Below, in pieces: positions 1 through 34,049 of a DNA stretch of 34,049 nt. The notes under the pieces were generated by a model. It was not told where the DNA came from and searched no databases. It worked only from the letters and a program-made list of their open reading frames with translations. The stretch comes from Desulfobacterales bacterium (GTDB taxonomy: Bacteria > Desulfobacterota > Desulfobacteria > Desulfobacterales > UBA11574). Positions within the stretch are counted from its first letter, which is position 1, and every line of letters begins with the position of its first letter. The translations under genes were made by a program, and so were the position numbers. The stretch is taken from assembly GCA_030145595.1 (NCBI GenBank), contig JAQYVG010000002.1, forward strand, positions 1 through 34,049, in the 5' to 3' direction.

Positions 1-591
1 AACTGCGTGTCGTGGTGAAAGGGGTCCCACATCCTTGTCGTTTTTCTGGTAAAGATTCAGAACTAGCGCCTCTAAAAAAAGAAAGGCCGCTTGCTCGAAC
101 AAGGAGCCGGCCATCTGCGACGAATCCGGCTCATGGTCTCGACACAGCTTGGTGGTTCCCGGAAGATGGATGCTCATGTCTACCAGTGCGGCGATGGCAG
201 ATTCGAGATTCCCTAAAATTCCATAGGTTACGGCATGATGTTCTTTAGCACTTCTAACCGCTGCAAGCGTTGCAGGGGTCTCTCCTGATCCACTAAGAAC
301 GATGAGCAGATCATCACGGACAATGGCGGGAGTAATGGTCTCACCACAAAAGTATACCTGGTAGCCCAGATGCATCAGCCGCATGCAGAAACAGCGCAGG
401 ATAAATCCGGATCTGCCTTGAGCAAAGCAAAAAATAGATCCGTCGCTGTCAATCCTTTGGATTAAATCTTCGGCAGCTTCATCACTAAGACTTTGGAGCA
501 AACACCGGTTTTCCTCTAAAATTGTGCCGATTACCTCCTGAACACTTAACTTTTCTGTATTTTTACCGCTTGTATTTGACAAATTTTGCAC
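1..591 (-). CDS. hxlB: 6-phospho-3-hexuloisomerase-like SIS-domain protein. Partial: the last few C-terminal residues lie beyond the window edge, and the start codon is uncertain.
   Basis: Absent from the ORF track because the frame is open at the window edge. My own translation of the minus strand gives ...DGSIFCFAQGRSGFILRCFCMRLMHLGYQVYFCGETITPAIVRDDLLIVLSGSGETPATLAAVRSAKEHHAVTYGILGN...SSQMAGSLFEQAAFLFLEALVLNLYQKNDKD..., which is colinear with B. subtilis HxlB motifs (GRSG, MRLMH-G, GSGET, QPMGSLFEQ). The in-frame upstream stop is at 652-654. There is no in-frame ATG. The first candidate start is GTG at 589-591 (TTG at 580-582 is an alternative), and neither has a clear SD. Confidence 0.7.
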   Translation of the reverse strand, partial: MQNLSNTSGKNTEKLSVQEVIGTILEENRCLLQSLSDEAAEDLIQRIDSDGSIFCFAQGRSGFILRCFCMRLMHLGYQVYFCGETITPAIVRDDLLIVLSGSGETPATLAAVRSAKEHHAVTYGILGNLESAIAALVDMSIHLPGTTKLCRDHEPDSSQMAGSLFEQAAFLFLEALVLNLYQKNDKDVGPLSPRHAV

Positions 592-615
592 CAGGGCGAC
601 ATTAAAATTGATGAA

Positions 616-647
616 TTCGTAAAAAGGAAATTTTTGCTTTTTACGAA
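616..647. promoter_or_regulatory. Perfect 11-bp inverted repeat TTCGTAAAAAG-N10-CTTTTTACGAA in the hxlB/dctP divergent region
   Basis: Read directly: 616-626 is the exact reverse complement of 637-647. It lies 25 nt upstream of the candidate hxlB start. Function (operator or hairpin) is not established. Confidence 0.3.
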
Positions 648-853
648 ACCATCAACTTTGCTTTTATTAAAGATTGGAAGTATGACGAAATGGCCTCTTG
701 ATGTCAAGCCAATATTGCCCGGTTTCGAGCACCTGCCCGTGGTTTTGCCTTGACAAGATCCGTCCTGCCATTGTAGTCACTTTGAAGCATTAAAGTAGAA
801 TCTAACTCATCCATTTACACCATGATATCGATAATTTAAAAGAGGGTTTTATT

Positions 854-1831
854 ATGAAAAAATTTTGGGCAATTTTAACCGCGGTTGTGTTAATCTCATT
901 TGCCAAACCGGCGATGGCTGCCATTAAGATCAAGTTGGGTGTGGTAACCAAACCGGGTTCCGCGCAAAACATTGTAGCCGAAAAATTTAAAGAACTGGTT
1001 GAACAGCGATCCAAAAAAGCTATCCAAGTCCAGATTTTCCACTCCAAATCCATCGGTAACGAAACTGAAATCCTACAGCAGATTCAGATGAACACCATTC
1101 AGCTGGGTATTATCACCGGTGGCCCTTTTGACACTTTTGACCCCATCGTCAGGGTAATCAACTATCCTTTTCTGTTTAACAGCAACGAGCAGGCCGACCG
1201 GATTCTGGATGGGCCGTTAGGTGCCAGGATAATGAAAAGCCTGGAAACTTCCGGCTTTAAAGGCCTGTGTTTCTCAGAAAACGGCTTTAGGAATCTTACG
1301 AACAGTAAGCGTCCTGTCAAAACGCCGGGTGATGTCAAAGGGCTCAAAATCAGGGTCATGTCATCTGCTTTGCATAAAACCATCTGGCAGACCATGGGAG
1401 CCAACCCCACGCCCATGCCTTGGCCGATTTATACTGAATTAGAGCAAGGTGTCATCGACGGTCAGGAGAACCCTCTGTGGGTCATGGAAGTATATAAATT
1501 TTATGAAATTCAAAAATACATGACCCTTTCCCGCCACGTCTATTCCCCGCATATTAACGTGGCTTCTCTTAGCTGGTGGAAAACGTTAGACGCCAAAACT
1601 CAGCAATTAATCCAAAAGGCGCTTTATGAAGCCGCCCTGTTTCAGCGCAAAGATAATCGTTCTAAAAATGCCATGCGGCTGAAGTTACTTAAAGAAAAAG
1701 GCATGCTGGTTGAAGAGCATCCGGATATCGATGCCTTTCGCGCCAAGGTGGCAAAATTAAAGGAAATGGATCTCTACCAGGAACCGAGGGTGCAGGCGCT
1801 GCTTTTAGATATAGTAAATGCCACCAAGTAA
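854..1831 (+). CDS. dctP: TRAP transporter substrate-binding protein, DctP family
   Basis: 325-aa ORF with an N-terminal signal peptide (MKKFWAILTAVVLISFAKPAMA). DctP-family body: NGFRNLTNSKRPV carries the conserved carboxylate-binding Arg context, and DGQENP is present. It is followed by the small and large TRAP permease genes. Confidence 0.9.
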   Translation: MKKFWAILTAVVLISFAKPAMAAIKIKLGVVTKPGSAQNIVAEKFKELVEQRSKKAIQVQIFHSKSIGNETEILQQIQMNTIQLGIITGGPFDTFDPIVRVINYPFLFNSNEQADRILDGPLGARIMKSLETSGFKGLCFSENGFRNLTNSKRPVKTPGDVKGLKIRVMSSALHKTIWQTMGANPTPMPWPIYTELEQGVIDGQENPLWVMEVYKFYEIQKYMTLSRHVYSPHINVASLSWWKTLDAKTQQLIQKALYEAALFQRKDNRSKNAMRLKLLKEKGMLVEEHPDIDAFRAKVAKLKEMDLYQEPRVQALLLDIVNATK

Positions 1832-1839
1832 AGAAAAAA

Positions 1840-2325
1840 GTGAATGCTCTTAAACGCTTCAGTTACACAATCAATAACTGGGTTGAATGGTTGCTTTTTG
1901 GGCTCGGTTTTACCATGTCCGCAATTGTTGCCGCCCAGGTTTTTTCCCGTTATGCCCTCAACCACTCTTTGTTCTGGTCCGAGGAGCTTGCCCGTTATCT
2001 ACTGGTATGGCTGACCTTTTTAGGCAGTTCGGTAGCTTACTACCGCAAAGTCCATCCAGGCATAGATATTATTTATGGCCGCCTGCCGGCCCCGGTCCAA
2101 AAAACAGCGGCAATAGTTGTCCATCTGGTTTCAATGCTGCTGTTCGGGGTTATGATATTCTATGGACTCAAGTTCGCCTATTTTGTAAGAGCCCAGATAT
2201 CTCCGGCCCTTTACCTGCCCAAATGGATTATCTTTTCTGTCATTCCTGTCAGCGGACTCATTTTGACGCTGCACAGCTTCACCATGCTGTTAGATGAGCT
2301 AAAAGGATGCAGCCGTGACAGCTGA
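1840..2325 (+). CDS. dctQ: TRAP transporter small permease, DctQ family
   Basis: 161-aa hydrophobic protein with about 4 TM segments, placed between dctP and dctM. GTG start. Overlaps dctM by 11 nt. Confidence 0.85.
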   Translation: MNALKRFSYTINNWVEWLLFGLGFTMSAIVAAQVFSRYALNHSLFWSEELARYLLVWLTFLGSSVAYYRKVHPGIDIIYGRLPAPVQKTAAIVVHLVSMLLFGVMIFYGLKFAYFVRAQISPALYLPKWIIFSVIPVSGLILTLHSFTMLLDELKGCSRDS

Positions 2326-3595
2326 AATCCTAATACTATCCTTGCTATTTCTTTTTGCCATTAACACGCCGATTGCAATCGCCATTGGTGTGGCTTCAAT
2401 TTTCAGTATCATAGTTCAAGGAGACTTTCCGTTGATGATAATTGTTCAGCGGATGTTTGGAGGCACAGACTCTTTTCACCTTTTGGCGGTTCCGCTTTTC
2501 ATGTTTGTGGGGGTTATTATGGAAGCCGGCGGGATCAGCCGCCGAATCATAGATTTTGCCAATGCCCTGGTTGGATGGCTCCCCGGCGGATTGGCGGCTG
2601 TAGCCATCGTTTCCGCAATGTTTTTTGCCGGGATTTCCGGATCAGCGGCTGCTGACACTGCGGCAGTGGGAGCCATTCTGATACCGGCCATGCAGAGATC
2701 GGGCTATGAGCCTGATTTTGCCGCGGCGGTACAGGCATCCGGCGGATCCATCGGGGTTATTATTCCACCTTCAATACCGATGATTATTTTTGGTTATCTG
2801 ACCGGAGTCTCTATCAGCCAGCTTTTTGCGGCCGGAATTCTGCCCGGGGTTTTAATCGGCATATCCCTGATCGGCGTTGCAACCTTGATTTCACGGAAAC
2901 AAGGTTACGCGGCCACGGCAGCCTTTTCAATGAGTGAGGTTTGGCGCAGCTTAAAGCGGGCAATGCTGGCCTTGGGGACACCGGTGATCATCCTGGGAGG
3001 TATTCTTGGCGGTATTTTTACCGCCACCGAATCGGCCGCCGTAGCGGTAGTCTATGCGCTGGTGATCGGTATGTTTGTATATCGAAAAATCAAGCTTAAA
3101 GACCTTGTTAGCCTTTTCAGCGAAGGGGCCGTAACAGCTGCTATTGTCATGTTTATCATTGCTACGGCATCGATCTTTTCCTGGATTGCAGCCATCGAAG
3201 ACATCCCCGCCCGCTTGGCCGGCACCCTGCTCGGCATGACTTCAAGTCCGGTCTTACTGCTTTTGATGATCAACTTGATCCTGCTGGTTGCAGGTACCTT
3301 TGTAGAGACTACGGCGGCTTTAATCCTTCTGGTGCCCATGATTGCGGCCATGCTGCCTGTGCTAAAGATTGATATGATTCACCTGGGAGCGATTGTGGTC
3401 ACAAATCTGGCCATCGGAATGCTCACCCCTCCTATGGGAATCTGTCTGATCGTTTCATGTTCGCTCTCAGAAAGCAGCCTCACGGCTGTCAGCAAGCGTA
3501 TTCTGCCCTTTTTAGCGATACTGCTGGTAGATCTGCTGCTGATTACCTTTTACGCTCCTTTAACTATGTGGATGGCACACCTGGTGGCAAAATAG
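2315..3595 (+). CDS. dctM: TRAP transporter large permease, DctM family
   Basis: 426-aa polytopic membrane protein of typical DctM length and composition. GTG start preceded by AAGGA at 2302-2306. Translationally coupled to dctQ. Confidence 0.92.
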   Translation: MTAEILILSLLFLFAINTPIAIAIGVASIFSIIVQGDFPLMIIVQRMFGGTDSFHLLAVPLFMFVGVIMEAGGISRRIIDFANALVGWLPGGLAAVAIVSAMFFAGISGSAAADTAAVGAILIPAMQRSGYEPDFAAAVQASGGSIGVIIPPSIPMIIFGYLTGVSISQLFAAGILPGVLIGISLIGVATLISRKQGYAATAAFSMSEVWRSLKRAMLALGTPVIILGGILGGIFTATESAAVAVVYALVIGMFVYRKIKLKDLVSLFSEGAVTAAIVMFIIATASIFSWIAAIEDIPARLAGTLLGMTSSPVLLLLMINLILLVAGTFVETTAALILLVPMIAAMLPVLKIDMIHLGAIVVTNLAIGMLTPPMGICLIVSCSLSESSLTAVSKRILPFLAILLVDLLLITFYAPLTMWMAHLVAK

Positions 3596-3610
3596 CCGAT
3601 GACACCCCAT

Positions 3611-3642
3611 CTCCCCGCTGTGCGCGGGATCTTCGACCCGCG
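3611..3642 (+). repeat. Family D GC-rich hairpin element (CCCCGCTGTGCGCGGGATCTTCGACCCGCG)
   Basis: Two overlapping GC hairpins (CCCGC/GCGGG and GCGGG/CCCGC). Resembles 14329-14358 (CCCCGCTGAGCGGGATTTCCGCTGCGC). Lies just downstream of the dctM stop. No U-tract, so it is not a canonical terminator. Confidence 0.4.
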
Positions 3643-3761
3643 TTGCCAAGGGTTCGCAGTAGCTTACTACGGCTTCACCCTTGGACGCCTTGGATCTGGG
3701 GTATCCTCGGCTATTTTGCTCAATTGGTATCAGCTCAATTAGGAGTGACTTCTCAATGACC

Positions 3762-3930
3762 TCGGGTAATGTCCGTTGATAGTTGTCAGTTGTCCGTAGT
3801 ATAGGATATAAAATGCTGCAAATTCTATCAGGTTTGAAAGCACCATCGTTGAAACCTATGCTCGATCTAAGCATTTAAAAATGCGAATACAACTGACCAC
3901 GGACAATGGACTACGGACACGGGTCGTTTT
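3762..3930 (+). repeat. Family B modular intergenic repeat, copy B1 (heptad-array ends, variable centre)
   Basis: Colinear with 5231-5393. The left 45 nt (GGGTAATGTCCGTTGATAGTTGTCAGTTGTCCGTAGTATAGGATA) has 1 mismatch, and a 47-nt block (3858-3904 = 5328-5374) is identical. The central ~50 nt is only loosely similar. Both ends are 7-nt periodic: TGTCCGT TGATAGT TGTCAGT TGTCCGT on the left, and the reverse-complement orientation on the right. Confidence 0.8.
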
Positions 3931-3950
3931 TGTAATGCTCGCTTTTACGC

Positions 3951-4193
3951 GTTTTTATTCAGATTATTATCTGTCAGCGGAATGGATGATCTTTTTTTAA
4001 AGCGTGTGCTGTTTGAGTGTATTAGGGTTTCGTTAGAAAGAACAGACATCTGCTATAATTGTTTCATAGCAAACGATTGCCCATCGTAAAACAAACATGG
4101 TGTTTTTTGTGAAAAAAGCCTATGTTCTTTCTTTACGAGCCCTTATACAAGAGTTCACACGCTTTAAAAAAAGATCATCCATGAAGCGACCAT
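3951..4193 (+). repeat. Family A long imperfect palindromic repeat, copy A1 (MITE/ERIC-like or structured RNA)
   Basis: 3984-4008 GGATGATCTTTTTTTAAAGCGTGTG is the perfect reverse complement of 4156-4180. A second helix pairs 4019-4044 with 4123-4148, with bulges. The apical region is ~78 nt. Homologous copies are at 8436-8679 and 27490-27722, and a left-arm fragment is at 10174-10228. Confidence 0.85.
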
Positions 4194-4243
4194 AAGAGGA
4201 ACCACCCGACATCTGAATCAATTAAGACAACAAGGAGTCAGAC

Positions 4244-5122
4244 ATGAAGCCATCTTTCGCCATTGTAGGATGCGGTAAGGTTGGGACGGCTCTGGGAATA
4301 TTTCTTGCCAAAGCAGGGTACAAAGCCGTGGGTTTGGCAGGCAGGAGTCTTGCTTCAACCCAACGAACGGCAGAGATCATCGACTGTGATCATTACAGTG
4401 ATGTTCCCTGGGAAATAACCCGTAATGCTGATGTGGTCTTTATAACAACTCCCGACGGAGCCATTGTAGAGACTTGCGATGCCATTGCCGGCCACAAAGG
4501 ATTTGCCGATAAAGCAGTGGTGCTGCACTGCAGCGGTGCTCTGCCGTCAACTGTCTTGTCAACTGCAAAAACATGCGGCGCTCAGACAGGTTCCATGCAT
4601 CCTTTGCAGACTTTTGCTTCCAGCAAATTTAACGCCAACCCTTTTCAAGGAATAACCGTTTCTATAGAGGGTGAAAGCGATGCGGTTAATATGGCAAAGC
4701 AAATCACCGCCGATCTTGGTGGAAGCAGCGTTACAATTCTGACAGAAGCCAAAACCCTCTACCATGCATCGGCGGTGGTGGCCTCAAACTACCTGGTGGC
4801 CTTGCTTGACCTTGCATTCCGGCTCATGGGCGCATCGGGAATAGCAGACCGGGATGCATTTAAGGTATTAAAACCTTTGATTGAAGGTACTCTGTCCAAT
4901 ATCGAAGAGGTCGGAATTCCCGCAGCGCTCACCGGGCCTATTGTCCGGGGAGATGCAGAAACTGTGGAAAAACACATAGAAAAAATCGGATTAACAACGC
5001 CCCGATTGCTGGACCTTTATAAAACCTTAGGATGGTATACCATCGATATCGCAACAGCCAAAACAACGATCTCGGAAACTACCGTCAAGCAGTTGAGGAG
5101 TCTCCTGAAACCGTCCGGTTAG
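4244..5122 (+). CDS. Rossmann-fold NAD(P)-binding oxidoreductase-like protein with a DUF2520-type C-terminal domain
   Basis: N-terminal dinucleotide-binding motif IVGCGKVGTALG. The C-terminal part (YHASAVVASNYLVALLDLA...ALTGPIVRGDAETVEKH) matches what I recall of DUF2520. SD AAGGAG lies upstream of the ATG. Confidence 0.75.
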   Translation: MKPSFAIVGCGKVGTALGIFLAKAGYKAVGLAGRSLASTQRTAEIIDCDHYSDVPWEITRNADVVFITTPDGAIVETCDAIAGHKGFADKAVVLHCSGALPSTVLSTAKTCGAQTGSMHPLQTFASSKFNANPFQGITVSIEGESDAVNMAKQITADLGGSSVTILTEAKTLYHASAVVASNYLVALLDLAFRLMGASGIADRDAFKVLKPLIEGTLSNIEEVGIPAALTGPIVRGDAETVEKHIEKIGLTTPRLLDLYKTLGWYTIDIATAKTTISETTVKQLRSLLKPSG

Positions 5123-5230
5123 CAAGTTCGGTTTTGATCTGATCAGGATTTTCGTCCAGCCATATACTTCTGATGGTTTTATTTGGAACTTTTATAGCGG
5201 TTTCCATAAATATGTTACGATTGATTCGCT

Positions 5231-5393
5231 TCGGGGTAATGTCCGTTGATAGTAGTCAGTTGTCCGTAGTATAGGATAGAAAATGCTGGAAATTAAAGCA
5301 TATGTGAAAGTACTGTCGTTGAAGCCAATGCTCGATCTAAGCATTTAAAAATGCGAATACAACTGACCACGGACTACGGACACAAGTCGTTTT
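5231..5393 (+). repeat. Family B modular intergenic repeat, copy B2
   Basis: See B1. It lies between two convergent genes, and its 3' end overlaps the stop codon of the M16C peptidase gene. It lacks exactly one heptad unit (CAATGGA) relative to B1. Confidence 0.8.
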
Positions 5394-8385
5394 AGATTCT
5401 GTGAAGCCTAAGAGGATTATCAGCAAGGCTTTGGTTGGCTGCTTTCAACCGGTCCTCACTCGATATCACGGCCACGGCATGATTCTTATCATCGTCAAAG
5501 TATCTTTTGGCAGCATCAATAACCTGATTGCGGGTTACGGCCAAAAGCCGCTCCTTGAACCGCTGGCGCGTCTCGTCCGGCAGAGAGATAATTTGTCTTA
5601 AAAAAGCTTTTCGAGCCGCTACCCCCGGCGGATCGGGTTTGTCAATGTCAGAGCATACCTGCAGGATGGCCTCCTTGACATCTTCATCATTGAAGCTTCC
5701 AGATTTGATGAAAGCCGGAGCAGCATCATATACTTTCAGGGTAGATACGATATGTGGATCCCGATAAGAACCGAAGCAAAACAGTCCGTCTTCACGGTTG
5801 TATATGGCAAATCCGCCGTATGCTCCTCCTTTTTCCCGTATTTCACGATGCAGATACATAGAACGGAGGACCTTGCTGATTACGGATAAAGCGGGGGCAT
5901 CATCATGCTCCAGACGAACGGTTGGAAATGTCCGGGCGACAAATGAGACGGCGGTTGATGTATTCCAGCCTTCCCTGGGGACTTCATCTGTCAGGCCGAC
6001 TTCCGGCGGTATAAAACCATGGGCTGATTTTACATCTTCCGGCTTTGTACCAAGTTTCGTCTGAATGGATGCCGCCGATGAAGCCGCTTCTGAAATCGCC
6101 TGGTCTTCGCCGATCAGGGCCATTTTGAAGTTATCCTTGATGAAAAGGGCTTTGCCGATAGCAGCAAGCTCTTGGGCGATGGATTGGAGTCTTTGGTCCG
6201 TAAGATCATCGGTTATTTCTTTTATGGTTTTCAGTTGGTGAATTCCATGCCAGGTTTCACCGAGGGCATGCGTTGGTGAAAAGTTTCTCGAAGCCAGTGA
6301 CATTGCCAGCCGATGGCCATTATGAACGATCATGGATTCCAGGCCGGCCCGGTACTCTAAAAATAGGCTTTTTAAACGCACCAGATCTGCAAAATCGACT
6401 TTGGTGAAAAGCTCTTCAGAGATTTCAAACATCTGTTCCTGGTTCCTAAGCAGGCATTTGGCGTTGAATACTACCAAAGGCAAACAGCCTCCTGCATCCT
6501 CAAAGCCGGTGCGCGCACTACATGACAAGCTGATTCCGCCGGTAAAAAGATCAATTAGCTGTGCTATTTCGGTATAATCGCGAACAGATGTACCGATTTT
6601 GGAAAACGTATAACAGAAAAAGGGGACCAGGGGGATCAGATGCCCGGGCAGCAATCCGCATCCGGCAACCGCCGAGAAATAAAAAATACCGGAAGTCGGC
6701 TGCTGATAAAAGGCGGCACGTACAGTGTCGTGTGATGTCGGCGCTTGCACACTTTGCACTGTGGACGGAATCTCTTCAAGTGCCAGGGTAGGAAGGCAGG
6801 TAACGTCTTCTATGCCTTCCTGGAGTTGTTTTAGAGCCCTGGCATCCTCAATTGTTTTTTCAAGGGCGGGCGGTTTTATATCGGCCTGTATGCGTCCAAG
6901 TTCAGCAGCAACCCGCGCAGCTTCTTGCTCTTCCAACAGCTGATCAGGGACAAGTGTTAGGATCACCCGGTGCGGATTATCCAAAAAATATTTTTTGATA
7001 CAATTTTCAAAAAATGGTCCTTGAGCTATTTCCCGGCGGAGCCTTACAAGGTCAGTGTCGAACTGCAATATTTTTAGAGGGTCGCCGCCATGGAACCAGC
7101 TGCCGGCAAAAGAAAGCAGCAATTTGATGCCATATGGATAGGGTGTTCCGGTGACTTCTTTGCGATGAAATTCCAGCTGATGAATAGCCGATTCAATCCT
7201 TTGTTTGTCGATTCCATTTGTCGATAGATTCTTTAAGACGTCGAATACGATCGCTTCGATCTTGCCGGCGGCGGATTCCTCCACATCTTTCAGTCCGCAG
7301 ACAAACAGGGTGTCTCTGTTGGCGCTGTCAAATCCGGTTCCGTCGCAAAGAGCGGTTCCTAATTTTGAATCTATCAGAGCCTTTCGCAGGGGAGAGCCGG
7401 AGTTTCCAAGAAGAATTTGTCCCAAAAGCACCAGCGTCAGTACCTCAAACGCATCCTTGATGTCGGCGGTGAGCCATGCTACGCAAACCTGGCATTTTTT
7501 GGATGGATCTTCATTCTTATCCAAAGGGTATGAGTAGGTTGCTTTTTTAGATTCGCTCCAGCGAGGTTGTAAAGGAACATCCGTTTTGGGATCGATGCGC
7601 TCAAAATGTTTTAAAATTTTGTCAGTGATAAAACTCAAATGGGCTTTTAAAGGCAAGTTTCCGTAAGTATAAAAAAAAGTGTTGCTCGGATGATAATGTC
7701 TTTTATGGAAAGCTTTCAGATGTGCATAGGTCAAAGTAGGTATAACTGCCGGATCACCGCCCGAATTGAACCTGTATGTCGTTGAAGGGTAGAGGGCATT
7801 TAAAATAGACCGGCCCATTACCTGACTGGGCGACGACATGGCGCCTTTCATCTCATTATAGACGACCCCTTTATAAATCAGTTTTACAGAGTCGGAAGGT
7901 AGCGTATCATCAACTTCCAGTCGATGGCCTTCCTGTTTGAAGCTCAGCTCATCGATTTTGGGATAAAAAGCAGAGTCAAGATAAACATCCATAAGGTTGT
8001 AAAAATCTTTACTGTTCTGGGTGGAAAAAGGATACATGGTCCAGTCCGATGCCGTAAAAGCGTTCATGAAAGTGTTCAAACTCCTGCGCAGCATGGAAAA
8101 AAATGGATCACGAACAGGAAATTTATTCGAACCGCATAAGGCCGTGTGTTCCAGGATGTGAGCGACACCGGTAGAATCTTTAGGAACTGTCTTAAAAGCT
8201 ACGCTGAAAGTGTTTTCCTTATCATCATTACTGATGTGGACATGCTTGGCTCCTGTAGCGGCGTGTTCGAGCTCATAAAAAAAGAAACCGGTTTCCCTAA
8301 TTTCTATAACGCGCTGAACATCGTAACCGTCAATGCGGCCGCCTGCGCTAATATCCGGGTTGTTTTGATCAACAGAGGTTTTCAT
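5392..8385 (-). CDS. M16C family zinc metallopeptidase (presequence-protease/PreP-like insulinase)
   Basis: 997 aa. Inverted zinc motif HxxEH in GVAHILEHTALCGSNKFPVRDPFFSMLRRSLNTFMNAFTASDWTMYPFST, which closely resembles the PreP/Cym1 N-terminus. The ~1000-aa length is typical of M16C. Confidence 0.9.
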   Translation of the reverse strand: MKTSVDQNNPDISAGGRIDGYDVQRVIEIRETGFFFYELEHAATGAKHVHISNDDKENTFSVAFKTVPKDSTGVAHILEHTALCGSNKFPVRDPFFSMLRRSLNTFMNAFTASDWTMYPFSTQNSKDFYNLMDVYLDSAFYPKIDELSFKQEGHRLEVDDTLPSDSVKLIYKGVVYNEMKGAMSSPSQVMGRSILNALYPSTTYRFNSGGDPAVIPTLTYAHLKAFHKRHYHPSNTFFYTYGNLPLKAHLSFITDKILKHFERIDPKTDVPLQPRWSESKKATYSYPLDKNEDPSKKCQVCVAWLTADIKDAFEVLTLVLLGQILLGNSGSPLRKALIDSKLGTALCDGTGFDSANRDTLFVCGLKDVEESAAGKIEAIVFDVLKNLSTNGIDKQRIESAIHQLEFHRKEVTGTPYPYGIKLLLSFAGSWFHGGDPLKILQFDTDLVRLRREIAQGPFFENCIKKYFLDNPHRVILTLVPDQLLEEQEAARVAAELGRIQADIKPPALEKTIEDARALKQLQEGIEDVTCLPTLALEEIPSTVQSVQAPTSHDTVRAAFYQQPTSGIFYFSAVAGCGLLPGHLIPLVPFFCYTFSKIGTSVRDYTEIAQLIDLFTGGISLSCSARTGFEDAGGCLPLVVFNAKCLLRNQEQMFEISEELFTKVDFADLVRLKSLFLEYRAGLESMIVHNGHRLAMSLASRNFSPTHALGETWHGIHQLKTIKEITDDLTDQRLQSIAQELAAIGKALFIKDNFKMALIGEDQAISEAASSAASIQTKLGTKPEDVKSAHGFIPPEVGLTDEVPREGWNTSTAVSFVARTFPTVRLEHDDAPALSVISKVLRSMYLHREIREKGGAYGGFAIYNREDGLFCFGSYRDPHIVSTLKVYDAAPAFIKSGSFNDEDVKEAILQVCSDIDKPDPPGVAARKAFLRQIISLPDETRQRFKERLLAVTRNQVIDAAKRYFDDDKNHAVAVISSEDRLKAANQSLADNPLRLHRI

Positions 8386-8435
8386 AAATAAATCCTTTAT
8401 AGTTTCGCATTTTTAATTATTTGAGGGGTCGGAGA

Positions 8436-8679
8436 GTTTTTATTATATAGCATTATCTGTCAGCGGAATGGATGATCTTTTTTTAAGGCGTGTGCTGTTT
8501 GAGTGTATTAGGGATCCGTTAGAAAGAACAGACGCTTGCCGCAATTGTTTCATAGCAAACGATAGCCCTTCGTAAAGTAAACCTGTTGTTTTTTGTGATA
8601 AAAGCCTCTGTTCTTTCTTTACGAGCCCTTATACGCGAGTTCACACGGTTTAAAAAAAGATTTTCCATGCAGCGATCAT
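8436..8679 (+). repeat. Family A long imperfect palindromic repeat, copy A2
   Basis: Colinear with A1 end to end. The outer helix 8470-8494 / 8642-8666 has 21 of 25 Watson-Crick pairs plus 2 G:U. Extra outer complementary segments (GTCGGAGAGTTTT near 8426-8438 vs AAAACTCCCCGAC near 8685-8697) may extend the palindrome to about 8418-8700. Confidence 0.85.
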
Positions 8680-8736
8680 TTGAGAAAACTCCCCGACTCC
8701 TGACTTATTTATCAAATTATTAACTGCCCAAAGGCT

Positions 8737-9126
8737 TTAAGAAGCTAGATAGATTCCACGACTTTTGCGAACAATTTTGCCCATCTTGTGAAGCCGAAAA
8801 ATAATATTGCGAAGCTTTTTTTCTCCAAAACCGGTGCGGGCCTGAATTTCGGCAAACCCTACACCTTTTCGGAAACGTTTAATAACATCCAGCGTGATGT
8901 CAGCCGAAGTCGCGGCAGATCTGCCGGCGATTGTCCTGCCTTTGGCCGCCTTGGAGCCGGAAACCCGACGGCTCTTACCGGCGGCTGCTGGTTTGATCAG
9001 CTTTTCCAATCGATCCATTTTGGCCATCAGTTTGTCAATATCTTTCCGAGTAGGGATGTTGTAGTATTGCATGAAGAATTTAACCATGGCATCAAAACTT
9101 ATTGATTTTCCCTTTCTCCTCGTCAT
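8737..9126 (-). CDS. Small basic protein: N-terminal coiled-coil (phasin-like PTRKDIDKL motif), Arg/Lys/Ser/Ala linker, C-terminal winged-helix-like domain. Paralogue of 13558-14043.
   Basis: I place the start at the internal ATG at 9126 (MTRRKGK...) because AAGGAG lies 6 nt upstream. The track ORF start at 9171 has no SD. The C-terminal ~55 aa aligns with the C-terminus of the 161-aa protein at 13558-14043 (LD-V---RKG----A-Q--T-----L-N----L---G-I--KSRG-Y). Confidence 0.6.
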   Translation of the reverse strand: MTRRKGKSISFDAMVKFFMQYYNIPTRKDIDKLMAKMDRLEKLIKPAAAGKSRRVSGSKAAKGRTIAGRSAATSADITLDVIKRFRKGVGFAEIQARTGFGEKKLRNIIFRLHKMGKIVRKSRGIYLAS

Positions 9127-9306
9127 GTTATTCTCCTTGGATAGTGAGTATCTATGGCTGCAACGAAACAATAATATCTAAAAAAACTAATTGATTATAT
9201 TTAAAAAGTCAAGTACACCACAGACTGGAAATTTTAGCAACGTTGCATTATAAAATCGCTTGGCAAACCAACCCCTCATGACATTAATTACGAACACGAA
9301 AAGAGT

Positions 9307-10155
9307 ATGATATCTCCCAGAATACTTCTTGCGGCTCATAATATGCGGCCCAAGAAGCAACTCGGCCAAAATTTTTTGACGGAGCCGACCACCGCAGAAA
9401 TGATTGTCAGCCGTAGCGGAATATTGCCCGAGGATGTCGTTCTGGAAATCGGGTCCGGTCTCGGCGCCCTTACTATCCCTGTGGCTCGGACCGTTAAGAA
9501 GGTCTATGCGGTTGAAAAAGATCGTCAAATTTTAGACATTCTTAAAACCCAACTGCTTGTCAATAAACTTTCAAATGTTGTTTTAATGGGAGAAAATATA
9601 CTTAAGATCGATATTCAGGCGCTGGTTGAAAACATGCGCCGTAAAATCGTCGTCATGGGGAATCTTCCCTACAACATCTCTTCCCAAGTTCTTGTTCAAC
9701 TTATAGCTTCCAGAAGCGTGGTATCCCGAGCCGTTCTTATGTTCCAGAAAGAACTGGCCCAACGCATTACCGCTTACCCTGGCTGTAAGGAATATGGACG
9801 ACTTACGGTTATGCTGCGGTACTGCAGCGATATAAAAAAACTAGCCGACGTCAAGGCTGCTCTTTTCTTCCCGAAACCGAAAGTCGATTCCGAGGTTCTT
9901 GAATTCATTTTTAAATCATCACCAGAAATATCGGCACATGATGAAAACTTCCTTTTCAAGGTCATCAAAGCAGGTTTCGGCAATAGAAGAAAAACCCTTA
10001 AAAACGCGCTTACCGCCAGTCAGCTCAACCTTGATTCCAAGACAGCCGCCCAATTACTGCAACGTTCGGATATTGACCCTGAACGCCGTGCCGAAACTCT
10101 GGACGTCGCAGAGTTTGTCAAATTAAGCAACACCCTGCTGCATTTAGATATTTGA
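9307..10155 (+). CDS. rsmA: 16S rRNA (adenine1518-N6/adenine1519-N6)-dimethyltransferase
   Basis: KsgA/RsmA signature PKKQLGQNFL. SAM-binding motif VLEIGSGLGALT. NLPYNISS motif. The true start may be the internal Met at 9343 (MRPKKQLGQNFL). Confidence 0.9.
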   Translation: MISPRILLAAHNMRPKKQLGQNFLTEPTTAEMIVSRSGILPEDVVLEIGSGLGALTIPVARTVKKVYAVEKDRQILDILKTQLLVNKLSNVVLMGENILKIDIQALVENMRRKIVVMGNLPYNISSQVLVQLIASRSVVSRAVLMFQKELAQRITAYPGCKEYGRLTVMLRYCSDIKKLADVKAALFFPKPKVDSEVLEFIFKSSPEISAHDENFLFKVIKAGFGNRRKTLKNALTASQLNLDSKTAAQLLQRSDIDPERRAETLDVAEFVKLSNTLLHLDI

Positions 10156-10173
10156 GAAGCCGGAAAGATTTTT

Positions 10174-10228
10174 CCATAATGCTTTGTGAATTAGCGCAAT
10201 GGATGATCAGATTTTAAGGTGCGTAATG
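10174..10228 (+). repeat. Family A fragment A4 (left arm only, A3 subfamily)
   Basis: CCATAATGCTTTGTGAATTAGCGCAATGGATGATCAGATTTTAAGG matches A3 27490-27535 (CCATAATGCTTGGTGCATTAGCGAAACGGATGATCAGATTTTAAAG). Similarity stops 2-3 nt before the stop codon (10231-10233) of the convergent M16 gene. Confidence 0.6.
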
Positions 10229-10230
10229 CA

Positions 10231-13176
10231 TTATTTTTCTTTTTTTGGTTTTACGATAATGACTGCCGCCTTGCTATTGTCCAGGTATTGCCTGGCAAGC
10301 GCCGACAACTCTTCTTTTGTAATCGAAGCATAATCCGGCATTATTGTCCGGCTCCATTCGAGCTGCTGAGGATGTTGTTCCGAGCCGTTGAGAACCGTAT
10401 TTAACCAGTAGCCATTCTTACGCTTCATATCTTTAATGCTGGTGAGTGTTGGAGTCACGGCCCGTCTCAACGCGTCCTGGGAAGCGCCATTTTCAGCAAG
10501 ATCCGCAATTAATTTTTTTACAACACCAACAACCATATCGACTTCTTCCGGGTCGACATGTATCATGATCTGGAATACGCCATATCCCGGGTAAGCTCGT
10601 TTCGGACTGTTAAAGGCAAATGCGGAATAAGCTGCTCCCAGTTTTTCCCGGACCTCCTCACGAAGTTCGTCAGAAACGATATCTGCCAGGATAGCAAAAC
10701 GGCGTGTTCTTCCGATATTCCACAAATCTTCCGATGGGTAGGCGATAACTACCAGGCCCTTGGGTATTTCTGTCTCAACGGGTATCAGCAGAGATTGATT
10801 ATCCGGAAATTGAGGCAAACGTGATGACTTTTCTGTAAATGCGCTTGGCTTTTTAGAAAGATTGCCAAGATATTTAGACGCTGTTTTGACTACATTTTCG
10901 ACATCAAAGTCTCCCACTATCGATACTTCAATATCTTCCGTTTTCAATGAAGCCTCGAACCATGATCGCACATGATCAAGCGTAGATTGCTTGAATCTTC
11001 TGTAATCAGGAAGACCAAAGCGGCTGTCGTCCCCGGCAAGAAAGCGATTTCCGGTAAGTACCATGGCCCCCTTGATGGAACTTGCGAGTCTTTGGTATTG
11101 TTGTTTGAAGCGTTCCAAGGAAAGGTTATAGGCATCTTTGCGAAAACCTGGATCAACCAGATGGGCGTATAGCAGTTGAAAAAGCAGAGGCACTTCTTCG
11201 GGAACAGTTTTGCCCGTGAAATAAAAGCGGTCTTCCCCAATACTGAAATTGACCGTCGTATTTTTCCCAGCCATGGCCAACTCTATTTCATTCTTGTCGA
11301 GTGTGCCGAGTCCGCTTTCATTAATAACCATTGTGGTAAGAGAGGCCAGCCCGGCCTTATGGGCCGGTTCGGCCGACCGGCCCATACCAAAAGCAAGCTT
11401 AACCAAAACTTCATCAGCCTCAAAATCTGTCTTTTTGAGGTTCAGACGCACCCCGTTTTCAAAGTCAATCTGGACAATTCCAAGATCAGGCAATGCTGAT
11501 CGATTTACAATCCGGCCTGCTTTTGCAGGTTCGGAAAGATAAGGAAACATCACTGCTTTAGATTCAGGCGGCCTTGATACTGTAACTTTATGGCTCCTGT
11601 TATAGGTTGCCAGTATCTGCTGCTCAGGTTTTTTGTCCCTGCCGGTCAGATCGGCATTGCCTGTTACAAGGATCAGTCTATGGTTGGGTGACCACGTTTT
11701 TTTGAAAGCATCGTGAACATTTTTTAGTGTCAGGGATTTGAGCAACGGTGTAAAAAGTTCTTTTTTCTGTGAAGGCGACATGAAAACCCTGTCGGCGTTC
11801 AGTGACCACATTATTCTGCGTGCCAGATGCCGGCTGTCGCGTGTCGGAGCCTTTTTAACCGCCAGGTCAAGTTCTGAAAGAATATTCTTTTTCACCCTTT
11901 CGAGCTCTGATTTTACAAACCCGTATTCCAATGCCTGTCGTAAGGTTTGTTCGATAAGCACAAGTGATTTCTCCCAGTTCTCCGGACTGCTCTCGGCAGC
12001 TATGTCGGCATATTTAATTTGGTGTAAAAAAATACCGGAACTGATAGCTGCCGAAGTAAAAGGAGTGTTCGGTTCGCCGACCAGTCTGTCCAGCCTGTTC
12101 TGAACAATTCTGTCGGCAACATTTGCCGTCAACAAACTGCTTTGAAGGGCGAGAGAATCCGGCTTCCTTGGAATCTTTTTCATAACTTCAACGCTTATTT
12201 GGGTATTGCCGGTTTCCTGTTCAAAATGGTAGAATGATTTTAATCCCTTATGGTGAATTGGTCCTAAGTCGGGCTGTGGTTCGGGAGGTGCCCGGGGGGA
12301 TAAAGATGAAAATTTTTCTTCGATAAGCGCCGGCGCCAACTTAACGTCAAAGTCCCCCATCATAACAAGTATCATTTTTTCCGGGCGGTACCATGTATCG
12401 TAGAAAGCTTTAAGCTGCCTGCTATCGACATTGCGCAGAACTTTTTCAACACCGATTGGAAGTCTCTTCGATATTCTTGAGTCAGGAAACTCGAATTTCA
12501 TCGTCGCAACATGGGTTCGATACGACGCTGAATCCCTGGTTCGCTTTTCAGCCAGAACTACTCGCCGCTCTCTTAAAACCTCTGGCTGTAAGAGAAGCGC
12601 ACCTTTAGCATAGTCTTGCATTACAACAAGTCCTTGCTCCAGGCTTGCCCGGCTGCCTTCAGGCAGCAGGATATCATAACCGGTTTTATTAAAGCCGGTA
12701 TGAGCATTGGCATCGGGTCCAAATTGCATCCCGATGCTTTGGAAGTATTTTACAAGTTCTCCGGGTTGAAAATTCGTAGAACCGTTAAAGAGCATGTGTT
12801 CCAGAAAATGAGCCAAGCCCTGTTGAGAGTCTGATTCACTTGTTGAGCCTACTTGGACATTCAGGTGCATACTCACCCTGTCTTTGGGCTTATGATTTTC
12901 CAGTAATACATACCTGAATCCATTCTTCAGTGTTCCAAAAACAACGACAGGGTCAGGAGAAAGATCGCTTTTTTCATGGGGCCATGTATTTAGAGTGTCG
13001 ATTTTCTCAGAAGCAGCGGCGGCACTGGAAAGATGGATGGGGGAATTTTGAAAAAAAAAGCTGCTGTGGTTGTTGCCGGCACCTTGTTTGACGGAGAAAA
13101 AAAATAATGCAGTACCTATAATTGCAGCCCACGTGCAAAACCTTAGGATAAAAGGGCCAGATCGTTTTTTGGACAT
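10231..13176 (-). CDS. Secreted or membrane-anchored M16 family zinc peptidase (pitrilysin/PqqL-like, double M16 unit)
   Basis: 981 aa. N-terminal signal/anchor (FILRFCTWAAIIGTALFFFSV). HxxEH motif in GLAHFLEHMLFNGSTNF. The length corresponds to two active/inactive M16 domain pairs. Confidence 0.9.
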   Translation of the reverse strand: MSKKRSGPFILRFCTWAAIIGTALFFFSVKQGAGNNHSSFFFQNSPIHLSSAAAASEKIDTLNTWPHEKSDLSPDPVVVFGTLKNGFRYVLLENHKPKDRVSMHLNVQVGSTSESDSQQGLAHFLEHMLFNGSTNFQPGELVKYFQSIGMQFGPDANAHTGFNKTGYDILLPEGSRASLEQGLVVMQDYAKGALLLQPEVLRERRVVLAEKRTRDSASYRTHVATMKFEFPDSRISKRLPIGVEKVLRNVDSRQLKAFYDTWYRPEKMILVMMGDFDVKLAPALIEEKFSSLSPRAPPEPQPDLGPIHHKGLKSFYHFEQETGNTQISVEVMKKIPRKPDSLALQSSLLTANVADRIVQNRLDRLVGEPNTPFTSAAISSGIFLHQIKYADIAAESSPENWEKSLVLIEQTLRQALEYGFVKSELERVKKNILSELDLAVKKAPTRDSRHLARRIMWSLNADRVFMSPSQKKELFTPLLKSLTLKNVHDAFKKTWSPNHRLILVTGNADLTGRDKKPEQQILATYNRSHKVTVSRPPESKAVMFPYLSEPAKAGRIVNRSALPDLGIVQIDFENGVRLNLKKTDFEADEVLVKLAFGMGRSAEPAHKAGLASLTTMVINESGLGTLDKNEIELAMAGKNTTVNFSIGEDRFYFTGKTVPEEVPLLFQLLYAHLVDPGFRKDAYNLSLERFKQQYQRLASSIKGAMVLTGNRFLAGDDSRFGLPDYRRFKQSTLDHVRSWFEASLKTEDIEVSIVGDFDVENVVKTASKYLGNLSKKPSAFTEKSSRLPQFPDNQSLLIPVETEIPKGLVVIAYPSEDLWNIGRTRRFAILADIVSDELREEVREKLGAAYSAFAFNSPKRAYPGYGVFQIMIHVDPEEVDMVVGVVKKLIADLAENGASQDALRRAVTPTLTSIKDMKRKNGYWLNTVLNGSEQHPQQLEWSRTIMPDYASITKEELSALARQYLDNSKAAVIIVKPKKEK

Positions 13177-13227
13177 AATTTTACTCCTGCTCTCCCGATT
13201 TCAATTGAGCTTTTTTCGCCCAATTGG

Positions 13228-13251
13228 GTGTCCGTTGTCCGTCGTGGGTTG
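13228..13251 (+). repeat. Short heptad array (GTGTCCG TTGTCCG TCGTGGG TTG)
   Basis: Direct reading shows 7-nt periodic TGTCCGT units 52-75 nt upstream of the M16 peptidase start. Same word family as the ends of family B. Confidence 0.4.
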
Positions 13252-13379
13252 CTAAGTCCATCGATTAATAAATTCGATATGGAGTTTTGGCTCGATTAGG
13301 GTTTTACGAAACAGCTATAGATAATATAAAACAGGTCATAGAAATAACAATGTCTCTGAAACAAATTTCGATAGAAATG

Positions 13380-13429
13380 AAAAGCCTTCATTCTGCTCGC
13401 TCAAAATATTAAACAGACTGAAGGCTTTT
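13380..13429 (-). terminator. Long-loop hairpin, weak candidate terminator downstream of the 161-aa H1-like gene
   Basis: AAAAGCCTTCA (13380-13390) is the exact complement of TGAAGGCTTTT (13419-13429), with a 28-nt loop. A/T runs flank it on both sides. The large loop makes terminator function doubtful. Confidence 0.25.
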
Positions 13430-13557
13430 TTAGGACTTCCAAAGCGGTCGTCGCAAGAATACCAAGCATGGAACCATAACTGAGTCAAAGCTCGATTAAG
13501 TGTTATCCGTGATTGGTTTTAGGTAAAATATAAACGGAATACCCCAGATGCCGGCGA

Positions 13558-14043
13558 CTACTTCTTCACATAAAGGCCGCGCGACTTTGCAGCGATCATA
13601 CCTTTGTTTGAAAGCTTGTAAAGCGCGTTGCTAAGCTGTCTGGGATTAAGTTTTGTTTTTTCTTGCAGTGCAGCGACAGTAATGCCTTTACGGGCTTTTT
13701 TAATGGCGCCAAATACGGTGTCCAGAACAGTAGCTTTTTCCTTTGCTTCAACTTTTTTTGCAGGAGCCTTTTTCTTCGCCACTGCTTTTTTTGCAGGAGC
13801 CTTTTTCTTCGCCACTGCTTTTTTTGCAGGAGCTTTTTTCTTCGCCACTGCTTTTTTTGCAGGGGCCTTTTTCTTCGCCACGGCTTTTCTCACGGGAGCT
13901 TTCTTCTTCGCCACTGCTTTTTTTGCAGGAGCCGCTTTGGGGGCTTTAAGTTTATCTAACTGTTTTGTGATTTTATCTACCTGCTTGGAAAGCTTTGCCA
14001 GTGACTTAGATACGGTATTTACTTGCACTTTTAATTTCTTCAT
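13558..14043 (-). CDS. Histone-H1-like nucleoid-associated protein candidate: coiled-coil N-terminus, (KKAVAKKKAPA)x5 Lys/Ala/Pro repeats, C-terminal winged-helix-like domain
   Basis: 161-aa ORF with five near-identical 11-aa repeats encoded by 33-bp DNA repeats. The C-terminus VLDTVFGAIKKARKGITVAALQEKTKLNPRQLSNALYKLSNKGMIAAKSRGLYVKK aligns with the C-terminus of the 8737-9126 protein. The K/A/P tract resembles AlgP/PhaF/Hc1-type bacterial H1-like tails. Confidence 0.7.
   Translation of the reverse strand: MKKLKVQVNTVSKSLAKLSKQVDKITKQLDKLKAPKAAPAKKAVAKKKAPVRKAVAKKKAPAKKAVAKKKAPAKKAVAKKKAPAKKAVAKKKAPAKKVEAKEKATVLDTVFGAIKKARKGITVAALQEKTKLNPRQLSNALYKLSNKGMIAAKSRGLYVKK
13752..13940 (-). repeat. 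33-bp tandem repeat (~5.5 units) inside the H1-like CDS
   Basis: GCAGG unit starts are at 13760, 13793, 13826, 13859, (degenerate) 13892 and 13925, an exact 33-nt period that keeps the frame. This explains the three spurious + strand ORFs in the track. Confidence 0.9.
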
Positions 14044-14325
14044 TTACATTTACCTCCTTAATAGGTTGATATTCTTAACAACAACGATGCTTCACTCTAA
14101 ATGCTATTTTATAGAATGTCAACCAAATCTGAAATTAAAATGTAATTCTTTCTACTTGTTAGTCCTGGTATTCCTTTTGTTGAGAATCTTGGAGGTTCGC
14201 CGGCGGGTAGTATAAAATCGCAGATTGATTTTATGATTTGTTGACAAAAACATGTCCATGTGAAAGAAAATCTTGCCCGGTTCGAGTCTTTATTTTTCAT
14301 AATCGCGGCTTTTTGAAGAACCCTG

Positions 14326-14380
14326 CAGCCCCGCTGAGCGGGATTTCCGCTGCGCGCCATCCCCGATGCTCGGGATCTAC
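14326..14380 (+). repeat. Family D GC-rich hairpin element (two hairpins)
   Basis: CCCCGCTGAGCGGGATTTCCGCTGCGC followed by ATCCCCGATGCTCGGGAT. The 17-mer CGGGATTTCCGCTGCGC matches the reverse complement of 17651-17667 at 16 of 17 positions. Located in the promoter region upstream of the helicase gene. Confidence 0.45.
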
Positions 14381-14448
14381 ACTTCGCTCCGGCAAGCTGG
14401 CTGCGGGGTTAGCGAGCGCTGTGCAGCTCAAGGTTTAAAGTTATTATA

Positions 14449-16392
14449 ATGACGATGAAAGTCAATTCTAATATTCCTTATCACGAAGCACTGAATCCTT
14501 CTCAGCTGGAAGCGGTCAACTTCAACAAAGGGCCGCTGCTGGTGATCGCCGGCGCCGGCAGCGGGAAGACCAGAGCGCTTACTTACAGGGTTGCTCGTCT
14601 AGTGGAAAAGGGCGTTGCGCCGGATTCTATTCTTCTTTTGACATTTACCCGCAAAGCATCGTTTGAGATGCTGAAACGTGCTGCGCTGCTTTTAGACAAT
14701 CGATGCGAAAAGGTTGCGGGGGGAACATTTCACTCCTTCGCCAATACGGTATTGCGAAGATATGCGCCAAAAGTTGGGTTTAATCGCGATTACTCTATCC
14801 TCGACCGTGCTGATTCAGAAAGCCTGATAAGCATGTTGAGAAAAGAGATGACTTTCATTGCCGGGCACAGGTCCTTTCCAAGAAAGCAGACCCTGGCGAA
14901 CATTTTTGGACGGGCCGTCAATAAAGCTGTGCCGATTGAACTTGTCATTTTAAATGACTACCCGCATTTCGCTCACCATACTGAAGCAATAATTGCGCTT
15001 TCCAATGACTACAAAAGACACAAAGCCGAGCATTTTTTCTTCGATTATGATGACCTTCTTGTTTATTTGAAAACCCTTCTTAAAGATCATGCCGACATTT
15101 GTCACAGCATCTCTTCTACCTATCGCTATTTAATGATCGATGAATATCAAGATACCAATTTAATCCAGGCCGATATCATACGCTTGCTGGCCGCCAGCCA
15201 TCAGAATGTTATGGTAGTTGGCGACGATTCCCAGAGTATCTATGCTTTTAGAGGCGCCAATTTTAAAAATATCATGAATTTCCCTAAAATATTTCCCGGC
15301 ACCCATATCATCAGGCTCGAAGAAAACTATCGCAGTACTCAACCCATCTTAAACCTTACCAATGTGATTATTGAGCGGGCCACGGAAAAATATTCCAAAA
15401 TTCTTTTTACGCGTAGAATCGGAGGGTCTTTACCGGTACTTGTCAATGCTGTCAGTGAAAACAGCCAGTCGCGCTTTGTGGCTGAAAAAATTCGTAAGCT
15501 GAATCAAAGCGGCGTACCCTTGGGTCAGATTGCAGTACTTTTCCGGGCAAATTTTCATTCCTTTGATCTTGAGATTGAGCTCAGTCGTGACAATATCCCG
15601 TTTGCAAAAACAGGCGGTTTCAAATTCACTGAATCCGCACATATAAAAGATGTTTTGGCCCATCTGAAGGTGTTATGCAACCCATACGACAGAATCAGCT
15701 GGTATCGAATACTGCTGCTGCTGAGCCGCATAGGCCCCAAGAGCGCTCAGAACATCTATGCAGCGATATTGGCTGAACAGAAAGGATATAAAGGACTTTT
15801 CACAGTTAAAGCCAAAAACATCCTGACCGGGGACTTTCAGCGGTTAAAGGAATTTTTTAAGTTTATCGATTCTAAGACCATGTCCGTAGCTCAAGCCGGT
15901 GCGGCTGTCTTAAAGTACTACACACCTATTTTGAAAGATAAATATGACGATCATCCCAAAAGAACAAAGGATCTTGAACATTTTTTGACCATAATGGAAC
16001 GATACCTGAATATCGAATCATTTTTAACTGATATGGCCCTTGAACCACCCAGCACCAGTATCAACAACTCTCTTTCGCTGGATGATCCGGGTGATGGCCG
16101 CTTAATCCTTTCCACCGTACATTCGGCCAAAGGTCTTGAATGGCACACTGTTTTTATCATTTGGGCCTTAGACGGCCGCTTCCCCTCGATACACGCTTTG
16201 CACAGTTCGGAAGATTTCGAAGAAGAGTTAAGGCTTATGTATGTTGCCGCTACACGGGCCAGGGAGAATCTGTTTTTTATCTATCCGGGCCATGTTTACG
16301 ACAGAACCTCGGGCATGGTCCTTGGCCGTCCTTCCAGTTTTATCGCTGATATACCGGACAACATCCTCGCCCGTATTTCTCATGAACAATAG
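14449..16392 (+). CDS. UvrD/PcrA/Rep-family ATP-dependent DNA helicase (SF1)
   Basis: 647 aa. Walker A AGAGSGKT. Motif II DEYQDTN. Motif III VGDDSQSIYAFRGA. LEENYRST. TVHSAKGLEW. YVAATRAR. The start could be the ATG two codons downstream (14455). Confidence 0.9.
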   Translation: MTMKVNSNIPYHEALNPSQLEAVNFNKGPLLVIAGAGSGKTRALTYRVARLVEKGVAPDSILLLTFTRKASFEMLKRAALLLDNRCEKVAGGTFHSFANTVLRRYAPKVGFNRDYSILDRADSESLISMLRKEMTFIAGHRSFPRKQTLANIFGRAVNKAVPIELVILNDYPHFAHHTEAIIALSNDYKRHKAEHFFFDYDDLLVYLKTLLKDHADICHSISSTYRYLMIDEYQDTNLIQADIIRLLAASHQNVMVVGDDSQSIYAFRGANFKNIMNFPKIFPGTHIIRLEENYRSTQPILNLTNVIIERATEKYSKILFTRRIGGSLPVLVNAVSENSQSRFVAEKIRKLNQSGVPLGQIAVLFRANFHSFDLEIELSRDNIPFAKTGGFKFTESAHIKDVLAHLKVLCNPYDRISWYRILLLLSRIGPKSAQNIYAAILAEQKGYKGLFTVKAKNILTGDFQRLKEFFKFIDSKTMSVAQAGAAVLKYYTPILKDKYDDHPKRTKDLEHFLTIMERYLNIESFLTDMALEPPSTSINNSLSLDDPGDGRLILSTVHSAKGLEWHTVFIIWALDGRFPSIHALHSSEDFEEELRLMYVAATRARENLFFIYPGHVYDRTSGMVLGRPSSFIADIPDNILARISHEQ

Positions 16393-16512
16393 CACGACAG
16401 GTACTTTTACTTAAATTGATATGCAACTTGGGCCTTGATATGTCCGTTCGGAAATTATATATTTAATAAATACTGCAAAGAAATTTATAATTTTTTCATA
16501 GCGGAGGTTGAA

Positions 16513-17625
16513 ATGATTATTGGAATTCTAAAAGAAATCAAAATCGAAGAACATCGTGTTGCCATGACCCCGGGCGGGGTGGAAGTAATGCAGCAAAACG
16601 GACATACGGTGCTGGTGGAAAAAAATGCCGGCAGGGACAGCGGGTTCACAAACGCCTCTTATGCCAAAGCCGGCGCTGAAATTGTAAATACGCCCGCTGA
16701 AATTTATAAACGCTGTGAAATGGTGATGCATGTCAAAGAACCCTTGCCTTCCGAATATGAGCTCATCAAAAAGAACCAGATCATATTCACCTATCTGCAC
16801 CTGGCGGCATTAGAAGAGCTGACAAAAGTGCTTATTAAAAGCGGCAGTATCAATATTGCCTATGAAACCATTCAAAAGGCCGACGGCTCTTTGCCGCTTT
16901 TGACCCCTATGAGCGAAGTGGCGGGACGCATGGCCATCCAGCAGGGAGCCAAGTATTTGGAAATGGCCCAAGGCGGCTCGGGTATTCTACTGGGAGGCGT
17001 TCCGGGAGTAAACCCCGGCACGGTGGTCATTATCGGCGGCGGGGTCGTTGGTACCCAGGCAGCCAAGATGGCTTGCGGGCTGGGTGCCAAGGTTTATGTG
17101 CTCGACACCAACCTTGAACGGTTGCGCTATTTGAGTGATATAATGCCCAGCAACTGCTTTTCTTTGATGTACGATCCGGCAATCCTTCGCGAACTGTTAA
17201 AAAAAGCTGATTTAGTCGTTGGGGCTGTTCTCATTGTCGGCGCCCAGGCACCCAAAATTATAACCCGCGATATGTTAAAAACCATGAAAAAAGGTGCCGT
17301 GATCGTGGATGTCGCCATCGATCAGGGCGGCTGCTTCGAAACCTCGCGGCCGACCACCCACAATGATCCGATTTATGACGTTGACGGGATTGTGCATTAC
17401 TGCGTGGCCAACATGCCGGGCGGTGTTGCCAAAACATCCACCCTGGCTCTTACCAATGCAACGTTACCGTATGTACTTGAAATTGCGGATAAAGGCTGGA
17501 AAAAAGCGTTCAGAGAAAACCCTGAAATCAAGCTGGGTGCCAATGTGGTCAAAGGTAAAGTTACTTTTAAAGGCGTTGCCGACGCCTTCGGCCTTAAATA
17601 TGTCCCCATCGACAGTTTATTGTAA
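16513..17625 (+). CDS. ald: Alanine dehydrogenase
   Basis: MIIGILKEIKIEEHRVAMTPGGV is a typical Ald N-terminus. NAD motif VVIIGGGVVGTQAA. About 370 aa. I use the internal ATG at 16513 because GGAGG lies 6 nt upstream. The 26-aa extension in the track (from 16435) has no SD. Confidence 0.92.
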   Translation: MIIGILKEIKIEEHRVAMTPGGVEVMQQNGHTVLVEKNAGRDSGFTNASYAKAGAEIVNTPAEIYKRCEMVMHVKEPLPSEYELIKKNQIIFTYLHLAALEELTKVLIKSGSINIAYETIQKADGSLPLLTPMSEVAGRMAIQQGAKYLEMAQGGSGILLGGVPGVNPGTVVIIGGGVVGTQAAKMACGLGAKVYVLDTNLERLRYLSDIMPSNCFSLMYDPAILRELLKKADLVVGAVLIVGAQAPKIITRDMLKTMKKGAVIVDVAIDQGGCFETSRPTTHNDPIYDVDGIVHYCVANMPGGVAKTSTLALTNATLPYVLEIADKGWKKAFRENPEIKLGANVVKGKVTFKGVADAFGLKYVPIDSLL

Positions 17626-17643
17626 TCACAGATACCGGATGCT

Positions 17644-17723
17644 GGTTGGAGCGTAGCGGAAATCCCGATTTATCGGGGATACTTGTTGGAATGAAGTGGA
17701 AACCCCGAGTCATTGGGGATACT
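17644..17723 (+). repeat. Family D: two tandem 40-nt units, each with a short GC hairpin, between ald and alr
   Basis: Unit 1 (17644-17683) is GGTTGGAGCGTAGCGGAAATCCCGATTTATCGGGGATACT. Unit 2 (17684-17723) is TGTTGGAATGAAGTGGAAACCCCGAGTCATTGGGGATACT, about 75% identical. The hairpins are CCCGA-TTTA-TCGGG and CCCCGA-GTCA-TTGGGG. These units are in reverse-complement orientation relative to the copy at 14326. Confidence 0.7.
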
Positions 17724-17747
17724 GGAAAAATAAAACAGAGGTGACCT

Positions 17748-18905
17748 TTGGATACGCCGCTTATATGGGCCGAAATTGATCTGAAAGCCATAGCGCAAAA
17801 CGTGCGTGCCTTACGTCGTATCACCAATTCTGAGGCCCGCTTGATGGCGGTTGTCAAAGCCAATGCATACGGACACGGAGTTATAGAGGTTGCCCGACGG
17901 GCTTTAGAGAGCGGCGCGGATGTTCTGGGCGTGGCCCGCTTAAACGAAGGGATTGCGCTCAGAAAAGCAGGCTTTGATGCGCCGACTCTGATTTTCGGCT
18001 ATACTCCGCCTGCGCTTACCAAAAAGCTGCTCGAATTTGATCTGACTCAAACGGTCTGGTCGTATCAAACCGCTGCGGCACTTTCAGCAGCGGTTGCAGC
18101 GCGTAAAGCACTGAAGGTGCACCTTAAAGTCGATTCCGGCATGGGAAGACTCGGCCTGCTGCCGGACTGCTGCAGACTGCCGGCGCTGGATGCAAATTCA
18201 CCAGCAAAGGCCCTCGGAGAAGTTGAAGCGATCGCATCTCTTGCGGGGCTCCGGTTAGAAGGCGTCTACACACATTTTGCCGCGGCCGATAGCACTGACA
18301 AGTCATATACCAGCAAGCAGTTTGAAATATTTGCAGAATTTTTAGATGAAATCCGTAAAGCCGGTCTGGATATCCCCGTATGCCACGCTGCCAACAGCGC
18401 AGCAATTATCGACCTGCCTGAAACTCACCTTGACATGGTGCGCGCCGGCATCTCAATCTATGGACTCTATCCCTCTGATGAAGTTGACAAGGATCGTATT
18501 GCACTGCAGCCGGCCATGACTCTAAAATCCAGAGTGGTGCACCTGAAAAAGGTCCCTGCCGGCTTCAAGGTCAGCTATGGCATGACTCACGAAACCTCAA
18601 AGCCCACAACCATAGCCTCGGTACCGGTCGGTTATGCCGACGGCTTCAGCCGGCTGCTTTCTTCCCGGGGCCATATGCTGGTCGGTGGACGCCGGGCGCC
18701 CATCGTCGGCCGGGTTTGTATGGATACGACCATGCTGGATGTAGGGCATGTCCCTGGCATCGATCTTGAGGACGAGGTGGTAATCTTCGGTCGGCAGCAG
18801 GATGCATCCATTACCGCAGATGAAATTGCCGCATCCCTCAATACCATCAATTACGAAATCGTATCCTCCTTAACCGCCCGCATACCCAGAGTTTATCTAC
18901 AATAA
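17748..18905 (+). CDS. alr: Alanine racemase (PLP-dependent)
   Basis: PLP-lysine motif AVVKANAYGHG. C-terminal VGRVCMD motif. 385 aa. TTG start as given by the track. Confidence 0.92.
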   Translation: MDTPLIWAEIDLKAIAQNVRALRRITNSEARLMAVVKANAYGHGVIEVARRALESGADVLGVARLNEGIALRKAGFDAPTLIFGYTPPALTKKLLEFDLTQTVWSYQTAAALSAAVAARKALKVHLKVDSGMGRLGLLPDCCRLPALDANSPAKALGEVEAIASLAGLRLEGVYTHFAAADSTDKSYTSKQFEIFAEFLDEIRKAGLDIPVCHAANSAAIIDLPETHLDMVRAGISIYGLYPSDEVDKDRIALQPAMTLKSRVVHLKKVPAGFKVSYGMTHETSKPTTIASVPVGYADGFSRLLSSRGHMLVGGRRAPIVGRVCMDTTMLDVGHVPGIDLEDEVVIFGRQQDASITADEIAASLNTINYEIVSSLTARIPRVYLQ

Positions 18906-18908
18906 CCC

Positions 18909-18928
18909 GGATTTCTCATTAGAAATTC
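18909..18928. terminator. AT-rich hairpin between convergent alr and tupC (possible bidirectional terminator)
   Basis: GGATTTCT-CATT-AGAAATTC has a 6-8 bp stem and overlaps the tupC stop codon. It is the only structure in the 21-nt convergent spacer. The stem is weak, so confidence is low. Confidence 0.3.
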
Positions 18929-19610
18929 AACTTTTCATGAAGAATTTCTCGCCGGCATCATCGAAAAGTTTTCCGTGATTTAGCAACAAGGTGTGATGAG
19001 CCAAAGAATCGACCTGATAACGGTCATGGGTTGTAAAAATGATCGTTATTTTTTTTTGGTCATTTACCTGCCGCAAAATGTTTATTATCGCTACCTGGTT
19101 TTCCACATCGACGCTTGAAGTGGGTTCGTCGCATAAAAGGACTTCAGGATTAACCGCCAGTGCCCGGGCAATCGCTACCCGCTGTGTTTCGCCACCGGAG
19201 AGCCGATGTGCCGGCGCCTGAGCCAGATGCTGCATTCCCACCAGTTCAAGCGACTCTTTGATAATGCGATCTCTTTCTTTTTGAGGTATTTGTCTTACTT
19301 TAAGGCCAAATTCCAGGTTCTTGTGGACCGTCGTTGTAAAGAGGATGGGGTGCTGTTCTACCATTACCACTGACTTGCGCAGGGGTTGCAGGCACAGTTC
19401 GGTAAATTGGATTGGTTGCAGGCAGTAATAGATGTTTCCCGTTGTGGGCGGATCAAGAAAACTGAGAATGTTCAAAAGGGTGGTTTTCCCGGCGCCGTTA
19501 TGTCCCAGCAGGGCGTAAATCCGTCCTTTTGTTATTTCCAAAAGCGGGATATCAAGGACAGTCCTGGTTGCGTAGACCTTGGTGAGTTTTGAAATTTTAT
19601 AAACCTTCAA
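18927..19610 (-). CDS. tupC: ABC transporter ATP-binding protein, tungstate uptake (TupC-like)
   Basis: Walker A GHNGAGKTT. Signature LSGGETQRV. Walker B LLCDEPTS. 4-nt overlap (ATGA) with the upstream permease gene. The assignment comes from operon context with tupA. Confidence 0.7.
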   Translation of the reverse strand: MKVYKISKLTKVYATRTVLDIPLLEITKGRIYALLGHNGAGKTTLLNILSFLDPPTTGNIYYCLQPIQFTELCLQPLRKSVVMVEQHPILFTTTVHKNLEFGLKVRQIPQKERDRIIKESLELVGMQHLAQAPAHRLSGGETQRVAIARALAVNPEVLLCDEPTSSVDVENQVAIINILRQVNDQKKITIIFTTHDRYQVDSLAHHTLLLNHGKLFDDAGEKFFMKS

Positions 19611-20302
19611 ATCCTGGTTTTTCCCTGAAAAAAATGGAACATAAGATTAATCGTAAAACTTAGGCCCAGCAGGATAATTCCCAGTGCCACGGCCAGTGCA
19701 AACTGCCCTTTGTCGTATTCTAAGGCCATAGCCGTGGTCATGGTGCGGGTAAATCCCCTGGCATTTCCTCCCAGCATCATGCTGATACCAACCTCGGCAA
19801 TTACCCGGCCGAAAGCGGCGATAACCGCGGCAACAATTCCGAAACGCGCCTCTCTTAAAATCACAAAGGCGGTTTGCCGGCGATTGGCGCCCAAGGTTAT
19901 GGCGGTTTTCCGATAGCGCTCATCGATTCTGCTGATGGCGGCAATGGTAAACGTCGCTACAATCGGCAGGATCAATATGGTCTGCCCGATGATCATGGCT
20001 TTTTGGGTATAGAGCAGATCAAACGGACCGAGAATGCCCCGGCGTGAAATAAACGCATAAACAAAAAGGCCGATAACAACTGTTGGGAGCGCCAGCAGGG
20101 TATTCAAACAGGTAATCACCATACGTTTGCCCGCAAAAGATTCAAAAGCAATAAAAAACCCCAAAGGTATGCCCATCAAGCTGGCTATCACCGTTGAGGT
20201 GCCGCTCACCTTTAATGAAACCGCCACAATAGAGACTATCTCCGGGTCAAAAGAAGCGACCAGCAGAAGCGCTGAAAAAAAACTGTCAGCCAGAAGATCC
20301 AT
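19607..20302 (-). CDS. tupB: ABC transporter permease, tungstate uptake (TupB-like)
   Basis: 231-aa membrane protein. The C-terminal segment GRVIAEVGISMMLGGNARGFTRTMTTAMALEYDKGQFALAVALGIILL matches the TupB pattern I recall (GGN..TR..TTA..LE..KG.F..A.ALG). Confidence 0.75.
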   Translation of the reverse strand: MDLLADSFFSALLLVASFDPEIVSIVAVSLKVSGTSTVIASLMGIPLGFFIAFESFAGKRMVITCLNTLLALPTVVIGLFVYAFISRRGILGPFDLLYTQKAMIIGQTILILPIVATFTIAAISRIDERYRKTAITLGANRRQTAFVILREARFGIVAAVIAAFGRVIAEVGISMMLGGNARGFTRTMTTAMALEYDKGQFALAVALGIILLGLSFTINLMFHFFQGKTRI

Positions 20303-20338
20303 AGTTTATTGTATTATTAGTAAAAATAGGATTTGGAA

Positions 20339-20372
20339 GCTCCCCGCAGCCCCACGGAAGCGGGGCAGCAGC
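20339..20372. repeat. GC-rich hairpin (family D-like) between the regulator gene and tupB
   Basis: GCTCCCCGCAGCCCCACGGAAGCGGGGCAGCAGC contains a GCCCC/GGGGC stem of 5 bp, or alternatively CCCCGC/GCGGGG. There is no adjacent U-tract on the minus strand. Confidence 0.35.
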
Positions 20373-20401
20373 AGGACGGAAGATACACACGCTGTAATGA
20401 T

Positions 20402-21328
20402 TCATGATACCTGTCGGCTGTTGCTCCCGGGATAAATCATTTTCCCTGAAAGCTTAACATCGTATCCTGCTTTATCCTGAATCAGATTCCTGAAGACGTC
20501 TTCCTGGAGCAGTCCGAGAAAGCGCTGAATCCCCTCATCGAAGAATCGCTCCTTGGATATCATCAGATCGTATCGCTCCCAGCGCAGCGGAACGAACCCG
20601 ATATTCAGCAGTTCGGCCACCGCCCGTATTCCCGGGCCGGCATCCGCACGGCCTGCAAGAATTTCAAGGCCTACATCCAAGTGCCGATGAACGTCGCGAT
20701 GATACCCTTTGATCTTTTCACCGTTAATCCCGGCTTTTTTGAATTCTCGGTCTAACAGCAGCCGAGTACCGGTGCCAAGCGGTCGGTTGATGATACGCAG
20801 CCCCGGACGAGCAAGGTCAGCAACACTGGAAATACCATCAAGATTGCCCTTCTTCACCAGAATGCCTTGCTCACGCTTGCAGAAGTTGACCATCACCGGC
20901 ATGGCATCGAGCTCCTGGGTGGCAAAATCAAAGTTGTATTCGGCTTCATCGTCCTGGAGCAGGTGGCTGGATGCAATGTGACAAAGGTTCTGTCTTAAGG
21001 CCTTTAAGCCTCCCATACTTCCCAGGTTGCCAAATACCGCCACATGATCTGAATAAAAGGTATTAAAAAGGTTTATGGCCCTGTCTAAAAGAGGATCATT
21101 GCTGCCGGCGATTATCAGCAGGCCGTGGTAAGGCGGTAACTGAAAAGCTGCATCAGGGTAATTGATGGTATTGGTCTCGATCCACTGCTCCACCAGATGC
21201 TGCGGAAAAATCCACTTGCCCGTAACCTTTGTGGCAGGCAGGCCCTTTTCGGAAATCAGAGTGTACACCATCTTTTCATTTATACTTAAAAGCCGTGCCA
21301 CTTCTTTTGTAGACAAAAATGCTTTCAT
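20402..21328 (-). CDS. TunR-like regulator: excisionase/MerR-type HTH fused to a periplasmic-binding-protein-like (molybdate/tungstate-binding) domain
   Basis: N-terminus LSTKEVARLLSINEKMVYTLISEKGLPATKVTGKWIFPQHLVEQWIE is an HTH_17/excisionase-type domain. The remainder is PBP-like. The gene is embedded in the tup operon, as described for the tungstate-responsive TunR family of sulfate reducers. Confidence 0.65.
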   Translation of the reverse strand: MKAFLSTKEVARLLSINEKMVYTLISEKGLPATKVTGKWIFPQHLVEQWIETNTINYPDAAFQLPPYHGLLIIAGSNDPLLDRAINLFNTFYSDHVAVFGNLGSMGGLKALRQNLCHIASSHLLQDDEAEYNFDFATQELDAMPVMVNFCKREQGILVKKGNLDGISSVADLARPGLRIINRPLGTGTRLLLDREFKKAGINGEKIKGYHRDVHRHLDVGLEILAGRADAGPGIRAVAELLNIGFVPLRWERYDLMISKERFFDEGIQRFLGLLQEDVFRNLIQDKAGYDVKLSGKMIYPGSNSRQVS

Positions 21329-21428
21329 TTTTTTCTTGTTTGGTTTTATGGTAAACGAGGTTTATACATATTTTTTATGTCATTATTTGTCAATATAATA
21401 TTATTTATCAATTTAATGTGATTTATAA

Positions 21429-21441
21429 CAACCAAAACAAA
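21429..21441 (-). promoter_or_regulatory. Shared 13-mer CAACCAAAACAAA (candidate operator), copy upstream of the regulator gene
   Basis: An identical 13-mer occurs at 22573-22585 upstream of tupA. A degenerate inverted copy (CTTGTTTGGTTTT, 21335-21347) lies on the other side of the AT-rich spacer. Function is not shown. Confidence 0.25.
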
Positions 21442-21490
21442 CTATCATTCTTTACGCCCGCTGTTACGCACGCTTGCCATCTTTTTGATG

Positions 21491-22408
21491 TTAGTCTATC
21501 GCATCCGGATAAAAAAGCTGTTTTCCTAACAGTCGATAATTTAAAATAAGGGACTGCCCCTTGGCGGAAATCAGCCAGTTGGCGAACTGCTCCGCCGGCT
21601 TGTGCAGCACATGCGGATGCTTGGCCGGGTTTATCGGAATCACGCCGTAGGGGTTGCTCAGAATGGGATCGCTTTCACATAAAACTTCAAGATCGAGGCC
21701 GGCAGCGCGGCCATACTTGTATTTGATATACGTTCCTCGATCCGCCAGGGTGTAGGCCCTTTTTTCATCTGCAAAGGTGATAGTTTTGCCCATACCTTGC
21801 CCAATGGAAAGATACCATGTTTTAGACCCCTTTGGTTGCACAAAACCGACGGTCCTTTTTTTCCCTTTCTTAACGATGGTGCTTTCTTTTGTTTCCAGGT
21901 TCAGGCCGCTTGCCTTCCACAAAGCTTGCTCTTTGGTATGCGTCCCGCTATCATCCCCACGGGAGACAAACAAGGCTTTGGCAGCGACGATTTTTTTCAG
22001 GGCAGCCGCTGCCTGGTTCAGGCCGTCAATGCCGGCCGGATCACCAGAAGGTCCTAGAATAACAAAATCGTTGTGCATCACGGCATAACGCTTGGTTCCA
22101 TACCCGTCCCGGATAAATTTATCTTCCCTGGCCCTGGCATGCACAAAGATCACATCTACGTTGCCGTCAATTCCATCGCGAATGGCAGCCCCGGTTCCCT
22201 TGGCAAATACCTTGACGCGGATGCCGGTCTCTTTAGTGAATTCCGGTAACAGGACATTTAGCAGTCCGGAGCTCTCGGTGCTTGTTGTTGTAGACATTTT
22301 AATTGTCTCTAATTCTCCTTGGGCCTTAAAGGGAAACAGCAAAAGGACGAGGAAAAAAAGAACCGCAGGGCTAATCCATTTGTTCAAACCTTTACATTTT
22401 TGCTCCAT
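21491..22408 (-). CDS. tupA: Tungstate ABC transporter substrate-binding protein
   Basis: Signal peptide followed by the TupA signature TTTSTESSGLL. I use the ATG at 22408 (MEQKCKG...) because GGAGG lies 4-5 nt upstream. The first ATG of the track ORF (22420) lies inside that SD. Confidence 0.85.
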   Translation of the reverse strand: MEQKCKGLNKWISPAVLFFLVLLLFPFKAQGELETIKMSTTTSTESSGLLNVLLPEFTKETGIRVKVFAKGTGAAIRDGIDGNVDVIFVHARAREDKFIRDGYGTKRYAVMHNDFVILGPSGDPAGIDGLNQAAAALKKIVAAKALFVSRGDDSGTHTKEQALWKASGLNLETKESTIVKKGKKRTVGFVQPKGSKTWYLSIGQGMGKTITFADEKRAYTLADRGTYIKYKYGRAAGLDLEVLCESDPILSNPYGVIPINPAKHPHVLHKPAEQFANWLISAKGQSLILNYRLLGKQLFYPDAID

Positions 22409-22465
22409 GCACACCTCCATTTTAGTCTCTAGCAGTTTCCATACATAGGTTCCGAGTGAATCACT

Positions 22466-22510
22466 GCGGGGTAATGTCCGTTGACGATACTATTGTCATC
22501 AAGCACCATA
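22466..22510 (+). repeat. Family B-related fragment B3
   Basis: GCGGGGTAATGTCCGTTGA is shared with the left ends of B1 and B2 (17 nt), followed by diverged heptad-like words (CGATACT ATTGTCA) and AAGCACCAT as in the B1 centre. Confidence 0.45.
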
Positions 22511-22572
22511 TTAATGTTTTGCGTGCTTGCAATACTTTATAAGTTTATATGGGTCAATAATTGATTTTGCTT

Positions 22573-22585
22573 CAACCAAAACAAA
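22573..22585 (-). promoter_or_regulatory. Shared 13-mer CAACCAAAACAAA, copy upstream of tupA
   Basis: Exact match to 21429-21441. Lies 165-177 nt upstream of the tupA start. Confidence 0.25.
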
Positions 22586-22724
22586 GCTTATGCGAACCCA
22601 TAACAACTCATAACAACCCTATTTCTGGAAAAAGTTCTGCAGGGAAGGAAGTTTTTGCGAAAGATGAGGAGGCACAGAGGTGATAGTACCCGTATTTGCA
22701 GATTCATCCCATGAATAATTCGGG

Positions 22725-23546
22725 CTAAATTATTCCGGCTTCGCGCAGGAATAATTCCACATCTTGCCAGAAGACGTCCCAATTGGGAGGGCAGTCGTTG
22801 TGTCCGCTTTCATAGGTTACCATTGTGCCTTTTTTGGCCGTCTGATAGAGGGACAGGCCATGTCGGTAGGGAATGACTTCGTCGAACTTGCCATGCATAA
22901 CCAGAATCGGTCCGGGATAGTTTTTAACGGCTTGAAGATTTTCGAACGGATCCCTGACCAGAAAAGCGGGGGCCAGATATTTCGCGGCAAAGGAACGGGC
23001 GCTGATAAATGTCGACATCAGGATGAGCGCTGCCGACGGCCGTTGAGCGGCCAGGGCGCACACCGCACCCCCGCCAAGGGAACGACCGAACAGAACGATT
23101 CTGGAAGCATCAACATCTTTACGTGCAGCCAGAACGTCATAGGCGGCAGCAAAGGTTTCTTCAATACTACTTTGGGAAGGCGACCCTTCCGATCGACCGT
23201 AACCGGGGTATTCCACAAGCAGGGCCCCCATTCCAAGGCGATTGAATGTTTGTAGTTCTTGCGGCCAAAAGTCGATTAGTTCCCCGTTCCCGTGTGCAAA
23301 AATCACCGCTGGGGCCGGTTTTGATCCGCGGTCTGCGTCCGGCGCCAAAAACCATGTTTCAACCTTCCCAAAACTCGTAGCCACCCAAATTCGCTCCAGG
23401 CCGGCAATGTCCGTCTTTTCTGCAGGCACCTCAATCAAACCACGAGGGAACATCATCTGCCGCTGCATCAAAAAAAGCAGGCCGCAGTAAGCAAGGTACA
23501 AACCCAAGGGCCATGCAACAACTTTAATGATGACATTCAATTTCAT
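22725..23546 (-). CDS. Alpha/beta-fold hydrolase with N-terminal membrane anchor
   Basis: 273 aa. N-terminal TM segment. Nucleophile elbow GRSLGG (GxSxG). HG oxyanion motif IFAHGNG. C-terminal SGHND supplies the catalytic His context. SD TAGGAG. Confidence 0.8.
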   Translation of the reverse strand: MKLNVIIKVVAWPLGLYLAYCGLLFLMQRQMMFPRGLIEVPAEKTDIAGLERIWVATSFGKVETWFLAPDADRGSKPAPAVIFAHGNGELIDFWPQELQTFNRLGMGALLVEYPGYGRSEGSPSQSSIEETFAAAYDVLAARKDVDASRIVLFGRSLGGGAVCALAAQRPSAALILMSTFISARSFAAKYLAPAFLVRDPFENLQAVKNYPGPILVMHGKFDEVIPYRHGLSLYQTAKKGTMVTYESGHNDCPPNWDVFWQDVELFLREAGII

Positions 23547-23645
23547 ACTCCTAATGTCCGATTTTTATTACCTCAATTTTGTACTTGATTTATAAGTCTT
23601 CAGCCAAAGCGTTATCATAACGCCGGATAAATCGAGTTATATTTA

Positions 23646-23676
23646 CAACTGACAACGGACAACAAACAACTGACAC
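23646..23676 (-). repeat. Heptad array (minus-strand reading: TGTCAGT TGTTTGT TGTCCGT TGTCAGT TG)
   Basis: Direct reading of CAACTGACAACGGACAACAAACAACTGACAC shows a 7-nt period. Located ~100-130 nt upstream of the hydrolase start and directly abutting family C. Confidence 0.6.
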
Positions 23677-23705
23677 ATTGAGTTTTAACTTAATGAGGGT
23701 ATAAT
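23671..23705 (+). promoter_or_regulatory. Family C copy C1: palindrome ATTGAGTTTTAACTTAAT plus a near-consensus sigma70 promoter (TTGAGT-N16-TATAAT) on the + strand
   Basis: -35 at 23678-23683, 16-nt spacer, -10 TATAAT at 23700-23705. The 35-nt block TGACACATTGAGTTTTAACT[T/C]AAT[G/T]AGG[G/T]T[A/T]TA recurs at 31306-31340. No + strand gene follows; it points into the 3' end of the minus-strand kinase gene. Confidence 0.45.
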
Positions 23706-23766
23706 ATATTAATTGTGTAAAAAAACATAGAGGAGAATTTCAGGTTGTTTCTGAAACCATTAAGGT

Positions 23767-25521
23767 TCAATTCACATGTTCTTTATTGATAGCGTTTTTT
23801 ACTGCCACGCCAATTCTTTCAAATGTATACGGTTTTTGGATAAATTGTCCGGCTCCCAGTCTTTGACATTCTTTGACCCGCTCGGTTTCTGAGAATCCGC
23901 TGGTGATGATGGCTTCCTGGCGCGGACGCAGCTTGATAATTTTTTTATAGGTGTCCAGACCGTCAATGCCCGGATCCATAATCATGTCCAGGACCATTAA
24001 ATCTACGGAGTTGTTTGTAAGATGCTCAACGGCTTCTTCGCCACTGGCGACGGTGGCAACCGAATAGCCCAGGTGGGTCAGGATTCCGGATGCAATTTCT
24101 CTTTGTTCCTGCACATCATCCACAACTAAAATATTCTGACCACTGCCCGTATAGGCTGCCATGGGAACGGTGGTTTGCTTGGCAGAAATCGCTTCTCTGG
24201 TAATCGGAAAATATAACTCGAATGTAGTCCCGACTCCCTCGATACTGTGAACATCTATATAACCCTGATGGTCTTTAACCGTTCCATAAACAACCGCCAT
24301 ACCTAAACCGGATCCGCTGCGGCCCATCACTTTTTTGGTGTAAAAGGGCTCAAAGATTCTATTAAGATCTTCAGGAGCAATGCCTGTCCCGTTATCAGCA
24401 ACCCTTAAAACAACAAATTCTCCCTCATGTATGCTGAGATCGTAACCGTTTATGGGCTTGTCGACATATTGGTTGTTGGTGGATAATGTAACGGTTCCTC
24501 CGTTAGGCAGCGCTTCGGCTGCATTCGTAACCAGATTCATAATCGTTTTGTCAAGGTGCACCGATTTTCCGGCAATGTTCAGCAAATCCGGTTCTATATT
24601 GTTTTCTATTTTAACACCAGGATGATGCAATTTTAGTTTTTGATGCACGGAAGACTGCAAATAAGACGAAACAACATCATTCAAATTGACAACTTCGGTA
24701 CTACTTACGCCTCTGCGTGCCAGCGTTAACAGATCCTGTACAAGTTCCGCCATTCTATTAGACGCTTCCAGTGAAGACTTTAGGTAGCGTAAATTGGGAT
24801 CGTCTTCAGACATGTTCATCAATGCCATTTGAATGTAGCCCGAAATACCCCCTAGTACGTTATTGCTGTCATGCGCGAAACCGCCGGCCAAAAGTCCGAT
24901 AGCTTCCATTTTCTCTGCACGGGTAATTCTTTCCTGCAGTTCTTTTTTCTCTTTTTCCGCCTTCTCAAGCTCGGTTAAATCCATAGCAAAGCCAATGACA
25001 CCGATAACCTTGCCGTCAATATTTTTGTATGGAAACTTATCTACAATTAAAGATTTGCGGCCCTGGGCTGTTGCCAGAATGCCGGTTTTTTGCAGCACCG
25101 GTTTTCCTTTTTGGATTACTTCCGAATCATCATCCAAAACCTGCCCCTTATTGTCGGGAAACAGTTCGGCATGGGTTTTGCCAAGCACCTCATCCATAGG
25201 GATACCAGCAATTTGAATGAATTTTTTATTTACTCGAATATATCTTTGCGCTTTATCTTTATAGAAAATCATTCCCGGTGATGAATCCAGCATTATTTCC
25301 AGTTCACGGCCTTTTGCTTCTAAAATAAGTTGAGTTTCTTTTAATTCTTTGGTGCGCTCGAAAACCTTTTCTTCCAAACTGGACAGCAAACCAAAATAGT
25401 CCTTTGTTGAAGTAGTATATTCATCTTTGGCAACGCAAAGTTCGTTGGTAAGATGCTTTATGCGTGTCTCCAATCGGACGATCTTATCTTCAAGTTTTTT
25501 GCTATTTTCAGATTGTGTCAT
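23767..25521 (-). CDS. Hybrid sensor histidine kinase (coiled-coil, PAS, HisKA, HATPase_c, C-terminal receiver)
   Basis: H-box FAHDSNNVLGGI. N/G boxes NLVTNAAEA, DNGTGI, GSGLGMAVV. Receiver domain ILVVDD...DLMVLDMIMPGIDG...K. I start at the ATG at 25521 (MTQSEN...), which lies 1 nt after the stop of the upstream HDOD gene. Confidence 0.9.
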   Translation of the reverse strand: MTQSENSKKLEDKIVRLETRIKHLTNELCVAKDEYTTSTKDYFGLLSSLEEKVFERTKELKETQLILEAKGRELEIMLDSSPGMIFYKDKAQRYIRVNKKFIQIAGIPMDEVLGKTHAELFPDNKGQVLDDDSEVIQKGKPVLQKTGILATAQGRKSLIVDKFPYKNIDGKVIGVIGFAMDLTELEKAEKEKKELQERITRAEKMEAIGLLAGGFAHDSNNVLGGISGYIQMALMNMSEDDPNLRYLKSSLEASNRMAELVQDLLTLARRGVSSTEVVNLNDVVSSYLQSSVHQKLKLHHPGVKIENNIEPDLLNIAGKSVHLDKTIMNLVTNAAEALPNGGTVTLSTNNQYVDKPINGYDLSIHEGEFVVLRVADNGTGIAPEDLNRIFEPFYTKKVMGRSGSGLGMAVVYGTVKDHQGYIDVHSIEGVGTTFELYFPITREAISAKQTTVPMAAYTGSGQNILVVDDVQEQREIASGILTHLGYSVATVASGEEAVEHLTNNSVDLMVLDMIMDPGIDGLDTYKKIIKLRPRQEAIITSGFSETERVKECQRLGAGQFIQKPYTFERIGVAVKNAINKEHVN

Positions 25522-25522
25522 T

Positions 25523-26401
25523 CTAAAACAAGCCCTGATCTTCCATTTCGTTGAGTTCTCGCATTGCATCCTCTACGATCAAATCCAGTGCATGCGGGTC
25601 CATGTTCAGTTCAGCCAGGCATTGCTGATAAATTTCGTTATTCTGAAAAGGCGTTTCTGAATATCCGATGCTGCTGTTTTGGGAGCAATATTCAGCAACA
25701 TATAATGTCGAAGCAAGTTTAGAGTAGTCCTGTTCAGCCTCAAGGGGGTTGTCATGATATCCGATAGCCCCGGCAATCTCTTGCGGAAGATTCCAATTTT
25801 CGGCGATTGCCATCCCGATATCTGCATGATGTAAGCCGAAAACTTCCTGCTCGGCCTCTGACAAATTCTTTTTTTCATTCTTTGCTATACTCAAAACTTG
25901 GCTAAAGTCGTTTTGCAAAAACTGAGATTCTACGATAATGCCGATGTCATGCAGTAAACCGGCGACATATGCATTTGCACCTCTTTCCTTGAATTCCCTC
26001 CTGTAAATCATTTTCGTGATCAGGGCTACGGCAACACAGTGTTTCCACAAAAAGCGTATTGAATATCCTTCAGCAGAATCATTTTCGTTAAAGATTTCAG
26101 AGACTTTCTGGCTCAGCGCCATTTCTTTTAAAGTGTCGAAGCCTATCCAGATCAACGCTTGCCTAATTTCTCCGATTTTTTTGGGGGGATAATAATAGAC
26201 AGAGTTTGCCACCTTTAGTACTTTGGCGGTCAAGGGAGGATCAACCTCAACCATTTCCTTTAAGTCCCATATCGATGCTTTAGGGTCATTGATGATCCTG
26301 ACGATACCGGAAACGATGCTTTTAATCGAAGAAATTTCGGACCGATTCACCAAAGCTACTAGTTTTTCAAGCTTTTTTTGTTTTTCTTCAGACGGTTCCA
26401 C
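25523..26401 (-). CDS. HDOD domain-containing signalling protein
   Basis: 292 aa. HDOD hallmarks: LKVANSVYY, W-HCVAVA, AGLLHDIGIIV, HHADIG. GTG start with GGAGG 5-6 nt upstream. Confidence 0.88.
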   Translation of the reverse strand: MEPSEEKQKKLEKLVALVNRSEISSIKSIVSGIVRIINDPKASIWDLKEMVEVDPPLTAKVLKVANSVYYYPPKKIGEIRQALIWIGFDTLKEMALSQKVSEIFNENDSAEGYSIRFLWKHCVAVALITKMIYRREFKERGANAYVAGLLHDIGIIVESQFLQNDFSQVLSIAKNEKKNLSEAEQEVFGLHHADIGMAIAENWNLPQEIAGAIGYHDNPLEAEQDYSKLASTLYVAEYCSQNSSIGYSETPFQNNEIYQQCLAELNMDPHALDLIVEDAMRELNEMEDQGLF

Positions 26402-26597
26402 ATCAACCTCCGGTCCATGATCGCATTATATATTTACCTAATTGCATGCAGAAAGGTTTATATCTCATTTGTTTATATCGGTAACCCGGCAAAAAACTTT
26501 AACATGTCTTTGCAAAACCAAAATAGATTTCTTATGAGCAATACTAGATGGAATTATACGCGGGCCAGGCAGGCTTGGAGTGGTGGCTTGTAGTTTC

Positions 26598-27290
26598 TCA
26601 GCGGATTATGCACTTTTGAACCCAGGGTTCCGCCACAGATTTTAAATGCAGAAGTTCATTATGATCATACTTGCAGTTATTATGCTCGAAAAACTCCGGT
26701 TGCAGGACCCCGAAGTTTTTAAATTGCTGGAGGGCGTAGAGCCTTGAACCCTTAATAAGCTGCGCAATGCTTTCAACAACGTTTTGATCCACCAGCGGTT
26801 TTATGCATGTCGTCCTGAATTCATAGGCTATGCCCGATTGCATAATGATTTTAATGCTTGTAAAAATCTGTTCCGGATCGCATTTTTTTTGGATTAAGGG
26901 CGAGTAGTCCCAGGGGTCTGTTTTTATATCCATGGCAATGTAGTCGATAAGACCTTCAGTTAAAAGCCCTGCAATCATTTGCGGCCGGCTTCCATTTGTG
27001 TCCAGTTTTATCGGATAGCCCATTTTTTTAATTTTCGCACAAAGGGCAAAGAGATCTTTATTGAGGGTTGGTTCCCCGCCGGAGAGTACAACCCCGTCTA
27101 AAAAAACTTTACGCCGTTCCAGGAAATCATAAACGCGGTGCTCTTCTAAAACTTGGGCAGGTTTGCCTCTGGCAAGGTCCGGGTTATAGCAATGGGGGCA
27201 TTTGAAATTGCACCCGGAAAAGAAAAGTACACAACTTATTTTTCCGGGGTAATCAATAAAGGAATTTTTTTGCCAGCCGCCGATTATCAT
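26598..27290 (-). CDS. nrdG: Anaerobic ribonucleoside-triphosphate reductase activating protein (radical SAM)
   Basis: N-terminus IGGWQKNSFIDYPGKISCVLFFSGCNFKCPHCYNP carries the CxxxCxxC cluster motif. GGEPT motif. 230 aa. Confidence 0.92.
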   Translation of the reverse strand: MIIGGWQKNSFIDYPGKISCVLFFSGCNFKCPHCYNPDLARGKPAQVLEEHRVYDFLERRKVFLDGVVLSGGEPTLNKDLFALCAKIKKMGYPIKLDTNGSRPQMIAGLLTEGLIDYIAMDIKTDPWDYSPLIQKKCDPEQIFTSIKIIMQSGIAYEFRTTCIKPLVDQNVVESIAQLIKGSRLYALQQFKNFGVLQPEFFEHNNCKYDHNELLHLKSVAEPWVQKCIIR

Positions 27291-27349
27291 AATTACTATA
27301 TTCTTCAGACCATCCTGTTTGGAGCGCTTAATTTCTTTTATAAATGATG

Positions 27350-27402
27350 ATTGTCAATCTTCAACAGTCACTTGTCATTTGTCATTTGTCATTTGTCATT
27401 TG
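27350..27402 (+). repeat. Heptanucleotide tandem repeat, perfect (TTGTCAT)x4 preceded by degenerate units (TTGTCAA TCT TCAACAG TCAC)
   Basis: Direct reading: 27372-27399 is four exact TTGTCAT units followed by TTG. Located 60-110 nt upstream of the nrdG start, on the opposite strand. Confidence 0.85.
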
Positions 27403-27489
27403 AAAAAAGAGCGCTACCTTAAGAATTGCCTAGGTTAAGGGGGAAAAATCTTTTTATCAATAATAATTTCAGCAGTCGGGGAGGTTGCA

Positions 27490-27722
27490 CCATAATGCTT
27501 GGTGCATTAGCGAAACGGATGATCAGATTTTAAAGCGTGTGCTGTTTGAGTATATTAAGAATCGTTGGAAAGAACAGACGTTTCGCCAAAAGCTGCCATC
27601 GCAAGCGATTACCAGCTGTTCAGCAAAACAATTAATATTGTTGCAAAAGCTTCTGTTCTTTCTCTACGAGTCTTTATATACGAGTTCACACGGTTTAAAA
27701 TCTGATTATCCGTTGAGCGGTC
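27490..27722 (+). repeat. Family A long imperfect palindromic repeat, copy A3 (diverged subfamily), in the nrdD-nrdG spacer
   Basis: The outer helix 27515-27541 (ACGGATGATCAGATTTTAAAGCGTGTG) vs 27687-27713 has 25 of 27 Watson-Crick pairs plus 1 G:U. The inner helix around GGAAAGAACAGA / TCTGTTCTTTCTC is conserved with A1 and A2. The apical region differs from A1 and A2. Confidence 0.8.
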
Positions 27723-27779
27723 TTATAGCGAAACCTACCAGACCCATCAGTTATTTGTTAAGACTTTTTCCGGTTAGGG

Positions 27780-29894
27780 TTAGAGGGCGGAAGAGGAATC
27801 CAGACTGAATGTTTTTCTTGCGCCAAATTCAGCTTGCTTGCCGTAATTCCATTGCTTAACCGGCCTTAAATAGCCGACCACCCTTGAGTAGACTTCGGTA
27901 TCCTGTTTGCAGGACGAACATTTATCCTGTCTGCCGTCCAGATAACCGTGAGATGGACATATGCTGAATGTAGGTGTAAGCGTAAAATATGGCAGTCGGA
28001 AATTGGAGGTAGTTTTTTTGATCAGCCCTTTGACAACCTCTGTATCACTGACCTGTTCCCCGAGGAAAATATGGAAAACCGTTCCGCCGGAATATTTTGA
28101 CTGCAGACTATCCTGGAGCATCAGGGATTCAAAAATATCATCGGAATAGTTTACCGGAAGCTGGGTGGAGTTGGTGTAGTATGGAGCGGCTCCTTTGCGA
28201 TATTCAGCTTCGTTGGCACACTGGATATCCGGGAACTGTTTTTTGTCCAGCATGCAGAGGCGATATGAGGTTCCTTCCGCAGGCGTGGCTTCAAGGTTGA
28301 AAATATCGTCGGTTGTATCCTGTGTTTCTGCTATCAAGTCGCGGATAAAATCCATAATTCTCAGAGAAAATGTCTGCCCGGGCTCAGAGGCAATCTCTTT
28401 TCCCATGAAATTTATACAGGCCTCATTCATGCCGATTATTCCGATAGTGGAAAAATGATTCTTCCAGTATAGCCCATTGCCGTTCTTAATCGCTCTTAAA
28501 TAATATTTGGAATAAGGATAGAGATTTCTGTCCGTAAATTTTTCAAGTATCTTCCTTTTAATGGAAAGACTTTCAGCGGCAAGATGCACTTTTTCTTTTA
28601 AACGCGAGCAAAAGTCTTCTTCGTTTTCAGCAAGATATCCGATGCGCGGCAGGTTGATGGTCACCACACCGATCGACCCGGTCAGGGGGTTGGCGCCAAA
28701 CAATCCGCCACCCCTTTTCAAAAGCTCCCGATTGTCAAGACGCAGCCGGCAGCACATGGACCTGGCGTCTTCAGGAGAAAGGTCGGAATTAACAAAGTTG
28801 GAAAAATAGGGGATTCCGTACTTGCCCGTCATTTGCCAGATCATCTCAAAGTTTGGATTGTCCCAGTCAAAATCGGCCGTAATATTATAAGTAGGAATGG
28901 GAAAAGTAAAGACTCTACCCTTGGCATCACCCGCCATCATCACTTCGGCAAAGGCCCTGTTGATCATATCCAATTCCGTCTGGAAATCGGCATATGTCTC
29001 GCTCTGCTCGGTACCACCAATGATGACCGGCTGGTCTTTCAGGATGGTAGGTACATTAAGGTCCATGGTAATGTTGGTGAAGGGCGTCTGGAAACCGACG
29101 CGTGTAGGGATGTTTATGTTAAAAACAAATTCCTGCAGCGCCTGTTTAACCTCTTTGTAATCCAGATTATCAAAGCGTACAAAGGGCGCCAGCAGGGTGT
29201 CAAAGTTTGAAAAAGCCTGGGCGCCTGCGGCCTCGCCCTGCAATGTATAGAAAAAATTGACGATTTGCCCCAGAGCTGATCTGAGATGCTTTGGGGGAGC
29301 ACTTTCGACCTTACCTTCAACGCCTTTGAAACCGGTTTTAAGCAAATCCTGCAGGTCCCATCCCACACAATAAACGGAAAGAAGGCTAAGATCGTGAATA
29401 TGAAAATCGCCGTTAATATGGGCAGACCTGATCTCTGGAGGATAGATACTGTTCAACCAATACTCTGAAGTTACATCTGAAGAGATATAATTGTTAAGGC
29501 CCTGGAGGGAATAGCACATATTGCTGTTTTCTTTGATTTTCCAATCCAGCTTCCTGATATAGTGCTCAACAAGATCAATGCTGGCCTTGGTGGCAATCTT
29601 TCTGATCTGGGCATGCTGTTCTCTGTACAGGATATATGCTTTGGCTGTTTTATAAAAGGGCGAGTCGAGCAGCACCCTTTCAACAATATCCTGAATCTCT
29701 TCGACTTCGGGAATGGGGTCCAGGCGCAGTTCGTGCGCCAGGGTTAAAACGCGAAGCGTCAGCTTGCGGGCATCCCTTTCCTCGAATTCTCCCGTGGCCT
29801 TGCCGGCTTTTGCAATTGCTGTGGTGATTTTCGACGAATCGAACTCGACAGCACTTCCATGGCGTTTTTTTATCTCTTCGAACACAAATGTCAC
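27780..29894 (-). CDS. nrdD: Anaerobic ribonucleoside-triphosphate reductase, class III
   Basis: 704 aa. N-terminal ATP-cone (IKKRHGSAVEFDSSKITTAI). C-terminal Zn-ribbon cysteines (CPSHG...CSSC). Glycyl-radical motif SRVVGYLRPV. GTG start per the track; the GTG three codons downstream is an alternative. Confidence 0.95.
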   Translation of the reverse strand: MTFVFEEIKKRHGSAVEFDSSKITTAIAKAGKATGEFEERDARKLTLRVLTLAHELRLDPIPEVEEIQDIVERVLLDSPFYKTAKAYILYREQHAQIRKIATKASIDLVEHYIRKLDWKIKENSNMCYSLQGLNNYISSDVTSEYWLNSIYPPEIRSAHINGDFHIHDLSLLSVYCVGWDLQDLLKTGFKGVEGKVESAPPKHLRSALGQIVNFFYTLQGEAAGAQAFSNFDTLLAPFVRFDNLDYKEVKQALQEFVFNINIPTRVGFQTPFTNITMDLNVPTILKDQPVIIGGTEQSETYADFQTELDMINRAFAEVMMAGDAKGRVFTFPIPTYNITADFDWDNPNFEMIWQMTGKYGIPYFSNFVNSDLSPEDARSMCCRLRLDNRELLKRGGGLFGANPLTGSIGVVTINLPRIGYLAENEEDFCSRLKEKVHLAAESLSIKRKILEKFTDRNLYPYSKYYLRAIKNGNGLYWKNHFSTIGIIGMNEACINFMGKEIASEPGQTFSLRIMDFIRDLIAETQDTTDDIFNLEATPAEGTSYRLCMLDKKQFPDIQCANEAEYRKGAAPYYTNSTQLPVNYSDDIFESLMLQDSLQSKYSGGTVFHIFLGEQVSDTEVVKGLIKKTTSNFRLPYFTLTPTFSICPSHGYLDGRQDKCSSCKQDTEVYSRVVGYLRPVKQWNYGKQAEFGARKTFSLDSSSAL

Positions 29895-30196
29895 CTCTAC
29901 AACGAATTAGTCGAGACCTTTGAAAAACGCCCCCTTTTGTCCAATCCCGGCGTTAGGCTCAAATTTTAATCCTCGAAATACTAAATGTATGCCTGTGGTT
30001 AAAATTTTCGCCTGCCTTGGCCTTGAACAAAATTGAACATTTTTCAAAGGTCTCTTAGTCTTACAAGTCTCAAGGATGCGTGCTGTTGCAGACAAGACCT
30101 TTGCAAATTTTAAAGATCTCGCAGATATTCGCTTTTAATAATGTCTGCAACAAGACGGGCAGATACGTTATCGGGAAGCTATATGTTTTCAAAAAC
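29895..30196 (-). other. Long (~300 nt) structured 5' leader of nrdD (candidate cis-regulatory RNA)
   Basis: 15-nt perfect inverted repeat GAGACCTTTGAAAAA (29913-29927) / TTTTTCAAAGGTCTC (30040-30054). A third partial copy AGACCTTTGCAAA lies at 30096-30108. An 11-bp inverted repeat pairs 30084-30094 with 30142-30152. The leader length is inferred from the predicted promoter at 30204-30233. Confidence 0.4.
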
Positions 30197-30203
30197 AGTT
30201 CTT

Positions 30204-30256
30204 TTCATAACGCAATATCTTGTTGTTTGTCAATTAGTAATTTCAATATATAGTGC
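30204..30256 (-). promoter_or_regulatory. nrdD promoter with two NrdR boxes
   Basis: Box 1 (30241-30256) is TTTCAATATATAGTGC and box 2 (30210-30225) is ACGCAATATCTTGTTG, compared with the NrdR consensus acaCwAtATaTwGtgt. Centre-to-centre distance is 31 bp. On the minus strand, TTGACA (30233-30228) -N18- TATGAA (30209-30204), with box 2 filling the spacer and box 1 just upstream of the -35. Confidence 0.6.
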
Positions 30257-30306
30257 TATGATGGTAATCTGGGTTAAAGATTTTTAAGCATTACAGATAT
30301 TCCGGC

Positions 30307-31233
30307 TTACTTTTTGGGGTGGGGTTTTTCCCGGGATGTTACCCAGATATAATCGGCGTAATCGCTCTCGACTTCATTTCCGGCAGTTGCCGGATAGATA
30401 GTCCTAAAATCGGCACCTGTCTGCCTGAAGGCCCTGTCCGGTATGCCGAATTTACGGATGATATGGCCGTTTCCGGCTATCACGATCATCAAATCATCCT
30501 TCATATTAAGGGCCACCGAGGCCGCCATGGTATCTTCCCACACGCACTGGGCCTCGTAAAAAAAATCAAAATTATCAATCCCACGGTGCTGGTTGTAGAT
30601 TTTCTCCACATAAGCCCTGTGAGCGTCGTTGGAAGTGTCGATGTTTGGGGGAATGTGCTTTCTATCATCGTCAAGCAAATTCTCGATACCTCCCAATGCT
30701 ATTTTTTTAGGGATATGGAAAGGGACATTCAGGCCTACCAGTCGGATCTTTTCCTGCTGGATAAATTCAAAAATATCTTTGTATAATTCAAAATCCCATT
30801 TCCAGTTGGCATACCAGTGCACCTTTTGTAAAAACGTTTTTTGATCCAGTTCGCCGGCTGACCAGAGATCTAATATAGGCTGGTAGGTTTGATCGAACAT
30901 TTCCATACCGACGACAATATTAGGATGAGTCTTGTAAACTGCTTTGATTATATCAAGCTGAATGCGATGATGAGCCGGGTCAAAATGGTTCTCCCCTATA
31001 TATATTACCCGAACTCCGGCCAGGTCCGCCATTAACTCATCAAAAGATACCGCTTCTCCCGTTTTTGTGGAAATGATAATTCCTGCATCGAAAAAAGTCG
31101 ACGAGTCCTTTATGAAAAGTCTTTTTGGTGCCACAGTGCACCCCCACATTAAACTCATTAAGGCTGCGCAGAAACAAGCTCTACATAACCATTTTATTAG
31201 TCTGATTTTATTTTGATGTTGAACTTGTTTCAT
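30307..31233 (-). CDS. ChaN-family (haem-binding uptake/Tiki superfamily) lipoprotein
   Basis: Lipobox LMWGC. Motif VIYIGENHFDPAHHRIQLDII is typical of ChaN/DUF399 proteins. 308 aa. Confidence 0.7.
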   Translation of the reverse strand: MKQVQHQNKIRLIKWLCRACFCAALMSLMWGCTVAPKRLFIKDSSTFFDAGIIISTKTGEAVSFDELMADLAGVRVIYIGENHFDPAHHRIQLDIIKAVYKTHPNIVVGMEMFDQTYQPILDLWSAGELDQKTFLQKVHWYANWKWDFELYKDIFEFIQQEKIRLVGLNVPFHIPKKIALGGIENLLDDDRKHIPPNIDTSNDAHRAYVEKIYNQHRGIDNFDFFYEAQCVWEDTMAASVALNMKDDLMIVIAGNGHIIRKFGIPDRAFRQTGADFRTIYPATAGNEVESDYADYIWVTSREKPHPKK

Positions 31234-31305
31234 CTGTTTATTGCTTTTGTTGTCGCTTACATGTTAAAAGTTATACACTAATCGAGCGCAACGCCCGATG
31301 TCCGT

Positions 31306-31340
31306 TGACACATTGAGTTTTAACTCAATTAGGTTTATAG
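31306..31340 (+). promoter_or_regulatory. Family C copy C2: perfect palindrome ATTGAGTT-TT-AACTCAAT plus a weaker promoter (TTGAGT-N17-TATAGA)
   Basis: Palindrome at 31312-31329. Lies in the divergent region between the ChaN gene (72-100 nt from its start) and the small membrane protein gene (ATG at 31428). Preceded by ATGTCCGTTGACAC heptad words, like C1. Confidence 0.4.
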
Positions 31341-31427
31341 AGTCGTTTGGCGATTTTATAACTGGTTAATTATAAATTGGCAATACTATATATCTTTTAG
31401 TCTGAACGATTTGAAAAGCTTTGTGTT

Positions 31428-31685
31428 ATGCGTCTAGACCAAAACCCAATGTTTAGAAAAATTATTGTTCCCTGGTACGACTCTGAGGCCGCATGCTTAA
31501 TTATGATTGTATTCATGTTCTTTGTTTTGCTGTTCGCTTTTGCCGGTGTCTCGGTTGCTCGTGAATACTTTGAGTATCATGGACACATTTGGGTTCCCGT
31601 TCTATTAATGGTAATGAGCTGCGCGGTGATCGTTTCCACTATAATCCGGTTGATTAAAAGATACGCCTATAAATTTTCTAAATAG
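31428..31685 (+). CDS. Small hypothetical membrane protein (2 predicted TM helices)
   Basis: 85-aa ORF with two hydrophobic stretches (CLIMIVFMFFVLLFAFAGVSV and VPVLLMVMSCAVIVSTII). No recognisable family. A possible promoter lies in C2. Confidence 0.5.
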   Translation: MRLDQNPMFRKIIVPWYDSEAACLIMIVFMFFVLLFAFAGVSVAREYFEYHGHIWVPVLLMVMSCAVIVSTIIRLIKRYAYKFSK

Positions 31686-31688
31686 ACA

Positions 31689-32291
31689 CTAAATAAGATA
31701 TCGTTTTTTATCAATAAAAGGATACAAAAGTTCTATGAAGTGATGCAGTATTCTGGCGGTAACACCCCAAATGACCACATCCTTTAAAGGATATTCAAGA
31801 GTATCGGTCGGCGGCGAGATACCGTGAAAGCCGGCCATAATATGAGTTTTGACAAGCGCTTTCAAAGGTACATCAAGCACTCTGGCAATTTCATTTGCGT
31901 CGAACCGCACGGGTCCCTCTTGGTTCCATAAGCCTATAAACACCTGGATGTCTTTATGGTTGATGGTTTGAAAATGTCCCATTGAACCGATAAAGTCAAC
32001 CTGACTGCGGGTGATGTTAAGCTCTTCTTCAAGTTCACGATAGGCGGCATCAACAGGACCTGCATCTTTCAATTCTACATGGCCGCCGGGCAGAGCCACT
32101 TGATTCCGCCACGGATATCCTTCGTTGTCGGATTTCTGGATCGCTAAAATTCGAGGCTCATCTTCGCCAAAGAGCAACATAAACACACAGGTCGGCTGAT
32201 AGGCGCTATCAGCCGGCGGCTGAGGAAGTTTTGCATTCCGGATGATTTTTTTAAGACAGGCAGAATCAAATTGGTCTATTGTTTTTGCCAT
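31689..32291 (-). CDS. NUDIX hydrolase (CoA pyrophosphatase-like)
   Basis: Nudix box GGHVELKDAGPVDAAYRELEEELNI (Gx5Ex7REUxEExGU). 200 aa. Confidence 0.85.
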   Translation of the reverse strand: MAKTIDQFDSACLKKIIRNAKLPQPPADSAYQPTCVFMLLFGEDEPRILAIQKSDNEGYPWRNQVALPGGHVELKDAGPVDAAYRELEEELNITRSQVDFIGSMGHFQTINHKDIQVFIGLWNQEGPVRFDANEIARVLDVPLKALVKTHIMAGFHGISPPTDTLEYPLKDVVIWGVTARILHHFIELLYPFIDKKRYLI

Positions 32292-32504
32292 TGATAACCG
32301 TCTTTATAGTTCAAGATATCTCCAATAACATGCTCTACAGCAAGGCACTGTTTTCTAATGATAGGCTTGCCACCGTAGATTTAATACCATAAAAAAAACA
32401 TTTATAGAAGCGTTATGAAAATGCATCTTAATTCACTAAAATGCATAATAAATCAAACACGTCAAACATTTTTCCATTTTGTTTACGATCACTTGAGGTA
32501 GAAC

Positions 32505-32627
32505 ACAGATGACACGGATTTTGCAGATTTTAACGGATTTTATATTATTTTATCTGTATCTGTGTAGATCAGTTTTAATCTGTGTTATCCGCGTTCCATT
32601 GAACCTATAACCCTGAACCCAGAACCA
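32505..32627. repeat. Low-complexity word arrays: [AC]CGGATTTT/CAGATTTT 9-10-mers, their inverted counterparts, then the heptad array TTGAACC TATAACC CTGAACC CAGAACC
   Basis: Direct reading: ACACGGATTTTGCAGATTTTAACGGATTTTA, then ATCTGTATCTGTGTAGATCAGTTTTAATCTGTGTTATCCGCG, then 32600-27 with a 7-nt period NNGAACC. Confidence 0.5.
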
Positions 32628-32695
32628 ATCATACAAGGTAACATCCAATAACGAGTAACAAGCAGCCAGACCTTGCGGCCGAAAAAAGAAAAATC

Positions 32696-32724
32696 TTGAC
32701 CCGGGTTTAACCCTTGCTTACCAT
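32696..32724 (+). promoter_or_regulatory. Candidate sigma70 promoter of the antitoxin gene (TTGACC-N17-TACCAT)
   Basis: -35 at 32696-32701 and -10 at 32719-32724, 50 nt upstream of the ATG at 32774. An alternative -10 is CATAAT with a 20-nt spacer. Confidence 0.3.
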
Positions 32725-32773
32725 AATGCAAGAATTTTCTGTTTTGGCAAGAAATCATTGAAAGGGGTAATTA

Positions 32774-32995
32774 ATGCCGACTGCCACACTTACCAGTAAA
32801 GGCCAGACCGTTATTCCGAAGGCCGTCAGGGATCATTTGGGCCTGCAACCCGGAGATATACTCGATTTTGTCGTTCAAGACAACGGCGATATTTTGATTC
32901 GACCCGCAGTACACGATGTTCAGAGCTTGAAAGGAATGTTACACCGTCCCGGAAGAAAGCCGGTGACAATAGAAGAGATGAACCTTAAAAGATAA
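32774..32995 (+). CDS. AbrB/MazE/SpoVT-family type II antitoxin (VapB/PrlF-like), no cognate toxin adjacent
   Basis: MPTATLTSKGQTVIPKAVRDHLGLQPGDILDFVV..GDILIRP is a classic SpoVT-AbrB swapped-hairpin motif. 73 aa. SD AAAGGGG. Confidence 0.8.
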   Translation: MPTATLTSKGQTVIPKAVRDHLGLQPGDILDFVVQDNGDILIRPAVHDVQSLKGMLHRPGRKPVTIEEMNLKR

Positions 32996-33092
32996 CAAAC
33001 GATTCAGTCTTATCGGCGCTTAGTCCAACCTAAGCTGAGCGATTAACAAGAAACCAGCAACACGCAATCAGACCTCCCGAAGCCCGCAACCC

Positions 33093-33133
33093 GGTTTGTT
33101 GAGTTGAGTTGTTGGTTGGTTGGTTGAGTTGAA
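33093..33133 (+). repeat. G/T-rich short-unit array (GTTGA/GTTG units), copy X1
   Basis: GGTTTGTTGAGTTGAGTTGTTGGTTGGTTGGTTGAGTTGAAAG shares GTTGAGTTGAGTTG..TTGGTTGGTT with 33831-33868. Confidence 0.6.
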
Positions 33134-33387
33134 AGTGCGGATGCCAATGGTTATAGCGATGTGTCCACCGGTCAAACTTTTATGAACTGCCATGAAAGAT
33201 TGTTGTCAGGGCTAAAAGAAATTTTGATTAAAATTTTGGTTTTCTACCTTAATCGCGCTAAAATGAATTAATAAGTAAAACAGCATAAAGTAGTTATGCC
33301 GCCGGAGCTTCGATCTATCGACTTTCTTCGGTTTTCAAAGACAACTTTTCAACCATAAATTTGCTATTTTTCAGGGCAGATTAATTA

Positions 33388-33690
33388 ATGAAAAAAAGAT
33401 TGATTGTCGTTGTCATCCTTATTATCGGAACTATCGGATTTCTGACTTACGACTGGCATGTGAAAACAAAGCTTCACGAGGATGATCAGCGCGTCACCCT
33501 GTATTCATGGACGGATAAAAAAGGTGCCATACACTTCACCGACACCCAACCTCCGAATGGTGTCCGGAAACTTAAAGATTACAAGGGATTTAAATATGCC
33601 GATCAACCGTGGGTGGTAAAGATAAAAGATAAGGCAATTGATGGGTATAAATGGGTTAAAAAAAAGTTGTTTAAAACGAAAAAACAATAG
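33388..33690 (+). CDS. DUF4124-like small secreted or membrane-anchored protein
   Basis: N-terminal TM/signal segment (LIVVVILIIGTIGFL) followed by LYSWTDKKGAIHFTDTQPP, which matches the DUF4124 core (Y.W.D..G..h.sD.pP). Lys-rich C-terminus. Confidence 0.65.
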   Translation: MKKRLIVVVILIIGTIGFLTYDWHVKTKLHEDDQRVTLYSWTDKKGAIHFTDTQPPNGVRKLKDYKGFKYADQPWVVKIKDKAIDGYKWVKKKLFKTKKQ

Positions 33691-33830
33691 TTTCTAACTA
33701 TTTGGCAATGAGCCTCCGAAGGAGCAAGTCGGAAAATTAAGATTATCGTTGGAAGCAAAGCATAACTGCATTGAATTATCCATTGTTCTGAAACTTGATA
33801 CGCTCAGTTTGTAATGCAATCAAATATCCT

Positions 33831-33868
33831 GCTGGTTGAGTTGAGTTGGTTGGTTGATTTCTTGTTCC
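33831..33868 (+). repeat. G/T-rich short-unit array, copy X2
   Basis: GCTGGTTGAGTTGAGTTGGTTGGTTGATTTCTTGTTCC. Its tail GATTTCTTGTT is the near reverse complement of AACAAGAAACC at 33041-33051. Confidence 0.6.
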
Positions 33869-34049
33869 AATCTGAATAATTTGTTCTTCCAGCTATTCCT
33901 GACATGATTTTATTTTCAATTTTATGCAGGATGGTGACGGTGCTTCTCTGGGAATACTGAATGTAATGTTACAACAAACAATAGTGGGTGGTATGTACAG
34001 TATGTTGTATGGTATGTTTGCAATTTTAGGATGAGGAGGAGGGCAAAAT

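Follow-up and report, generated by a model that had tools for sequence, protein, structure and literature searches.

Three full copies and one fragment of a long imperfect palindrome, which we call Family A, are present in a 34,049-nt window from a Desulfobacterales bacterium (contig JAQYVG010000002.1, analysed whole), raising the question of whether this repeat is a non-autonomous mobile element or a large structured RNA family, as the two readings in an earlier note had it. Our analysis supports both readings together. Judged from sequence comparisons, the best explanation overall is probably a ~280-bp MITE with a core that folds as the + strand, most probably as RNA, and whose folding is tied to propagation.

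A repeat and inverted-pair search combined with alignment confirmed the sites of the three full copies (A1–A3) and the fragment (A4), whereas the boundaries first given for them proved too short. In A1–A3, homology and self-complementarity run ~25–35 nt further out on each side, reaching terminal inverted repeats that had gone unreported (Table 1). From the points at which conservation starts and stops in 45 flanked copies, these repeats were delimited to ~20 bp, (T)GAGGGGTCGGGGAGTTTT on the left and AAAACTCCCCGACCCCTC(A) on the right, with SAGSRGTCGGGGAGTTTT as the terminal-repeat sequence of the family; the element is 269–338 nt long, with a mode of 278–280 nt. The left terminus lost from A1 is still present in its orthologue in another genome (L010). 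A3 lies between nrdD and nrdG, antisense to both, and at A4 the rsmA stop codon TGA (10153–10155) takes its T from the end of the target 8-mer AGATATTT (10146–10153) and its GA from the first two letters of the fragment.

Table 1 Family A copies and their parts in the window.
Feature	Position	Strand	Basis or remark
A2, complete element, 280 nt, both terminal inverted repeats	8423–8702	+	ends set by alignment of 45 flanked copies
A2, left target-site duplication AATTATTT	8415–8422	.	7/8 match to right copy; fits A-N-N-T-A-N-N-T
A2, right target-site duplication ACTTATTT	8703–8710	.	read from sequence
A2, left terminal inverted repeat GAGGGGTCGGAGAGTTTTT	8423–8441	+	abrupt onset of conservation in 45-copy alignment; reverse complement of right terminus
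A2, right terminal inverted repeat AAAACTCCCCGACTCCTG	8685–8702	+	sequence and flanked-copy alignment
A2, -10-like box TATATA between left repeat and core, candidate inward promoter	8444–8449	+	fixed position
A2, core with covariation-supported, strand-specific pairing	8460–8673	+	model R1: 212 positions, 47 pairs
A2, central internal loop, 5' strand CTGTTTGAG, invariant	8495–8503	+	alignments of genome and metagenome copies
A2, central internal loop, 3' strand CGAGTT, invariant	8636–8641	+	alignments of genome and metagenome copies
A3, complete element of second subfamily, CAGCAGTC...GACCCATC	27470–27748	+	core 27507–27718
A3, flanking 8-mers AATAATTT and AGTTATTT	27462–27469 and 27749–27756		6/8 match
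A1, left terminal repeat lost	3949–4215	+	core 3974–4187; end 29 nt before DUF2520 gene
A4, left-arm-only fragment	10154–10226	+	fills gap between convergent rsmA and M16 peptidase gene

Target duplications were counted in the 43 copies with both ends recognisable, using shuffled flank partners as the control. The 8-bp flanks were identical at 8/8 positions in 12 of these copies and at 7/8 in 6, against 0.5 and 2.2 expected. In the target logo, positions 1, 4, 5 and 8 were A (16/18), T (18/18), A (17/18) and T (18/18), giving an AT-rich A-N-N-T-A-N-N-T site. We take the duplication as 8 bp, although counting the terminal T and A as the element's own would shorten it to 6 bp and give TG...CA ends. 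Protein coding was considered and rejected: a 107-aa ORF over A3 had no Pfam match, a 32-codon ORF seen in the right arm of A1 has not been kept in A3, and the variable sites of the copies alter first codon positions, rather than silent ones, with matching changes in the opposite arm. Family A is therefore short and without coding capacity, and has terminal inverted repeats and a target duplication of fixed length, all of which are features of a MITE.

Two known classes of short repeat did not fit these ends. Tn3-derived TIMEs have inverted repeats of ~38 bp beginning with GGGG and a 5-bp duplication, whereas Family A has its GGGGTC 2–3 nt in from the terminus and duplicates 8 bp. REP/BIME and other IS200/IS605-derived sequences are GC-rich palindromes or subterminal hairpins of 20–40 bp, without terminal inverted repeats or target duplication (PMC3184786, and in part general background); Family A is 280 bp long and AT-rich (33–40% G+C), and has both.

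Family A is dispersed, with occupied and empty sites among relatives, as is typical of MITEs. We found 60 exact-pattern loci in ~10 species-level Desulfobacterales genomes (~30 of them in Ca. Desulfatibia vada) and at least 120 loci in sediment metagenomes, with tens of copies per genome and several subfamilies; the hosts are uncultured marine sulfate reducers of the Desulfobacterales (Candidatus Desulfatibia and relatives). The A3 site is empty in three relatives, the nrdD–nrdG spacer measuring 490 nt in the window versus 14 nt in L071 (flanks 94–97% identical), 60 nt in L067 and 147 nt in L070. Copies decay through loss of a terminus, loss of one arm or internal deletion, as seen in A1 and A4 in the window and in L041 and L023 elsewhere. 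At a single site L006 carries a full copy and L041 only the left arm, indicating that fragments of the A4 type arise by deletion. Furthermore, in L150 (6478–6820) the terminal repeats of Family A enclose another hairpin cargo, with a AACTAAAT duplication. Terminal repeats, 8-bp duplications above the control, empty sites and many copies in many genomes establish that Family A is a non-autonomous mobile element, as had been proposed.

The earlier note had seen no transposase in the window, and Pfam likewise revealed none in the 20 ORFs scanned, which included nearly all of those of at least 200 aa (the window's other large ORFs were deemed housekeeping by eye only). We searched for a parent IS through terminal-repeat matches outside known copies, inverted pairs 450–4000 nt apart and multi-copy ORFs among the loci, which yielded only an internally deleted copy (L023), a copy at a contig end (L025), adjacent MITE pairs and the other cargo of L150. 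No transposase or autonomous element with Family A ends was found in ~1.2 Mb of related loci or in the plasmid or viral collections; 22 viral matches to a 16-mer were rejected as element ends, all being single and without an inverted partner, and were taken as chance. Most of the marks of a plain MITE named in advance were thus observed, apart from an autonomous IS with matching ends, and Family A would be moved by a transposase encoded elsewhere.

We then characterised the fold. The + strand of A1 folds end to end at -90.3 kcal mol−1 (z = -8.8 against dinucleotide shuffles), and the minus strand of this single copy does so almost as well, at -87.8 kcal mol−1 (z = -10.6), a point against the + strand reading. 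The outer helix of A1 is perfectly paired, as reported, over 27 nt (3982–4008 / 4156–4182) rather than 25 nt. Compensatory differences between A1/A2 and A3 are present as described (TTT/AAA versus AGA/TCT, AGGG/CCCT versus AAGA/TCTT, CGTTAG versus CGTTGG), whereas the small apical hairpins are real only as subfamily-specific features and are not conserved across Family A. The whole element, including the terminal repeats, is able to fold end to end, and between these repeats the core of ~212 nt forms a long irregular hairpin, in which the basal helices covary freely, the central loop and adjoining helices are nearly invariant, and the apical ~75 nt are variable.

Through RNAalifold and pair counts on the genome copies, the core was determined to contain 47 pairs, 25 of which have changed on both sides, with 98.3% of cells paired. 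None of 500 shuffles reached any of these measures, and slid partners paired in only 34–57% of cells. Among the matches listed from metagenomes (109 distinct copies), an independent set, many pairs are split among two or more Watson-Crick types (e.g. GC 48 / AT 48 in one; TA 43 / GC 35 / AT 10 / CG 9 in another). The central loop, CUGUUUGAG / CGAGUU, is near-invariant in 61 genome copies and at least 97% conserved at nearly all positions in the 109 distinct metagenome copies among the matches listed; its two strands are not complementary to each other, and both are invariant across subfamilies with wholly changed helices. Rfam 15 gave no match, either for the whole window at gathering thresholds or for A2 and its flanks up to E = 10. 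A likeness of the loops to the hairpin ribozyme, the kink-turn or 6S RNA was rejected, with no model match and an unfit loop geometry.

Covariation is also expected of an inverted DNA repeat, so strand specificity is the discriminating test. The earlier note had scored the tolerated mismatches as G:U when read on the + strand, and this pattern extends to 60 distinct genome copies, with 236 G:U cells (60 without three fixed wobbles) against 5 A:C; in the genome copies, the 98.3% of cells that pair on the + strand compares with 90.1% on the - strand. The metagenome copies gave 491 G:U versus 47 A:C among the matches listed, from an alignment that was fitted to the model and leans towards the model's structure. 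A strand-symmetric, DNA-only alignment of each arm with the reverse-complemented other arm gave G:U versus A:C counts of 165 versus 13 and 340 versus 100 (the second set among the matches listed), and the covariance model scored the + strand far above the - strand at every site (e.g. 231 versus 85 bits). Mismatch states shared by at least four sequences were G:U rather than A:C in 21 versus 2 cases (p = 7e-5) and in 10 versus 0, whereas singleton mismatches were 13 versus 18 and 11 versus 5 (two data sets in each case, the metagenome one among the matches listed). The DNA-only arm test and this contrast between singleton and shared states argue against an artefact of the alignment. In the outer stem formed by the terminal repeats no + strand bias was observed (A:C 59 versus G:T 27). 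These results clearly indicate that pairing is maintained specifically for the + strand of the core.

With shared mismatches G·U and singletons unbiased, the fold appears to be selected in the lineages that multiply, while individual copies decay. The excess of G·U among propagated states, set against unbiased fresh mismatches, points to selection acting, in multiplying copies, on a form that is single-stranded and probably RNA. The structured-RNA reading of the earlier note probably holds as well, given the strong covariation, the strand-specific tolerance of G:U and not A:C, and the absence of an Rfam match.

These data bear on the explanation that Family A is a MITE and nothing more, its palindrome being a by-product of origin (for instance, from an IS end present as two inverted copies) with no single-stranded role, and its G:U pairs the result of founder effects or mutation bias. 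The terminal repeats, duplications, empty sites and near-random orientation are typical of such an element, its singleton mismatches are unbiased, three of four orthologous pairs lack extra conservation of the core, and another element with Family A terminal repeats also has a long hairpin interior. Founder effects, however, should spread A:C as readily as G:U, and the shared states are strongly skewed over many pairs in two sets (21 versus 2, 10 versus 0; metagenome among the matches listed). Moreover, the terminal-repeat stem of these very elements lacks the bias and even shows its reverse; a C-to-T bias from transcription or replication would predict the opposite direction given the slight antisense excess (reasoned, not computed); and the non-complementary strands of the central loop are both invariant across subfamilies in which the helices have changed. 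We therefore consider this explanation unlikely.

Conservation in place was evaluated in four orthologous pairs. In one, the core is 95–96% identical versus 82–83% for the flanks (81–82% for the neighbouring gene); in the three others the core is about as conserved as the flanks, and with just one pair of four showing the effect, purifying selection in situ was rejected as a general feature. This comparison addresses the possibility that the core is a host small-RNA gene, for example regulatory or protein-sequestering and kept as useful, which the terminal repeats have merely spread. Its conservation is RNA-like, with covarying helices and invariant loops, the one pair (95–96% versus 81–82% for the neighbouring gene) would suit a maintained gene, and in the accessible part of the source there is a precedent in Coxiella, where CbsR3, CbsR13 and CbsR16 derive from QMITE1 and QMITE2 (PMC5896051). 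We nevertheless judge a host gene rather unlikely: the conservation of most orthologous copies does not exceed that of their flanks, pairs are broken by singleton mutations on neither strand preferentially, truncated or internally deleted copies are frequent, and a given copy is absent from close relatives.

The four copies in the window are all + oriented, as had been noted; this is not general, both orientations occurring on one contig elsewhere. Nor was a tie between orientation and neighbouring transcription borne out, orientation being close to random in the genome and metagenome sets. Both neighbours are antisense in 50 cases and both sense in 32 (two sets pooled, the metagenome part among the matches listed), and a consistent antisense bias was rejected, the genome set giving 20 versus 8 but the metagenome set 30 versus 24 among the matches listed. 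Given this near-random orientation, co-transcription from neighbours cannot supply + strand RNA at most sites.

The same finding weighs on a cis-acting role in the mRNA of a neighbour, in which the element would stabilise the 3' end, be processed by RNase III/E or terminate transcription, like ERIC or Correia. Many copies lie a few nt at most from the stop codon of a gene reading inward, or are located in operons (A3 between nrdD and nrdG, A4 abutting rsmA and the M16 gene), the hairpin is very stable from either strand, and such effects are documented for ERIC and Correia (review PMC3184786). With near-random orientation and a slight antisense excess, however, the - version would be present in host mRNAs at nearly the same frequency as the +, whereas pairing is maintained for the + strand only. 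Furthermore, neither a U run nor an intrinsic terminator follows the hairpin, and no other terminator-like site was seen. On all these points together, a cis-acting role is very unlikely.

Strand asymmetry alone cannot separate RNA from DNA, since in DNA hairpins, too, no mismatch is more stable than G·T. The + strand could accordingly fold as single-stranded DNA during replication or transcription, with the terminal repeats joined as a duplex stem, to form the substrate or an intermediate of mobilisation. The stability of G·T, the ability of the whole element to fold end to end, and selection that appears linked to propagation would all be consistent with this. To our knowledge, however, the known single-strand transposition systems (IS200/IS605, IS91) have neither target duplications nor terminal inverted repeats, whereas Family A has both; its terminal-repeat stem lacks a + strand bias; and its mixed orientation on the same contig implies no fixed relation to the replication fork. 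A DNA fold is accordingly quite unlikely, and we return to the + strand folding most probably as RNA.

For an RNA, a promoter within the element would be of interest. In many subfamilies a -10-like hexamer (CATAAT, TATAGA, CATAAA, GAAAAT, TGTAAA) precedes the core at a fixed distance of 16–19 nt, and the mirror position shows no such peak. A sigma-70 consensus scan found nothing at the left ends of A2 and A3 and neither a strong sigma-70 promoter nor an intrinsic terminator inside the element, and under looser promoter scoring the left end was no better than the mirrored right end. The orthologous copy with 95–96% identity would need its own promoter, as it is located between the terminators of two convergent genes. 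The RNA may perhaps arise from a weak inward promoter composed of the left terminus and the fixed -10-like box, with the transcript starting at the foot of the hairpin.

We infer that a copy yields further copies only if its + strand folds, most probably as RNA, and that individual insertions are mostly left to decay. The folded strand might act on the transposase, by recruiting or regulating it, or serve the host as a small RNA. A stricter proposal is that the element depends for its multiplication on the folded + strand of the core, most likely as an RNA that its own left end gives rise to, and which could, for instance, serve to capture or activate a trans-supplied transposase; we offer this tentatively, as a doubtful though specific hypothesis. 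If true, Family A would be a DDE-type miniature transposon with an RNA 'mobilisation module', selected across a deeply diverged superfamily, and if the folded form takes part in mobilisation, there would be an RNA component for transposons thought to need their ends alone. The abundance of Family A in marine sulfate reducers will affect assembly, gene calling and operon prediction; in the window, it has supplied the stop codon of rsmA and split nrdD from nrdG. The family also provides unusually clean data on whether the hairpin of a MITE is a mere by-product.

Several described repeats share parts of this organisation. ERIC is a whole-length imperfect palindrome, intergenic and with MITE-like ends, which is co-transcribed and whose RNA hairpin influences mRNA decay (PMC3184786). 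It differs from Family A by description, being ~127 bp long, flanked by a TA motif and confined to Enterobacteriaceae. The ERIC consensus is presumably unrelated in sequence to Family A. The Correia/NEMIS repeat duplicates TA, contains an IHF site and is processed by RNase III. It is 104–157 bp long, versus ~280 bp for Family A. This abundant MITE of Neisseria has terminal inverted repeats and promoter elements, its transcript folds as a hairpin, and it affects the expression of neighbours (PMC3184786). Chunjie, a MITE found in Geobacter uraniireducens, belongs to a host group related to that of Family A (formerly Deltaproteobacteria); in the available part of the source, it is 178–235 bp long, has tens of full copies and many partial copies without ends, and can lie within an operon and leave it undisrupted (PMC10969869). 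By that description it is a family distinct from Family A, and no report of constraint at the RNA level was found in the same part of the source.

Closest in kind are bcr1 and the QMITEs. The former is a small non-coding mobile repeat with short direct repeats and a distribution not conserved between close strains; it is transcribed, compensatory changes keep its double-stranded RNA structure, and single copies lose stability over time (PMC3184786). By description, bcr1 is ~155 bp long, has a 5-bp duplication, forms a cruciform-like pair of stem-loops and occurs in Firmicutes, whereas Family A has ~280 bp, an 8-bp A-N-N-T-A-N-N-T duplication, 20-bp terminal inverted repeats and one long hairpin that has invariant internal loops, and occurs in Desulfobacterales. 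As far as the accessible parts of the sources go, QMITE1 of Coxiella burnetii (300–400 bp) carries sigma-70 promoters and is the source of CbsR3 and CbsR13 (PMC5896051), and QMITE1 and QMITE2 are both MITEs with ~50 copies per genome, many truncated, whose transcripts form very long palindromic hairpins, QMITE2 having direct repeats of 7–11 nt and lying mainly in 3' untranslated and intergenic regions (PMC5896051; PMC10969869). They belong to another host phylum and another sequence family, and those parts report no strand-specific covariation for QMITEs. Host range, length and duplication length, as given in the portions of the published descriptions available, set Family A apart from ERIC, Correia, RUP, BOX and bcr1 (PMC3184786, PMC10969869). 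We thus regard Family A as a new family of MITEs, similar in kind to bcr1 and QMITE.

A direct and inverted repeat search with alignment recovered the Family A copies that the earlier note had described in the window, three of them full and one a fragment (see table). They lie in sulfate-reducer housekeeping DNA (TRAP transporter, M16 peptidases, RsmA, UvrD, alanine dehydrogenase, racemase, a tungstate-type ABC transporter and NrdD/NrdG) and, as the note had stated, no transposase was found, with 20 ORFs (nearly all of those of at least 200 aa among them) scanned against Pfam. The end-to-end fold of copy A1 was borne out: measured against dinucleotide shuffles, its -90.3 kcal/mol has z = -8.8, and the minus strand is almost equally stable (-87.8 kcal/mol). 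The perfect outer helix of A1 exists, at 27 nt (3982-4008 / 4156-4182) instead of the 25 nt reported. Paired arm differences between A1/A2 and A3 were also seen in the alignment. The proposed small apical hairpins are unconserved across the family, and uniform copy orientation does not hold as a rule: single contigs elsewhere carry both orientations. Family A, which the note could not place among known repeats, had zero matches in Rfam 15 (whole window at gathering thresholds; A2 at E up to 10).

Repeat features of the window and related loci (window coordinates, forward strand)
Feature	Position	Remarks
A1	3949-4215	left terminus lost; ortholog L010 still has left terminus
A2	8423-8702	flanks AATTATTT and ACTTATTT
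A3	27470-27748	flanks AATAATTT and AGTTATTT
A4	10154-10226	left arm alone
Extra nrdD-nrdG spacer DNA	27291-27469	includes (TGTCATT)4, + strand
Second palindromic family, ~142 nt	29913-30054	arms 29913-29944 / 30023-30054; GAGACCTTTGAAAAACGCCCC...TTTTTCAAAGGTCTC
Heptamer-like arrays and 148-nt repeat pair	3764-3911 and 5234-5381; 3896-3930, 5359-5393, 23652-23686; 27370-27400	
Short sequences shared with unrelated loci	3637-3725, 5193-5288, 23583-23700, 32485-32643	86-93% identical to L037, L001, L041/L050, L026
Six tandem 33-nt repeats	13695-13958	in ORF 13558-14043, minus strand
AGCCTCCGGCTCGGAGAGCCTACGCCTCGGAG unit	left outer part of element	L086, L090, L103, L119, L147, L167, L187

Alignment of 45 copies with their flanks revealed that conservation runs ~30 nt further out than the limits first assigned to these real copies, and that the conserved region is bounded by terminal inverted repeats, (T)GAGGGGTCGGGGAGTTTT... 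/ ...AAAACTCCCCGACCCCTC(A). Flanking 8-mers were identical at 8/8 positions in 12 and at 7/8 in 6 of the 43 copies with two recognisable ends, the only ones counted, against 0.5 and 2.2 for shuffled partners. The target consensus is A-N-N-T-A-N-N-T; because A and T fill its outer positions almost without exception, the duplication may alternatively be 6 bp long, the element then having TG...CA ends. At A4, the T that closes the target 8-mer AGATATTT (from 10146) and the GA with which the element opens make up the rsmA stop codon TGA (10153-10155); the insertion thus remodelled the 3' end of rsmA.

Scanning a genome collection with a pattern from both arms yielded 60 loci in ~10 species-level genomes: Candidatus Desulfatibia vada (~30 loci), a second Desulfatibia, one Thermodesulfobacteriota single-cell genome and several Desulfobacteraceae/Desulfobacterales MAGs. 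The nrdD-nrdG spacer, which holds A3, measures 490 nt in the window, and 14 nt in the related locus L071 (flanking DNA 94-97% identical to the window), 60 nt in L067 and 147 nt in L070. It also contains ~180 nt more than the element, missing in L071 and L067, so this site grew by more than one event. Decay products comprise a left arm alone in L041, where L006 carries a full copy, and an internal deletion in L023. In two species (L008 102-313, L024 136-336), the intergenic region preceding orthologous genes carries copies of different subfamilies in opposite orientation, which suggests separate hits on one hot spot. In many metagenome subfamilies the left terminal repeat is separated from the core by a ~30-nt GC-rich extra unit, AGCCTCCGGCTCGGAGAGCCTACGCCTCGGAG, which resembles a small palindromic repeat nested in the element.

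An element at L150 (6478-6820) has the Family A terminal repeats and a AACTAAAT duplication around an unrelated, very stable internal hairpin (-164.6 kcal/mol); all that the right arm of this hairpin shares with the left arm of Family A is one 11-mer, AATGGGTGATC. Varied interiors can therefore travel between these ends, which form a mobilisation module. Of the marks by which the earlier note would have recognised a plain MITE, near-random orientation and target duplications were found; a search of the related loci, plasmids and viral contigs revealed no matching autonomous IS, parent IS or transposase. The loci came from scans of the genome and metagenome collections keyed on the core, whose reach stops short of an autonomous element with the terminal repeats alone.

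Inside the terminal repeats, RNAalifold assigned 47 pairs to the core of 61 genome copies, 25 of them changed on both sides, with 98.3% of cells paired; 0 of 500 shuffles matched the observed values, and slid partners paired in 34-57%. A looser core pattern detected at least 120 metagenome loci of a far more diverse superfamily. Among the matches listed, 109 distinct copies were aligned by the covariance model R1, and in this alignment, fitted to the model, many basal pairs are split among Watson-Crick types (GC 48 / AT 48; GC 50 / TA 44; TA 43 / GC 35 / AT 10 / CG 9). The two strands of the central loop, CUGUUUGAG and CGAGUU, are near-invariant, as is the adjoining CGUUA..AAAGAAC / GUUCUUUC..UUACGA; the apical ~75 nt are variable. 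Such deep divergence with fully covarying helices is unusual, as is an asymmetric loop kept invariant.

Covariation by itself does not tell an RNA from a DNA inverted repeat; the discriminating test is mismatch type. Read as + strand, 98.3% of genome-set cells pair, versus 90.1% as - strand. The note's observation that mismatches are G:U on the + strand and not A:C extended to the genome set (236 vs 5, or 60 vs 5 minus three fixed wobbles) and, among the matches listed, to the metagenome set (491 vs 47). A strand-symmetric, DNA-only alignment of the left arm with the reverse-complemented right arm gave 165 vs 13 and 340 vs 100. In these elements the stem formed by the terminal repeats is without such bias (A:C 59, G:T 27). 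As judged from these comparisons, the behaviour of the core is that of a structured + strand RNA.

Most telling, and speaking against the rival in which the hairpin is a pure by-product, is the contrast, itself unusual, between private and propagated mismatches. Singleton states were unbiased (G:U 13 vs A:C 18; other set 11 vs 5), whereas those common to at least four sequences were G:U 21 vs A:C 2 (p = 7e-5; other set 10 vs 0), the two classes differing in the former set by Fisher test (p = 2e-4). New mutations therefore go both ways, and only + strand-pairing mutations occur in lineages yielding further copies.

With gene orientation assigned by an ORF heuristic, copies with both neighbours antisense numbered 20 in the genome set and, among the matches listed, 30 in the metagenome set, against 8 and 24 with both neighbours sense. 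Orientation is close to random, so host read-through cannot regularly supply the + strand RNA. Between terminal repeat and core, the left arm has ~10 nt without counterpart in the right arm, and within them a -10-like hexamer (CATAAT, TATAGA, CATAAA, GAAAAT or TGTAAA) at constant offset, 17 nt after a TTGAGG/TTCAGC hexamer spanning the left terminus; no such peak occurs at the mirror position of the right arm. A plain sigma-70 scan detected no site at the left ends of these elements in A2 and A3, looser promoter scoring did not favour the left end, and no terminator was found. A candidate transcript from the -10-like box would start at the hairpin foot, where strand-specific constraint sets in.

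A small RNA serving the host and a fold-back of single-stranded DNA are further rivals. In one orthologous pair, L001/L016, the core is 95-96% identical versus 81-83% for the flanks; in three others core identity about equals that of the flanks. Constraint at individual sites is inconsistent, and selection on each insertion for host benefit was not clearly seen in these four pairs. Because singletons are also balanced and truncations frequent, it is mainly the source copies that seem to be under selection. Our best reading of Family A is a MITE that depends to some degree, for its own multiplication, on the fold of its + strand, probably as RNA.

The window holds other repeats. The ~142-nt palindromic family, probably another MITE, recurs in L007, L017, L018, L025, L047, L055, L069 and L070, with related sequence directly left of the Family A copy of L010. 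Heptamer-like arrays (ACGGACA / ACTGACA, TGTCATT x4) and a 148-nt repeat pair adjoin gene starts and Family A copies; comparable arrays (GCAGACA, GTCTGTG, GGGTTGC) lie beside copies in L001, L016, L023 and L056. The lineage carries several more dispersed repeat families, seen in the short sequences shared with unrelated loci of other genomes. The tandem 33-nt repeats encode a lysine/alanine-rich protein, which matches histone H1-like HC2 weakly and below threshold (24.8 bits; cut-off 40).

Comparable systems exist. The mobile repeat bcr1 of the Bacillus cereus group has 5-bp direct repeats and is transcribed, its RNA structure kept by compensatory changes (PMC3184786); the RNA hairpins of ERIC and Correia elements alter mRNA fate (PMC3184786). 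QMITE1 and QMITE2 of Coxiella are long-hairpin MITEs with promoters giving small RNAs (PMC5896051, PMC10969869). By these descriptions, Family A is unlike all of them in its host, its length, its termini and the size of its duplication, and probably in sequence, and a literature search found no published description of it; we therefore file it as a new family, of a kind that is already known.
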